A stretch of DNA of 64,000 bases from Spirochaetaceae bacterium (GCA_051531975.1 JAOPTT010000006.1:352656-416655); one strand, 5' to 3'; counted from the stretch's first letter, positions 1 through 64,000 are shown. Made by a program: numbers and translations. Notes: a model not told the origin generated them from the sequence alone.

Positions 1-14
1 AAGGAACGAACATA

Positions 15-203
15 ATGGAAACAGGAACAGTAAAATGGTTTAACTCTACTAAAGGTTATGGTTTTATTACTCAGTCAAATGGAACTGATTTATTTGTACA
101 CACTAGTGGAATTAACGGTTATATTGATGAAGGTGATACTGTAGAATTTGAGATTGGTGAAGGTCAGAAAGGACCATGCGCAATCAATGTAAAAAAAGTT
201 TAA
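15..203 (+). CDS. cspA: Cold-shock protein (CspA family)
   Basis: 62 aa with GTVKWFN, RNP1 KGYGFI, RNP2 LFVH and C-terminal GQKGP; AAGGA upstream. Confidence 0.95.
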
Positions 204-237
204 TTTAGATTATACAGTTTTTTATATTTTACGTATT

Positions 238-266
238 AAGGAAGATCTTATGATCTTCCTTTTTTT
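238..266 (+). terminator. Intrinsic terminator after cspA
   Basis: AAGGAAGATC-ttat-GATCTTCCTT perfect 10-bp stem followed by a T-run. Confidence 0.85.
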
Positions 267-281
267 ATTTATAACCTTCCC

Positions 282-416
282 GACAAAAGGAGGGAAGGTA
301 CCATCCGACCACAGGAGGAAATGTCCCCTTATAGACAAAAGGAGGAAATGTTCCTTCTATAGACAAAAGGAGGAAATGTTCCTTCTATAGACAAAAGGAG
401 GAAATGTTCCTTCTAT
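282..416. repeat. Tandem repeat, 28-bp unit GACAAAAGGAGGAAATGTTCCTTCTATA, about 5 copies
   Basis: Identical units at 334-361, 362-389 and 390-416 (last one 1 nt short); degenerate units at 282-306 and 307-333; no spacers. Confidence 0.95.
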
Positions 417-706
417 TTACGTTTACTTTTTAATATGGCAATTTTATTAAAAGTTTCTCTTATATTCACATCATCAATTTTATTTCTATCTGTGAGATCT
501 TGAAGATCATCTATATATTTATCTTCTAAATTATACATATCGACTTCTAGTTGACCCGACTCTAAATGTTTTGTTAAACCATCTTGGTCATTTTGGTAAT
601 CCAATAATGAAAAGGCTAAATTATTACAAAGATACCATCTGACATCATTTGATTCTATTGAGTATTCTTCCATAAGTTGTTTTATATTCATGGTTGTATT
701 ATACAC
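413..706 (-). CDS. Hypothetical acidic protein (97 aa)
   Basis: ORF with plausible composition; no motif recognised; true start may be a downstream ATG. Confidence 0.7.
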   Translation of the reverse strand: MYNTTMNIKQLMEEYSIESNDVRWYLCNNLAFSLLDYQNDQDGLTKHLESGQLEVDMYNLEDKYIDDLQDLTDRNKIDDVNIRETFNKIAILKSKRK

Positions 707-760
707 ATATTTTTTTTAATTTCTATTGCTATAAACAATGCATCAGGTTAAAGTTTAATC

Positions 761-1321
761 ATGAATATTATTAACAATTATAAAGATTTATATACTAATA
801 AACAATCACTGCTTATATTTGATTTAGAGACAACTGGTTTAAGTCCTATAAACGATAGGATCATAGAAATTGGTGCAATAAGAGTTGAGAATAATAAAGT
901 TACTCAAAGTTTATCTATTTTAGTTAATCCCGGTATTCCAGTTCCTTATTATTCTACAAAAGTTAATGGTATAACTGATGATATGTTAGATGGTGCTATT
1001 ACTGATACTGAAGGTGTAGAAAAGTTTTTAGAGATGACAAAAAATTGTTATATTGTTGCTCATAATGTATCATTTGATGTTGGTTTTATTAATTCCTATC
1101 TTATTAGAATGGGGAAAAAAGAGCTAACTAATAAACTCGTAGATACTGTGAGACTCGCTAGAAAAGCATTTCCTGGAAGAAAAAAATATTCTCTTGGGAT
1201 AATTGCAAATGATCTAGGTATAAAAGTCTTAGATGCACATAGAGCTGAGGATGATACTAGGGTTTGTTACGAGTTATATAAAAAATCAATGGATCAACTT
1301 ATACATACGGAGAATAATTAA
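761..1321 (+). CDS. DEDDh 3'-5' exonuclease (DnaQ/PolC exonuclease-like)
   Basis: ExoI FDLETTG, ExoII AHNVSFD, ExoIII HRAEDD motifs. Confidence 0.9.
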   Translation: MNIINNYKDLYTNKQSLLIFDLETTGLSPINDRIIEIGAIRVENNKVTQSLSILVNPGIPVPYYSTKVNGITDDMLDGAITDTEGVEKFLEMTKNCYIVAHNVSFDVGFINSYLIRMGKKELTNKLVDTVRLARKAFPGRKKYSLGIIANDLGIKVLDAHRAEDDTRVCYELYKKSMDQLIHTENN

Positions 1322-1764
1322 TGGCAATAACAATATATACTGATGGTGGCTGTACTGGTAATCCTGGTCCTGGTGGCTGGGGAAGTGTAATCATAATTGA
1401 TGGTAAAGAAATAGAGCTTTCTGGTGGAGCTTCAGAAACTACAAATAATAAAATGGAGCTTACAGCTGTCATAAAAGCATTAGAATATATTGGTAAAGAG
1501 TTTTCATTTAAAGAAGAATTAAGTATCTATACTGATTCTCAGTATGTGAAAAATGGAATTACTAGCTGGATAATTAATTGGGAAAAAAATGGATGGAAAA
1601 CTGCAGCTAAAAAACCTGTTAAAAATAAAGAGTTTTGGATTGAACTCAGAACTTTAACTAAGCTTGCGAATATAAAATGGTTTTGGGTAAAAGGTCACTC
1701 AGGTGATAAGTATAATGAGCTATGTGATGAATTAGTTGCAATAGAAAGAGCAAAATATAATTAA
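1321..1764 (+). CDS. rnhA: Ribonuclease HI
   Basis: YTDGGCTGNPGPGGWG, TTNNKMEL, TDSQYV, WVKGHSG, NELCD motifs. Confidence 0.97.
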   Translation: MAITIYTDGGCTGNPGPGGWGSVIIIDGKEIELSGGASETTNNKMELTAVIKALEYIGKEFSFKEELSIYTDSQYVKNGITSWIINWEKNGWKTAAKKPVKNKEFWIELRTLTKLANIKWFWVKGHSGDKYNELCDELVAIERAKYN

Positions 1765-1814
1765 TTTATAAAATTAAAATAAATATACTATAATTATTAC
1801 GATGAGGTTAAAGA

Positions 1815-3152
1815 ATGGCAAATAAATATATTTCTTTAAAAGCACTAGATTCTCTGGATACAGAAGTTCTAAATATAATTGTTTCTGAACCCTGTAGGAT
1901 TCTCTGTAAAAATTTTGATACAGAGCAGCATGAAGCACAATCTCTTAATCTTATGCATAAAAAGAAACCTTTTTTTTGGAGAAATAAAGAATCAAAATGG
2001 AATTATTATATACTTGAATCAGATCTAGATAAATATCTAACAGGTCAGGATTTAGATGATGCTAAAGAAGCTTTTCAAGGCTTTAATGATGACTATTATG
2101 AAATGGTTAAAATGTCTGATGAGAAGCGTATAGAATCGTTACAAACAAATAAGTCTAAATTAAAAGAATTAGAACTTCTTAGAGAAAAAGATAATGAGGT
2201 TTTGGGTGAAGCATTAGTTCATGGAACAACTGATACACTGATGTTAAATAAAGCCATTTTTGATGATTTAATGCATTTAACCCCAGAAAAGGCAAAAATA
2301 AAATCTAAACTTGCTGTTGATGAAACTTCTGAAATCGTAAAAATTGCTTCAAATCTATTATCTGATTATGCTGGAGATTTTTCAATATTTTCTAAAATTA
2401 TTGAAGAATCAAATGGAAGTACTGTTAAACATATGACCAGAGTTTTTGTAATGACACTATCTTTTTTTAAATATTATAACAATATAATAAATTCTGGATA
2501 TGCTTCTAAAATAAGAGCTTCTTTTAAAGAAAAATATCGGCCCAAGTATGAAACTCTTTTACCTAATGTAAATTATAATTTAGTAACATTAGAGAAAGTT
2601 TTTAAAGGTGGAATGCGTGCTATACCTGAGTTAGAAACAAATGCCATTGGTGTAGGTTTTTTACTTCATGATATTGGTAAACAAGTTGACCTAGAATATT
2701 TTGAAGGTTCCGAAGGATATGTTAAGGAGAGGATTCAAGCTCATGTTTCAAATGGTTTTAATGAACTTTTAAAACGAACTGTTTATCCTCCAGTTGTTTC
2801 CGCTGTTGCAGGATTTCATCATGAATATTATGGTCATAAATCTGGATATGGGCCATTAAGAGATTTTATATCAAAAAGGTTTCCTAACGGTATCGAGCCT
2901 GAGCATTGTATCTCATATTCACTTCATGAAGTTTATAATGGTGAAGCCATGTGTTTTTTTCCAGCAAAAATGTTAGAACTTGTTGATGTCTACGATGCAC
3001 TAACAGATCCTGGAAGAAAATATCGTGATCCATGTAAACCACCTGAAGCTATTAAATTTATACGAGAACATTTTTTAAAAGATGAAATCAAACTAGATCC
3101 AATCTTATTTGATATTTTTGAACTTTATTTAAAAGATGCTGGTGAAGTATAA
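1815..3152 (+). CDS. HD-GYP-like metal-dependent phosphohydrolase
   Basis: LHDIGK, HHE, GYGP and VDVYDAL motifs in the C-terminal half. Confidence 0.8.
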   Translation: MANKYISLKALDSLDTEVLNIIVSEPCRILCKNFDTEQHEAQSLNLMHKKKPFFWRNKESKWNYYILESDLDKYLTGQDLDDAKEAFQGFNDDYYEMVKMSDEKRIESLQTNKSKLKELELLREKDNEVLGEALVHGTTDTLMLNKAIFDDLMHLTPEKAKIKSKLAVDETSEIVKIASNLLSDYAGDFSIFSKIIEESNGSTVKHMTRVFVMTLSFFKYYNNIINSGYASKIRASFKEKYRPKYETLLPNVNYNLVTLEKVFKGGMRAIPELETNAIGVGFLLHDIGKQVDLEYFEGSEGYVKERIQAHVSNGFNELLKRTVYPPVVSAVAGFHHEYYGHKSGYGPLRDFISKRFPNGIEPEHCISYSLHEVYNGEAMCFFPAKMLELVDVYDALTDPGRKYRDPCKPPEAIKFIREHFLKDEIKLDPILFDIFELYLKDAGEV

Positions 3153-3602
3153 TTGCGAATTTGGATTGATGCTGATTCTTGTCCCATAAAAATACGTGAC
3201 ATTATTTCTAAAGCTGCAATGAGATTAGGTGTAGAAGCCATATATGTTGCAAATAGAGAAATACCTGTAATGGAACATGATTTTATTAAAAAAGTTATAA
3301 CTCCTCAGATTGATCAAAGTGCTGACATATATATTGTTGATAATATAGATAAAAACGATATTGTTATTACAAGGGATATTCCATTAGCTAACGATCTAGT
3401 TGATAGTGGTTTAGTTGTTTTAAATGATCGTGGAGTAATTTACACCATTGAAAATATAAAAGAGAGATTGTCTGTCCGTGATTTTATGCAAGAAGCTAGA
3501 GAGCTTGGAATTGGGTTTGAGAAAACAACACGTTTTGGTCCAAAGGATATCCAAAACTTTGCAAATGCTTTTGATAAAGTTCTTAGAAATAAACTTAAAT
3601 AA
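3153..3602 (+). CDS. YaiI/YqxD family protein (DUF188)
   Basis: IWIDADSCP, ADxYIV, VITRDIPLA motifs; TTG start abutting the upstream stop. Confidence 0.88.
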   Translation: MRIWIDADSCPIKIRDIISKAAMRLGVEAIYVANREIPVMEHDFIKKVITPQIDQSADIYIVDNIDKNDIVITRDIPLANDLVDSGLVVLNDRGVIYTIENIKERLSVRDFMQEARELGIGFEKTTRFGPKDIQNFANAFDKVLRNKLK

Positions 3603-3690
3603 TTTTTTTCAACTTTTAACTGCTTCCGATAATATATATTCTGTCTACTTGGGATTTGCTCTAAATATGATAGAACGAGTTTAAAGCAAA

Positions 3691-5049
3691 TTATAACTCT
3701 TCTATTGCAGATAAAGCATGTTTTTTTACATTCTTATTTTTATCTGTATCATATAGAGCTTGTATTTGCTCTTTATGTTCTGAATAGTTATTAAGTCGAA
3801 TACCCTGTATTGCATATATTTTATAAATATAATTTTCATGATCTAACATTTTTTTATATAAATCAGTAGCATATTTATATTCACGTTTAGAAAGAAACTT
3901 TAATGTCGCATCTAAAATTGGCTTTCTTTTTTCTTTATTTTTTTCATTATAAAATTCTTCAATAGTTGGAAAAATCCAATCAACATTATGCTCAATCAAT
4001 TTATCTATAGCTATTACTTTTTCTATATCTTTATAGGATTTCTCTGTATATACTTCTTTTAAAAATTCACGACACTCATTACTATTAATATCGCCAATTG
4101 TAATAAAAGCTTGTTTCTTAATTTTTTGCTCAGGATCATTTAATGCTTTATATTTTAATATATGAAAAGCTTTTACTACTTTTCTTTCAGCTAATGATTT
4201 GCAAGCAGCAAATCTAATTTGCCAATTATTATCTTTAAGTGATGTTATTAATATATCATCCATTTCTGGACCAGCAAATTTACCTAATGCCTCTAATGCA
4301 CTTTTTCTCAGTAAGTAATTTTTTTGATCACCTAGACATCTTTTTAAAACTGGAATAGCTTCTGGGTCAGCTATTTCTCCTAAACTAAAACAGACTGCAT
4401 TCCTCACAGTTGTTTCTTCGTCTGTATCATCTGCTATTGGAATTAATTGTTCTAAAGCTTTAGAAGACTTTATTTTACCTAATGTTTTAATAACTTCTAA
4501 ATAAATATTATCATCAGTGCCATCATCGTCTAACATTTCTAAAAGCTTATCTTCTAATTTAATTAATTTATTTTCACCAATTAATTTAAGAGCTGCAACT
4601 AATATAGTACTACTCTCATTCTCTAAAATATCTGGAACACGTTTTATAGCTTCTTTTGATTTTATTTTACTTAAATATTTAATAGCTGTAGATGCATATA
4701 AATTGTCATATTCATCTTCATATTCGATTGCATCGTAAATTTTGATTGTATCAGATTCACCGTTTGGAATATCCATCAGTATGAAGTACTCTAATATTGA
4801 TACTTTTATAGACTCATCAAATGCATTTTCTAACACCTCTGTTAATTCATCATCATAACCTGATATTTCATCTTTAGTTAAAGTTGCAATTAATTCTTTA
4901 ACTTCAGAATCAATTCCATACTTTAGAGTATCACTTCTCTCATTATCAATAGATTTAATTTTTTCTTTATCATTAGTTTTATCATCAACGGTTGCTGAAA
5001 ATATATTCATTCCAATTAAACATAAAATTAAGAGAAGTAACTTTCTCAT
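3691..5049 (-). CDS. Exported HEAT-repeat protein
   Basis: Signal-peptide-like N-terminus; repeated units such as VRNAVCFSLGEI, LRKSALEALGKF, IRFAACKSLAE. Confidence 0.85.
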   Translation of the reverse strand: MRKLLLLILCLIGMNIFSATVDDKTNDKEKIKSIDNERSDTLKYGIDSEVKELIATLTKDEISGYDDELTEVLENAFDESIKVSILEYFILMDIPNGESDTIKIYDAIEYEDEYDNLYASTAIKYLSKIKSKEAIKRVPDILENESSTILVAALKLIGENKLIKLEDKLLEMLDDDGTDDNIYLEVIKTLGKIKSSKALEQLIPIADDTDEETTVRNAVCFSLGEIADPEAIPVLKRCLGDQKNYLLRKSALEALGKFAGPEMDDILITSLKDNNWQIRFAACKSLAERKVVKAFHILKYKALNDPEQKIKKQAFITIGDINSNECREFLKEVYTEKSYKDIEKVIAIDKLIEHNVDWIFPTIEEFYNEKNKEKRKPILDATLKFLSKREYKYATDLYKKMLDHENYIYKIYAIQGIRLNNYSEHKEQIQALYDTDKNKNVKKHALSAIEEL

Positions 5050-7260
<2,211 letters not shown>

Positions 7261-7264
<4 letters not shown>

Positions 7265-8526
7265 TTTTTAAACCTTATAGGTATAATAATAGCTGTAATA
7301 GCTAATACAAAAATATTTGGTATAGCAATGATTAATAGAGTGTATTCTATCGCTTTATAGGCATAAATTTTTGTACCCATTAATAGTGACCAGTAGACTA
7401 TAGTGATAAATAAACCAATACCAAATCCCATCATACGACCACTTCTTTTTGTGGTTAAACCTAGTGGGAATGCTAATAATAAAAAACTAAAACATGACAT
7501 TGGAATTAGTATTTTTTGATATAACGCAATTTGCCAACTTAATAATTCTCTTGTTTTTGATCTAGGATTTGTTTTTCTATTATAATCCTTAATTAACCTG
7601 TTTAATTTATTTAAATTATTCTGAGATATATTATTAGATATTTGTGTATAATATTCTTGTTTTATCTGGTGGTAAATTATAATTGCATCATTTTTATCAA
7701 TATTTTGCTTTGATAAAAGATCTGTTTTTATTCTATATATACCTTTAAGAATATCTATGCTACGCATTTCATCAGGTGTTATAGAATTATTTGTTGTTTG
7801 TAAGTCATCAAACAGTATATTGTATTTCATTGTATCACTTGTAAAAAATTCAAAATCATCTTTATTTGAATCATCAGCTGATAATGAGAAAACATTTTTA
7901 AGAGACAGTGTTAATAATCCTGTTTGCAACTCACCATCAAAAATATTTGCTTTTTCAGACATAATTATACGATTTAAACCATCTTCATTTCGATCTATAA
8001 TTACAATATCTTCAATTCCTGTATCAGGATTAACATCTCCATTTATAATGACTCGATCTTTATATATTTTTGTGGAAAATGGTTTTAATATTAAATCAGG
8101 ATTACGTTGTATTAATTCTCTTCGTAATTTTTTTGATTTTGAATTTCCAAGAGGTTGTAAATAGTCATTTATTACAAAAGATGTTAAAGATAAAAATATG
8201 CCAATAATTATAATAGGAATATATATTTGAAAATATGACATTCCTGAAGATAAACATGCTAGAATTTCATTATCAAATGAAAGCTTACCGATTGCCATTA
8301 AAGCTCCTACTAAAACACCAAATGGAAAAGAGAGAGCAATTACTATTGGAAGTGAATACCATACAATTTTTAAAACATCTATAAATGGCATTTCTTTTAG
8401 CATTTTAGCCATTATAAATAGAATTTGATTTACAAAAAACACAAAGAAAAAGAATAGGAAACTTATTAAAAATGAGAATAATATCTCTTTTATTAAATAT
8501 CTACTAATTATAGAGTTTTTAATCAT
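7261..8526 (-). CDS. lptF: LptF/LptG family permease
   Basis: RYLIKE N-terminus, DNEILACLSSG motif, C-terminal PLG..KRSG TM block. Confidence 0.85.
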
Positions 8527-9560
8527 TTTAAGTTATTAGTCTCCTGTATAATTAACCCTTTTTTTATATTACCTGTTATTAAATAATTTTCAAATGAAGC
8601 TGTTGAAGTTACATTGTTTGTTATTAATATAGATTCTATTGTTTCAAAATATATTTTGTTATTCACTTCGATATTAACTCCAAAACCTATAAATGAAACG
8701 ACTGAAATATTTTTATCTAAGAATATAAATGATACACCTTCTTTAGGGTAAAGTCTATCAATTGAGTTGTTTTCTATATGCCATTTTATTAATCCTTGAG
8801 TTGCTGTGCCAATCCATAATTGGTTATTTTTGAATGCTAATTTGACTATGTTTTTATTAAAAAGTTGTAGGGGATAAGAAATTCTAGATGTTATTTTTTT
8901 ATTGTTAATTTGGTATTCATATAAACCATTATCCATAGAACCAATATAGAGTAGATCATCTTTTATTAATAGTGATGAAATATAATTAATATTAGGTGGT
9001 AGAGCATTAAAAATATCGCGATTTATATTATATTCCCATAAACCATAACCTAAAGTAGATATGATGATTTTACTGTTTTTTATTACCATATCTGAAGTTC
9101 TTTCAATATCTGGTGGTAATTGTATAATTTTAATAAAATCATCAGATTTTCTTATTTTAATAACTCTATTTGTTTGTAAAACAAAAATATCTGTTTTAGT
9201 AGTAAGTATTTTTTTAATTGAAAAATCTATAATAGTATAATTATCTTCTAAAAAACTAGTTGTTTCCCCTGTGTACATATTGTAACGAAGAAGGGCTCCA
9301 CCTAACTTGCCTATCCATAAATCACTTTTATCTAATGTTATAGTTGAAATTGAACCTTGTGTAACATTTATTATATTATTATCAGTAATTAATTCTATAT
9401 TTTTATTATCAACTTTAGAATCTATTACAACTTCAATCTTATTGTTTATTGGAATCTCAATATAGTATGGGAGTATTGATGTATTATTATTTACAGTTGT
9501 ACATGATAATACAACTGATGTAAGAAGTAGATAACTAAATGCCCGTCGAACCAAATCCAC
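8523..9560 (-). CDS. Lipoprotein with beta-propeller-like repeats
   Basis: Lipobox-like VLSC; repeated LWIG/LYIGS..GL motifs typical of propeller blades. Confidence 0.7.
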   Translation of the reverse strand: MDLVRRAFSYLLLTSVVLSCTTVNNNTSILPYYIEIPINNKIEVVIDSKVDNKNIELITDNNIINVTQGSISTITLDKSDLWIGKLGGALLRYNMYTGETTSFLEDNYTIIDFSIKKILTTKTDIFVLQTNRVIKIRKSDDFIKIIQLPPDIERTSDMVIKNSKIIISTLGYGLWEYNINRDIFNALPPNINYISSLLIKDDLLYIGSMDNGLYEYQINNKKITSRISYPLQLFNKNIVKLAFKNNQLWIGTATQGLIKWHIENNSIDRLYPKEGVSFIFLDKNISVVSFIGFGVNIEVNNKIYFETIESILITNNVTSTASFENYLITGNIKKGLIIQETNNLK

Positions 9561-9963
9561 CTTGGCCTCTATCTGTAACTTTTAATTTTAATTCTTTAAC
9601 AAAATTTCCTCTAATGACTGGAGCAATAATTATCTGTGCAATTCTATCACCATCTTTAATAATAAAATCTTCATCATTTAGATTTATTAAAATAATTCTA
9701 ATCTCACCACGATAATCTGAATCAATTGTACCTGGACTATTTAATACTGTTATACCATATTTTGCAGCTAAACCTGATCGTGGTCTAACTTGTGCTTCAT
9801 ACCCATCAGGAATTTCTAAATATACACCTGTAGGAACAACTACGCGCTGTAATGGTTTTATAATTATATCTTTTTCAATCTCAGCCTTAATGTCAGCACC
9901 TGCAGCATGTTTGGTCTGATATGAAGGTGCATTATGTGTGTATTTAATATCAATCTCTTCCAT
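9535..9963 (-). CDS. dut: dUTP diphosphatase
   Basis: AGAD, RPRSG, GTIDSDYRGE, GDRIAQ, RGQGGFGSTG motifs. Confidence 0.97.
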   Translation of the reverse strand: MEEIDIKYTHNAPSYQTKHAAGADIKAEIEKDIIIKPLQRVVVPTGVYLEIPDGYEAQVRPRSGLAAKYGITVLNSPGTIDSDYRGEIRIILINLNDEDFIIKDGDRIAQIIIAPVIRGNFVKELKLKVTDRGQGGFGSTGI

Positions 9964-9978
9964 TTTTTATTCCTACCT

Positions 9979-10005
9979 AAAAAAAAGGCAGCTTTTCAGC
10001 TGCCT
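9979..10005 (-). terminator. Intrinsic terminator after pnp
   Basis: AGGCAGCT/AGCTGCCT 8-bp stem; A-run on + gives a U-tract on the - strand. Confidence 0.8.
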
Positions 10006-10012
10006 ATAATAT

Positions 10013-12151
10013 TTATCTTCTTGGTCTATCACCATTTGGTCTTGGTGGTCGACTTGGAGTTCTTTGCGGTTTCCAATCAGGATTATCAGCATCAACAATA
10101 CTTAAGTTTAATCGACCCATTCGGTCAACCTCAATAAGTCTTACTTTAACTTCTTGTCCTTCTTTTAATGCATCAGAAACTTTTTGTACTCTATCTTTTG
10201 CAATTTTAGAGATGTGACAAAGACCTTCTTTACCAGGCAATATTTCGATAAAAGCACCAAAATCTGTTAATCTTGTTACTTTACCAGTATAAATATTTCC
10301 TGCTTCAGGATCTTCAATCATTCCTCTAATATCAGCTTCACATGCTTCTGCTTGGGCAGATGTAGCAGCGAAGATTGATAATAATCCACTTTCTTCAATA
10401 TTTACTTTAGCAGTATACTTTTCAGAAAGACCTTTAATGTTTTTTCCACCAGGTCCAATTATCATACCAATTTTATCAGTTGGTACTTTGAAGCTTATAG
10501 TTTTTGGAACATTTTCAGGAATATTATCAGTTGGTTCTGATATTACAGTGTTCATTCTTTCTAATATATGTTTTCGACCGGCATTTGCTTGATTTAAAGC
10601 AACTGTCATAATCTCTTTACTTATTCCAGAAATTTTAATATCCATTTGGAAAGCTGTAATACCTTTTTCAGTACCTGCAACTTTAAAGTCCATATCACCC
10701 ATGTGATCTTCTTCACCTAGGATATCGGAAAGAACGACAAAGTCATCACCTTCTTTAATAAGACCCATTGCTATACCAGCTACTGGACTCTTAATTGGAA
10801 CTCCTGCAGCTAACATACATAATGAACCACTACATATTGTAGCTTGAGAAGATGAACCATTAGATTCTAAAATCTCAGATACAATTCTAATAGTATATGG
10901 ATAATCTGCTTTTGTAGGTAATACAGGATGTAATGCTCTAAAAGCTAAGTGACCGTGTCCAATTTCTCTTCTACCAGTCATTAGTCTTCCAACTTCACCT
11001 ACTGAATATGGAGGGAAGTTATAATGAAGCATGAATCTTTCTCTATTATCACCATCAATGTTATCTAATATTTGCTCATCTAATGCTGAACCAAGTGTTA
11101 CAACACCTAAAGATTGAGTTTCTCCTCTAGTAAATAGAGCAGAACCGTGAGCTTTAGCTAAAACACCAATTTCAGAAGTAATTGATCTAATTGTATCAGG
11201 CGCTCTTCCATCACATCTTAGTTTCTTATCAATTACTGATTTTCTTAGAATAGTTTTTTCAATGTTGTTAAAAAGCTTACTAAAAAGTGATTTTGTTTCA
11301 TCTGTAATATTATCAGCAAATTTCTCTGCAGCTGCAACTTTTACTTCTTTTAAAGCTGCTAATCGCTCAAACTTACCTTTTACAAAACAAGCTTCTTCGA
11401 TTAAAGGATATAGATGTTTTTCAATTTCATCTGCATTTTCTAACACTAAATCAGACTCGTAGAAACCTAATTTCTCTTTTCCACATGCATCTTGGAACTC
11501 TTGCATAAATACTAAGAATCCTTTTAAGAATTCTTCAGCTTTATCAATAGCTCCTAACATTTGGTCTTCAGAAACTTCGTCTCCACCACCTTCTACCATA
11601 CAGATACCGTCATTAGTTGAACCAACAACGATATCTAATACAGAATCAGCAATCTGTTGAAATGTAGGATTGATAACATATTCTTCACCAAGTAAAGCAA
11701 CTCTAACAGCAGCTACTGGACCATTAAAAGGGATATCAGAAATCATAACTGCTGCAAAAGCACCAATCATACCTAAAATATCTGGAGGATTAATTTTATC
11801 AGTTGATACTACCATTGGTACTACCTGAAGTTCTCTACTAAAAGCTTTATAAAATAGAGGTCTCATTGGTCTATCAATAAGTCTAGATACTAAGATCTCT
11901 TTATCTTTAGGTCTAGCTTCTCTTTTTAAGAATCCACCAGGTATTTTACCAGCAGCATAGTATCTTTCATTATACTCTACTGTTATAGGAACAAAGTCTA
12001 ATCCCAATTTTGGTTCTGAAGAACAACATGCTGTGGCTAATACTTCACTTCCACCCATACGAACGATAACTGCACCGTTCGCTTGTTTTGCCATTCTTCC
12101 AGTTTCAAGAATAAGCTCTTGCCCATTAATTTCAAATTTTGCTGTGTACAT
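10013..12151 (-). CDS. pnp: Polyribonucleotide nucleotidyltransferase
   Basis: GKIPGGFLKRE, RREIGHG, SNGSSS, DMDFKVAG, KH and S1 domains. Confidence 0.98.
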   Translation of the reverse strand: MYTAKFEINGQELILETGRMAKQANGAVIVRMGGSEVLATACCSSEPKLGLDFVPITVEYNERYYAAGKIPGGFLKREARPKDKEILVSRLIDRPMRPLFYKAFSRELQVVPMVVSTDKINPPDILGMIGAFAAVMISDIPFNGPVAAVRVALLGEEYVINPTFQQIADSVLDIVVGSTNDGICMVEGGGDEVSEDQMLGAIDKAEEFLKGFLVFMQEFQDACGKEKLGFYESDLVLENADEIEKHLYPLIEEACFVKGKFERLAALKEVKVAAAEKFADNITDETKSLFSKLFNNIEKTILRKSVIDKKLRCDGRAPDTIRSITSEIGVLAKAHGSALFTRGETQSLGVVTLGSALDEQILDNIDGDNRERFMLHYNFPPYSVGEVGRLMTGRREIGHGHLAFRALHPVLPTKADYPYTIRIVSEILESNGSSSQATICSGSLCMLAAGVPIKSPVAGIAMGLIKEGDDFVVLSDILGEEDHMGDMDFKVAGTEKGITAFQMDIKISGISKEIMTVALNQANAGRKHILERMNTVISEPTDNIPENVPKTISFKVPTDKIGMIIGPGGKNIKGLSEKYTAKVNIEESGLLSIFAATSAQAEACEADIRGMIEDPEAGNIYTGKVTRLTDFGAFIEILPGKEGLCHISKIAKDRVQKVSDALKEGQEVKVRLIEVDRMGRLNLSIVDADNPDWKPQRTPSRPPRPNGDRPRR

Positions 12152-12168
12152 TTTCAGTCCTTATATTT

Positions 12169-12435
12169 TTATCTTCTTAGACCTAGTTTCGCTATTAATT
12201 CTCTGTACGCTTCTAGGTTTGTTCTTTTTAAGTATTTTTGTAATCTTTTTCTTTGTCCAATCATTTTTAATAAACCAGTTCTTGAATGGTGGTCTTTTTT
12301 GTGATCTGCGAAGTGATTTTGTAAATCCTTAATTCTTGCTGTTAATAAAGCTATTTGAACCTCAGTTGATCCTGTGTTCTTAGCTTCTCCACCGTACTCA
12401 GCGATGATCTGTTGTTTTTGGTCTTTTGTAAGCAT
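12169..12435 (-). CDS. rpsO: 30S ribosomal protein S15
   Basis: [23 protein letters not shown]; directly upstream of pnp. Confidence 0.98.
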
Positions 12436-12463
12436 TTTATGCTCCCTTTAAAATTATATTCTG

Positions 12464-12529
12464 ACACTCTTTTATATAAACCGGATAGAGCAAAGTAACA
12501 CCTTCCAATAACCAGTAAGAAAAGAATGT
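12464..12529 (-). promoter_or_regulatory. Candidate structured 5' leader of rpsO
   Basis: ACAUUCUUUU pairs with AAAAGAGUGU; inner ACUGG/CCGGU helix; lies just upstream of the rpsO SD. Confidence 0.4.
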
Positions 12530-12656
12530 AATTTTTATATTAATCCACTCTATTTTAATTGTATTTAGTTAAAAGTCAATATGTCTGATTATAGATATGC
12601 AAAGGTATTAACAGAGTAACTATAATAGGATATATTATTTTGACAAAGGAGCTTAT

Positions 12657-13334
12657 ATGCAACAATACAAGAAAGATTTTATTCATTTTATGATTGAAGC
12701 CGGTGTACTTATTTTTGGTGATTTTACTACAAAAAGTGGAAGAAAAACACCCTTTTTTATAAATGCTGGAAATTATAAAACCGGTGAACATCTAGAAAAA
12801 CTTGGTGATTATTATGCACAAGCAATTAATGAAAATTTCCCTGAAAATTTTAATATTTTATATGGACCTGCATATAAAGGTATTCCTTTAGCTGTAACAA
12901 CTGCTATTTCATTAAATAGAACTCAAAATAGAAATGTTTCTTTTTGCTCTAATAGAAAGGAAGTTAAAGATCATGGTGATACAGGGATCTTATTAGGCAG
13001 TAAAATAAAAGATGGTGATAAACTACTTATTATTGAGGATGTAACAACTGCAGGTACTTCAATCTATGAAAATATGCCAATTATTAAGGCTCAAGGTAAT
13101 GTTGATGTTATTGGATTAATAATCTCTGTAGATAGAATGGAAAAAGGTCTAGGTGAACAATCTGCATTTGTAGAACTTAAAGATAAATTTGGTTTTAAAC
13201 CTTGTGCTATTGTTACAATGGAAGAAGTAACTAACTACCTATATAACAGAGAAATTGATGGAAAAATAATAATTGACGATGTAATGAAGTCTCGTATTGC
13301 TGAATATTATAAACTTTATGGTGCAACAAAATAA
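12657..13334 (+). CDS. pyrE: Orotate phosphoribosyltransferase
   Basis: FGDFTTKSGRKTPFF, GPAYKGIP, RKEVKDHG, IIEDVTTAGTS. Confidence 0.96.
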   Translation: MQQYKKDFIHFMIEAGVLIFGDFTTKSGRKTPFFINAGNYKTGEHLEKLGDYYAQAINENFPENFNILYGPAYKGIPLAVTTAISLNRTQNRNVSFCSNRKEVKDHGDTGILLGSKIKDGDKLLIIEDVTTAGTSIYENMPIIKAQGNVDVIGLIISVDRMEKGLGEQSAFVELKDKFGFKPCAIVTMEEVTNYLYNREIDGKIIIDDVMKSRIAEYYKLYGATK

Positions 13335-13340
13335 GAATCA

Positions 13341-13372
13341 TAATAGTGACGGAAATATATTCGTCACTATTA
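13341..13372. terminator. Hairpin between convergent pyrE and pdxT
   Basis: TAATAGTGACG ... CGTCACTATTA 11-bp inverted repeat. Confidence 0.7.
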
Positions 13373-13389
13373 ATTCGGTTTAATAACTT

Positions 13390-13944
13390 TTATGTAGAAA
13401 TAATGTGGTTCTTGAGTTTTTTATCTCTAAAATACTTATAGAAATCTATATTTTCAGTGAGTTCTGGGTGAAATGTTGTTACTAATATTCTATTATATTC
13501 AGCAGCAACAACTTCTCCATCATACATAGACAATATATCAACTTTCTTATCTACTTCTTTTATTTTAGGTGCTCTAATAAACTTAACTCTACATATTTTA
13601 TTTTGAAATTTTATATCAGTTATAAAGCTATTAGAATGGCTTCCATAACCGTTTCTTTGAACTTTAATATCTATTAGTTTTAAATGATTAGCTAATAAAA
13701 TTAAACCTGCACATGTACCCCATATAAACAATCCTTTATGATATTGATTAATAATAGCTCTATCTAAACCTTTAATTTTTAATATTTTAGCTAATGTGGT
13801 GCTTTCGCCTCCAGGAATTATAAGTCTAGAGATACCTTCTAGGTCTTGGGGGTCATTTACTAATCTGACTATATCACCCTGGGTTTCTATAACTGTAGAG
13901 TGTTCAAGGACTGAACCCTGAAGTGCCAAAACACCAATAATCAT
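13390..13944 (-). CDS. pdxT: PLP synthase glutaminase subunit
   Basis: GVLALQG, PGGEST, GTCAG, FIRAP, FHPEL. Confidence 0.96.
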   Translation of the reverse strand: MIIGVLALQGSVLEHSTVIETQGDIVRLVNDPQDLEGISRLIIPGGESTTLAKILKIKGLDRAIINQYHKGLFIWGTCAGLILLANHLKLIDIKVQRNGYGSHSNSFITDIKFQNKICRVKFIRAPKIKEVDKKVDILSMYDGEVVAAEYNRILVTTFHPELTENIDFYKYFRDKKLKNHIIST

Positions 13945-14816
13945 TACCAGCCCCTTTTGGCAAATGTTGTTTTTACTTCAGAAGCCACAGTTGAATCCAT
14001 ACAATTACCTAGATCTTCAGAAACTTTTGCTAATAATTTAGGGTCATTAAAATATGCAACAGCTTCAACAATAGCTTTAGCTCTTTTTGCTGGATTATCA
14101 GATTTAAAAATACCTGAACCTACAAATACTCCATCGCAGCCTAGTTGCATCATTAGTGCTGCATCAGCAGGAGTTGCAATTCCACCAGCTGCAAAATTAA
14201 CAACAGGTAGTGTCCCCTTTTCTTTTATGCTTTTTACAAGTTCAAATGGTGCTTTAAAATCCCTTGCCAAGGTCATTAACTGCTCATTCGTAGAAGATAT
14301 TACCTTTTGAATATCAGAGGTCATCTGTCTCATATGCCTAACAGCCTCTACTACATCCCCGGTACCTGCTTCACCTTTTGTTCTAATCATTGAAGCACCT
14401 TCTCCAATTCTTCTTAATGCCTCACCAAGATCTCTTGCTCCACAAACAAAAGGAATTTTAAAATCAGTTTTATTTATATGATATTCTTCATCTGCGTAAG
14501 TTAAGACTTCACTTTCATCAACAAAATCTATTTCAATTGCTTCTAATATTTGTGCTTCAACAAAATGACCAATACGTACTTTAGCCATAACAGGAATTGT
14601 AACTGCATTTTGAATATCCCTAATCATTTTTGGATCAGACATTCTAGAAACGCCACCTTCTTTTCTAATGTCAGAAGGCACTCTCTCTAACGCCATTACA
14701 GCTACAGCCCCGGCTTCTTGGGCAATTATTGCTTGTTCAGGATTGATCACGTCCATAATCACACCACCTTTAAGCATTTTTGCAAGATCTTTATTTATTT
14801 CTACTCTTTCATTCAT
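13944..14816 (-). CDS. pdxS: PLP synthase lyase subunit
   Basis: [36 protein letters not shown]. Confidence 0.98.
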
Positions 14817-14903
14817 ATTTTCTCCTTCAATTTACAACTCGACAATAAGTTGTGTCTTGGTAATAGGTCAATATTTACCAGTACAATAGTTTATATATTG
14901 CAG

Positions 14904-14941
14904 ATTGTTACCAATTAAAGCATAATTGTATCGTAACAATT
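14904..14941. promoter_or_regulatory. Candidate PdxR operator
   Basis: ATTGTTAC (14904-11) / GTAACAAT (14933-40) perfect inverted pair, plus AATTGT-N6-ACAATT, between divergent pdxS and pdxR. Confidence 0.5.
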
Positions 14942-14950
14942 GGAGAGATT

Positions 14951-16333
14951 ATGAATAGCACAGATTTTTTTATAGATAAAACAAATGGCCCTCTTTATAT
15001 ACAATTATATGAAAACATCAGATCTAAAATATTAAAAAAGGATCTTTTAGATGGTGAAAAATTACCTACTATAAGGTCCTTGGCAATGGAACTTAAAGTA
15101 AATAATATTACTATTATTAATGCATACAAAAAACTTGAAGAAAATAATTTAGTAGAAAAAAAAGTAGGTAGTGGTTGTTTCGTAAAAAAAAGATCCCTGA
15201 GTTTCTCTACAAATATTATGGATCTTACTGGAACTGATTCTAATATTGATAATTTCCCATTACAAGACTTAAAAGATTCCATCAATTATGTTTTAAATAA
15301 TGATGGATTAGATGTTTTTAAATATGAGGATTCAAGAGGGAATTTTGAACTTAAACTTTGTCTAACTGAATATTTTAAGAAATATAATATTGATACAACA
15401 CCAGAACTTATTCAGATTGTTTCAGGGGGGCAGCAGGCTCTTGATATCATATCAAAATCTCTCATTGTATATGGAGAGACTGTTTTTACTGAAACCCCAA
15501 CATATAAAGGGGCAATTGATAGTTTTAAAAGCCGTGAAGCAAGAATTATAGATATTAATCTTGATGAAGATGGTATAAATATAAATGAGTTGGAAGCTAA
15601 ACTACAAATACGAAAACCATCATTAATTTATATCATGCCATTTAATCAGAAACCTACTGGGATAACCTATTCCCTAAAGAAGAAAAAAAAGTTAATAGAA
15701 CTAGCACACAGATACAATTTTTATATTATAGAAGATGATATGGGCAGTGAAATAGAGTTTAATAGAGAAGATTCATCAACTCTAAAGAGTCTAGATATAT
15801 ACGATCGAGTAATATACATAAAAAGTTTTACTCCTTTATTTATGCCTGGATTAAGGCTTGGTTGTTTAGTTGCCCCCAAAACTATTTACAATAAACTATT
15901 AAATTCTAAATTATCTACAGATATTTCTACTTCTGGACTTTTACAAAGAGCTTTCACGCATTATTTAACTAACTTTGATTGGCAAGATTATTACAATAAT
16001 CTCTCAAATGAATTGATGAAAAAGATAGATTTTGTAACAAACATTTTAAATCATGAGTTCTTAGATCTACTTGATTTTAATAATAATTCTATATCCACTA
16101 GTTTCTGGTTTAAATTAAAACTTGGAGATGGGGAAAAATTAGCTGAAATTTGTAACACTAATAACTTAAGGATAATTCCTGGTGCATATATGGGTGTCGA
16201 TTATACAAATTATTTTCGGATAAATTTAAATAGTATCCCCTACAAAAATATAAAAAAGGCTATGAATGTTTTAAAAAAATCTATAACTGATTTATATTTA
16301 ATAAAAAGAGAATCAAAAAATGACTTTTATTAG
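14951..16333 (+). CDS. pdxR: MocR/GabR-family regulator (GntR HTH plus PLP aminotransferase domain), PdxR-like
   Basis: N-terminal PLYIQLY..KLPTIRSLA HTH; SGGQQAL, IIEDD, PGLRLG; divergent from pdxST. Confidence 0.85.
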   Translation: MNSTDFFIDKTNGPLYIQLYENIRSKILKKDLLDGEKLPTIRSLAMELKVNNITIINAYKKLEENNLVEKKVGSGCFVKKRSLSFSTNIMDLTGTDSNIDNFPLQDLKDSINYVLNNDGLDVFKYEDSRGNFELKLCLTEYFKKYNIDTTPELIQIVSGGQQALDIISKSLIVYGETVFTETPTYKGAIDSFKSREARIIDINLDEDGININELEAKLQIRKPSLIYIMPFNQKPTGITYSLKKKKKLIELAHRYNFYIIEDDMGSEIEFNREDSSTLKSLDIYDRVIYIKSFTPLFMPGLRLGCLVAPKTIYNKLLNSKLSTDISTSGLLQRAFTHYLTNFDWQDYYNNLSNELMKKIDFVTNILNHEFLDLLDFNNNSISTSFWFKLKLGDGEKLAEICNTNNLRIIPGAYMGVDYTNYFRINLNSIPYKNIKKAMNVLKKSITDLYLIKRESKNDFY

Positions 16334-16455
16334 TAATTATTTGATAAAAATGTGTCAAATCTATATTTAATAATAATAATTACTAATAAAAAATCAAAAA
16401 TATATTGTTAAAGATTAATATAAACATATATAATTGATTAAGAGGTTTAAAAAAT

Positions 16456-17610
16456 ATGGTAGAAATATTAAGTAGAATACAGTTTGCGTTTGCTATTGGT
16501 TTTCATTTTTTGTTTGTTCCACTGAGCATTGGTTTAATTTTTTTAGTTTGTATATATGAATTTTATCATTTAAAAACAAAAAATATTAAATACAAACATC
16601 TTTCTGAATTTTATGGAGATATGTTTGTAATTAATTATGCTTTTGGAATTGTTACAGGCTTTACTATGAGTTTGCAGTTTGGTACTAATTGGTCTGCATA
16701 TTCGATGTATATGGGAGATGTATTTGGTGCTCCATTGGTTATTGAAGCAATTATTGCATTCTTTTTAGAATCAACATTTACAGGTTTATGGATATTTAAA
16801 AAGAATAAAATGTCTGGAAGGCTTAGATTTATAACTGTTTTACTAATTTTTATAGGTACTAACTTCTCAGCATTATGGATTATAACAGCAAATGGTTTTA
16901 TGCAAAATCCGGTGGGTTATAAGATCGCCATTGATGGAAGTAGAATTTTAGTTGATAACTTCCGAGAGATAATATTTAATCCTTATGCTTGGTATATGTT
17001 AATACATAATAACTTATCTGCTATTTTACTTGGTGCTTATTTTGTCTTAGGTATTGGAGCATACAAGTATCTAAAATTAGATAAAGAAAGTGATGAAGCT
17101 AAAACTTTTGAAATGGGATTTAGGCCAGCGAATAAAATTTTAGTAGTTTCTGCTATTTTAATGCCTATAGTTGGTTATTCTTATTTTAACTATATAGTAC
17201 CAATTCAGCCTTTAAAAATTGATGCTGTAAGTGGTGGAAATCCTTTTGTTACAATTGCATTCGCTTTAATGGTTGGTTTAGGTACATTGTTTATTTTATA
17301 TTCAATTTATACTTTGGTTTTCTTTAAAAAGTATATGAAATCGCCAACTATGCAAAAGTTCTATTTATGGACATTTTTTCTCCCATACATTGCAATACTT
17401 TCTGGATGGGTAGTAGCGGAAGTTGGAAGACAACCATATGTTGTTTATGGTCTTATGTTAACTAAAGATGCTGTAAGTACGGTTCCAGTTATGCAGGTAT
17501 GGTTTTCTTTAATAACTATATTTGTTATGTATTTTATTTTAGCAGTGGGATGCATTTATCTACTTATTAAAAGAGTTAAAGCTCCTTTAATTAAAGAGGA
17601 GACAGTATGA
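16456..17610 (+). CDS. cydA: Cytochrome bd-type oxidase subunit I, lacking the Q-loop
   Basis: SRIQFA..H17, QFGTNW, FFLESTF, NGFMQNP, H184, MVGLG, GWVVAEVGRQP; only 384 aa. Confidence 0.92.
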   Translation: MVEILSRIQFAFAIGFHFLFVPLSIGLIFLVCIYEFYHLKTKNIKYKHLSEFYGDMFVINYAFGIVTGFTMSLQFGTNWSAYSMYMGDVFGAPLVIEAIIAFFLESTFTGLWIFKKNKMSGRLRFITVLLIFIGTNFSALWIITANGFMQNPVGYKIAIDGSRILVDNFREIIFNPYAWYMLIHNNLSAILLGAYFVLGIGAYKYLKLDKESDEAKTFEMGFRPANKILVVSAILMPIVGYSYFNYIVPIQPLKIDAVSGGNPFVTIAFALMVGLGTLFILYSIYTLVFFKKYMKSPTMQKFYLWTFFLPYIAILSGWVVAEVGRQPYVVYGLMLTKDAVSTVPVMQVWFSLITIFVMYFILAVGCIYLLIKRVKAPLIKEETV

Positions 17611-18614
17611 GTCACGAATTATTAGCAAATCTTTGGTATTATTTATTAGTATTAGTTTGGAGTATTTACATTAGTCAGGAACTTTTTGTAACTGGTGTTA
17701 GTATGTTAAGTATTAATTATAAAGTTGAAGATAAATCTTTCAAATTGATTAATGAATGTGTTGGAACTTTCTGGGATGGAATTCAAGTTTGGTTAATTGT
17801 TGCTATTGGTGGCTTGTTTGCAACCTTCCCTACAGCATATGGTTTAACTCTACAAGCTCTCTATATCCCATTTTATCTACTCTTAGTCGCTATTATATTT
17901 AGAGGAACATCCATTGAACTTATTTATAAATCTGATGATCCATTATGGCGGAAAGCTCTAAGTAAAATTTGGGTTATATCAAGTTTTCTTCTAATTTTTA
18001 TAGAAGGTGTTTATCTGGTTAACTTATTTATAGGTTTACCAATAAAAAACCAGCTAATGACAGAGAATTTTCTCACTATTTTTTCTAGAGCCACGTTATT
18101 AGGTGGACTTTTATTTACATTAACAGCTCTTTCTATGGGTTATACGTGGATAAAGTTAACCCTAGGAAAGGATTTTAAAACACCATCTAAAAAATCAATT
18201 TTATGGATAAGTGGTGCTATGGTTTTTGTTTGTACATTATTGTTTTTATCTTTAACAAATGAACATATAGTATTTGAATCAGGTCTATTTGCTGAATTAC
18301 CAGTTTTATGGATATTACCAATATCAGCAATGTTATTATTTTTGTTACAGTTTATTTTTCATTTATTTGAAAAATATGTTGTTGTATTTATTACAACTAT
18401 TCTAGGAATATCATTAGTACTTTTTACAGGTTTTAGTGCTTCTTTCCCATATATTTTACCATCAAATATTGATCCATCTGAAGGTATTAAAATAATAGAT
18501 GCCGCTGCTTCTGTTCATGCATTAGAAATTATTACAATTGTAGCTGCTATTTTCTTACCAGTTGTTATTGGTTATCAGACATGGAAGTATGTAAAATTTG
18601 GGAGAAAATTTTAG
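17607..18614 (+). CDS. cydB: Cytochrome bd-type oxidase subunit II (divergent)
   Basis: FWDGIQVWL, GGLFATFPTAY, IFRGTSIE, C-terminal PVVIGYQTWKY; ATGA overlap with cydA. Confidence 0.88.
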   Translation: MSHELLANLWYYLLVLVWSIYISQELFVTGVSMLSINYKVEDKSFKLINECVGTFWDGIQVWLIVAIGGLFATFPTAYGLTLQALYIPFYLLLVAIIFRGTSIELIYKSDDPLWRKALSKIWVISSFLLIFIEGVYLVNLFIGLPIKNQLMTENFLTIFSRATLLGGLLFTLTALSMGYTWIKLTLGKDFKTPSKKSILWISGAMVFVCTLLFLSLTNEHIVFESGLFAELPVLWILPISAMLLFLLQFIFHLFEKYVVVFITTILGISLVLFTGFSASFPYILPSNIDPSEGIKIIDAAASVHALEIITIVAAIFLPVVIGYQTWKYVKFGRKF

Positions 18615-19760
18615 ATGAAAGTTATTACAAATAAATTACCTTTAAAACATATTTATGGTGATCTTGATAGTATGGTTTTAGATTTTGTTCGTATTCTTTA
18701 TGTATTAGCAGGTTTATCAATTATATTTAATTCAATTTACGATGTTGCTTTTGGTATTAAAGCAGTATTAATTATATTAGTAAGTATAATTGTATCTAGA
18801 GAGACAGAGATTTTCTTTTTAACTCAAAAATCTGATGTACCTAGAGCTGAAGCTAAAGAAGCAATTAAAATTACAAAACCTGAAGTTACAGGGATAATCT
18901 TTGCACTTCTACTACCTGTAGGTACACCAATATTTGTTGTTATTGTTGGTGCATTCATAAGTATTTTTGTTGGTAAGATGATTTTTGGTGGATATTCATT
19001 TAATGTATTTAACCCAGCGATTATTGGTAGACTTTTTGTAGGTATTGCATGGCCAGCTCTAGTAACTATTAATTTTCCTAATATTATGGATAACTACTTA
19101 TTAGGCCTAATTTTTAATAAGGATTATTCTATAGAATTATTATCTCCACTTATGATGTTACAAGAAAATGGAATAGTTTCATTATTAAATATGAATACTA
19201 TTAGCTCATTATTATTCAAACCAAATTTTGGTATGATGTTTTCTTTACCTAGTATAGTTTATCTTTTATTGATAGTTCACTTTACCGTTGGTAAGAAAAT
19301 TGATATGAAACCAATTTTATTTTCAATTTTGGCTTCTGTTATAGTTCTCGGAGTAATATCTATTGGTTTTAATCTAGGCATATATTATGTTTTATTTCAC
19401 TTTTTAACTGGTGGGTTTTTATTTGTAACTCTTTTTATGATGACGGATCCATTTACTAAACCATTTAATAGTATTGGAGTATTGTATTATTCAGTAATTT
19501 TTGTTTTTACTTTTACTTTAATAAGGTTTTTGGGAAAAGGCGCTGATGGTGTATTAAATGCTCTGTTATTTTCTAATCTTTTTGTTCCTTTATTAAATAA
19601 AAAAACTAAAGGGTTTGTATTTGGTTTAAATAAAAAAAGTATATTAGCAGTTGTAATTATGCTTCTAGTTCTTTTGGGTACTGGATTATTCATTAATTCA
19701 ATTCTAGGTTATAGAATTGAAGTTGGAGAAGTTATGGTGAATGCATATGTTAAAAGTTAG
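18615..19760 (+). CDS. rnfD: RnfD/NqrB-family membrane subunit (divergent)
   Basis: VTGIIFALLLP, KMIFGG..N.FNPA, FMMTDPFT; starts at the base after the cydB stop. Confidence 0.85.
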   Translation: MKVITNKLPLKHIYGDLDSMVLDFVRILYVLAGLSIIFNSIYDVAFGIKAVLIILVSIIVSRETEIFFLTQKSDVPRAEAKEAIKITKPEVTGIIFALLLPVGTPIFVVIVGAFISIFVGKMIFGGYSFNVFNPAIIGRLFVGIAWPALVTINFPNIMDNYLLGLIFNKDYSIELLSPLMMLQENGIVSLLNMNTISSLLFKPNFGMMFSLPSIVYLLLIVHFTVGKKIDMKPILFSILASVIVLGVISIGFNLGIYYVLFHFLTGGFLFVTLFMMTDPFTKPFNSIGVLYYSVIFVFTFTLIRFLGKGADGVLNALLFSNLFVPLLNKKTKGFVFGLNKKSILAVVIMLLVLLGTGLFINSILGYRIEVGEVMVNAYVKS

Positions 19761-20286
19761 TTTAAAATATGGTGGGATTTTATTTATAACTGCAGTGATT
19801 TGTGCTTTTTGTGTTTCAGCAGTTTTTGTTATAGTTGAACCAATTATTATTGAAAGAACTATGGATAAAGTTAGAGAAAATTTAAATTATATTTTTTCTG
19901 GAACTAGTTTTGAATATAAAGATGTTTCTGGTGAATTTAATGCTTTAGATATTAAAAATGCAGATGCACTTTATAATGTTTCTTTAGAGAATGGAACTAC
20001 TAATTATGTTTATGAAATGAGTCCTGAGGGGCGAAATGATGAGATCCTGTTTTTAATTGCTTATGATAAAGATGGTAATGTTGTAAAAATACAATATGTT
20101 CAGATGCGTGAAACTAGAGGACGTGGAGATAAGATAACTAAAGATAACTATTTAGATAAAATATATAATCAAAATGCGTCTGATATGGATGTTGATATGA
20201 TAACAGGTGCTACATATTCTTCAGGTGCCATGAAACAAAGTATTGAAGATAGTTCAAACCACTTAATTAGTGAGGTTTTAAAATGA
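19741..20286 (+). CDS. rnfG: RnfG FMN-binding subunit
   Basis: N-terminal TM, ETRGRG, flavinylation motif DMITGATYSS. Confidence 0.88.
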   Translation: MHMLKVSLKYGGILFITAVICAFCVSAVFVIVEPIIIERTMDKVRENLNYIFSGTSFEYKDVSGEFNALDIKNADALYNVSLENGTTNYVYEMSPEGRNDEILFLIAYDKDGNVVKIQYVQMRETRGRGDKITKDNYLDKIYNQNASDMDVDMITGATYSSGAMKQSIEDSSNHLISEVLK

Positions 20287-20993
20287 AAAATTACGGTAAA
20301 GATTTATATCGTGGAATAGTGAAAGAGAACCCTACTTTTGTTCTATTTTTAGGAATGTGTCCTACTCTTGCATTAACAAATAACTTAACTAATGCAGTTG
20401 GAATGGGTTTGAGTGTTGTGGTTGTTTTAGCTATTACAAATACGATGATATCTCTTATTAGAAAAATAATTCCGGATGATATTCGTATCCCAGTTTATAT
20501 CACAGTCATTGCATCTGTAGTAACTATCTTAGGTATGTTAATGGAGGCTTATTTACCAGCTTTATTTGAGAGTCTAGGAATCTACTTACCTCTTATTGTT
20601 GTTAACTGTATCATTTTAGGTAGAGCTGAAGCATTTGCATCTCAAAATCCTGTTATGGATTCATTTATAGATGGAATATCAAGTGGATTAGGTTTTTTAC
20701 TTGGTCTCTCAACGTTAGCTTTTTTTAGAGAACTAATTGGTTCCGGTGCTGTTGAACTTCTTAAATTTAGATTAATAGATGCAAATCATGCACCAGTTAT
20801 CTTTATAGAATCATCAGGTGCTTTCTTAATGTTTGGTTTAATAGCGTGGATGATTAATACTATTAAAATAAATAAAGAAAAAGAAGCAAAAAGGGTTAAA
20901 GCTGAGTTCATAAAGCAAAAGATGGCAGAAGCAAAACTGAAAAAAGAACAATTTGAAAATGATAAATTGAAAAAGGCAGATGAAAATGAATAG
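20283..20993 (+). CDS. rnfE: RnfE subunit
   Basis: ENPTFVLFLGMCPTLA, RIPVYI, PLIVVNCIILGRAE, FREL.G.G. Confidence 0.95.
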   Translation: MKNYGKDLYRGIVKENPTFVLFLGMCPTLALTNNLTNAVGMGLSVVVVLAITNTMISLIRKIIPDDIRIPVYITVIASVVTILGMLMEAYLPALFESLGIYLPLIVVNCIILGRAEAFASQNPVMDSFIDGISSGLGFLLGLSTLAFFRELIGSGAVELLKFRLIDANHAPVIFIESSGAFLMFGLIAWMINTIKINKEKEAKRVKAEFIKQKMAEAKLKKEQFENDKLKKADENE

Positions 20994-21591
20994 TGTAGTA
21001 CAATTAGTAACAATAGCATTTAGTGCTTTTTTAATTCAAAACATAATACTTACTCAGTTTTTAGGTCTATGTTCATTTTTTGGAGTTGGAAATAAGGAAG
21101 AGTCTGCTTTAGGAATGGGACTTGCTGTTACATTTGTAATAACACTTTCTTCTATTGCAACTTATGCTCTGTATATATTTGTTTTAGTACCGTTTAAACT
21201 CGAATTTCTTTCAACAATATCCTTTATCTTAGTTGTAAGTGGTCTTGTTCAATTTGTAGAAATGGTCATAAAAAAATATGTTCCTGGTCTATATAAAAGT
21301 TTGGGAGTATACCTTCCTTTAATCACAACAAATTGTGCAGTTCTTGGTGTTGCACTGTTAAATATAGATAAAATAAATCCTGATGCGACTATGGGAATGA
21401 ATTTTCTGATGATGTTGTTATTTAGTTTTTTTACAGCATCTGGCTATGCTTTTGTAATCTACCTGTTTTCATTAATAAGAGAACAAATTGCTAAGACTCC
21501 AATTCATCCTGGGCTTAAAGGTGTACCTATTGCTTTAATTACTGCATTTGTAATGGCTATGGGGTTTAATGGCTTTGTAGGAATGTTTTAA
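20980..21591 (+). CDS. rnfA: RnfA subunit
   Basis: QFLGLC, GMGLAVTFV, VQFVEM, LPLITTNCAVLG, GVPIALIT. Confidence 0.95.
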   Translation: MKMNSVVQLVTIAFSAFLIQNIILTQFLGLCSFFGVGNKEESALGMGLAVTFVITLSSIATYALYIFVLVPFKLEFLSTISFILVVSGLVQFVEMVIKKYVPGLYKSLGVYLPLITTNCAVLGVALLNIDKINPDATMGMNFLMMLLFSFFTASGYAFVIYLFSLIREQIAKTPIHPGLKGVPIALITAFVMAMGFNGFVGMF

Positions 21592-21773
21592 TGAGAATTA
21601 TAGTTGCTGCCTTAGTTGTATTAGCTCTTATTAGTTTTTATCTAATTATGTGGAAACTAAATAAGAAACAAAAGTTACCGGATGGAATTGAAGAGTCATT
21701 AAAGACATGCGATTCATGTGGTGAAAATGGGTGTGGACTACATCCTAATCAGAGAGGTAAAAATAATGAATAG
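21591..21773 (+). CDS. Small membrane protein with Cys cluster (CxxCxxxxC)
   Basis: 60 aa, N-terminal TM, CDSCGENGC; TAATG overlap with rnfA and overlap with the next start codon. Confidence 0.8.
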   Translation: MRIIVAALVVLALISFYLIMWKLNKKQKLPDGIEESLKTCDSCGENGCGLHPNQRGKNNE

Positions 21774-22068
21774 CATAATTATAAATGCAGTAGTGGTAAT
21801 TGGAGTTGTAGGTTTAATAATAGGCCTACTACTTGGAGTTGCGTCAATAATATTTGCAGTTAAAGTAGATGAACGTGTTAAAGCTGTTTACGATTTACTA
21901 CCCCATTTTAACTGTGGTTCTTGTGGATTTCCTGGATGTGCAGGAATGGCTCAAGGATTAGTAAATTCAGAGGTTCCAATTAGTAATTGTAAACCTTCTA
22001 AACCAGATGGTAAGCAGAAGATCAAAGAAGTATTAGATTCGTATGGTATAGAAAATAGATTATCATAA
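21766..22068 (+). CDS. rnfB: Mini RnfB (TM anchor plus first Fe-S domain only)
   Basis: 100 aa from ATG 21766 (GAGG upstream); VDERV..LP..NCGSCGFPGC....CKP; no ferredoxin domains. Confidence 0.85.
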   Translation: MNSIIINAVVVIGVVGLIIGLLLGVASIIFAVKVDERVKAVYDLLPHFNCGSCGFPGCAGMAQGLVNSEVPISNCKPSKPDGKQKIKEVLDSYGIENRLS

Positions 22069-22086
22069 AATTAGTATATTATTAGT

Positions 22087-22117
22087 AACAGCACTTAATT
22101 ATTTAAGTGCTGTTTTT
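22087..22117 (+). terminator. Intrinsic terminator closing the cyd-rnf operon
   Basis: AACAGCACTTAA-ttat-TTAAGTGCTGTT 12-bp stem with T-run. Confidence 0.85.
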
Positions 22118-22249
22118 ATTTATAATCAAAATTCGTAGTATTAAATAATTCATTTTTTATAGATTTTAATTTATATATAAAAATTTATCTTTTAATTCTT
22201 TATTTTTATATCGATATATATTATACTATTAGCATTAGGGAGCAAAAGT

Positions 22250-22405
22250 ATGAAAAATATTAAAAAAAGATTTAATGACTATTTAGAAAGACTAATTGTA
22301 ATCAACGAAAGAGAATTTGGACATGGAAGTTTGTCTTTATTAACTTTTAATAAAATTAATAAAAGATCAGGTAAGCTTAATTCTTTTTATAAACATCTAT
22401 TTTAA
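22250..22405 (+). CDS. Small ORF (51 aa) not in the ORF track
   Basis: AGGGAG 7 nt before ATG; MKNIKKRFNDYLERLIVINEREFGHGSL... Confidence 0.45.
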   Translation: MKNIKKRFNDYLERLIVINEREFGHGSLSLLTFNKINKRSGKLNSFYKHLF

Positions 22406-23195
22406 AGTCACATTCAATATTCCACTCTTTCTGACTAATAAGGGTCTCAAAATTATTTTTTGATATTTTCCAACCAAATGGGGTCATATCTAAAAGATTT
22501 TGAACCATTTGGCCATCTCTTATATTCATTGTGTAGTGGAGGCTTTCTGAGTTTAATAATTTCAATGTTTTTGACTCGTCATTCTTTGTTGAAAGATTTA
22601 GAACCTCTTTGTAAATAATTTCTCTTAATTGGTATAAGTGTCTATTTCCAGGTGTTACCGTTATTAGATATCCATCTTTCTTAATAACTCTGTTTAGTTC
22701 TGTATCTGAAGATGGAGCGTAGATTCTATATAACAGATCTATACTATTATCTGCGACAGGCATTTCAAAAGCACTAGCAACACAGAAATTAACATCTTTA
22801 TATCTCTTAGAGCCATAACGGACAGCAACTTTGGATATATCTAAGGCTGAAATTATATAAGAGTTTGGTAATTGGTCTGCTAAAATTCCTGTATAATAAC
22901 CTTCACCACAACCTAAATCAAAAATATTAGGATTTTGTCTGTCTTTTAAAAGATCTATTATTAAATCTGTAATCTTTTCTACTAGAGGTTTGTAGTTATT
23001 TGATTCAAGGAATGATCTTCTTGCAAGTGTCATTTTACTATTATCACCAGGATCTTTTGTTTTTTTTGAGTTTATAGGCATAAGATTTACATAACCCTCT
23101 TTTGCCTTATCAAAACAATGTCTATTTATGCAAAGATAAGATCTGTCTACTATCTCTAATTTTTTTTTACAATTAGGGCATATAAATAGACTCAC
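22377..23195 (-). CDS. rlmA: 23S rRNA m1G745 methyltransferase (RlmA family)
   Basis: CPNC..C...HCFD zinc finger, EGYVNL, PGDN..M..ARR.FL, DLGCGEGYY. Confidence 0.9.
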   Translation of the reverse strand: MSLFICPNCKKKLEIVDRSYLCINRHCFDKAKEGYVNLMPINSKKTKDPGDNSKMTLARRSFLESNNYKPLVEKITDLIIDLLKDRQNPNIFDLGCGEGYYTGILADQLPNSYIISALDISKVAVRYGSKRYKDVNFCVASAFEMPVADNSIDLLYRIYAPSSDTELNRVIKKDGYLITVTPGNRHLYQLREIIYKEVLNLSTKNDESKTLKLLNSESLHYTMNIRDGQMVQNLLDMTPFGWKISKNNFETLISQKEWNIECDFKIDVYKKN

Positions 23196-24205
23196 TCTGA
23201 TATACCGTATAGTGTTATTTTATTCTCTTTTCCTCTAAGTTCCTGATCATTATACTCTTCTACTTTGATATTTTGAGGGATAGATATACTTTTATATAAC
23301 TCTTCAGATATTAGAAAAGACTCGTTTAGTTTTCCACATTGACTTTCTATTCTTGCAGTTGTATTTAAAACATCACCCATGTAAGAGATCTCTTTTTTTA
23401 AGTTACCTATTTCTCCTGTAACAACAATACCACCGTGTATACCGGCTTTAAACTCAGGGAATATTCCATATTTTTTTAGATAATAATTTTTTCTTTTTCC
23501 TACTGACTTTTTTATTTGAAAGAAACAACTTAAACAACTGGCATTTTTTATCCCTTTGTTAAAGTTCCAGCAGATAATTGCCTCATCACCAACATATTTA
23601 TATATTTCACCCTTTGAATACAGAACCGGAGCCGATAGGTCAAAAAAGAAATCATTTATAAATGACATGAATTTTAGGTGACCAAGTTTTTCTGCAATAG
23701 TTGTTGATGATTTAACATCTATGAACATGAATATTTTCTTTTCTTCTCTTGGGGTTCTATATCTACCAAATATGATTTTCATTAATACTCCTTTACCAAG
23801 AAGTGAGTTAATCATGATTAAAGATATGAAAAGAAACGTTAATAATATAGAAAATCTAAAACCTCTAAAAAATGCTGATTCATTTATAATATCAGAGAAT
23901 GACATTCCATTAACAATAGAGTTTGTAGTTAATACAACTATAAAAATTGATGAGTAAGATATAACTTTAATGAACAGTAGAGGAAGAAATTTTAGCTTGG
24001 AAGTTGAGTTGTCCAGTATTGTCACTTCAAGAATATTAATTGAAGATCCTATAACAAGCCCAGTCAATCCTCCAGATACTAAAGTTAATAAACTCAAGTT
24101 TTCAAAAAAATTATAAATGGTGAAGGATAAACCTCCAATAAAAGATGATATTCCTACAATTATAATCATTTTTATTCTATGTTTTGTAATTTCATTTATT
24201 ACCAT
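23192..24205 (-). CDS. Membrane-anchored class III adenylate/guanylate cyclase
   Basis: About four N-terminal TMs; FIDVKSST, KYVGDE, GIHGG, GDVLNTTARIES. Confidence 0.9.
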   Translation of the reverse strand: MVINEITKHRIKMIIIVGISSFIGGLSFTIYNFFENLSLLTLVSGGLTGLVIGSSINILEVTILDNSTSKLKFLPLLFIKVISYSSIFIVVLTTNSIVNGMSFSDIINESAFFRGFRFSILLTFLFISLIMINSLLGKGVLMKIIFGRYRTPREEKKIFMFIDVKSSTTIAEKLGHLKFMSFINDFFFDLSAPVLYSKGEIYKYVGDEAIICWNFNKGIKNASCLSCFFQIKKSVGKRKNYYLKKYGIFPEFKAGIHGGIVVTGEIGNLKKEISYMGDVLNTTARIESQCGKLNESFLISEELYKSISIPQNIKVEEYNDQELRGKENKITLYGISE

Positions 24206-25697
24206 TGTAGTCCTTTAAAAAATATGAATGATTTGCATTAAATATAGGAGGTGTCCTATTCAGGATCTCTTTAATATAAATATTTGATTTAAATTCTTTT
24301 TTAAAAAAGTTTCTAACATCTTTTCTATTCCAACCTTTTGGGTGGTTAAAACCGGAATATAAACTTAAGTCCGCATCTGAAAACTTATATGTCTCTTGCT
24401 CTCTAGCTATATCGCTATCTATTGGAAGATTAAAAATAGCCATATTTAAGTATGTTACATATTTATGATACTTAATAATAAAGTTCATAGTTTTTTTTGC
24501 AGATAAATAATCTTCTGTTGGAGTTCCAAATAGCAGATAGATAAATGTCTCTATACCGGCCTCTTTAAGGTTTTCTAGAATTATTATTACATCTTCAAGG
24601 TGAATACCTTTATTCATGTTATCAAGAACGTTTTGATCCCCAGACTCTAATCCAAGTTTTAACATGTAACAGCCCTTTGTTTTTAATAGCTTACAGAAGT
24701 TTTTATCTTTTAAATGAGAGTAAAACTTAGTAAAACCGTACCAGGGTATTTTATTCTCTGATTGTGAAATTGCATTCAGTACAGATGGATTAATTTCGTT
24801 ATCAAGAAAATGAAATAGGGCTGGATTATATCTACGTGTTAGGTAATCCATTTCCTCTAAAACATGTGGTGTCTTTTTAGATATAAACGGGTTATCCTCT
24901 GCTTTTTCAGGGCAGAACGTACATTTTTTCCAACTGCAACCTAATGAGCCGCTAATAGGTATGATCTTCCCAGGGCTGAAATAACTATAATCATCTGTAA
25001 AATCATAATCAGGCTTCAATGATTGTAGTTTATTTTTATCTGGGATCACATTAAGATACTCTAATAGTTGAATCTCTCCAGGACCTATCATTATTTTATC
25101 AATAATACCGGAAAATGGATCAAGCCAGTGGGGAGATTTTGCCCATGAAGTTATTAAACCACCACCTAAAACTATTTTGATATTTGAGTAGTTATCTTTT
25201 AAATATCCGATTAGTGCAAATGTAGATACTGCCTGATTCAGATATTGAAGTGATATACCAATTGTATCTGTTGGGTTTGTTTCTAAAATCTGTGGGATTC
25301 TTTTTGTATAATAATCATAAAAAGGATTTTTTTTATATTCTCTTGCTGCTTTTATCAGGTCATTGCTTTTTAAGGCATCAAAGTCTCTGCTAATATAATT
25401 GGCTAGAGTTATAGATGTATTGCTATTCAGGGTATCGTTTAAACCTTTAGTTAATTCGTTAATAACTTTTATATAAGTATCAAAGTTTTTATAACCATCT
25501 TTTGACTGAATTAAGTCTCTGTTATGTTCTTTTTTAGGGTGTTTTTCGAAATACCTATTTAAAAGAAATTCCTGACCTTCGTAGTTCATGTCTACGATTT
25601 TATATGGGATATTGTGTGCTTTTAAAGCACCACCTAAAATAGGTAAGCCACCTGGGGGTTCACATGCTTTAGCCACCGGTGGGAATATTAATAACAT
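24192..25697 (-). CDS. Cobalamin-binding-type radical SAM protein
   Basis: N-terminal LIFPP..PP.G, CSWKKCTFC, GLESG, LFGTPTE. Confidence 0.85.
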   Translation of the reverse strand: MLLIFPPVAKACEPPGGLPILGGALKAHNIPYKIVDMNYEGQEFLLNRYFEKHPKKEHNRDLIQSKDGYKNFDTYIKVINELTKGLNDTLNSNTSITLANYISRDFDALKSNDLIKAAREYKKNPFYDYYTKRIPQILETNPTDTIGISLQYLNQAVSTFALIGYLKDNYSNIKIVLGGGLITSWAKSPHWLDPFSGIIDKIMIGPGEIQLLEYLNVIPDKNKLQSLKPDYDFTDDYSYFSPGKIIPISGSLGCSWKKCTFCPEKAEDNPFISKKTPHVLEEMDYLTRRYNPALFHFLDNEINPSVLNAISQSENKIPWYGFTKFYSHLKDKNFCKLLKTKGCYMLKLGLESGDQNVLDNMNKGIHLEDVIIILENLKEAGIETFIYLLFGTPTEDYLSAKKTMNFIIKYHKYVTYLNMAIFNLPIDSDIAREQETYKFSDADLSLYSGFNHPKGWNRKDVRNFFKKEFKSNIYIKEILNRTPPIFNANHSYFLKDYNGNK

Positions 25698-25719
25698 GAC
25701 TTCAATATATCGTATGGGT

Positions 25720-25751
25720 AAAAAAAAAGCTACCGGGATTAACCGATAGCT
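25720..25751 (-). terminator. Intrinsic terminator after ilvC
   Basis: AGCTAYCGG stem (one G-U on the - strand) with a 9-nt U-tract. Confidence 0.75.
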
Positions 25752-25776
25752 CTGTTATTATTCTTAATTAAATCTA

Positions 25777-27243
25777 TTAAAGAATTGCCTTCATAGCAGT
25801 CATGTAACCTCTTAGTTTATCACCTACAATTTCTACAGGATGATTTCTAATAGATTTGTTAACTTCAATTAATTTAACATTATCAACACCAGTATCTGTA
25901 GTTGTTAAACCTTTACCACAAACGTCAGTATTAATTTTAGACATAAAATCTTTTAATAATGGCTCACAAGCATTTGCAAATAGGTAACAACCATACTCAG
26001 CAGTATCAGAAATAACGACATTCATTTCGTATAATTTCTTTCTAGCAATTGTATTAGCTATTAGCGGAGTTTCGTGTAGTGATTCATAATATGCAGACTC
26101 TGCTATAATTCCAGAGTTCGTCATAGCTTCAAATGCTAATTCAACACCAGCTTTAACCATAGCAACCATAAGAATACCGTTATCGTAGTATTCTTGTTCA
26201 CTAATTTCGATATCTCCACAAGTAGACTTTTCAAATGCTGTCTCACCAGTTGCTTTTCTCCAACCCAGTAAGTTTTTATCATCATTTGCCCAGTCTTCCA
26301 TCATTGTTTTTGAGAACTCACCACCGATAATATCATCCATGTGTTTATTGTATAGATCTCTCATAATATCTTTTAACTCTACTGATAAGTCATAAGCTTT
26401 AATTTTTGCAGGATTAGAAAGTCTATCCATCATGTTAGTTATACCACCATGTTTTAAACCTTCTGTAATTGTTTCCCAACCGTATTGAATAAACTTTGAA
26501 ACATATCCTTGGTCCATTCCGTCAGCTATCATTTTGTTGTAACAAAGAATAGAACCAACTTGTAACATACCACATAAAATAGTTTGCTCACCCATTAAGT
26601 CAGATTTAACCTCGGCAACAAATGATGATTCTAAACAACCAGCTCTGTCCCCTCCAGTTCCGGAAGCATATGCTTTTGCAATATCCCACCCCTCACCTTT
26701 TGGATCATTTTCTCTGTGTACTGCAATTAATGTTGGAACACCAAAACCACGTTTATACTCTTCACGAACCTCAGTTCCTGGAGATTTAGGTGCAACCATA
26801 ATAACTGTTATATCTTTTCTTATTTGCATTCCCTCTTCAACAACGTTAAAACCGTGTGAATATGCTAATGCTGAATCTTTTTTCATGTGTGGCATAACAG
26901 CAGTAACTACTTTAGAGTGCTGTTTATCTGGAGTAAGGTTAATTACTAAATCAGCTGTTGGTAACATTTCTTCATAAGTTCCAACTTTAAATCCATTTTC
27001 TGAAGCATTTAAAAAGGATTGTCTTTTTTCTGATATAGCTGCTGCTCTTAGTGTATATGAAACATCTAAACCACTATCTCTAAGGTTTAAACCCTGATTT
27101 AGGCCCTGAGCACCACACCCAACAATTACAATTTTTTTACCTTTTAGCTTTTCAACACCGTTGAATTCTGATCTATCCATGAAACGACACTTTCCTAGTT
27201 CGTTTAACTGTAATCTTAATGGTAATGTATTAAAATAATTCAT
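25777..27243 (-). CDS. ilvC: Ketol-acid reductoisomerase, long (class II) form
   Basis: [42 protein letters not shown]; 488 aa. Confidence 0.97.
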
Positions 27244-27404
27244 AATATAATCTCCTAATAAATAATATAATATTATACTTTACAAAGTGACTCAAGAAGA
27301 AATTGCTGTTTGGATGGTGTTATATTTGAAAGACATAGTTCCATTTATCGCAATAACATATTATGATTATCCCTAAAATTGGAATATTTAAAATAGAGGT
27401 ATAG

Positions 27405-28256
27405 ATGAAAATAGCTGTTCTGGCTGATATTCATGGAAACTTACAAGCGTTAGAAGTTGTATTAACCCATGCAAAAGAACATAAAGTAGACAAATATATT
27501 ATTGCTGGAGATATGATTACAGACTGCCCATCAAACAATACTGTTTTAAAAAAAATGATGATGTTGGACGCATATATTATTAAAGGTAATAGAGAAGATT
27601 ATATATTAAATGAAATAAATTCAGACAAAAATGAATGGATTGGACTGAAACAGATGGAGTCGGTTTTATGGGCTAAAAATCAATTAAAAAAAATTCATTT
27701 AGATTGGATTAAATCTTTACCTGATAATTTAAGTATTTCATTTAAAAATATGGATTCTATTTTACTTGTACACGGCTCTCCTGATAATCAGTTTGAACTT
27801 CTATATCCACATAATTTGGAAAGATTAACTGAGATTGCAAATAATATTCAAGAGCAAGTATTGATTTGTGGGCACTCACACACCCCATGGGAAAGTCGAA
27901 TCAATAATAAACTAATTTTAAATCCTGGTTCTGTTGGTGTAGCATTTAATAAAAATGTAGCTGCTGATTATGGAATAATAGAATGGGATGAAAACAGATG
28001 GAATGTAGAACACTATTCTATACCATACGATATAAAGAGCCTAGAAAATGACTTTTTATCTAATAATACTAACCACTTTATATGGAGTAGACTAATAATT
28101 CAAAGTATAAAAGATGGAAAAAATAGAAATATTGAATTCATAAAATTGGTCCAAGAAATTATGGATAATCAAGGTCTTAAACAAGGTAAATATTTTCCAA
28201 ATGACATTTGGGAAGAAGCTATAAACAAATGGGAGGACATATATCCCCCCACTTAA
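27405..28256 (+). CDS. Metallophosphoesterase (calcineurin-like)
   Basis: DIHGN, GD, GNRE, HGSP, GHSH, NPGSVG. Confidence 0.9.
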   Translation: MKIAVLADIHGNLQALEVVLTHAKEHKVDKYIIAGDMITDCPSNNTVLKKMMMLDAYIIKGNREDYILNEINSDKNEWIGLKQMESVLWAKNQLKKIHLDWIKSLPDNLSISFKNMDSILLVHGSPDNQFELLYPHNLERLTEIANNIQEQVLICGHSHTPWESRINNKLILNPGSVGVAFNKNVAADYGIIEWDENRWNVEHYSIPYDIKSLENDFLSNNTNHFIWSRLIIQSIKDGKNRNIEFIKLVQEIMDNQGLKQGKYFPNDIWEEAINKWEDIYPPT

Positions 28257-28257
28257 G

Positions 28258-29706
28258 TTATTTAACTGCTACTTGTGCTTGATCAAATTTAACTAATACT
28301 TCTTCTGAAGGTTTTTTAGTTAGAAGACTAACAATTATAATTATTATAAAAGAAATTATAAAACCTGGCAGAAGTTCATAGAAGTATTCACCATCTATTT
28401 TAATGAAGTTTTTAACAATAAAAATAATGGCTGCTCCAGATATTATACCTGCAAATGCACCCCATTTTGTTGTTCTCCTCCAACATACAGAGAGTATTAT
28501 TAGTGGACCAAATGCAGCTCCAAAACCACCCCATGCATACCCAACCATTGATAGGATAGAACCTGAGTCTTTTAATGCAATTAGAAATGCCAATAAAGCA
28601 AACCCTACTACACCAAAACGACTAATCCAACTTTTTCTTTTTTCATCAAGTTTCGCTATTGCTGGAATATCTTCTGTTAAACTAGAGGTCAGAACTAATA
28701 ATTGGGAATCAGCTGTAGACATTACTGCTGCTAAAACTGCTGCAAGAACAAAACCAGAGAATACTGGATGAAATAGAGCTGTAGTTAATGCTAAAAATAT
28801 TCTTTCTGAATTCTCAGAAACACCATCTAATGGGGTTATACCGTTATATCCAATACCTATAATACCAATGATTGTTGATAAAATAAGACAGATAACCATC
28901 CAGCTAATACCAATTCTTCTAGCTTTTGGAACTGATTTAACATCTTTAATACCTATAAATCTAGACAGTATATGTGGTTGACCAAAATATCCAAAACCCC
29001 ATGCCATTAAAGAAGCACCAGTTATAAAAGTTGTTGTAAATTTAAAAGCAGAAGCATTTGAAGCTAATATCATATCTGTACTTCCACTTATTGCGACATA
29101 ACCTAATATTGCTGTAAATACTAAAGCAGTTAACATTAAAAGACCTTGAATTAAGTCTGTCCAACAAACTGCCATATAACCACCTAAAAATGTATATGAA
29201 ACAACAACTAAAGTTGTAATTATTAAAGCTGTATTTTCTGACGCTTTAAAAGTATATGAAAATAGTAATGTACCACCTTTTAATCCAGATGCTACATAAA
29301 GTGTAAAAAAAGCTAAAATAACAATAGTTGAAATTATTTTTAACAGACCTGATCTGTCTTCAAAACGATTTGATATATATGTTGGTAGAGTAATTGCATC
29401 TAGTTTTTCAGTTAAGAATCTTAGTCTACCAGCTACAATTAACCAGTTAAGATATGCTCCAATAACAAGTCCAAGGGATATCCATATACCTTCAACTAAA
29501 CCGCTTGCATAAACTGCTCCAGGAAGACCTAATAATAGCCAACTAGACATATCTGATGCTCCGGCACTAATTGCTGTAACAGCTGGCCCTAAAGTTCTAC
29601 CACCTATAATAAAATCATTGTTGTTTTTGGTTTTTTTTAAGGATACATACCCAATTAGTAGCATAAATGCTAGGTATAATCCAAACTCCACATAGTATAA
29701 TATCAT
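28258..29706 (-). CDS. putP: Sodium/proline symporter
   Basis: GGRTLG, SAGASDMSSWL, WTDLIQG, GYFGQPHI, AAVMSTADSQL. Confidence 0.92.
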   Translation of the reverse strand: MILYYVEFGLYLAFMLLIGYVSLKKTKNNNDFIIGGRTLGPAVTAISAGASDMSSWLLLGLPGAVYASGLVEGIWISLGLVIGAYLNWLIVAGRLRFLTEKLDAITLPTYISNRFEDRSGLLKIISTIVILAFFTLYVASGLKGGTLLFSYTFKASENTALIITTLVVVSYTFLGGYMAVCWTDLIQGLLMLTALVFTAILGYVAISGSTDMILASNASAFKFTTTFITGASLMAWGFGYFGQPHILSRFIGIKDVKSVPKARRIGISWMVICLILSTIIGIIGIGYNGITPLDGVSENSERIFLALTTALFHPVFSGFVLAAVLAAVMSTADSQLLVLTSSLTEDIPAIAKLDEKRKSWISRFGVVGFALLAFLIALKDSGSILSMVGYAWGGFGAAFGPLIILSVCWRRTTKWGAFAGIISGAAIIFIVKNFIKIDGEYFYELLPGFIISFIIIIIVSLLTKKPSEEVLVKFDQAQVAVK

Positions 29707-29746
29707 ATTTACTCTCCTAAAAAATTAGATAATAAATTATATATTT

Positions 29747-29764
29747 TTGTGAAAAATTACACAA
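29747..29764. promoter_or_regulatory. Palindromic operator candidate (Rex- or CRP-like)
   Basis: TTGTGAAAAATTACACAA, one mismatch from TTGTGAA-N4-TTCACAA. Confidence 0.4.
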
Positions 29765-30022
29765 CTATGTATAAACTTTTTATTATTTGTGTGTTTTTAT
29801 GAAAATATTATATTATTTTGTATAATATTAAAATCTTACATGAAAGTAACGTTTATTTGTAAAATAGAGCAAATTTTAATAGAAAACACATATATGTAGT
29901 TATAAAAATCGATAATAGCAAATTAAACAACATAAAAGTAGCTATATTAATCATAAGTGTTATTTGACTCGTTGGTTCAAATGGGGTAATATCTTTTTGT
30001 ATATTTATACAAGGAGTAAATT

Positions 30023-30814
30023 ATGAAAAAAAATATTTTGGTAGCGCTATTTTGTCTTGCTGCAATAGTGTCTGTACAGGCAAAAGGTACAAATGAAGTA
30101 GAAGTTTCATCACTTAATTTGATGAAAGCAGACACATTAACTATTGGTGTCGAAATTGGTTACCCACCTTTCGAAGATTTTGCAAAAGATGGTGTTACAC
30201 CTATGGGTTACGATATTGACTTCGCTAAAGCACTTGGTGAAAAATTAGGAAAAGAGATAGTATTTATCAATACAGCATGGGACGGTATCTTTCAAGGTAT
30301 TGGTGTTAATTATGATGTAGCAATTTCTGCAATTACTATTACAGAAGAGAGAAAAGATACAATGGATTTTTCTAGTCCTTATATCGATAATTATCAAGCA
30401 ATTGTTCTTAGAGCTGATTCTGATATAACAATTGATAGTTTTTTAGATCTTGAAGGTTTTGCAATGGCAGTTCAAAAAGAGACTACTTCGGATATTCTTA
30501 TTTCTGATTACCTTTCTACAGGTTCATTAACTGGTACACTTGCACAAAATGAAAAAGTTATTACTTGTTTTACACAACTTGAAAACAAAGAGATTGATGT
30601 TGCAATTGTTGACTCAACTGTTGCTACTGCTCAGGTTGGTAAATATCCAGATAAATTCAAAATAGCATTTCTTGATACTAATGAAGCGGAACAATTTGGT
30701 GTTGCAATAAAAAAAGGAAACACTGAATTACAAACTGCTATCGATACAGCTATTGCTGAGTTAAAAGCAGAAGGTTTCTTTACTGAGATCATTGAATACT
30801 GGTTTGGTTCGTAA
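30023..30814 (+). CDS. Polar amino-acid ABC transporter substrate-binding protein
   Basis: Signal peptide; YPPFE, GYDID, ITITEERK..DFS.PY (SBP family 3). Confidence 0.92.
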   Translation: MKKNILVALFCLAAIVSVQAKGTNEVEVSSLNLMKADTLTIGVEIGYPPFEDFAKDGVTPMGYDIDFAKALGEKLGKEIVFINTAWDGIFQGIGVNYDVAISAITITEERKDTMDFSSPYIDNYQAIVLRADSDITIDSFLDLEGFAMAVQKETTSDILISDYLSTGSLTGTLAQNEKVITCFTQLENKEIDVAIVDSTVATAQVGKYPDKFKIAFLDTNEAEQFGVAIKKGNTELQTAIDTAIAELKAEGFFTEIIEYWFGS

Positions 30815-30822
30815 GATTAACC

Positions 30823-31866
30823 ATGAAAGATTTCCTAAAAAAACTAATTAACATTAGAGAATGGGAACAATCTGCAAAAACAACTGCCAAAGTTATTATG
30901 GCAGTTGCTTTTGTTTTATTTGTTCTTTCAATTATAAATGTATCCCAGTCAGATATGACACAAAGTGCTTCTGAGCATATAATAGAAACTATCGAAAAAG
31001 AAAAAGATAGTTCAAGAAAACGGGTATCTATAACATATAATGATTTTAAATTTATAAGTTATATGTCTTTTTCTTCATCTGGAGCTAAACCTTTTAATGA
31101 AGCATATGTAGGCTTTGCAGGTAAAATTTTTGAAGCTAATAATGGTTTTGGTAAGTTTACTGGTCAGATGGTTAACTACACCTATCGAATGCTTGGAATT
31201 AAACAAAACCTTTTACACGGTGTAAAACTAACACTGTTATTAACTACACTATCTATTCTTATAGGTTTTGTATTTAGTATATTTCTTGCTTTAGGTAAGA
31301 TTTCAACCAACAAAATAGTTAGTGCTATTAGTAAGGCATATATATTTTTCTTCCGTGGAACACCACTACTAATACAATTATTTGTTATTTACTTTTCAAT
31401 ACCAAGTATATTTGGCTTTTCATGGAGAGGTCTATTTGATGTTACTGATCCTGAAGCTGTATATAAAGGAGCTTTTTTAGCTGCTTTAATAGCATTTACA
31501 CTAAATGCAGCAGCTTATTGTGCAGAGATCGTTCGAGGAGCTATACAGTCTATAGATAAAGGACAACATGAGGCTTCAAAAACTCTTGGTCTTGGTTATG
31601 TACAAACAATGACCCACATCATTCTACCCCAAGCAACCCGTAGAATGATACCACCACTTTGTAATGAGTTTATTATGATGATTAAGGATGTTTCTCTTGT
31701 TTTTGCAATTTCTTTAATGGATATAACTACTATTTCTAAAACAATTATGACTAGTGAAGGAAGTTATTTGGTATTCCTGCCTGCCCTTATTATTTATTTA
31801 ATTGTAACCGGAATATTTACTTGGTTATTTGGTATGTTAGAAGAGAGGTTATCAGTCTATGAATAA
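30823..31866 (+). CDS. Polar amino-acid ABC transporter permease with N-terminal extension
   Basis: [25 protein letters not shown]...LG, ILPQA. Confidence 0.92.
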
Positions 31867-32647
31867 AGATAATAAGAAAAACAAATATGAGTATCTAATA
31901 AGAACAGAGAAGTTATGTAAATCTTTTGGTCCACTAGAGGTTTTAAAAGATGTAGACCTTTCTGTTAAAAAGGGAGAAGTAATATGTATTATTGGTCCCT
32001 CTGGTGCTGGTAAATCAACATATTTACGATCTTTAATACACCTAGAAGAGATTACTAGTGGTAAAATATTTATTGAAGATGAACTTTTTTTAGATAGAAA
32101 ACATAATAAAACTATACATAGAGCCCCACAAGATCAGCAAAAAGCTATGCTTCTTGAAATGGGTATGGTGTTTCAATCTTTTAACCTATTTCCTCATAAA
32201 ACGGTTCTTCAAAATGTTATTATGGCTCCACAGCTTATTCGTAAAAAATCACGTTTAGAAGCTGAGGCAGCTGGTAGTAAACTTATAGAGCGTGTTGGAT
32301 TATCTGATAAGCTTGATGTTTATCCTAGTAAATTATCTGGAGGTCAAAAGCAACGTGTAGCAATTGCCCGTGCTCTAGCTATGGAACCTGAGATTATGTT
32401 ATTTGATGAACCAACTAGTGCACTTGATCCTGAACTTGTAGGTGAAGTTTTACTAGTAATGAAAGATTTAGCTAAACAAGGTATGACTATGATCTGTGTA
32501 ACCCATGAAATGGGATTTGCAAGAGAAGTAGCTGATCGTGTTGTATTTATGTCGGATGGAATGATTTTAGAAGAAGCAAGTCCAACTGTATTATTTGAAA
32601 ACCCCAAACATGAAAAGACAAAAAACTTTCTTAAAAATGTGTTATAA
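31859..32647 (+). CDS. Polar amino-acid ABC transporter ATPase (GlnQ-like)
   Basis: [35 protein letters not shown]. Confidence 0.95.
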
Positions 32648-32652
32648 AATTA

Positions 32653-32693
32653 ATTGTACATCAGACTTTAGAATTGTTTAACTGATGTACAAT
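32653..32693. terminator. Inverted repeat between convergent genes
   Basis: ATTGTACATCAG ... CTGATGTACAAT 12-bp arms, 17-nt loop. Confidence 0.55.
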
Positions 32694-32724
32694 AATTTGG
32701 ATGAAACAATTATTCAATATGACT

Positions 32725-33546
32725 CTAATTGATAAGTCTCTTTAATGAATCACTAGAAATTACTCCTGAGATTTTATTAAAATACCATTTGTTTTTTACC
32801 TTAGTAATTATAATTGTTGATGGAATTGTTTCTACTTCAAAATATTCTGATAGCAAATTTTTATTATCTAGATAGATTGGGAAATTTATATTGTATGAAT
32901 CTATAAATCCCTTTATATCAGCTTTTTCTGTATTTATTAAGTTAACTCCATAAAAATTTACATTTTTACCTTCCTCAGCATAAAAGCTTATCAAGTCTGG
33001 TATTTCAGCTTTACATGGAGGGCACCATGTAGCCCAAAAGTTTATGATAATTGGTTTACTTTCATCAAAATTTACGGAGGTAATTTCATTCTTCATATTT
33101 AGTATTGTTAATTCGCTGACTTCTAGTCTGTTTTTATCAGAAATTGAAGAGGGTTCAATATTATTAAAAATAATCAATATTGTAATAAAAAGAACAACAA
33201 CAATACTAGCAAATGAAATCAATTTTATATCTTCTCTATTCTTTAGAACTAATATGGTAAGATAAATAAGAGCACCTATGATTCCAGCAATCTCACCATA
33301 AATACCACCACTCATAAAAAGAAATGATGAGGGATCATCTATTATTGTTTTAAAATTAGAAATTATAGGAGTTAGTTTCCAAATTATAAATGTTAGAAAG
33401 ATAATATTTGATATTTTATTAATTATAAAACTTCTCTCTTTTTTATCTTTTAAATAAAATTGTAAAAAAATAACAGTTAGTAAAAAGGGTAATAAACTTG
33501 AAAAGAGAATTATAGGAACGTTTAGCCTTCCCAACGAAATAACCAT
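32725..33546 (-). CDS. TlpA/ResA-like thioredoxin with N-terminal multi-pass membrane domain
   Basis: About four TMs followed by NFWATWCPPC and cis-Pro TIP. Confidence 0.85.
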   Translation of the reverse strand: MVISLGRLNVPIILFSSLLPFLLTVIFLQFYLKDKKERSFIINKISNIIFLTFIIWKLTPIISNFKTIIDDPSSFLFMSGGIYGEIAGIIGALIYLTILVLKNREDIKLISFASIVVVLFITILIIFNNIEPSSISDKNRLEVSELTILNMKNEITSVNFDESKPIIINFWATWCPPCKAEIPDLISFYAEEGKNVNFYGVNLINTEKADIKGFIDSYNINFPIYLDNKNLLSEYFEVETIPSTIIITKVKNKWYFNKISGVISSDSLKRLIN

Positions 33547-33643
33547 ATTTTATTGCCTCTTTCTACATTATACATAATTTAATGTCCTCAAACTATGGTA
33601 AATATAATTAATTGTATTACAATTACCTCATAAGGGGATATCA

Positions 33644-34666
33644 ATGAAAGCTTTAGTAAAAAAAAGTCCTGGCGTAGGAATAAGTTTAGAAAATGTACCT
33701 ATACCAGAAATAGGTATTAATGATGTTCTAATTAAAATTTTGAAAACATCGATTTGTGGTACAGATGTTCATATATATAATTGGGATAGTTGGGCACAAA
33801 AAACTATTAAAACTCCTATGGTAATAGGTCATGAATTTGTTGGATCAATCGAAAAAATTGGTAGTAATGTTCATGATGTTCAAATTGGAGAGATAGTTAG
33901 TGGCGAAGGTCATGTTGTTTGTGGTGTATGTCGAAACTGTCGAGCTGGTAGAAGACATCTATGTAACTCTCCAAAAGGTATAGGAGTAAATAGAAATGGT
34001 GCATTTGCCGAGTATCTTGCAATACCAGTCTCTAATATATGGCATTGTAATCCAAAAATTGATATAGAGCTATTTAGTTGTTTTGACCCTTTAGGAAATG
34101 CAACCCACGCAGCTCTGTCATTTGATTTAGTTGGAGAAGATGTTCTAATAACTGGAGCTGGACCTATTGGACTAATGGCTATTGGAATTGCAAAAAAAAT
34201 AGGTGCTAGACATGTTGTCATATCAGATGTTAATCCATATAGATTAGAATTAGCAAAGAAGATGGGTGCTTCAGCTACAATTGATGTTAGAACACAGAGT
34301 ATTGAAGATGTAAAAAAAGAGTTAGGTATTCATGAAGGTTTTGATGTTGGTTTGGAAATGTCAGGCTCCCCTATTGCCTTTAAAGACATGATTAAGAATA
34401 TGTGTCATGGTGGTAAAGTTTCCATGCTTGGAATATTACCAGAAACAGCTATAGATTTTGAACAAGTAATATTTAACGGTTTAACTTTAAAAGGTATTTA
34501 TGGTAGAGAAATGTTTGAAACCTGGTATAAAATGTCTATGCTTATTGAAGGAGGGCTAGATATTAGTCCTATTATTACACATAGATTTCATTATACAGAT
34601 TATCAAAAAGGTTTTGATGTAATGAGATCTGGAAATTCTGGGAAAGTTATATTAGATTGGACATAA
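33644..34666 (+). CDS. tdh: L-threonine 3-dehydrogenase
   Basis: [40 protein letters not shown]; next to kbl. Confidence 0.96.
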
Positions 34667-34678
34667 GGAGTTTATTAA

Positions 34679-35863
34679 ATGTATAAAGATATAAAAAAAT
34701 ATATTGAAAATGAAATAAAAGAAATTAAATTAAATGGCATGTATAAAGATGAAAGAGTTTTAGCAAGTCCACAAGACGCTAATATAGTATTAGAAAATGG
34801 GAATAAAGTATTAAACTTTTGTTCAAATAATTATTTGGGTCTAGCTAATCATCCAGAAATAATTAAAGCAGCTAAGGATAGTTACGACTTGTCAGGATAT
34901 GGATTATCGTCTGTTCGATTTATTTGCGGTACACAGAAAGAGCATAAAATTTTAGAATCTAAAATATCAAACTTCCTAGAAACAGAAGATACTATACTGT
35001 ATAGCTCGTGTTTTGATGCAAATACAGGACTGTTTGAAACTTTATTATCTGCCCAAGATGCAATAATTAGTGATAGCTTAAATCATGCTAGTATTATAGA
35101 TGGCGTTAGGTTATGTAAGGCAAAACGATTTAGATATAAAAATTCAGATATGGCTGATCTTGAAAAAAAACTTATTGAGAGTCAAGATTGTAGGTTTAGA
35201 ATGATAGCTACCGATGGAGTTTTTTCAATGGATGGTTATATTGCTAGAGTAGATCAGATTTGTGATTTAGCAGAAAAATATGATGCTATAGTTATGGTTG
35301 ATGATTCCCACTCAGTTGGAGTTTTAGGTGATAGAGGCCGAGGAACTGCTGAATACTGGGGTGTTATGGATAGAGTGGATATTGTTACAGGAACGCTTGG
35401 TAAAGCTCTTGGTGGTGCTAGTGGTGGATATACTAGTGGACGCAAGGAAGTGATCGAGTTATTAAGACAAAGATCTAGACCTTATCTGTTTTCTAATAGT
35501 TTAGCTCCTGCAATAGTAAATACTTCTATAAAAGTATTTGATATATTATCAAAAACAACAAAGTACCACGATAAGCTTATGGAAAATTGTAGATATTTCA
35601 GGAAAGGTATTTCACAAATTGGTTTAAATGTTCTTTATGGAGAACACCCTATAATTCCAGTTATGTTAGGGGATGCAATTATAGCAAAAAGATTTTCTGA
35701 AGAATTATTAACTCGAGGTATATATGTTATAGGATTTAGTTATCCTGTAGTGCCAAAAGGTGAAGCTCGAATTAGAGTTCAAATTTCAGCAACACATAAC
35801 ATCGAGGATTTAGATTATACATTAAGTATGTTTAAAGAAGTTAAAGAGCTTTTAGAACTTTAA
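34679..35863 (+). CDS. kbl: Glycine C-acetyltransferase (2-amino-3-ketobutyrate CoA ligase)
   Basis: [40 protein letters not shown]. Confidence 0.96.
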
Positions 35864-35944
35864 TTAAACCAATATATTTATCAAGGATTATGCCATGAAG
35901 ATTTGATTCAGAGATTCTAACCTTCACGGCATCATTATATTTAT

Positions 35945-35975
35945 AAAAAAAGCCTTCAGAATATCTGAAGGCTTT
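35945..35975 (-). terminator. Intrinsic terminator, probably bidirectional
   Basis: AAAGCCTTCAGA-ata-TCTGAAGGCTTT stem with A-run; a second imperfect hairpin at 35890-35932. Confidence 0.8.
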
Positions 35976-35993
35976 ATATGTTATTTAATGTGT

Positions 35994-36503
35994 TTATTTA
36001 ACTGATTTTTTACCGTTAAAAGTTGCAGTCTCATGCATAGTAAAAGAATCCATCATTTCTTGAGTTTTAAAGTAAATATCACCATCAACAGTAGATGATT
36101 TATCTAATTTAAATCCCATAGCTTCAACATAAACATCACCCTTAAAAGTTCCACCTGTGATTCTAAAGTTCTCACTTCGAACAATCATTTTAGGTGCAGT
36201 AAGTGTAAACTGAGCAGTTATTTTATGATCCTCATCTTGAGCATATAAAGCAAGTTTTCGATCAATTTTTTCTTTGTGAACAAACTCACCTTCAACAACA
36301 AAGTCTTTAGAAACTTCTACATCTTTAAGTGTAGCAGCTAACCAGAAACCTTTATCTGACATAGCTTTTGCTAATGATTTTCCGTTATTAACAATAGATG
36401 CTGTTGTTAAAGCATCTGTCTCGTTTTGACCATTAGCAAAAAGGCTAGAAACACAAGTAAGCATTGCAATTAATAATAATAATTGCTTTAAATTTTTTTT
36501 CAT
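35994..36503 (-). CDS. Exported protein with N-terminal flavinylation-type motif and beta-rich body
   Basis: Signal peptide ending FANGQNE, then DALTTAS; GTFKGDVYV and VDGDIYF beta repeats. Confidence 0.75.
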   Translation of the reverse strand: MKKNLKQLLLLIAMLTCVSSLFANGQNETDALTTASIVNNGKSLAKAMSDKGFWLAATLKDVEVSKDFVVEGEFVHKEKIDRKLALYAQDEDHKITAQFTLTAPKMIVRSENFRITGGTFKGDVYVEAMGFKLDKSSTVDGDIYFKTQEMMDSFTMHETATFNGKKSVK

Positions 36504-36684
36504 AAATTATTCTCCTTTATTAATGAAAACTAAATACATTATAATATATAATTATATAAAAACAAATATAAAAATAATAATTCCTACTAATTTTATGTGA
36601 TAAGTAGTTACATAGTAAAACTAATGACGCATTAAATAGTTAATAAAACAAAATTTCATTCAGATAAAGCATATGTTTATCATT

Positions 36685-37662
36685 TTAATAAAGTCTTTCT
36701 AATAACTTTGGAACAATATCAAGTAGTTCTCTTTTAGCACTACTTTCTGGTAACCGATTAATAACAGTTATTGATCGGTTATTATATCTTATAGCTAATG
36801 TTCTAGTTTTATCTATAGCACCACTTTTTTTAATTAACTCAATAATATTATTAACATTATCTTTAGTAATACCTTTTTTGAAAAGATCATTAATTTCTTG
36901 TTTATATTTAGAATCATCTCTTAATGCAAATATTACAGGCATACTGTAATAGCCTCTTAATAAATCAGATTTCAAATTCTTTCCTACAGTAATTTCATCA
37001 CCAGTAAAGTCTAATAAATCATCCACAATTTGAAATGACATACCTAATTGATAACCTGCATGTGCTAATCGCTTAATTGTTTTTTTATTAGACTTAGTTA
37101 TATATGCTCCAGCACTTAAAGCAATTGCAAATAGTGCTGCAGTTTTACCAGAAACAATTCTAAGATACCCCATAGGAGTTATATTTGTATCATATTTATG
37201 ACTATACTGAGATATTTCACCTAAACAAATTCTACTCACTACTTTAGCCAATGCTACAGCTAAATCCTTAGGAATTTGAAGCTCTGTTAAAAGTAAAAAA
37301 CATTTGCTTAAAAGATAATCACCCATATATATAGCATAATCTTTTGAATATTTAGATTGTATCGACTCTTGACCTCTACGTTTATCTGCATCATCAATTA
37401 CATCATCATGTAATAATGTTGCAACGTGTAGAGTCTCTAGAGCCGTTGCTAGTTCAATTAAATCAGAGCTTTTATCTTTTTCTTTACCAAAATGGCTACC
37501 TATTAGAAGCATAGCAGGTCTTAACATTTTACCACTGCTTAATAATAGATAATCTAAAGAACCGTTAAGGTAATTATTACCAGATTTTAGATTATTAGCC
37601 ATATTGGTTTTAACTTCTTTTAATTGGTTTTGAATAAGTTCATTTGTAAACCATTTAGACAT
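36685..37662 (-). CDS. Polyprenyl diphosphate synthase (HepT/IspB-like)
   Basis: GKMLRP, LLHDDVID..KRRG, GKTA, FQIVDDLLD; start placed at ATG 37662. Confidence 0.92.
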   Translation of the reverse strand: MSKWFTNELIQNQLKEVKTNMANNLKSGNNYLNGSLDYLLLSSGKMLRPAMLLIGSHFGKEKDKSSDLIELATALETLHVATLLHDDVIDDADKRRGQESIQSKYSKDYAIYMGDYLLSKCFLLLTELQIPKDLAVALAKVVSRICLGEISQYSHKYDTNITPMGYLRIVSGKTAALFAIALSAGAYITKSNKKTIKRLAHAGYQLGMSFQIVDDLLDFTGDEITVGKNLKSDLLRGYYSMPVIFALRDDSKYKQEINDLFKKGITKDNVNNIIELIKKSGAIDKTRTLAIRYNNRSITVINRLPESSAKRELLDIVPKLLERLY

Positions 37663-37678
37663 TTCACCACCATTTTTA

Positions 37679-39514
37679 TCAGTCAGTATATAGATACCAC
37701 TTTTTAACAAATTTTAATTTTCTCCATCTTTTACTTAAGAATGGTAGTACATAATAATCTAAACCAAATGTTGATCCACTTCCGCCAATTGTTGCAATAC
37801 CAGCAGCTATAAACCATAACATTTCTGGAGGTGCCATTCCTGAAACCCAAATCATTCCACCCATGATTACAGAACCTATTGATGCTACAGCAGAAAATAG
37901 ACCACCAAGTAGACATAGTCCAATTATCATTTCAGCAATTATCATAATTCCTTGGAAAATTGCGGCCAAAGCTGTAAATTCACCATTGTAATAATAAAAT
38001 ACAAGACCCATAGACCACTCTACAATCTCTGTAATAAAATATGGTACTGGAAGAGGTTCTGCCCAAACAACACCCTCTTCTAATAAAGATGCTCCTGCTG
38101 TTGCAAGCCTTGAAGGTAATAAAAATACATGACTAGGATCTTCTATCATTCTTAGAAATTTTTGCCAACCTTCTAAGAACCACATACCACCTAAAAACAT
38201 TCGAAGTGGAACTAACCAAAAGTTAGGAGATCGTTTTGCAAAATATCCACCTAAGAAACTTCTACGGTCTTCAACATGGAAAAACTCATGCATCCAGTAA
38301 GTCCATAATTTATGGAATCCTGCTACTTGCATAAAATATACAAAGTTTACAAAGTGTTTAACAAACATAGCAAGAAATCCAGAAAGTACATATTGGTGTT
38401 TTTTTGTATTTACTTGAGCAACACCATAACGACCACCTATACATACCATTGCACCATGGAATTCAGGTTTATATGATTTTAAGTCACCTTCATTAATTGT
38501 AGATATAATATTTTTTGATACCGTAGTTGCTGAATGTTCTGCATTTTCTACCATTTGAGGAACTGGACGTTCTTCTCCTTCAGGAATATAGAATACATTA
38601 TCTCCAACAATAAAAACGTCTTCTTTGCCTTTAGCTCTTAAAAATTCATCGGTTTGAACTCTATTTCGACCTAGTTTTTCAATATTTTTATCATCTATAG
38701 CGTTCATAATATCTGAACCTTCTACACCGGCAGCCCAAATTACTGTATTGGAATCAATTTTACCTGCTCCACTAATCTCAATATAGTCAGGTTCTACACC
38801 TTCTATTGTAGAGTTCAACATTATTTCAACTTTCATTTTTAATAATCTTTTAGTTGTTTTATCAATTAATCGATCATCAAAATTAGGTAATACTTTTGGT
38901 AATAAATCAGCTACAATTAATCTTACTTCTTTTTCTGGTATTGTAAATGTATGACATAGTCTCTCACGCCATTCAGCAAGTTCACCAATCATTTCGATTC
39001 CTGTAAAACCACAACCAATAACAACAAATGTTAAAAGTCTTTTACGAACAAATGGATCTGTTTCAACACTTGCTTTTCCAAAAACTTCCCACATATGATG
39101 TTTTATTTTTACAGCATCCTCATAGGACCATAATGTAAAAGCATTTTCTTCTGCACCTTTAGTACCATAAAATGTAGGTTTAGATCCTGTTCCTAAGACT
39201 AGATAGTCGTATTTAGTACATGTAACTTTTCCATCTAATACCTTTCTATCAAAATCAATAGAATGAATATCGTCTAATATAACGTCTACATTTCTACCAG
39301 CAAATACTTTGTCGAAATTTATTCGTACAGCATCTTCTGGTATTCTACCTGCAGCAACTTCGTGTAGTTCAGTTAACATTGTATGGTAATTATTTTTATC
39401 TATAAGAGTTATTTTTACTTTTTTAGGGTCCTTAAATTTCTTAGCTAATTTTTTTGCAGTAAGGATTCCACCATAACCACCACCAAGAACAACAATATGT
39501 TTTGCTTGATCCAT
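37679..39514 (-). CDS. ndh: Type II NADH dehydrogenase with C-terminal membrane domain
   Basis: GGGYGG, GCGFTGIE, WAAG, GD motifs; about 180-aa tail (LRMFLG.MW..EG..K) with several TMs. Confidence 0.9.
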   Translation of the reverse strand: MDQAKHIVVLGGGYGGILTAKKLAKKFKDPKKVKITLIDKNNYHTMLTELHEVAAGRIPEDAVRINFDKVFAGRNVDVILDDIHSIDFDRKVLDGKVTCTKYDYLVLGTGSKPTFYGTKGAEENAFTLWSYEDAVKIKHHMWEVFGKASVETDPFVRKRLLTFVVIGCGFTGIEMIGELAEWRERLCHTFTIPEKEVRLIVADLLPKVLPNFDDRLIDKTTKRLLKMKVEIMLNSTIEGVEPDYIEISGAGKIDSNTVIWAAGVEGSDIMNAIDDKNIEKLGRNRVQTDEFLRAKGKEDVFIVGDNVFYIPEGEERPVPQMVENAEHSATTVSKNIISTINEGDLKSYKPEFHGAMVCIGGRYGVAQVNTKKHQYVLSGFLAMFVKHFVNFVYFMQVAGFHKLWTYWMHEFFHVEDRRSFLGGYFAKRSPNFWLVPLRMFLGGMWFLEGWQKFLRMIEDPSHVFLLPSRLATAGASLLEEGVVWAEPLPVPYFITEIVEWSMGLVFYYYNGEFTALAAIFQGIMIIAEMIIGLCLLGGLFSAVASIGSVIMGGMIWVSGMAPPEMLWFIAAGIATIGGSGSTFGLDYYVLPFLSKRWRKLKFVKKWYLYTD

Positions 39515-39527
39515 TCTATAATCTCCT

Positions 39528-40535
39528 TTATTTTACATTAAGTTTAAATGACGAATCAGTTAACTTAAAATCATTTTTTATCTTTTCTGAAATATATATA
39601 TCTTTATTTTTTGTGACATATATTAATGATACTCCACCTATTTCTTCTGCTAACTTAAATCCCTTATCAATATCCATTGAAAAGAAAATAGTAGATAAAG
39701 CATCAGCATCCATACTTGATTTGGTTATTACAGATATAGAGGATATATCAGTAATAACTGGGTATCCAGTTTTAGTATCAAATATATGATGATATCTCTG
39801 ACCATCTAATTCAAAAAACCTTTCATAATCTCCACTTGAAACAACAGTACTATCTTTTAAACTTATTATTCCAATATAACTATTTCTTTCATCAAAGGGA
39901 TCCTGAATACCTACATTAAATGGTTTATTACCTTTTTTTTCTCCTAAAACTAATATGTTTCCACCAATATTAATTATGGCACTTGTTACACCATTAGATT
40001 CTAATAAAAGTTTTAATTGATCTGCTGCATAGCCTTTCGCAATACCACCTAAATCAAGAGACATTCCTAAAGGTATAAAAACTGTGTCTTTATCTAGTAT
40101 AATTTTTTTATAATCAATCATTGGTAAAACTTCATTTATTTGCTTTTGATCTGGAACCACTGTTCCACCTTTACCAATATTCCATAATTTCACTAATGGT
40201 TCAATTGATATATCAAAAATACCCTCAGATAATTCACCATAAAAAATACCTTTAGTTATAACATTCATGGTATCGGTAGATATTTGAACCTTTTTCACTC
40301 CTGCATTTATATTAATAAGAGATATATCACTACTTTCTATAGAAGTTGACATATTCTTTTCAAATTCATCTAATAACTCAAAACATTCTTTTAATAAATC
40401 TTTTGAGCCATGATCTTTTATACTAATAGATACCACTGTACCTAATACAAAATAACTTTCTTCATATGAATCATTTTTACTACAACTAGAAAAAAAAATT
40501 GCAATTATGAATAAATATATAATATTTTTTTTCAT
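39528..40535 (-). CDS. apbE: FAD:protein FMN transferase lipoprotein (ApbE/FmnB)
   Basis: Lipobox FSSC; DLGGIAKGYAAD, SSGDYER, YHHIFD..TGYP, DADALST. Confidence 0.95.
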   Translation of the reverse strand: MKKNIIYLFIIAIFFSSCSKNDSYEESYFVLGTVVSISIKDHGSKDLLKECFELLDEFEKNMSTSIESSDISLININAGVKKVQISTDTMNVITKGIFYGELSEGIFDISIEPLVKLWNIGKGGTVVPDQKQINEVLPMIDYKKIILDKDTVFIPLGMSLDLGGIAKGYAADQLKLLLESNGVTSAIINIGGNILVLGEKKGNKPFNVGIQDPFDERNSYIGIISLKDSTVVSSGDYERFFELDGQRYHHIFDTKTGYPVITDISSISVITKSSMDADALSTIFFSMDIDKGFKLAEEIGGVSLIYVTKNKDIYISEKIKNDFKLTDSSFKLNVK

Positions 40536-40757
40536 GCTTCATAATATACTTAATTATATTGGATGTCACTATTATAATCCTACAAATTGAGTCTGATATA
40601 AATAGAGATTTCATCTATCAATCTTTCTTTAATAAATTCATCAATTGATGATAATTTTTACTCTAATTACAATTTTTTATTACATTATTATTAACAAAGT
40701 AATTTGATCAAAAACTCTTGATTTATCATTCAGGGAAAAGTTATGTTATAAAAGCTT

Positions 40758-41213
40758 ATGAAAATATTTTTATTAACACACTTAAAAGAATTATCCAGAA
40801 AAACAGGAACAGGTAAAATTGCTAAATCAATATTAAATAATTCATGCAATATTATTTTATGGAAAAGAAAAGAACCACCTTCAGAAATAATAGATCTCGA
40901 TCCTAATAATACAGTACTTGTTTATCCAGGAGATGAGGATGAATGTGAAAATATCGAAAACATTACAAATTTCATATTACTTGATGGTACATGGCAGGAA
41001 TCAAATAAGATATATAATAAAAGCCCCTATTTAAAAAACTTTAAATCTATAAAATTAGATAGTTCAATCATTTCAGAATATGCTCTTCGACGGAACCAAA
41101 AAGGTTTTGGTCTTTGTACTATTGAATCAATAATTGAAATATATAAATTAAAAGAAGATCAAAAAGTAGTTTTAGAACTTAAAGAAGCCTTTTATACATT
41201 CAATAAAAACTAA
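40758..41213 (+). CDS. DTW-domain tRNA-uridine aminocarboxypropyltransferase-like protein
   Basis: THxKE...TGTG, LLDGTW, YALRR, LCTIE. Confidence 0.85.
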   Translation: MKIFLLTHLKELSRKTGTGKIAKSILNNSCNIILWKRKEPPSEIIDLDPNNTVLVYPGDEDECENIENITNFILLDGTWQESNKIYNKSPYLKNFKSIKLDSSIISEYALRRNQKGFGLCTIESIIEIYKLKEDQKVVLELKEAFYTFNKN

Positions 41214-41224
41214 TAATTTTATGA

Positions 41225-43672
41225 CTATTTTAACCAAAATGGTAATTTACTATTAAGATTAACGAAAGGGGTGTAAATCTGTGCTCTCCACTTTTCATTT
41301 GTTAATCTATCATCTATAGGATGTTGAAATTCATAATAACTAAATGTATATCCAGTTGCTATTCTTTTACCACCATGCTCATCATTTAATGCTACAAACA
41401 TCCTTTTAGGCAAACCTGTTCCTATTTCCAGTACTTTGCCCTCGTCTAACTGTGTGAATACATCGGCTATTATTGGCATTTCTGATTGTTCACCGATTTT
41501 AGATGAAATTATATCAGCTAATATATTGGGCACTTCAGAAATATAATCATTTTGATTATTAGAAATTGGAGAATTAGTTAACTCTAGATTAACAATTTCA
41601 GTTAAGTTTGTTACCACCTCTTGTAATCTAGAAAATTTAATAATATATATTGGATTTGATTCTATCAATATTGAATAGTTATGGATTTCAGTTATTAAAA
41701 TATTTAATGTTTTAAAGAACTCTATGTTGGGTTCCACAAAATGAATAGGTCTTGGATAAAGGATCGTATCAAAGGTTAATAGCTCTTCTGGTTCAAAGCT
41801 TGTTAATGACATTACTTGTTTTACATATAAGATTGTATCATGCCTTAATTCTGCCCATGAGCCGTGAGCTGATAACAATGATTTTTTATTCCATCTACCT
41901 TTCTCTGTAAAATAGAAAGAGGAGTTCTGCTCAAATTGAGTTAGTTGTTTTATCAGTTCTAAATTTCTACTGTAATATGATTTAGACCATAATAGGTCCG
42001 ATGAATCTGTATATTTTAATAGTTCATCGGAAATTATACTTTTATATTCTTCCCAGTATATTTTATCCTTTGAACTTTGTGTTAATAGATTAAAAGCAGT
42101 TTTGCTACCAAATGCAGCCATAATATCTAAACCGCTAACCCAAGATCTACCACTTAATTTTGGTACTGATAATTTTGAATGAATATCTGAATCAATTGTA
42201 AATCTTGAACCAAACAATCTAAAATTATTAGATTTACCTTTAAAAGTATCCGATTTCAGGAAATCTACAATCTTTATATCATCTAGTATTTCTTTTGGTA
42301 ATAGATTCAAAGTGTCATAAAAACTAAGATCTGCAGACTCCCCTATTAAATATGTTATTGGATCAAATAATGATTTCCATAAATTATGTAATTCATCACT
42401 TTCTATTAACATATTATTTAAAACGATGGCCATTTTAGTATTTAAAATATCTAGATCTGTTGGGACTTTATTCTTTTCTACCTTTAAAGTCATGTTTGTC
42501 TGTGCAAACCAAACCATAGTTAAAAAATATGCTTTTAGTTCATCACTTTTTGTATAATGTCCTCTTGGAATATATTTTGAATAATCCTGGTTATACTTTA
42601 AAACTGGGGATAATTGTGGTTTTGCATGGTTTATAATAAGATTGTACTCTTCTATTATTTCCCTAGATTCATTTTTTAATAGATCATTATTAACATTATC
42701 CTCTGAACTATAGTTTAGTAATAATTTAGGAATATTAAAATAATTTAACATATATTGGCTTAATTCAGATTCAAGTTCTAAGTTTGATATTGAATCTATA
42801 AATCTATCTATAAATATTTCTAATTTTGGAATCATGTTAATTTCTTCTGATTGTAAAAAGTTATTAAATAAAATGTGCTGGGTATGAGTTAATAGATCAG
42901 TTGTTAAAAAAATTGAATTATCTCTTTGTTTACTATCTTTTTGATAAATGGAAACCATATCATCTGGACTTGTAGCTGTTATTTCATATTCTGATGGTTG
43001 AATAGTTTGAAATATTATTCTATTAAGTTCAATATCTTGTTGTTGTAATTGGTTTAATATGTAATTTCCATTATATGGGGTAAAAAAACTACTCTTTATA
43101 TCTTTTGTATAATTGAATGATGTTTTAGTTGCTTTTTTAAGGTCATCATAAAATATTAAATTTGCCCCCCATACTAAACCTTTAATTTTGTTATAGTTGG
43201 TAACATAAAAATAGTTAGTATCTTTTTTAAACTGAAAATGATCATTCCATATCTCGCCTTCAATACGCACTTCAGATTCTATAGGTATAATAGTTCCAAT
43301 AGGAATGTCTGAAATATGTTTTAATTTTTTTAGATCTGAGTTTGAATATAAATCAATTTCATCATATAAACTAACACCATTATTTGCTACAACGGCATAT
43401 TTAATTGCTACTAGTTTAGATTCTTCTATATTTTTAAATACTAAATCATCATATTTTGATTCACCTATATTGAGATCAAAAATTAATTCAGGTTTTATTA
43501 CTTCTTTAGGCTTCTCTTCTAAAATAGCAATAGCCTTTTCTTCTATCACTTCATCAGATAAAATATTGATATCAACTATATCTTTTATTAATTCATCATT
43601 TTTATTACAAGAAACAATTATTATGCATAATAATATTACTACGATTATTTTTTTCATGTTGTATTTAATCAT
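41225..43672 (-). CDS. DUF3160-family lipoprotein
   Basis: Lipobox IVSC; DYS..PRGHYT, SWAELRHDTILYVKQ, VEP, IADV, SYYEF..RLT.E.W. Confidence 0.85.
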   Translation of the reverse strand: MIKYNMKKIIVVILLCIIIVSCNKNDELIKDIVDINILSDEVIEEKAIAILEEKPKEVIKPELIFDLNIGESKYDDLVFKNIEESKLVAIKYAVVANNGVSLYDEIDLYSNSDLKKLKHISDIPIGTIIPIESEVRIEGEIWNDHFQFKKDTNYFYVTNYNKIKGLVWGANLIFYDDLKKATKTSFNYTKDIKSSFFTPYNGNYILNQLQQQDIELNRIIFQTIQPSEYEITATSPDDMVSIYQKDSKQRDNSIFLTTDLLTHTQHILFNNFLQSEEINMIPKLEIFIDRFIDSISNLELESELSQYMLNYFNIPKLLLNYSSEDNVNNDLLKNESREIIEEYNLIINHAKPQLSPVLKYNQDYSKYIPRGHYTKSDELKAYFLTMVWFAQTNMTLKVEKNKVPTDLDILNTKMAIVLNNMLIESDELHNLWKSLFDPITYLIGESADLSFYDTLNLLPKEILDDIKIVDFLKSDTFKGKSNNFRLFGSRFTIDSDIHSKLSVPKLSGRSWVSGLDIMAAFGSKTAFNLLTQSSKDKIYWEEYKSIISDELLKYTDSSDLLWSKSYYSRNLELIKQLTQFEQNSSFYFTEKGRWNKKSLLSAHGSWAELRHDTILYVKQVMSLTSFEPEELLTFDTILYPRPIHFVEPNIEFFKTLNILITEIHNYSILIESNPIYIIKFSRLQEVVTNLTEIVNLELTNSPISNNQNDYISEVPNILADIISSKIGEQSEMPIIADVFTQLDEGKVLEIGTGLPKRMFVALNDEHGGKRIATGYTFSYYEFQHPIDDRLTNEKWRAQIYTPFVNLNSKLPFWLK

Positions 43673-46600
43673 ATTTTACAATAATTGGTGAATAGATTTT
43701 ATGTGTTTTATTATTAATTTCAACTTTAAAACATAGTTCATAACGCCCTACTTTTTGTGGAATTTTAAAATGTGTATTTAATCCTTCTTTAGTTTGTAAT
43801 ATTTTATTTTTTGAATCCAAAATAAACCAATTGGCATTTTCCCAAGATGATGCTGAAATTACTGCATTAGTTTCTATTCTATCAAAACTATTTAAATCTT
43901 CAAAATAACTAGGGACATCTATTGTTATAATGTTATCAATATTCTCTGCAATAAGTATTCTACTAATTCCTTTTTGAAATTCTATATAGTCATCTTCAAT
44001 ATATTTCTTCTTTAATATTTTATATGAATTATATGATTCTATAACTTCCCAAGTAAAATCAACTTCAATTTTTGAATCAACTATAATAAACATATTTATA
44101 TCTGATTCTGCTCTCATACTGATAGTGTCTTTATTAAAACCGAGAATTTCTATAGCACCCTGGAGATAATTAGGTAACTGTGGACTTTTAACTTTACTAA
44201 AAGATATGTTTTTTGAGTCAGTATTTATATTAGAAATAAATTGTTTAATACCTATAACATTTAAGGTATAGGTTTTCCAAACACCAAAATCACCTGATGT
44301 TGAAATACCTCTATATTGTATAGTGTGTAATCCTTTCTGAAGTTCTATAACATTTTTATATGTATTAATAATATTATTAGTAAAACTATACTCAATTTTG
44401 ATTAAATCAATATTACTACTTTCTAGACTTAATGTATTATCTACTTCATTAAATTTAACAACAATAGTTTCAGTAAGATCCATATCATAGTCACCAATAT
44501 TAATAATACAGTTCTTCACTACTCCTATATTACCTGCATTATCTATTGATCGAAAACTTACTAAATAAGATCCTAGAGTTGAAAACAAAATTTCACTTTT
44601 ATATGTTATATATTCAGATCCATTAATAGAGTACTCCATTTTGTTTATACCGGATATTTTATCAGTACCACTTAAGTTTAATAATGTCCTGTTATCTTGA
44701 ATGTTAATATTATATTCTATCACAGGAAGTTCAAAATCAACTTTAACATTTAGTAACCTTACATCCTCAATTAATCCCATAGTGTCTTTTGATCTATATA
44801 ATATATTATGACTACCATTTAATAAAATTATAGGCTTAGTTATTTCTTCCCAAATACTTTTTTTGTTTATGCTAACTGAAGATTTTGATTCTATATCTTT
44901 ACTTGTAAATGTTACTTCAGGAATTGATTTGTAATAATCATTTAATCCATCTGGTAGTTCTGGATATATATCGTAAGTTGTATTTGGTTTATATATATTA
45001 TTTCTACCTGAGTAACATTCAACTTCACCACTGTTATTTAATGCATAAATATTTTTATCATTTGATATAATAGAAATAAAGTTACCACTGCTATTCCATA
45101 TCTTATTTAGTGTATATAAATTCCAAGAATTTAAACCATAACTATCAATTGTAAAAAGTTTGTCCGATGTTAAAATAAGTTCAGAAATCTCCATGTTTGT
45201 ATATAATTGTGTTTCATCTAAACGATTCACAAGTAATAACTGACTACTGTTATATATAACTAAAAACTTATCATTTATTACAATTTTACCATTTGTGATT
45301 CCAGAATCAAATTCTTTAATAATGTTGTTGTCTCTGTATTCAATATATTTACCATCAAAATTTAGAGTTGATTTAATATCATTATATTCTGTTTCAAAAG
45401 AACTACTTTTGTTAATATTTACCAAACTATCTGATGTTATTACATATTCAAAAGTGTCTAATGAAAATTTTATATAATTATTTTCTGATTCTAATAGAAT
45501 GAAGTTTCGAATGCTAGAATAACGTTTTATCTTAGGTATTTCCGTTAATAATTCACCGTTTTTAATATTGTATATTCTAAAGATACCATCTGATAAAGAG
45601 AATATATAATTTGAGGATAATATTGGATTACTAAAATGTCCAACCGACCTAAGTTTTACAATGCCATTATATTTATTTATGCAATACAATATATCATCTG
45701 ATATTGAATAAACAAAATCTCCTGATGAAAGTAAAAGTTCACTATTATTATTAGATTCAGATACCCACTTCAGATTATATTCTGCAGGTGAAATAGTATT
45801 ACTATATCGATTGTTATTTATTGGACCTTCTCTTTGATACCACCCATCATCATCAATAATTATAGTTAATGTTGAAATTAAAAATTTATTAAATATGTCG
45901 TTAACTCGAATGGAAAAATTGAATGTTCCAATTTCTTTTGGGATACCAAATACATTCCCAGTTAAAGAATCTAATTGCAGACCTTCTGGTAGATAACTAT
46001 TATTAAATAATTCAAATAGAATAATTTCATTTTCACTGTTTACAATTATTTTATCATTATATAAATTTTTCAGCTTTCCATTTTTTAACTTATTACTTTC
46101 TAACTTAAGCTGTTTTCCAACAGTAATATTTAAAGTCTTTTCTTTTATTAAAAAACCATCATTACCACTTAATATTACTTTATAATTTCCAGGCTTTATG
46201 TCGGGTCCAACTGAAATACTCAATAGAGTTGAGCCATTTAGTTTTACACGCTTATTTAAAACTGTGACACTAATGCCGATATTATCATTTATAATATTTA
46301 TATCAACACTGTTAGAGTATCCACTAATGTATAGTTTACCTTTGATAGTTTCATTAGGTAATAAATAAAAATTATTTTGAAAAGCATATAGATTAAAATT
46401 TTCAGTTATATAAGTATATTTTATACTATTAGATACGTTTTCTAATGTTTGAACTTTAACAATACCATCGACCTCATTAGTTCCAGCACTAAAAGTTAAA
46501 GTGTCATTTTTATAGTTTAAAACATCACACTCTTTATTATCCATATAAACTCTAGATTGTGGATTAAAACCAAATCCATAAATTATATTATCGTAAATAG

Positions 46601-49600
46601 TACTAATATGGGGTTTTACAATGTTTTTAACTACTTCCACAAAATACTCAACATCTATTTCATTTACTTTTAATTTTATTGAATATACATCAGGAATAGT
46701 ATTTTCTGGTATGTATATTTTTGTTGAAATAATATCTCCATCTATACTATTTGTAACTATCCAATTAATTGGAGAATTTTCTATTGATATGTTAATTTCA
46801 TCATTAAAACGGTTAATTCTATTAATTCTACTATAAAACCAAGAAAAGTTTTTTGGGTTTACTTTAGTTTTATATTTTAAATGTTCAAGTTTAATACTAG
46901 GTTTAATAAGTTCAACATCTTTTATTGTATATAGCGCATCAGAGTTTAATATTTTCAATTCTCCACTGTTTTGTTTGGACAACTTAGGAGCATAAATTTT
47001 TAAAGTTTTACTATTTGTATAATTAACAATACATAAAGTATCATCGATATAAGCTTTAGTACTTTTAGTAAATCCTGAACCTTTAACAAAAATAGTCGTA
47101 TTATCATCTATATGCCAAGTTTTAGGGCTGAAGTTTGTAACAATAGGACTAGGTTCTTTAACAATAATTTCCAATTTAAAACTTCTGAATACATCCACAT
47201 TATTTACATTTTTTATGATACCACTAATATAATAAATTCCTGGTAATACATCTGTTTTAGATTGATTAAATAATAGATCTATTTGGTAAGAACCTTCTTC
47301 TTTAAGACTTAATCTTTTATGTTTTATATTTAAGTCTAAAAATGATGGAGAACCGGATATTATTACTTCTGTGTAATCGTCTGTTAAATTAGTAGTTTCA
47401 GGTATAACATCAATATACAAAGTTGAATTATCTCCAATTGTTAATTCATGCTCCTGGTACTTTATTAAAAAGTTATTATCTGGATTATATACCTTACTTT
47501 CTATTTCAAGTAAAACTACATTTGAAACAGGTCCAAATTCATTTTCAACGTTATATGGAATAATGGAAAACTCATAGATATCTCCAGGATTCAGTGTTGA
47601 TAAAGATAATGATGTTAAATAACCTAAATCTATGGACTCTATAATATCTGTTGTTAAGTTATTTATTGTTAAATAGAAACCCTTAGATCTGTTAGGATAA
47701 TTATCTGAAAAAGAGATATTTACATATTGTTCATCTCTGTTAATTACTAAATCATCTATTGCTTCTAATTCATTAAAATTATTATTAAGGATTATTGATC
47801 CAGAGATATGTTTATAGAATTCTGGGTTTATTCCATCGTTTAGACCAACATATAGATAATACTCATTATTTGATAAAATTGTTAAGTTGGTTTTAATATC
47901 AAATTCACCTGATTCATTTAATATTACATCCCCTATTTTTAAACCTGTAAATGAACCTATTTTAGAAGAAGCATATACTGTAATTATAGGTTTAGACTCT
48001 GTATAAATTTTGACCTTACCTGAAACAGTATAATTAGTATTTAATTCCTGGTGTTTATCTAGAACTGTTAATATATCCAATTCGGGATTTTTATTAATTC
48101 CAACTGCTTTTATACTATAGAGACTCTCTTTTTTAAGATTGTCTACTTCTAATCTCCAGTTACCAGGAGCTGGGTCTTTTACTGCTAAGAGAATTTTATT
48201 CGATAGTCTTTCTATTATTATATTGTCATCACCTTCTCTGAAAACTTCACCGGTAGGACTAACTACGGAAATATGTGGATCTCCTTCAGTATATTCAAGG
48301 CAAAATATGATTCGTTTATTAACTCTATTACTTCTTTTTTGAATTCTATTAAAAGTTCTATATACCAAACGATTACTATTTGGTTCACTTGAGTCTAATA
48401 GTGTATACTCTTCAACATCACCTACATCAAAATATCCATCGGAACCTATAAAGAATCCAACACTACCTAAAATATTAAGTTCTATATAACCCTTAAAACC
48501 TTGTCTATCATCATTAAAATCACCAACTTCTATTCCAAGACGACCAAGTGACATAGGATCCTCAGGAAAGCCAAATAGAATGTCTTGTACTGATACATCA
48601 ACATAAGCTTCACCACAAAATCTTGTTTTATCATCTTCATCAAATAGATGAGCTCTTATTGTTCCTTCTAAATAAATTTTATTAAAAAAGTCAATTTCTA
48701 ACCCTGCGATCAACTCTAAACCGTAACTCTTAGTATAGATCGCTGTTGAATATGCAGTAAATAGCCCATCTAAATATTCAAGTTCACCTTTTAGTGCAAA
48801 ATCCAAATTAGTAGTATTTAACCAAAAGTCAGATTTACCAGTAACTGTTTTTTCTACATTAGTAATAGTTACACCTAATTCTATTCTCATTCCACTAGTA
48901 AACTTATCTCTTATATATTCTTCTAAATCATCACCAGGGGGTCCAAATGCTAAACCACCTCTTAAACCGGTTAATAAAAGACCTGTAGTACCTAAAGGTA
49001 GACCTCCAATATCCGCTTCAAACCCAAAATAAGCATACTTAAGACCTATTGGATAATCAGGATTTGAAATATTGACAAGGGATATTTTTGCTTCAACTTC
49101 ACCTATACTTGCAACAAAAACTTTACCTGAAGCACTAATCTCATAATCATCACCCGAAATAGCTAACAATGCACTCATATCTTTAAAAGTTAGTGCCCCT
49201 GTATTAATATCAGGAAGCTCAAACTCTCCTCCTGATATACTTAGACCATTTGAATCTATCTTAACATCATTTAATACAATAGAAGCAGAACCTAATGCAA
49301 CTGGTAAAACTAACTCAGACTTTGAACATGAAATTTGGTTATTATCTGAATCAATTTCAGGGGAATATAGAGATATTTTACAACCTAATAAATCAATATC
49401 AAGCTTTTCAACATTAACATCTCCGTAGAATTTCCCTGTATTGTCTATCCCACCGTCAGTTATATCAATTTTTTGATTTCCTAATGATGAAGGTAGAGTA
49501 ATAATACCTTTTGTAAATGAAAGTCCATCCTTATCAAAGCTAATATTATTAATGACACACTTCATATCAGCATACTCAATTTCTAACTCTTCTAAGGTAA

Positions 49601-52600
49601 TCTCTGATTCAATGATTTCTCCATCCCAGTCTATAAATATATAACCTCTAGTTTTGGTATTGCCTAATACTCCAACAAACCCATCCTCGATGGTTAAAGT
49701 TCCTTGAGCTGCAATACCTCGACTATCTACAGATAAGTCCTCTAGTTCCAATGTTAGGCCATCTACAACCTCATATTTAAATAGCTCTCCGGAAGTTAAG
49801 CCTATGTTCATGGAAGTAAAACCATTATTTGCTGAATAAACGATATCTCCACTTAATTTTGAATTAGTTAATTCAGAAGGCAGATTAGTATCTACTAATT
49901 GCAAATCACCACTAATGTTAAATAGTAGATCATTATCAATATCTGTTAATACACTAAGTTCACCATTAGTTAGGTGTAGTTTTTCAAAGATAATGGTATC
50001 TATATCAGATCGACTTATATCAACATCTATAGTTCCGTCAGAGTGTATTGTGAAATTATTTATTAATAATTCAGTATCCCCAAAAGATTCAGGTAATATA
50101 ATACTTCCACTAATAGTAGTTTTAATATCATTATTATCAGGAGCAAGTAGTGATATTGTTCCATTTTTAAGTTTATATCCGGGGAATATTTCAAACTGTT
50201 CTGTTAAGGAATAGGTTAAATCGCAACTTTCAAATCCACCAAAACTATTTATAGTTAACTCATTAGTAATTATCTTCGAACCTTGTAATTTTTCAATTGA
50301 GAAATTTTCATCAAATTCTATAACAGCACTGTTCAGTGAAAAGCTAATACTTTCTAAAATATTATTAGAATTAATAGATTCAATATTTGGTGTTATTGAT
50401 ATATTTGAACCTGATTTTAGTATTAAATTATCTACTAATTGTTTGTCTTCAGTGATTGTTAATTCTGAATCAAAAACTAAAATATTACCTAAGGAATCAA
50501 ATTGACCATTTACTGAGAAGATCTCTCCACCAATTCCTGGAAATGTTTCTGGTAAAATAATATTCCCACCAAGAGTAAAGTTTATTGGTGTATCTTCTAC
50601 GTAATTAATACTAAATACAAAGTCTGATATTGTTGAATCTAATACTCTTTTTTCTGATGATTCATACATTGCATTTAATGATTTAATTTTATTATTAGTG
50701 AGGTTATATTTAAATTCAGATATTACTAAAGTATCTGCTTGCATATCTTCTATAAGAAAAGTATTACCTAGGACTAAAACTCCACTCAGATCAAAATCAA
50801 TATCATCCTCAGTAATAGAAGTCCTAATATTTCCACTAAAAAGTAACTCTTTATTAGCTGTTAAAGATAAGTTCTCTCCCTCAAAAGTTGCATCTAACTC
50901 TTTAATTCTATAATCGTTATTAATTTGAAGTTTATGCACAGTGATAACTGGTGGGCTATCTTCACCATTAAATAGACCTGTTAATGGAAATATACCTCCA
51001 AATGTAAATCCCTCAGTTTCAGAGTATGAACCTGTTGTTATTGTAAAATTGTAATTTTCAATATCAACTTCAATATTATTAAAAAAGATCTCCTCTATTG
51101 AAAACTCTTTTGATGAAAAATCTAAACTTAAATTTTTAAAACCAGTACTCTCAACCGAAATGTTATCTAACCAATCTGTTGGAAAATATATTAAACCCTG
51201 ACCTATATTTATACCATCATTATCAATATTTATATCTGATATTGTGGTTACCCATCCATCTGCAATTTCAACTTCTATATCTTCTAGTTGTAGCTCAAAA
51301 ATTATTTCTTTTGTATTCATATTATAATTAAATTTATTTATATCAACATAAAAATCCCTAAGTTCTTCAACAAAAAAGTCACTAGGAAATTGTACAGATC
51401 CTTCTATTTCTAAATTATTTTCATTTATAATCAGATTATTTATATATAAATCTAAACCAAAAATATTTAATGGTTCTGAATTTGAATAAACAATATTAAA
51501 AGCTCCACTACTAAAAATTTCTATATTATTGAAACTTATAATTTCTCCACCAAAGATATCTCCATCAGGTAGTTTTATTGTTGAATTACTAATTTTAATT
51601 GATTCTGAAGTTAATTTTATAGTTTTAAAATCAAATGCCATATCAAATATAGTCAAACTAAGATTATTAATAGTTGTATTTGATGTAAAAGAGATTTTGT
51701 CATTATCTTTAGTTAATTTAATGTCATCCAAATAAATTGTTGTATCACTGAAATCTTCTGGTAAAATAACATTTCCAGATAATGTAATGCCATCAGATTC
51801 AAAAGAGATACTATCAATATCCATATTCCAACCTGCTATTGATATGTTTTTACTTTGCTTAATGTTTCCTGAATATATCTCTTCTCCTAATTTATTTAAT
51901 AATACATTTTCGATTTTAATACTGTTTTCTGCATCAATTTCTACAATACCACTTTGAATATAAATACCTTCATCAGTAAAAAAATAATCAATAATACTTA
52001 TTGAAATACCATTGTTATAAATTGTAATAGGTACAGTAATAGTTTTACTTAAAACTATCCATGATGATGTTATTTCAAATGGTGAATTACTAAAATTAAC
52101 TACTTTATCTGGATTTAGGTTTTCTGGAAGATATATAGAACCAGTGGAAAACATTTTTTCATTGTCAAAATATATTGTATCGGACTGTACTTTAAATCCA
52201 TTATTACTAGTAAATACAACCTTAGAGTTACTATAAAGTTCTGATAATAGTTCACCTTTATTATTAAAGTTTATATCGTTAAATTGAATGTCAAAATTTT
52301 GACTTCTATTAAATATCGATATGTTATCAAAGATTAACTCATCGTTGATTATATTTATTCCCTTAGTTATAGCATTAAATCCATAGACAGTAATTTCTGA
52401 TTCCATTGAAGTAAAGTTAGATAAAATTATATCTCCATTATATTTCATGTTAAATTCATGTAATTTTATCTGTTGTTTATCACCTAATAAAATTATCTCA
52501 ATTTCAGTATCACCACTTATTCCTAAATCAGTTATTTTAGGTTTATAAATATTAAAGTTCCAATTATTGTGGGAATAATTTATTGAATTTTCTAATATGG

Positions 52601-55600
52601 TATATGTTGTGTTTATTTGATCTGATTCAAGATCCATAATATTTAGTGCATTATTTGGGGAACCTTCTGGTAATAATATTTTACTTTCAGGAATAACCAG
52701 TATTCCATTATTATAATATATTTCAGAAAATTGTAGATCGAAACCACTTCGTAGTTTTAGTTTTGATATATTTTCATCAACATATCCAAACTGTATAAAT
52801 CCAACATCTAGCTGTTCATCAATTCTCATATTCGAATTAAAAATATCAATTTCTATGTTATTAAAAAACTTGGATAGATTTACCGATAGTTTTTTTGCCA
52901 CTAGGTTATTATCTGTTAGGACAATCTCTTTAATTTTGTATATTTCATTATCAGAATAGTTAATAGTGAGTTCATCAAAACTATAACCATCTTGTATTAT
53001 GTTCTCTAATGTAAAACTTATTACCGTATTATATATTTTTGATGTAAGACCCTGTTGAAATGATGATAGATCAATATCGCAATTTTCTAATAAAAATCCC
53101 TTATTCGTTATTTTTATATTGTGCTTTTTTGCATATAAAAAGAATCCACTTTTTGATTGATATGTTATATCGTTATCAATATTTCCCTGTGCATTTGGGC
53201 TAATGCCATTCCCATTAATTTGAAGATTATTAAAATATGATCTATTTTCATTAGAAATTATTTCTCCACTAGCCTGTATATGGTTATCATCAAATGTTAA
53301 CTTGTTTATATAAAAACTAATTTCATTATTATGTTTTATATAAAATGGTGTTATGTCATCTGGATTATTTATTACGACCCCATTTCTTGAGATAATCAGA
53401 TTTTTTAAATATACATTTATAGAGTTTCCATTTTCATCAACAGCTGTCTTCTCATCTTCAAATAAAAGTTCTGCATCTTTAATATGTAAATTATCAGCGA
53501 CTAATTCAGAATCTAAAACTTTTAATTTTACTTCTTCTGGACCCCATTTTAATAATAATTCATCATCAATTTTAGATGATATAAAAGACCCATCATGTGT
53601 TAATAATGAATTAGATATATTAATTGTTGAAATATTATCTATAAAACTAGTAATATTCAGGTTTTCATAATTTATAAAGTCGGTAATTGCTGCTGTTATT
53701 AATAATCTACTATTAAACAATTTAAAGATTGAAACGTTATTTAATATCCAAGATTTATTTATATTAACTTTTGAATTTATTGTTACTGGAGTTGATACTT
53801 CATATATTGAACTATTAATAATGGGATTTATTGATGAACTTAAATGTATATTTTCAAATAGTAATTTAAGTTCATCATTCTCTGTTGTAAACTTTATAAA
53901 TCTATTTATTAAATTAACACCTAATAAGGAATCGATATATAATCCACTATAAAAATCTTCTTCCATGGATGACTTAATATTAAACCCGTTAATATCTATA
54001 TCACTATAGGCATCAAAATTTTCACCATAATCAAATGTTTGGTTAAACTTTAAGTTAGTAAGTTCTAAGTTATTAATTTTATTGATATAACCTGGAACTA
54101 CAATTGAAGCTGCTGATTTTTCATTTGAATTAAAGTGTTGTTCACCATAAACTTTGAATCCATCAATGTTATATATGAAATCAACATAATCTAATTCATT
54201 ATCATTTATATCATTATTAAATGTGAAACTCTGACTACTGATATTTTGTAGTACTGGGATAGTATCTGTAAAAGTCGATATTGAAACTTTGTATTTCTTA
54301 TTTAGAACTAAACCATCAATATTATAACTTCTAATTTTTTTATCTAGTAATATTGAGTAAAATTTATCTTCTTGGTTTATTATTATCTTTTGTGACTCTA
54401 TATTTCCTATAACATCCCAAGTAATTATGGATGACAATGTATCAAGATCTTTTTCGATATCAGTTATATTTATTATTGGTAAAGATCTATTATATTTTAA
54501 TTTAAATAGATCTTCAGTCTGTTTATCCCCATAATCAGTAGCTATAACCTTTACATATTTGTCACCAATTATCTCATCCTTGGTTAAAGCTAATCGTATA
54601 AAACAACTATTTCCAACTCTTGTTATTAAAACATTACCTTCAATAAATGTATTGTTATCGTTACTAATATAATATTCATATTTTTTTACACCTGTCATAT
54701 CTGTAGGTTTTTGCCAGTTTAATTCTATCTCTCCATGAGAATATTCTTGATCTGAGTCTGGATGTGTTTGTGATTGAATTAATAAGTTTTGAGGTGGTGT
54801 CGTATCAATTCTAAATTTATGATCTAACGAAAACTCACTCTGTTGTTTACTATTTGTTAAAGCTCTAACTTTTAAAAAGTAATACTCATCAGTTAAGTTA
54901 TCTTTTAAACTATTTAAATTTAATAATGTTATTCCTCCATCAAAATTAGTTATTTCACTATCTATTATTAACTGTTCTGGTGCCAATATACCTTTATATA
55001 ATTGATATCTATATTTATTAACAAAGGCTAAGGAATTATTAGAGTTATCAGGAGATATCTTAAAGGTAATATTATTCAAAGTCGTAACATCAGTAATATA
55101 ATTTGCCTTTAGATATCCAGTTACCTTTGGTGGCAATATAGTTTTATTATTAATTCTGATAGTTTTATAGGTATAATTTTCTGATCTATTACCAGCATCA
55201 TCAAATAAATAGACATATAGATAATAAAGTCCTCCTCCATCTTTAAAATCTAATACTGAATTATTGTTATATTTTGTATAATTATCTTTGTTATAATTCA
55301 TATTAGATGGTAAAAGTTTTGTAAGGAAATATTCGTATCTTGGTATATCAATATCTTTTGAACTGTTTGTGAGAACTAGTTGTAAATTATTAGATGCTGT
55401 TATGCTATCTTCTAGAAGTGATGTTTCACCATTATTATTTTCAAACAGTGATATCTCTACTGTTTGAATGTCTGGGGATATTCTATCAATAATAAACTGC
55501 TTAACAAAATCTGTTGAAAATCCAACCTTGTCTGTCAATCTTACTGTTACATTAAACTTCCCATCGGGGATATCAGCAGAAAGAAAAATAGGTTCTGAAA

Positions 55601-58301
55601 TTATTAATTTATTAAATTCATCATCTGTTTTATATTCTAATTTATCCTCATTCAGTTCTAATCTATCTACACCTATAAACGTTATTGAACTATTGGCTTT
55701 AGTATCTTCTAAATTATTATTAAATTTTAAATCAATAAAGTTTATTACTGGTATTGTTGTATCCTTAATAAAATTAAATGATCTGATTGTTTTGTTTTCA
55801 ACTTTATCAAAAGCTGCAATATTTATTGTATTTACCCCATCTACAATATTATGATCTGATAGTTTTATTGGGCCTATTATTTGCCTAAAGTCTTCAATGT
55901 TAAATGAAAACTTAATCTTTGATAAATGTAAATCGGTAGCTATTAAACTACTATCTTTTAATGTGATATATTCTGTAATAAATATTTCATCTCCTAAAAT
56001 TGGGTTTTCAGTTATAATTTTTGGGGCTATTGAATCTATATTAACTATCTGATTTTTTGTTATTTTATTTCCAACAGAATCTGTGGCTGTTATCTGAACT
56101 TCATTTATTCCATTATTAAAAATATCTAAAACATATTCATTATTTATATTTTTAACATATGTGACTTCTTTATTATTAATAAGACAAATAACATCATTTA
56201 CTAATATATTGTCAGAGACATTAAACTTATAATAATAATGACTATATAATTTTATTGGCGTTGTAATTTCGTCTATTGTTGGTCTTACATTATCAATTTT
56301 TATCTCTTTTGTAACATTTAAAATATTACCAGAAGTATCTTTAATATTTAATTCAACTTCAAAAATACCACTTTCTGAAAACTTTATTAAAAATTTATTA
56401 TTATCTATTTGAGTCGGTTTTTTTAAAATTTTATTTATATAAATATCATGGTTATCAATTTTTATATTGTCAGAAATAGTGTATATATAGTCAAAAGTTT
56501 TATGGTAAGAATCGGTAATATTATCTATAAGAGCGGGAGGTGTATTATCAATAAATATTTGTTCATTTATAGTACTTCTATTTCCAGAATAATCTTTTGA
56601 AAAGATTTCTATAAAATTTATTCCTTCGTAATTTATTAAAACTGAATAGCTATTTAACCCATTATAAATTGGTATAACTTCAATTCCATTTTGTAAAACT
56701 TTGACAATACTAATCTTATTATTATCAGTAATAGTAAACTCATAATTAAACTGTTTATAATAACCTAATGGTTTGGTTTTAACTTCAATATTTGGTGGAG
56801 TATTATCTAATCTAATTGTTTGGTTGAAACTATTTTTATTCCCAGCCATATCTTCAATATTAACTAAAATTTCATTATCGCCATCGACATATACATTATT
56901 TAATTTATTATTTAACAGTACAGAATAAATATCGCCTATAATACTAGGAATAACCGGCATATTGTTTACGTATATTATGTTTTTTAATATTTGATTATTA
57001 TCAGATATTTTATATTTAAACTCATAAAACACCTGACTTTCATCTGAATTATCTAATATTTCAATTAAGGGTTGTACAGTATCTATGTTTTCAACTTTAT
57101 ACATTATAACACCGGAGTTAAGCCCAACACCATTAACAGCTCTAAAATATATATCTTTGTTTTCTGATATATTTATCTTATAACCTTCAAACCAATTTAC
57201 ACTGTCATAACTATATTCTGTTAGGACTATTCCAGATTCCAGGTCTCTTGATTTTGCTGTAATTACTACAGATTTATTTGTCCAATTTTCATTACTGCTA
57301 ATAACCTCAATTGTAGGAACTGAATTATCTATATTTGAGACTGAGTGATTAACGTAGGTAGTTAAACCAGATCCATTCCTAGTTTTAAAATAGACTATTT
57401 TATTTTCCGTAATAACCGGAGATCCAGTTTTCCATTTATCCTTAGAATGATATCTATATAGTGTTTTTACAATACCGGACTCTATATCTGATGTAACTGC
57501 TGTAAGTATTACAGGTTCTGATGTATTCTCTATAATATTTTGTTTTATAGTTAATGATGGAGATGTATTATCGATAGTAAATTCTTTGTTATATACTGTT
57601 CTGTTTGAAACTTGGTCTAAGGCATGAACTGTTATTTTATAATCACCGTTACGTTCATTAGTAGTTAAACTATTAATATATTGTGCGAGTTTAAGTTTAT
57701 AATTATCGTCTTCTGTTATGGATACTTTTGTACAATTATTATAACCAACTATTAAATTAGCTGCACTAATATTATTTAAGTATTTAACTTGTCCTTTAAG
57801 ATTTGTAAACTCAACTTTATAAAACAGTTCTTTAAGACTTGTACCAAGATCAGGACAGCTACTTGTATAATTTGCAGTATCATTTATTGAAACCTCTAAA
57901 TTAGGTGTTGAGTTAAAATATTTTGATGAACCAATATTATCAGTTATTGCTGGTTTAATATTATCTTTATAAACCTTAAGTGTTCCAGATTTTTCAATGT
58001 TAAAATATTCATGCTTTATTTTATAGTTAAGATCTGTTGTAGTACTACAGTAAAAGTAATGTTTAAAACTACCCGTAGAGTAAGGAAATGGAACACCCTT
58101 TTTTCTAGACCTACTATATCCATCAACATATACTCTGTAGTGTCCACCAGTAACACTAAACTTCACTAATATCTTAACATTATCTTTAAAATATAAATCA
58201 TCACCAATAGCTTCAATACTATGACTGTTTATTTTATCAGAAAATGTATATTGAATACTAATAGACATAATGATTAAAAGAATAACAATCTTCTTATTCA
58301 T
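43665..58301 (-). CDS. Giant exported multidomain protein (about 4,878 aa): Ig-like repeats, central beta-repeat region, Fn3/IPT-like, putative Ig, PQQ-like propeller and C-terminal Ig-like modules
   Basis: Uninterrupted 14.6-kb ORF; signal peptide from ATG 58301; many D(N/T)xxP Ig boundaries with D.AGN strands; LPEGLQLDSLTG..GIP motif. Confidence 0.88.
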   Translation of the reverse strand: MNKKIVILLIIMSISIQYTFSDKINSHSIEAIGDDLYFKDNVKILVKFSVTGGHYRVYVDGYSRSRKKGVPFPYSTGSFKHYFYCSTTTDLNYKIKHEYFNIEKSGTLKVYKDNIKPAITDNIGSSKYFNSTPNLEVSINDTANYTSSCPDLGTSLKELFYKVEFTNLKGQVKYLNNISAANLIVGYNNCTKVSITEDDNYKLKLAQYINSLTTNERNGDYKITVHALDQVSNRTVYNKEFTIDNTSPSLTIKQNIIENTSEPVILTAVTSDIESGIVKTLYRYHSKDKWKTGSPVITENKIVYFKTRNGSGLTTYVNHSVSNIDNSVPTIEVISSNENWTNKSVVITAKSRDLESGIVLTEYSYDSVNWFEGYKINISENKDIYFRAVNGVGLNSGVIMYKVENIDTVQPLIEILDNSDESQVFYEFKYKISDNNQILKNIIYVNNMPVIPSIIGDIYSVLLNNKLNNVYVDGDNEILVNIEDMAGNKNSFNQTIRLDNTPPNIEVKTKPLGYYKQFNYEFTITDNNKISIVKVLQNGIEVIPIYNGLNSYSVLINYEGINFIEIFSKDYSGNRSTINEQIFIDNTPPALIDNITDSYHKTFDYIYTISDNIKIDNHDIYINKILKKPTQIDNNKFLIKFSESGIFEVELNIKDTSGNILNVTKEIKIDNVRPTIDEITTPIKLYSHYYYKFNVSDNILVNDVICLINNKEVTYVKNINNEYVLDIFNNGINEVQITATDSVGNKITKNQIVNIDSIAPKIITENPILGDEIFITEYITLKDSSLIATDLHLSKIKFSFNIEDFRQIIGPIKLSDHNIVDGVNTINIAAFDKVENKTIRSFNFIKDTTIPVINFIDLKFNNNLEDTKANSSITFIGVDRLELNEDKLEYKTDDEFNKLIISEPIFLSADIPDGKFNVTVRLTDKVGFSTDFVKQFIIDRISPDIQTVEISLFENNNGETSLLEDSITASNNLQLVLTNSSKDIDIPRYEYFLTKLLPSNMNYNKDNYTKYNNNSVLDFKDGGGLYYLYVYLFDDAGNRSENYTYKTIRINNKTILPPKVTGYLKANYITDVTTLNNITFKISPDNSNNSLAFVNKYRYQLYKGILAPEQLIIDSEITNFDGGITLLNLNSLKDNLTDEYYFLKVRALTNSKQQSEFSLDHKFRIDTTPPQNLLIQSQTHPDSDQEYSHGEIELNWQKPTDMTGVKKYEYYISNDNNTFIEGNVLITRVGNSCFIRLALTKDEIIGDKYVKVIATDYGDKQTEDLFKLKYNRSLPIINITDIEKDLDTLSSIITWDVIGNIESQKIIINQEDKFYSILLDKKIRSYNIDGLVLNKKYKVSISTFTDTIPVLQNISSQSFTFNNDINDNELDYVDFIYNIDGFKVYGEQHFNSNEKSAASIVVPGYINKINNLELTNLKFNQTFDYGENFDAYSDIDINGFNIKSSMEEDFYSGLYIDSLLGVNLINRFIKFTTENDELKLLFENIHLSSSINPIINSSIYEVSTPVTINSKVNINKSWILNNVSIFKLFNSRLLITAAITDFINYENLNITSFIDNISTINISNSLLTHDGSFISSKIDDELLLKWGPEEVKLKVLDSELVADNLHIKDAELLFEDEKTAVDENGNSINVYLKNLIISRNGVVINNPDDITPFYIKHNNEISFYINKLTFDDNHIQASGEIISNENRSYFNNLQINGNGISPNAQGNIDNDITYQSKSGFFLYAKKHNIKITNKGFLLENCDIDLSSFQQGLTSKIYNTVISFTLENIIQDGYSFDELTINYSDNEIYKIKEIVLTDNNLVAKKLSVNLSKFFNNIEIDIFNSNMRIDEQLDVGFIQFGYVDENISKLKLRSGFDLQFSEIYYNNGILVIPESKILLPEGSPNNALNIMDLESDQINTTYTILENSINYSHNNWNFNIYKPKITDLGISGDTEIEIILLGDKQQIKLHEFNMKYNGDIILSNFTSMESEITVYGFNAITKGINIINDELIFDNISIFNRSQNFDIQFNDINFNNKGELLSELYSNSKVVFTSNNGFKVQSDTIYFDNEKMFSTGSIYLPENLNPDKVVNFSNSPFEITSSWIVLSKTITVPITIYNNGISISIIDYFFTDEGIYIQSGIVEIDAENSIKIENVLLNKLGEEIYSGNIKQSKNISIAGWNMDIDSISFESDGITLSGNVILPEDFSDTTIYLDDIKLTKDNDKISFTSNTTINNLSLTIFDMAFDFKTIKLTSESIKISNSTIKLPDGDIFGGEIISFNNIEIFSSGAFNIVYSNSEPLNIFGLDLYINNLIINENNLEIEGSVQFPSDFFVEELRDFYVDINKFNYNMNTKEIIFELQLEDIEVEIADGWVTTISDINIDNDGINIGQGLIYFPTDWLDNISVESTGFKNLSLDFSSKEFSIEEIFFNNIEVDIENYNFTITTGSYSETEGFTFGGIFPLTGLFNGEDSPPVITVHKLQINNDYRIKELDATFEGENLSLTANKELLFSGNIRTSITEDDIDFDLSGVLVLGNTFLIEDMQADTLVISEFKYNLTNNKIKSLNAMYESSEKRVLDSTISDFVFSINYVEDTPINFTLGGNIILPETFPGIGGEIFSVNGQFDSLGNILVFDSELTITEDKQLVDNLILKSGSNISITPNIESINSNNILESISFSLNSAVIEFDENFSIEKLQGSKIITNELTINSFGGFESCDLTYSLTEQFEIFPGYKLKNGTISLLAPDNNDIKTTISGSIILPESFGDTELLINNFTIHSDGTIDVDISRSDIDTIIFEKLHLTNGELSVLTDIDNDLLFNISGDLQLVDTNLPSELTNSKLSGDIVYSANNGFTSMNIGLTSGELFKYEVVDGLTLELEDLSVDSRGIAAQGTLTIEDGFVGVLGNTKTRGYIFIDWDGEIIESEITLEELEIEYADMKCVINNISFDKDGLSFTKGIITLPSSLGNQKIDITDGGIDNTGKFYGDVNVEKLDIDLLGCKISLYSPEIDSDNNQISCSKSELVLPVALGSASIVLNDVKIDSNGLSISGGEFELPDINTGALTFKDMSALLAISGDDYEISASGKVFVASIGEVEAKISLVNISNPDYPIGLKYAYFGFEADIGGLPLGTTGLLLTGLRGGLAFGPPGDDLEEYIRDKFTSGMRIELGVTITNVEKTVTGKSDFWLNTTNLDFALKGELEYLDGLFTAYSTAIYTKSYGLELIAGLEIDFFNKIYLEGTIRAHLFDEDDKTRFCGEAYVDVSVQDILFGFPEDPMSLGRLGIEVGDFNDDRQGFKGYIELNILGSVGFFIGSDGYFDVGDVEEYTLLDSSEPNSNRLVYRTFNRIQKRSNRVNKRIIFCLEYTEGDPHISVVSPTGEVFREGDDNIIIERLSNKILLAVKDPAPGNWRLEVDNLKKESLYSIKAVGINKNPELDILTVLDKHQELNTNYTVSGKVKIYTESKPIITVYASSKIGSFTGLKIGDVILNESGEFDIKTNLTILSNNEYYLYVGLNDGINPEFYKHISGSIILNNNFNELEAIDDLVINRDEQYVNISFSDNYPNRSKGFYLTINNLTTDIIESIDLGYLTSLSLSTLNPGDIYEFSIIPYNVENEFGPVSNVVLLEIESKVYNPDNNFLIKYQEHELTIGDNSTLYIDVIPETTNLTDDYTEVIISGSPSFLDLNIKHKRLSLKEEGSYQIDLLFNQSKTDVLPGIYYISGIIKNVNNVDVFRSFKLEIIVKEPSPIVTNFSPKTWHIDDNTTIFVKGSGFTKSTKAYIDDTLCIVNYTNSKTLKIYAPKLSKQNSGELKILNSDALYTIKDVELIKPSIKLEHLKYKTKVNPKNFSWFYSRINRINRFNDEINISIENSPINWIVTNSIDGDIISTKIYIPENTIPDVYSIKLKVNEIDVEYFVEVVKNIVKPHISTIYDNIIYGFGFNPQSRVYMDNKECDVLNYKNDTLTFSAGTNEVDGIVKVQTLENVSNSIKYTYITENFNLYAFQNNFYLLPNETIKGKLYISGYSNSVDINIINDNIGISVTVLNKRVKLNGSTLLSISVGPDIKPGNYKVILSGNDGFLIKEKTLNITVGKQLKLESNKLKNGKLKNLYNDKIIVNSENEIILFELFNNSYLPEGLQLDSLTGNVFGIPKEIGTFNFSIRVNDIFNKFLISTLTIIIDDDGWYQREGPINNNRYSNTISPAEYNLKWVSESNNNSELLLSSGDFVYSISDDILYCINKYNGIVKLRSVGHFSNPILSSNYIFSLSDGIFRIYNIKNGELLTEIPKIKRYSSIRNFILLESENNYIKFSLDTFEYVITSDSLVNINKSSSFETEYNDIKSTLNFDGKYIEYRDNNIIKEFDSGITNGKIVINDKFLVIYNSSQLLLVNRLDETQLYTNMEISELILTSDKLFTIDSYGLNSWNLYTLNKIWNSSGNFISIISNDKNIYALNNSGEVECYSGRNNIYKPNTTYDIYPELPDGLNDYYKSIPEVTFTSKDIESKSSVSINKKSIWEEITKPIILLNGSHNILYRSKDTMGLIEDVRLLNVKVDFELPVIEYNINIQDNRTLLNLSGTDKISGINKMEYSINGSEYITYKSEILFSTLGSYLVSFRSIDNAGNIGVVKNCIINIGDYDMDLTETIVVKFNEVDNTLSLESSNIDLIKIEYSFTNNIINTYKNVIELQKGLHTIQYRGISTSGDFGVWKTYTLNVIGIKQFISNINTDSKNISFSKVKSPQLPNYLQGAIEILGFNKDTISMRAESDINMFIIVDSKIEVDFTWEVIESYNSYKILKKKYIEDDYIEFQKGISRILIAENIDNIITIDVPSYFEDLNSFDRIETNAVISASSWENANWFILDSKNKILQTKEGLNTHFKIPQKVGRYELCFKVEINNKTHKIYSPIIVKYD

Positions 58302-59451
58302 AGGAAGTTCTCCCATGAACTAATTGATAAATATTGTTCCTTTTGATTAATGTATAATCTTTGTAAAATACCGGAATGATTTCACTTTCAAATAGATAAA
58401 ATTCTTTACCTGTAAAAAATACATCTGTTCCTTCAAAATTATGAAGATAAAAGTTTCCTATAAGTTTAAAATTGATATCTAATTCAGAAAACAGATGGCT
58501 TGTTATAATTTTAGTTTTATCTAGATTTGAATATAACTCTACTTCAACACTGTTATTACTTTTCTTTAAACTATAGAAATTATTTATAACCTTAATTTCA
58601 ACAGGTAAAACATCTCTGATAATATAATCTGTTACTGAATAAGAAAACTCATCATAGTTGATATTTATAATTTTGTTATCTATAAAAAAAGCCTCTTTTT
58701 CACCTTCAATAATCTGCAAAAAATCATTTACAGAAAACTCTTTAACTTCAGTTATTTTTATATATTTAATCTGATTCTTAATAATTTTTACTAGATAAGC
58801 TTCATTATTTATATTGTTTTCAACAATCATAATACCGATGTGTTCAACATATGTTGGATGAATCCTAGATATAAAAAAATCTTTTATATAATGACCTTCA
58901 ATTGGAAATTTATTTATTGTAGAGAACTTTTGATTAATAAAATTATTATCAAAATAGACAGAGTATATAGAATTTGAATTATTAAAAATAACTTGAGCAT
59001 TTTCACCAATATCTGAAATAACTAATAAGTTATCAATTGGACCAGAACTATCAATAGGTATAACTAAATCATCTCTAATAATTAGATTATCATTTTTTAT
59101 ACTAATTACATTAATTGAATATTCATCTTCTTTTATACCTATAAAAAAGACCATATCCCTATTCCTAGAAAAATGTATAACTTCAACTTCAGTTATAGAA
59201 TCAAACTGATGATAGTTAAAATCAAGGTAATAGTCTAAAAACTGTTCAGAATTTTTTAGTTTTTGTTTAATAATTAGATTGTTATCTTCAATACCAAAAA
59301 AATAGTCAGACCCACTTTCAGATGAAATCATAACACTATCTGTAATGTTATTAATATCTAATAAATTGTATCTATTTTCAAAATTATTATCTAAAGAAAA
59401 CAGACTAATCAAACAAACTTTAAATAAAATTAGTACAACTATTCTTCTCAT
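58294..59451 (-). CDS. Exported hypothetical protein, first gene of the giant-protein operon
   Basis: Signal-peptide-like N-terminus, AGGTAGG upstream, stop overlaps the giant-gene start. Confidence 0.75.
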   Translation of the reverse strand: MRRIVVLILFKVCLISLFSLDNNFENRYNLLDINNITDSVMISSESGSDYFFGIEDNNLIIKQKLKNSEQFLDYYLDFNYHQFDSITEVEVIHFSRNRDMVFFIGIKEDEYSINVISIKNDNLIIRDDLVIPIDSSGPIDNLLVISDIGENAQVIFNNSNSIYSVYFDNNFINQKFSTINKFPIEGHYIKDFFISRIHPTYVEHIGIMIVENNINNEAYLVKIIKNQIKYIKITEVKEFSVNDFLQIIEGEKEAFFIDNKIININYDEFSYSVTDYIIRDVLPVEIKVINNFYSLKKSNNSVEVELYSNLDKTKIITSHLFSELDINFKLIGNFYLHNFEGTDVFFTGKEFYLFESEIIPVFYKDYTLIKRNNIYQLVHGRTSYE

Positions 59452-59612
59452 CTTGGCCTACCTATAAATCTCTATAACTTACACATAGGCTGTTAATATC
59501 TATTAATTCAAATCCAGATTAGACTGACAAATATAATTCTAGATTAATGAGATGTTTAATTTTTATTCTTGAAAAAAAGTTTTAATCTACTAAACTGTAA
59601 TTAGGGGAAAAT

Positions 59613-60140
59613 ATGAAAGAAGTTAAATTTGTACACTCGATGATACCTGCCATTCAAAATATATCATCATTTAAGTTTTTATCAGAAACCGAAATGATAG
59701 ATATGATTAGTAAAAGTTCTATTCTAATGTATGGTGAACATGAAAAGATTATTAACCAGGATGATGTAGACCAAAACCTTTTTGCAGTTATTAAAGGGTG
59801 TGTAAAAGTTACTGTAGAAGAGAATGATAAGGAAGCATATATATGTACCCTAGGTAAAGCAGAGATATTTGGGGAAGCTGGAATGTTTATGAATGTTAAA
59901 AGATCCGCCAATGTTATCGCTGCTGAAGATTCAATAATATTAAAAATTGATAGACATAGTATGTTAACGTTCATCAAGAATAACCCAAGTGCTGGGAATA
60001 AAATATTTATGGTCATGATCCATGGACTTCTAAGTAAATTAAAAGAAGCAAATAGAGAATTAGCCTACGAAAGAAAAGAAGATATTGACCAGAATGATGT
60101 AGACGATTTAGTTGCAAATTTATTAAATAACAAGGAATAA
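59613..60140 (+). CDS. Cyclic-nucleotide-binding domain protein (no evident HTH)
   Basis: G.VKV, FGEAG, RSANV motifs. Confidence 0.88.
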   Translation: MKEVKFVHSMIPAIQNISSFKFLSETEMIDMISKSSILMYGEHEKIINQDDVDQNLFAVIKGCVKVTVEENDKEAYICTLGKAEIFGEAGMFMNVKRSANVIAAEDSIILKIDRHSMLTFIKNNPSAGNKIFMVMIHGLLSKLKEANRELAYERKEDIDQNDVDDLVANLLNNKE

Positions 60141-60319
60141 TATAACTAAAAAGATACTTCCTCCTCTATAATTAAAAAGCCCAAACCGTAAAACTTCTAA
60201 AGACACTTTCATTTACCATAACCTGTAAACTTCCAAAACTATTACACTCATAATCCCTCACCTGCAGCTACCACAACACCCTGCAAGCGAGTCCACATAG
60301 GGTGTTACCCTTGTCCCAA

Positions 60320-60390
60320 GGGTCAGGCTATCCACTTAAACTCCTCACCAAGCAAGCTTGCCTCCGGGGTAACGTTTCTATCCTTAACAC
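60320..60390 (+). ncRNA. Flavo-1-like structured RNA motif
   Basis: GGGTCAGGCTATCC...CTATCCTTAACAC ends resemble my recollection of the Flavo-1 consensus; GC-rich island with two more hairpins directly upstream. Confidence 0.55.
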
Positions 60391-60881
60391 AAAAGGTGGG
60401 ACTTAAAGAATAGTAAGTATTAAGGGATTGATTTAATTCAAACTGGTTTAAAGAGTACTTATGTCAATAAACATAAACAAATGTATTAGGAATATTAGTA
60501 ATTAATGATTGTACAAATTGTAACAGATAACTACTAAAACCTTAAGTAAGGTCTTTTTAGAGTACATATCTTGCGCAAATATAACTAAAGATATGTATAC
60601 GTAAGATGGTTTGTAGAGTTAATATTTTAATTATCTAGATTACATTATCGTTATTAAAATAATAATCTGTTAGTAGAATAAGATATATGAAAAACTAGTG
60701 ATTTGGTATGTTATATTTATAAAGGGTACAGCCTAAGGACATCAGTGTCACCTTATATTATTTTATTTAAATCTACTCAGTTAACTATTATTTTGATTAT
60801 TTTAATTGAGCATCATACTTTATAATATAATAGTATAAATTAAATAGAAAACAATATATTATTGCTTATTTGGAGGTACTA

Positions 60882-62666
60882 ATGCTTGAAGAAGAGGTTA
60901 TGATATCTGAAATTACTGCTAATGTTATTATTTCACAATTAGAAGTTATGAAAACTTGGTTAAGTGGTAATATTAAAGATTTTTGGGTTAAAAATTTGCA
61001 AAGTTTTAATAGATATTTAACTAAAACATATGAAAAAAATAAAATGACGAAAACCCTTTTGTATAAAGATAAAGCTGTTAATATAAGTGACATTTATATT
61101 AATATCGATTTATCTATAAAAAATAAATCAAAAGTAATAAAAGACACAGAAGTTTTAGATAAAATAGAAGCAGGAAAAAAAATCCTAATCACAGCAAGCG
61201 CAGGTTCAGGTAAATCCTTCTTTGCAAAATTTCTTTTCCTGTCATGTATCGCACGTAAAAATATAATTCCAATCATGATTGAGCTTAGAAATGTAGTAGA
61301 TTTGTGTGAATCAATAATTAGTATTATTACAACTGAACTACAGGATGGTGGAATAAAAATAAGTCTATCTCAAACAGAAGAACTAGTTAACACTTGTAAA
61401 TTCTTAATAATACTTGATGGTTATGATGAGGTTCCTGCAAAACAACTAGAAACATTAAATTCAAATATTATGCAGTTTACTTCTAGAAATACTTCTTGTC
61501 CTTTAATAATTACTAGTCGACCTGATGAACGATTAGAATATTTTAGTCTATTTGAAATATATAAAATAAAACCTCTAAATTTAGATCAAGCGGTAAAGTT
61601 AATAAACAAAATTGATTATCATGAAGACGTTAAACAAAAATTCTTATTAAAGTTAAAATCGGGTAAATTTAACAAACAAAGTGATTTTATTAGTAATCCA
61701 TTATTATTATCAATTTTACTAATGACATTTGAAGAGTTTGCTGATGTACCAGACAAAATGCATATTTTTTATGAAGATGCATTTGATACTTTATATTATA
61801 GGCATGATGTATCAAAAGGAATGTTTCGTAGAGAAGTAAGATCAAAACTAGCTATAGATGATTTTAAAAGTATTCTTTCTTGTATATCATCATCTGGATA
61901 TGTACGTGGAAAACTAAATTATTCAAATACAGAACTAATAGAATATATACGAAAAGCTAAAAAAATAACTGGGATTAACAATTTAAGTCCCGAAAAATAT
62001 AAATTTGACTTATTAACAACAGTTTCACTATTTATACAAGATGGATTGAGATATACGTATAGCCATAGAACCTTTCAAGAATACTTTGCTGCATTATTTA
62101 TAATTAACTTTTCATTTGAGAATAAAATAAAATTGTACTATAAATATATTGAAAGAGGTTCATGGGATAGTGCCTTATTATTAGCTTTTGAAATGAATAG
62201 AGACACTGTAGAAACAGAATTTATATTACCAGAACTTGAAAAAGTATTAAATAAATATGAAAGTGACCCTCTTGGATTATTGGAACATTGGTTTATTAAT
62301 ATATCTTTTAAATGGATTAAATTAGAAAATGGAAAATATAAGCAAAGTTATCGTATTGTGCCACGTAAAACAAATTATGGATTCACATTATTTATTGAAG
62401 AAGCATATCCAAAAGATAAAATTAAGGGTGCACTTTCATACCATAGATTACTTACAAAAAAAAGATTTAAAGTTATTTTCCCAAACTATAAAGACAACAG
62501 ATTTATATCATTTAGAAATCTCAAAGAAATTGATAAAAAAATATTAAAAGATACTGGAATATTAGAATCTACAATTTATAGAATAGAACATATGAAATTA
62601 GTATTGAAACATATAAAACAAAGACATAAACATCGATCTATTAGTAATATTGAGAATTGGTTGTAA
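60882..62666 (+). CDS. NACHT-domain NTPase, candidate antiphage protein
   Basis: Walker A ASAGSGKS, Walker B LILDGYDE-type (IILDGYDE), ITSRP, NPLLL, HRTFQEYFAA; GGAGG before ATG 60882. Confidence 0.88.
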   Translation: MLEEEVMISEITANVIISQLEVMKTWLSGNIKDFWVKNLQSFNRYLTKTYEKNKMTKTLLYKDKAVNISDIYINIDLSIKNKSKVIKDTEVLDKIEAGKKILITASAGSGKSFFAKFLFLSCIARKNIIPIMIELRNVVDLCESIISIITTELQDGGIKISLSQTEELVNTCKFLIILDGYDEVPAKQLETLNSNIMQFTSRNTSCPLIITSRPDERLEYFSLFEIYKIKPLNLDQAVKLINKIDYHEDVKQKFLLKLKSGKFNKQSDFISNPLLLSILLMTFEEFADVPDKMHIFYEDAFDTLYYRHDVSKGMFRREVRSKLAIDDFKSILSCISSSGYVRGKLNYSNTELIEYIRKAKKITGINNLSPEKYKFDLLTTVSLFIQDGLRYTYSHRTFQEYFAALFIINFSFENKIKLYYKYIERGSWDSALLLAFEMNRDTVETEFILPELEKVLNKYESDPLGLLEHWFINISFKWIKLENGKYKQSYRIVPRKTNYGFTLFIEEAYPKDKIKGALSYHRLLTKKRFKVIFPNYKDNRFISFRNLKEIDKKILKDTGILESTIYRIEHMKLVLKHIKQRHKHRSISNIENWL

Positions 62667-62715
62667 ATTAATAAGTTAGAATCAAGTAAGATCTAATGTG
62701 ATAATTAAAATATAA

Positions 62716-62759
62716 ATCGGGTAGCCAGAGGTTTCTCTCCTCAAGCCCCCACACCACCA
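62716..62759 (-). mobile_element. Group II intron 3'-end remnant (domain VI region)
   Basis: Minus strand reads TGGTGGTGTGGGGGCTTGAGGAGAGAAACCTCTGGCTACCCGAT, the shape of a bacterial group II intron terminus; domain V and RT absent. Confidence 0.6.
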
Positions 62760-62786
62760 TTCTATTACCCACAAATCTGACAACTA

Positions 62787-63100
62787 TTATTCTTTTGACT
62801 CTTGTTTCAAAATGGCAATGTTTACTATTTGTAAATCATTGATTATATTCTGAATCTTGGCATAATTAGCCACCATCTTCCTAACTTCTATTAGTTGTTT
62901 ACGAGGTATATAGACTGTATGAGTTTTTGATTAATATCTTTGTAGGTCAACCGATATGCTTTACTTTTAGATTTTACAGAGCAAATGCATCCAGCTCTGT
63001 TACATGTAGAGCAGACACTTGTAATTGAACCTCTAAGAAAATCCGAACATCCTTCAATTTTACCCAACAGTGATTTTCGTTTTTTTGACAGTTTAATCAT
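62787..63100 (-). pseudogene. Frameshifted DUF6788-like small Cys protein (mobile-element associated)
   Basis: LRGSI...CSTCNRAGCIC; adding one A in the run at 62924-62928 restores KTHTVYIPRKQLIEVRKMVANY...KE*. Confidence 0.6.
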
Positions 63101-63178
63101 TACTAATCCTTACTTTATAGGCAGACGTTTTATATACTTATATTTAGTAAGATTCAACTACTATTCAGGAGGGGATAA

Positions 63179-64000
63179 ATGAGCTGGTCTGACGATGATT
63201 TTAAAGAGATCGATCTAGGTGACAAAAGATTGAATGCAATAATAATCAGGTTATGTGATACTCTCTCCGAATTACCAGAGAGTCCAATAAACCAGGCATG
63301 TGTAGATTAGACTGAGACAAAGGCTACTTATCGTTTATTTCATAACGAAAATGTTGATGCAGACCAAATTATGGCTACTCACCGAAATAAAACTGTAGAA
63401 AGGGCAAGTAAACTAAGTACTGTTCTTGTTATTCAGGATACTAGCTATCTTATTTACACCAGTAATACAAAGACAATAGGATTAGGGACAATATCACTGA
63501 AGAAGGGAGAGAATATCGATAAAATATATTCTCAAGGTCTAGTTATGCATACATGCCTTGCCTTAACTACTTCAGGGACTCCTTTGAGGCTAATCGATCA
63601 GAACATATTTGCTCGACAACTACGTCCAGAAAATCAGCGTCGATCAATGGGAGGAAAGTACATTCAAGATGTTTTACCAGTTGAAAGAAAGGAAAGTTTT
63701 CGTTGGATAAAAGCTTTACAGAAAACGATGAAAACTTCTATTGGTGAGAAGACTGTAACTGTATGTGACAGAGAATGTGATTTTTATGATTTTTTAAAGC
63801 AGCAAAAAACTATTGATACATCAGTTTTGGTACGTGCATTTCAAAATAGGACAATTAATCGGAGCAGTAGATATGCCCAATAAGGTGTACCGAAACTGTG
63901 GGCTTTTATGGAATCTCAACCAGATGCAGGATCATACACTGTAGATATTACTGCAAGAAAGAAGAATAGATACTGCAAAGGTCGAATGGCAAGGAGTGCA
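63179..64000 (+). pseudogene. IS4-family (IS50/Tn5-like) transposase pseudogene, runs off the window end
   Basis: LGDKRLN, KATYRLF.N, IQDTS, ES.RW, VCDRECD; in-frame TAG at 63308-63310 and TAA at 63881-63883. Confidence 0.88.

Follow-up and report, generated by a model that had tools for sequence, protein, structure and literature searches.

The cydAB-rnf operon

Eight adjoining genes, cydA-cydB-rnfD-rnfG-rnfE-rnfA-p60-mini rnfB, lie at positions 16456-22068 on the plus strand of the window, by which we mean the whole 64,000-nucleotide stretch of DNA that was analysed, and each of them overlaps or abuts the next. The first, cydA (16456-17610, +), encodes a cytochrome bd subunit I of 384 amino acids without a Q-loop (PF01654, 5.3e-110, in two stretches). 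It shares an ATGA overlap with cydB (17607-18614, +), whose product is a subunit II of 335 amino acids (PF02322, 4.9e-55; TIGR00203 at 151.9 bits, above the cut-off of 117.3). The TAG of cydB directly abuts the ATG of an rnfD-like gene (18615-19760, +; 381 amino acids; PF03116, 2e-43), which is in the same reading frame and overlaps by 20 bases the rnfG-like gene that follows (19741-20286, +; 181 amino acids; PF04205, 2.3e-12). A second ATGA overlap leads to rnfE (20283-20993, +; 236 amino acids; PF02508; TIGR01948 at 230.1 bits, above the cut-off of 213.4) and a 14-base overlap to rnfA (20980-21591, +; 203 amino acids; PF02508; TIGR01943, 3.9e-63). At a TAATG junction rnfA meets p60, an ORF of 60 amino acids that matches no family (21591-21773, +), and the series ends with mini rnfB (21766-22068, +; 100 amino acids; PF04060, 5.1e-12). 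The ORF listing offers a longer GTG start for mini rnfB at 21718; its true ATG is at 21766 (ATGAATAG).

The best sigma-70-like match, TTGTTA-18-TATAAT, is found just upstream of cydA (16405-16434, +); it is a consensus match only, of a kind no commoner in the region than in shuffled sequence. A hairpin with a 12-bp stem (22087-22114, +), followed by a T-run to 22124, is the sole plus-strand terminator-like site in 16200-22400, none being present inside the operon. ORFs and family profile searches revealed no rnfC among these genes. An earlier note on this DNA had described a gapless gene order from cydA to mini rnfB with one terminator and no rnfC, and the ORFs, the overlaps read from the sequence, the hairpin scan and the family profiles of all eight ORFs bear it out.

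An oxidase without the Q-loop

The best sequence matches of CydA are the E. coli bd-I and bd-II structures (6rko and 7ose; 2.8e-70 and 9.7e-64). It aligns to residues 7-258 and 387/388-497 of E. coli AppC/CydA (7-258 and 388-497 in 7ose_A), with about 130 residues of the Q-loop missing, a loss that the earlier note had seen correctly. Equivalents of E. coli H19, H186, M393, E99, E107, E445 and R448, which are haem ligands and proton-channel or active-site residues, are all present. The quinol-site residue K252 is kept, while E257 is replaced by Ser at a position that is not conserved in the family. Among 58 family members H17, H184, M272, E97, E105, E322, R325 and K254 (numbered as in the CydA described here) are invariant, and the protein is 380-395 amino acids long in nearly all of the best 120 database clusters. 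Against the NCBIfam equivalog models it scores 239 bits, far below the cut-offs of 968 and 1025.

CydA therefore belongs to the bd superfamily by its haem ligands, its Glu residues and its adjoining true CydB, and lacks what marks a quinol-oxidising bd enzyme, a Q-loop between helices 6 and 7 with both Lys252 and Glu257. In solved actinobacterial bd oxidases a second site for quinone lies close to haem b595, so the loss of the Q-loop is not in itself proof of quinol independence.

The Rnf-derived subunits and p60

The RnfD-like protein reads ELLS-PL at the position of the flavinylated Thr; comparison with 7zc6_D and with the canonical RnfD of the same genome (VTGATPL) confirms that the motif is gone, as had been claimed. 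It scores 126.6 bits against TIGR01946, below the cut-off of 207, and it has an extra hydrophobic helix at its C-terminus and a conserved loop motif, FDNYxLxLxF(D/N)NxFFNxTL, which reads IMDNYLLGLIFNKDY here.

The segment from RnfB through RnfA/E to RnfG, which the earlier note held to be intact, does retain its cofactor sites. The RnfG-like protein consists of one N-terminal helix and an FMN_bind domain in which the flavinylation motif reads DMITGAT, and Thr or Ser occupies the flavinylated position in 22/22 family members. Both [2Fe-2S] cysteines are present in RnfE (GMCP, VVNC; 18/18 distinct sequences), which has a C-terminal tail rich in Lys and Glu, and in RnfA (LGLCS, TTNC), where LGxCS is found in 18/18 sequences and TTNC in 17/18, the single miss being an ORF truncated where its contig stops. 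Mini-RnfB has only an N-terminal helix and the PF04060 four-Cys Fe-S domain, and the four Cys are kept in 16/16 distinct sequences. It is 100 amino acids long as against 277 for the genome's canonical RnfB; no ferredoxin-like domains were found in it, and its match to TIGR01944 covers profile positions 4-89 of 190 only. The product of p60, for which profile searches gave no family above cut-off, has a single transmembrane helix, after which comes C-x2-C-x4-C-G-x-H-P.

Flavinylation of RnfG would call for an enzyme of the ApbE class. A single ApbE-family flavin transferase match was found in the source genome, G000, and it lies within the window at 39636-40445 on the minus strand (290.9 bits; G000:C6:392291-393100, minus strand). 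This ApbE is an accessory common to the genome's other Rnf/Nqr clusters and is not specific to the operon. Four of five genomes that carry the operon have an ApbE; none was found in the fifth, G001.

Replacement of rnfC by cydAB

With the RnfD profile as bait we collected 80 metagenome loci, 21 of the bd type and 59 of a sister type. Directly upstream of rnfD in the bd-type loci was cydB in 19 cases and rnfC in none, two loci having no upstream DNA; the sister loci had rnfC upstream in 57 cases and cydB in none, again with two that had no upstream DNA. A split of 19/19 against 57/57 assessable loci shows that cydAB occupies the slot of rnfC. The RnfD flavinylation Thr (..GAT-P) was absent from 25/25 distinct bd-type sequences and present in 52/52 sister sequences, so that throughout this RnfD-profile sample the flavin site is lost wherever cydAB has replaced rnfC, and only there. 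In a quick tree of RnfE, the 19 bd-linked sequences fell on a single branch, supported by an SH-aLRT of 97, that is nested within the rnfC-linked sequences.

The earlier note had advised looking in other DNA for cydA beside rnfD/G/E/A without rnfC. The arrangement recurs widely and is conserved in many anaerobes. A search for fusions of CydB or RnfD to the other half found none, which counts as weak evidence against a link between them. Mini-RnfB of at most 130 amino acids occurs in 41/59 of the rnfC-linked loci, and p60 homologues occupy the same slot in loci L017/L034 and L018, in genome G005 and in 24/59 rnfC-linked operons. Mini-RnfB and p60 are thus lineage traits common to the sister operons and not losses specific to the cydAB-linked system.

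The operon in its genomes

All eight ORFs are intact in G005, a genome of the same genus, at 55-89% identity, with no sign of the pseudogene-like decay that would have told against the earlier note. Only 1/40 relatives of the source genome has a CydA of any sort, and the closest homologues lie in MAGs of another phylum, so that the unit travels in one piece. The absence of rnfC, as first described, holds for the operon but not for the genome: the search that had been recommended for a separate complete rnfCDGEAB found one on another contig. No rnfC was found anywhere in G001, which carries the operon. Thiospirochaeta perfilievii is another of the carriers.

There are exceptions to the pairing. 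In a phylum sample of 12 genomes, two (G233 and G364) possess a short cydAB but no Rnf module dedicated to it, their Rnf clusters being rnfC-linked only, and in G367 the Rnf genes lie about 9.6 kb from the short cydAB and RnfD still has the GAT motif. The short oxidase can thus exist without a dedicated Rnf, unless these MAGs are incomplete. None of the four cysteines survives in the RnfE/A encoded next to cydAB in an Acholeplasmataceae-type variant, so the simple electron path proposed below cannot hold there.

The two genomes with an unaccompanied oxidase, together with the rnfC elsewhere in G000, lend some weight to the view that the halves are co-transcribed yet work independently, the oxidase being an ordinary one and its neighbour a partial Rnf that either borrows RnfC from the canonical operon or does something unrelated. 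We regard this as very improbable given the perfect split of cydB and rnfC among the upstream genes, the loss of the RnfD flavin relay needed for a link to RnfC, the lack of rnfC in G001, and the fact that the rnfC of G000 comes with a complete set of partners of its own. Neither a quinol loop in the oxidase nor a quinone pathway in the genomes was seen that would serve an ordinary oxidase.

In the five carrier genomes, of which G000 is 98.5% complete, we found menA above the curated cut-off in 0/5, menB in 0/5 and MqnA/D above cut-off in 0/5. Haem-copper oxidase was likewise found in 0/5, and no other membrane O2 reductase was detected in them. HemB was not found in three of the five, and those would therefore need external haem. 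The only NqrF-type gene of G000 is in an unrelated cluster, C9. G000 does encode a remotely MenA-like prenyltransferase, which at 105 bits falls short of every cut-off, so the bacterium may make use of scavenged naphthoquinone precursors.

That gene bears on whether quinones connect the two halves after all. The module would then resemble Na+-NQR, with RnfD reducing a bound or scavenged naphthoquinone that the bd enzyme re-oxidises elsewhere than at the Q-loop. The homology of RnfD to NqrB, the quinone-reducing subunit, the invariance of the quinol-site K252 in the CydA family and the second quinone site of some bd structures fit this scheme, and Izemoplasma is assumed to have a quinone pool in the available parts of two papers (PMC8397711, PMC7761423). 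It seems unlikely to us, since the genes for quinone synthesis were not detected in the five carriers, the Nqr route to quinone runs via the FMN of NqrB, a site lost in all 25 bd-type RnfD sequences, and the entire Q-loop is absent and E257 not conserved.

A proposed path from cytoplasmic reductant to oxygen

On balance we favour, with some confidence, the reading that the products of the eight genes make up a single membrane machine, an oxidoreductase that passes electrons from a low-potential (ferredoxin-type) donor to O2, in which a Q-loop-less bd oxidase replaces the NAD-reducing exit of Rnf. The arrangement is probably a way to reduce O2 directly with cytoplasmic reductant, without quinones. 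Electrons from that reductant, which is most likely ferredoxin or flavodoxin in reduced form, would enter at the single [4Fe-4S] cluster of mini-RnfB, possibly with help from the Cys-rich p60 in reducing it, and would proceed to the [2Fe-2S] cluster between RnfA and RnfE in mid-membrane and on to the FMN bound covalently to RnfG in its outer-face domain. From there they would pass to haem b558 of CydA, predicted to be exposed since the Q-loop is gone, and then to haems b595 and d for the reduction of O2 to water. The oxidase would thus stand in for RnfC and the FMN of RnfD, the flavin-less RnfD serving as a scaffold and perhaps as an ion path.

We infer that both halves form one complex, as we do the identity of the donor, the step from RnfG to b558 and any Na+ pumping. 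The earlier proposal of a quinol-independent oxidase fed through the Rnf wire is supported in part, by the comparative tests, by the intact wire and by the fact that quinone synthesis was undetected in five carriers, while its transfer from RnfG-FMN to haem b558 is still put forward as a conjecture.

The unit might be real and do a job other than ferredoxin-driven O2 scavenging, acting mainly on NO or peroxide or in stress linked to sulfide, or drawing on another donor. NO as the substrate is compatible with the results, a peroxiredoxin gene adjoins the operon in four loci, record titles place the carriers in sulfidic or marine settings, and mini-RnfB has one cluster and no ferredoxin-like domains. 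Such a role appears quite improbable when every residue needed to reduce O2 and to deliver protons is invariant and the five genomes have no other membrane O2 reductase; moreover, the same mini-RnfB is evidently a working point of electron entry or exit in the rnfC-linked sisters. The likely role of the proposed donor:O2 oxidoreductase is the scavenging of O2, possibly with energy conserved as a Na+-motive force, in fermentative anaerobes that inhabit oxic-anoxic and sulfidic interfaces. We found no published description of a cydAB-Rnf system in the literature.

Comparison with known systems

E. coli bd-I and bd-II (CydAB, AppCB) share with the present oxidase a true CydB partner, the haem ligands and the proton-channel glutamates. 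Unlike the CydA described here they keep the Q-loop (about 258-388) and E257, and only here is the oxidase in an operon with Rnf genes and in carriers without a visible quinone pathway. A spacing of seven residues between E99 and E107 typifies the qOR1 subfamily in the available part of Murali, Gennis and Hemp (2021, bioRxiv 10.1101/2021.01.16.426971), and the same spacing can be read from our CydA. The accessible text of that preprint also describes OR-C and OR-N, bd-type oxidases without a quinol site for which other donors in the same operon are predicted. To that extent they resemble our system, but in them CydA is joined by CydA-like paralogues or by haem c domains and the helices number 8-14, whereas here a qOR1-type CydA is paired with a true CydB. 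Membership of OR-C was rejected because CydA has no CxxCH haem c motifs, its two Cys being far apart, and membership of OR-N, a family of 10-14 helices with CydA-like paralogues in place of CydB, because our CydA, though it lacks the quinol site, has a true CydB as partner and is closest to the E. coli type with qOR1 glutamate spacing. Nqr, ferredoxin and Rnf do not occur in the portion of the preprint available to us, according to which its pipeline dropped CydA sequences without quinol-site features; this may be why the Q-loop-less group is missing from it.

In Na+-NQR (NqrABCDEF; 7xk3 and others) the core of NqrB/C/D/E is homologous to RnfD/G/E/A and provides the same transmembrane electron route, but NqrA, NqrF and the NqrB FMN site are absent from the operon and there is no sign of a quinone acceptor. 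Compared with the Rnf complex itself (RnfCDGEAB; 7zc6, 8ahx, 9eri), the operon preserves the order of the RnfD, G, E, A and B homologues, the [2Fe-2S] cysteines of RnfA/E, the first cluster of RnfB and the flavinylation site in RnfG; RnfC, which is the NADH/FMN/Fe-S subunit, the RnfD flavin site and a full-length RnfB are missing (RnfB is 100 amino acids long), and cydAB is in the rnfC position. The nearest sister group that we found comprises the rnfC-linked mini-RnfB operons of metagenomes (rnfC-D-G-E-A-p60-B'), whose RnfE/A are close in the tree and which, unlike the cydAB-linked operons, keep both rnfC (57/57 assessable loci) and the RnfD Thr (52/52 distinct sequences).

Organisation of the operon

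Eight open reading frames follow one another without an intergenic gap on the forward strand at window positions 16456-22068. They encode CydA (384 amino acids), CydB (335), an RnfD-like protein (381; 126.6 bits, below the curated rnfD cut-off of 207), an RnfG-like protein (181), RnfE (236), RnfA (203), a 60-amino-acid peptide, p60, and a short RnfB, here RnfB' (100 amino acids; true ATG at 21766); p60 had no Pfam or NCBIfam match, and those libraries bear out the assignment of the other seven. Read from the sequence, the junctions are as the earlier note had described them: ATGA, TAG abutting ATG, a 20-base overlap, ATGA, a 14-base overlap, TAATG and ATGAATAG. The cydB and rnfD genes share one frame, with TAG alone between them. 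A single terminator had also been proposed, and the hairpin at 22087-22114 is indeed the only terminator-like one on the forward strand in 16200-22400; the best promoter-like site on that strand, found by sequence match, is at 16405-16434. A single metatranscriptome run from the same sample gave one 159-base contig within cydA (17391-17549) and none across any junction, too little to count for or against transcription as an operon.

Upstream, at 13390-16333, pdxT and pdxS on the reverse strand lie beside a divergent, forward-strand gene for a GntR-family regulator with an aminotransferase-like domain (460 amino acids), an arrangement typical of a PdxR-type regulator and its target genes. Downstream, on the opposite strand, are genes for an RlmA-type methyltransferase and a membrane adenylate cyclase. 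Neither side has any relation to the operon.

The cytochrome bd proteins

In an alignment to solved bd oxidases, CydA matches E. coli AppC at 7-258 and 388-497 and E. coli CydA at 7-211 and 387-497; about 130 residues are missing by comparison, which bears out the suggestion that the Q-loop, the periplasmic loop that binds quinol, has been lost. The equivalents of His19, His186, Met393, Glu99, Glu107, Glu445 and Arg448 are all there. At the quinol site, Lys252 is retained (K254 here) and Glu257 is replaced by Ser. The haem-ligand and channel residues and K254 are invariant across the 58 family members aligned, and of the top 120 CydA clusters at 90% identity almost every one falls within 380-395 amino acids. 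One longer protein, P0014 (521 amino acids; 73% identity to the window's CydA), likewise has no Q-loop and carries a 137-residue acidic, Thr/Val-rich insertion in another outer loop, after helix 4.

The two channel glutamates of the window's CydA have a seven-residue spacing, the spacing that relevant passages of Murali et al. (10.1101/2021.01.16.426971) assign to the qOR1 subfamily. This spacing and the presence of a true CydB partner identify the protein as an E. coli-type bd oxidase minus its loop, outside the OR-C and OR-N families.

No CydB fusion was found at E <= 1e-10 among longer-than-usual CydB proteins, and the single longer RnfD protein found (855 amino acids) has PF22248 and PF03116 and no CydB domain; both blanks are weak as evidence. 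A prediction of the complex of CydA, CydB and the RnfG periplasmic domain, run on our own alignments and without controls, returned no answer (score 0.00).

The Rnf-derived proteins

The RnfD flavin site is gone, as had been claimed: ELLSPL, lacking the surrounding motif, occupies the position of the flavinylated Thr, where the canonical RnfD of the same genome has VTGATPL and 7zc6_D has TTATPL. The segment from RnfB through RnfA/E to RnfG was rightly described as intact. RnfG carries DMITGAT, a textbook example of the flavinylation motif Dxx(s/t)gA(T/S); RnfE and RnfA keep two cysteines each for the intramembrane [2Fe-2S] cluster; and RnfB' retains the four cysteines of the PF04060 cluster. 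Among bd-linked family members the flavinylated position of RnfG is Thr or Ser in 22 of 22 sequences, the RnfE cysteines are present in 18 of 18, those of RnfA in 18 of 18 and 17 of 18 (the one miss being a frame truncated by a contig end) and those of RnfB' in all 16.

Two other features of these proteins were observed. H174, near the RnfG C-terminus, is invariant in bd-linked RnfG and has no counterpart in the two other RnfG proteins of the window's genome. In the window's clade RnfD has, within about its last 45 residues, an extra hydrophobic helix that aligns with the linker helix of RnfD-RnfG fusion proteins, and RnfG has its own helix despite this; the extra helix may be a trace of a past fusion or split.

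Exchange of rnfC for cydAB

The arrangement recurs in other genomes. CydA as bait recovered 12 loci in species-representative genomes, of which five (L017, L018, L019, L020 and L023) have the full cydAB-rnfDGEA-rnfB' set without rnfC, with CydA identities of 51-80%. Contig ends interrupt three more (L021, L022, L024), whose content is consistent with the full operon; another three (L025-L027) belong to the fusion variant treated below, and in a Symbiobacterium locus (L028) CydA is longer and the contig stops after cydB.

The reverse search used a profile of the bd-type RnfD (A1), the kind linked to cydAB and lacking the flavinylation Thr, as bait against metagenome contigs. We sorted the best 80 of 244 confirmed loci according to whether or not their RnfD scored far better against the window's RnfD than against a canonical one. 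Among these 80, the 21 bd-type loci have cydB directly upstream in 19 cases, a contig-end start in two and rnfC in none; the 59 sister loci have rnfC directly upstream in 57 cases, a contig-end start in two and cydB in none. This count of neighbours is independent of how the RnfD classes were defined. Distinct sequences were counted too, the same contig having been filed twice for L034/L017 and for L041/L042: the flavinylation Thr is missing from 25 of 25 distinct bd-type RnfD proteins and present in 52 of 52 distinct sister proteins, a count not fully independent of class because the classes were set by RnfD similarity. The distinct bd-type proteins have the common motif FDNYxLxLxF(D/N)NxFFNxTL in place of the Thr. 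In a maximum-likelihood tree of RnfE, a quick tree rather than a careful search, all 19 bd-linked sequences fall on one branch (SH-aLRT 97) among rnfC-linked groups. On the simplest account, cydAB took the place of rnfC once, in an Rnf lineage whose RnfB was already short.

The short RnfB and p60 are no degeneration peculiar to the bd-linked system. RnfB' is without the ferredoxin-like domains of the 277-amino-acid canonical RnfB, and among the same best 80 of 244 loci an RnfB match was found in 43 of the 59 rnfC-linked sisters, 41 of them with at most 130 amino acids and none with more than 200. Of the 59, 24 encode a p60-like peptide in the slot after rnfA and before rnfB. The p60 family consists of one helix followed by N(H/K)KTPxPxGCE...CxxCxxxxCGxHP, with four cysteines in sister operons and three in the window's clade, to which p60 is confined among bd-linked operons (the window, L017/L034, L018 and a same-genus genome, G005). 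No library family matched it above cut-off; below threshold, one sequence each matched Fer2 (E 0.0046) and FeoB_associated (E 0.011).

Operons of the form rnfC-D-G-E-A-p60-B' occur in metagenomes (L053-L069, L070, L081, L084, L088, L090, L092, L095, L098 and L101). They encode a short RnfB of 83-126 amino acids and a conserved four-cysteine membrane peptide of 59-70 amino acids (GCE...CxxCxxxxCGxHP), and many of their RnfD proteins have long C-terminal extensions with extra TGAT/SGAT motifs. We found no name for this Rnf type or its peptide in the sources examined.

In all 14 Izemoplasma-type loci whose flank is long enough (L019:7149-7784, and likewise L020, L023, L041, L047, L051, L066, L094, L096, L115, L119, L121, L122 and L124), cydA is immediately preceded on its own strand by a gene for a membrane protein of about 210 amino acids, which does not occur in the window's clade. 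Exactly two of the protein's histidines are invariant, and it weakly matches a haem b domain of the ferric-reductase/MsrQ type (16.7 bits, below the cut-off of 28); it could add another electron carrier to the system. In four loci (L018, at 13596-14219, L096, L121 and L122) the operon is followed closely by an AhpC/TSA peroxiredoxin gene, which fits an oxidative-stress setting.

Variant arrangements

Of 400 genomes sampled from the phylum around G003, an Izemoplasma genome, 12 gave a CydA match at E <= 1e-20, in every case a short open frame of 386-409 amino acids. These genomes hold 13 CydA places, eight of them with the full operon. Two have an RnfD-RnfG fusion (504-512 amino acids) after cydB. 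At another, in G367 (L118, L125), some 9.6 kb separate cydAB from a bd-type rnfDGEA set on the same strand, whose RnfD retains a flavinylation-like motif, DTVMGAT; this genome is possibly an intermediate. The last two are in G233 and G364, where every Rnf cluster is rnfC-linked and lies apart from cydAB; both are metagenome-assembled genomes without a completeness figure, and their CydA proteins form a clade of their own (SH-aLRT 99).

The fusion variant (L025, L026, L027, L117/L128 and L123) has cydAB and then an RnfD-RnfG fusion of 490-512 amino acids that keeps the flavinylation motif in its RnfG part, and the adjoining RnfE/A-like genes encode none of the four cysteines that hold the [2Fe-2S] cluster. 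A further D/G/E/A set, this one with the cysteines, comes next in L026, L027 and L123, again without rnfC.

Genomic context and distribution

The contig that holds the window is the largest in an assembly of 5.46 Mb and 98.5% completeness, which has a single cydA. The check for a separate rnfCDGEAB in this genome found a complete set on contig C18; rnfC is therefore present, yet with full partners of its own. A third cluster (C9:419106-426680, locus L031) is of NqrF type: a 277-amino-acid protein corresponding only to the C-terminal Fe-S part of RnfC/NqrA precedes NqrB/C/D/E-like genes, and the NqrF-type reductase scored 278.7 bits, just below the cut-off of 295. Genes for a multihaem cytochrome c (hydrazine-dehydrogenase-like, DmsE-like) and CcsB-type cytochrome c biogenesis follow directly, and this cluster may be another Rnf/Nqr core wired to an unusual periplasmic acceptor.

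Five genomes carrying the operon were searched, namely the window's own, for which alone there is a completeness figure, and those of L017, L018, L020 and L023. None of the five has menA above cut-off, menB, a MqnA/D family member above cut-off or a haem-copper oxidase; in the window's genome a single prenyltransferase distantly resembles MenA (105 bits, where the cut-offs are 239-555). Above its cut-off, rnfC was found in three of the five; G001 has no credible match anywhere in its genome and G003 has sub-cut-off matches only (best 225 bits against 246). ApbE was found in all carriers except G001, and in the window's genome a profile match places it at 39636-40445 on the reverse strand. HemB was found in the window's genome and G001 only, which would make the small Izemoplasma-type genomes dependent on haem from outside.

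Among 40 relatives of the window's genome at family and class level, any CydA was found in one, G005, of the same genus. All eight genes are intact there and of near-identical length, which disposes of the idea of a unique, decaying arrangement; identities to the window are 84% for CydA, 72% for CydB, 63% for RnfD, 77% for RnfG, 87% for RnfE, 89% for RnfA, 55% for p60 and 82% for RnfB'. A database protein 84% identical to the window's CydA bears the source name Thiospirochaeta perfilievii, a cultured type strain whose species description reportedly has 'oxygen-tolerant' in its title. Other close relatives come from metagenome-assembled genomes labelled Erysipelotrichia, Izemoplasma, Mycoplasmatota and Acholeplasmataceae. 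Given this distribution, the spirochaete genus probably acquired the operon as a unit; recent transfer is unsupported by composition, because the G+C of the operon (0.25-0.32) does not depart from that of its flanks. In a profile search of 1.84 billion representatives only about eight clusters at 50% identity, fragments among them, scored well clear of the plateau formed by ordinary RnfD. Though common in marine and sediment metagenomes, the family occupies a compact region of sequence space.

A proposed path from cytoplasm to oxygen

In the structures of Rnf and Nqr (7zc6, 8ahx, 9eri, 7xk3) the RnfB clusters are at the cytoplasmic face, the RnfA/E [2Fe-2S] cluster is in mid-membrane and the RnfG FMN is at the outer face, from which electrons return through the RnfD FMN and RnfC to cytoplasmic NAD+. 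Haem b558 of bd oxidases lies near the outer face, beneath the Q-loop. In the window's operon the return path (RnfD FMN and RnfC) and the lid over b558 are both gone, and the outward half is strictly conserved; the most economical path would therefore run from RnfB' through RnfA/E and RnfG-FMN to b558, and on through b595/d to O2. It is inapplicable as written to the fusion variant, because the adjoining RnfE/A-like proteins have lost all their cluster cysteines. The donor would be ferredoxin or flavodoxin, because the short RnfB also serves the rnfC-linked sisters and the organisms are fermenters. The bd half alone would build no membrane potential, because its electrons and substrate protons would both come from the cytoplasm; any energy conservation would then depend on ion pumping in the Rnf core.

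Comparative sequence evidence strongly supports the view that the two halves belong together and would replace quinol and NAD+ chemistry. We think it rather probable that they form one functional unit in which an Rnf-derived wire feeds a quinol-independent bd oxidase, the electron-transfer step from RnfG to b558 being unproven. Less probable is a Na+-pumping ferredoxin:O2 oxidoreductase supercomplex, a self-contained, quinone-free aerobic chain in which the FMN domain of RnfG would swing to b558 and which would have spread between phyla by gene transfer. If such a chain exists, wall-less and other quinone-lacking 'strict' anaerobes could remove O2 and gain energy from it.

Relation to known systems

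Our literature search, which extended neither to the Murali et al. supplements nor to Skennerton et al. 2016, found no publication on cydAB-rnfDGEA linkage or an Rnf-fed bd oxidase. Passages of Murali et al. (10.1101/2021.01.16.426971) describe whole bd-type oxidase families without a quinol site, alongside alternative donors, and a pipeline that dropped CydA proteins without quinol-site features; Rnf, Nqr and ferredoxin go unmentioned in its main text. A bd oxidase and 'two Rnf complexes' are listed in genome papers on organisms that show no evident quinone pool and no evident respiratory chain (PMC6256511, PMC8397711, PMC7761423), and in the Izemoplasma genome papers they stand as separate items, with a quinone pool assumed (PMC8397711, PMC7761423). 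The transcriptome passages of the Izemoplasma isolate paper do not name the operon's genes. An Rnf-fed oxidase would solve this puzzle of Izemoplasma and Mollicutes, would provide an oxygen-tolerance mechanism for fermentative anaerobes of sulfidic sediments and would make the Rnf/Nqr membrane core a reusable plug-in for outward electron export.

The window's oxidase resembles the E. coli-type bd oxidase in its real CydB partner and its glutamate spacing, but differs from it by the loss of the loop. To our knowledge, quinols are the electron source of every characterised cytochrome bd oxidase, and NAD+ is the end point of every characterised Rnf complex. The proposed unit would thus be a first in two ways, as a bd oxidase supplied from the cytoplasm by a protein wire and as an Rnf core with another exit; the module itself combines two known kinds of machine.
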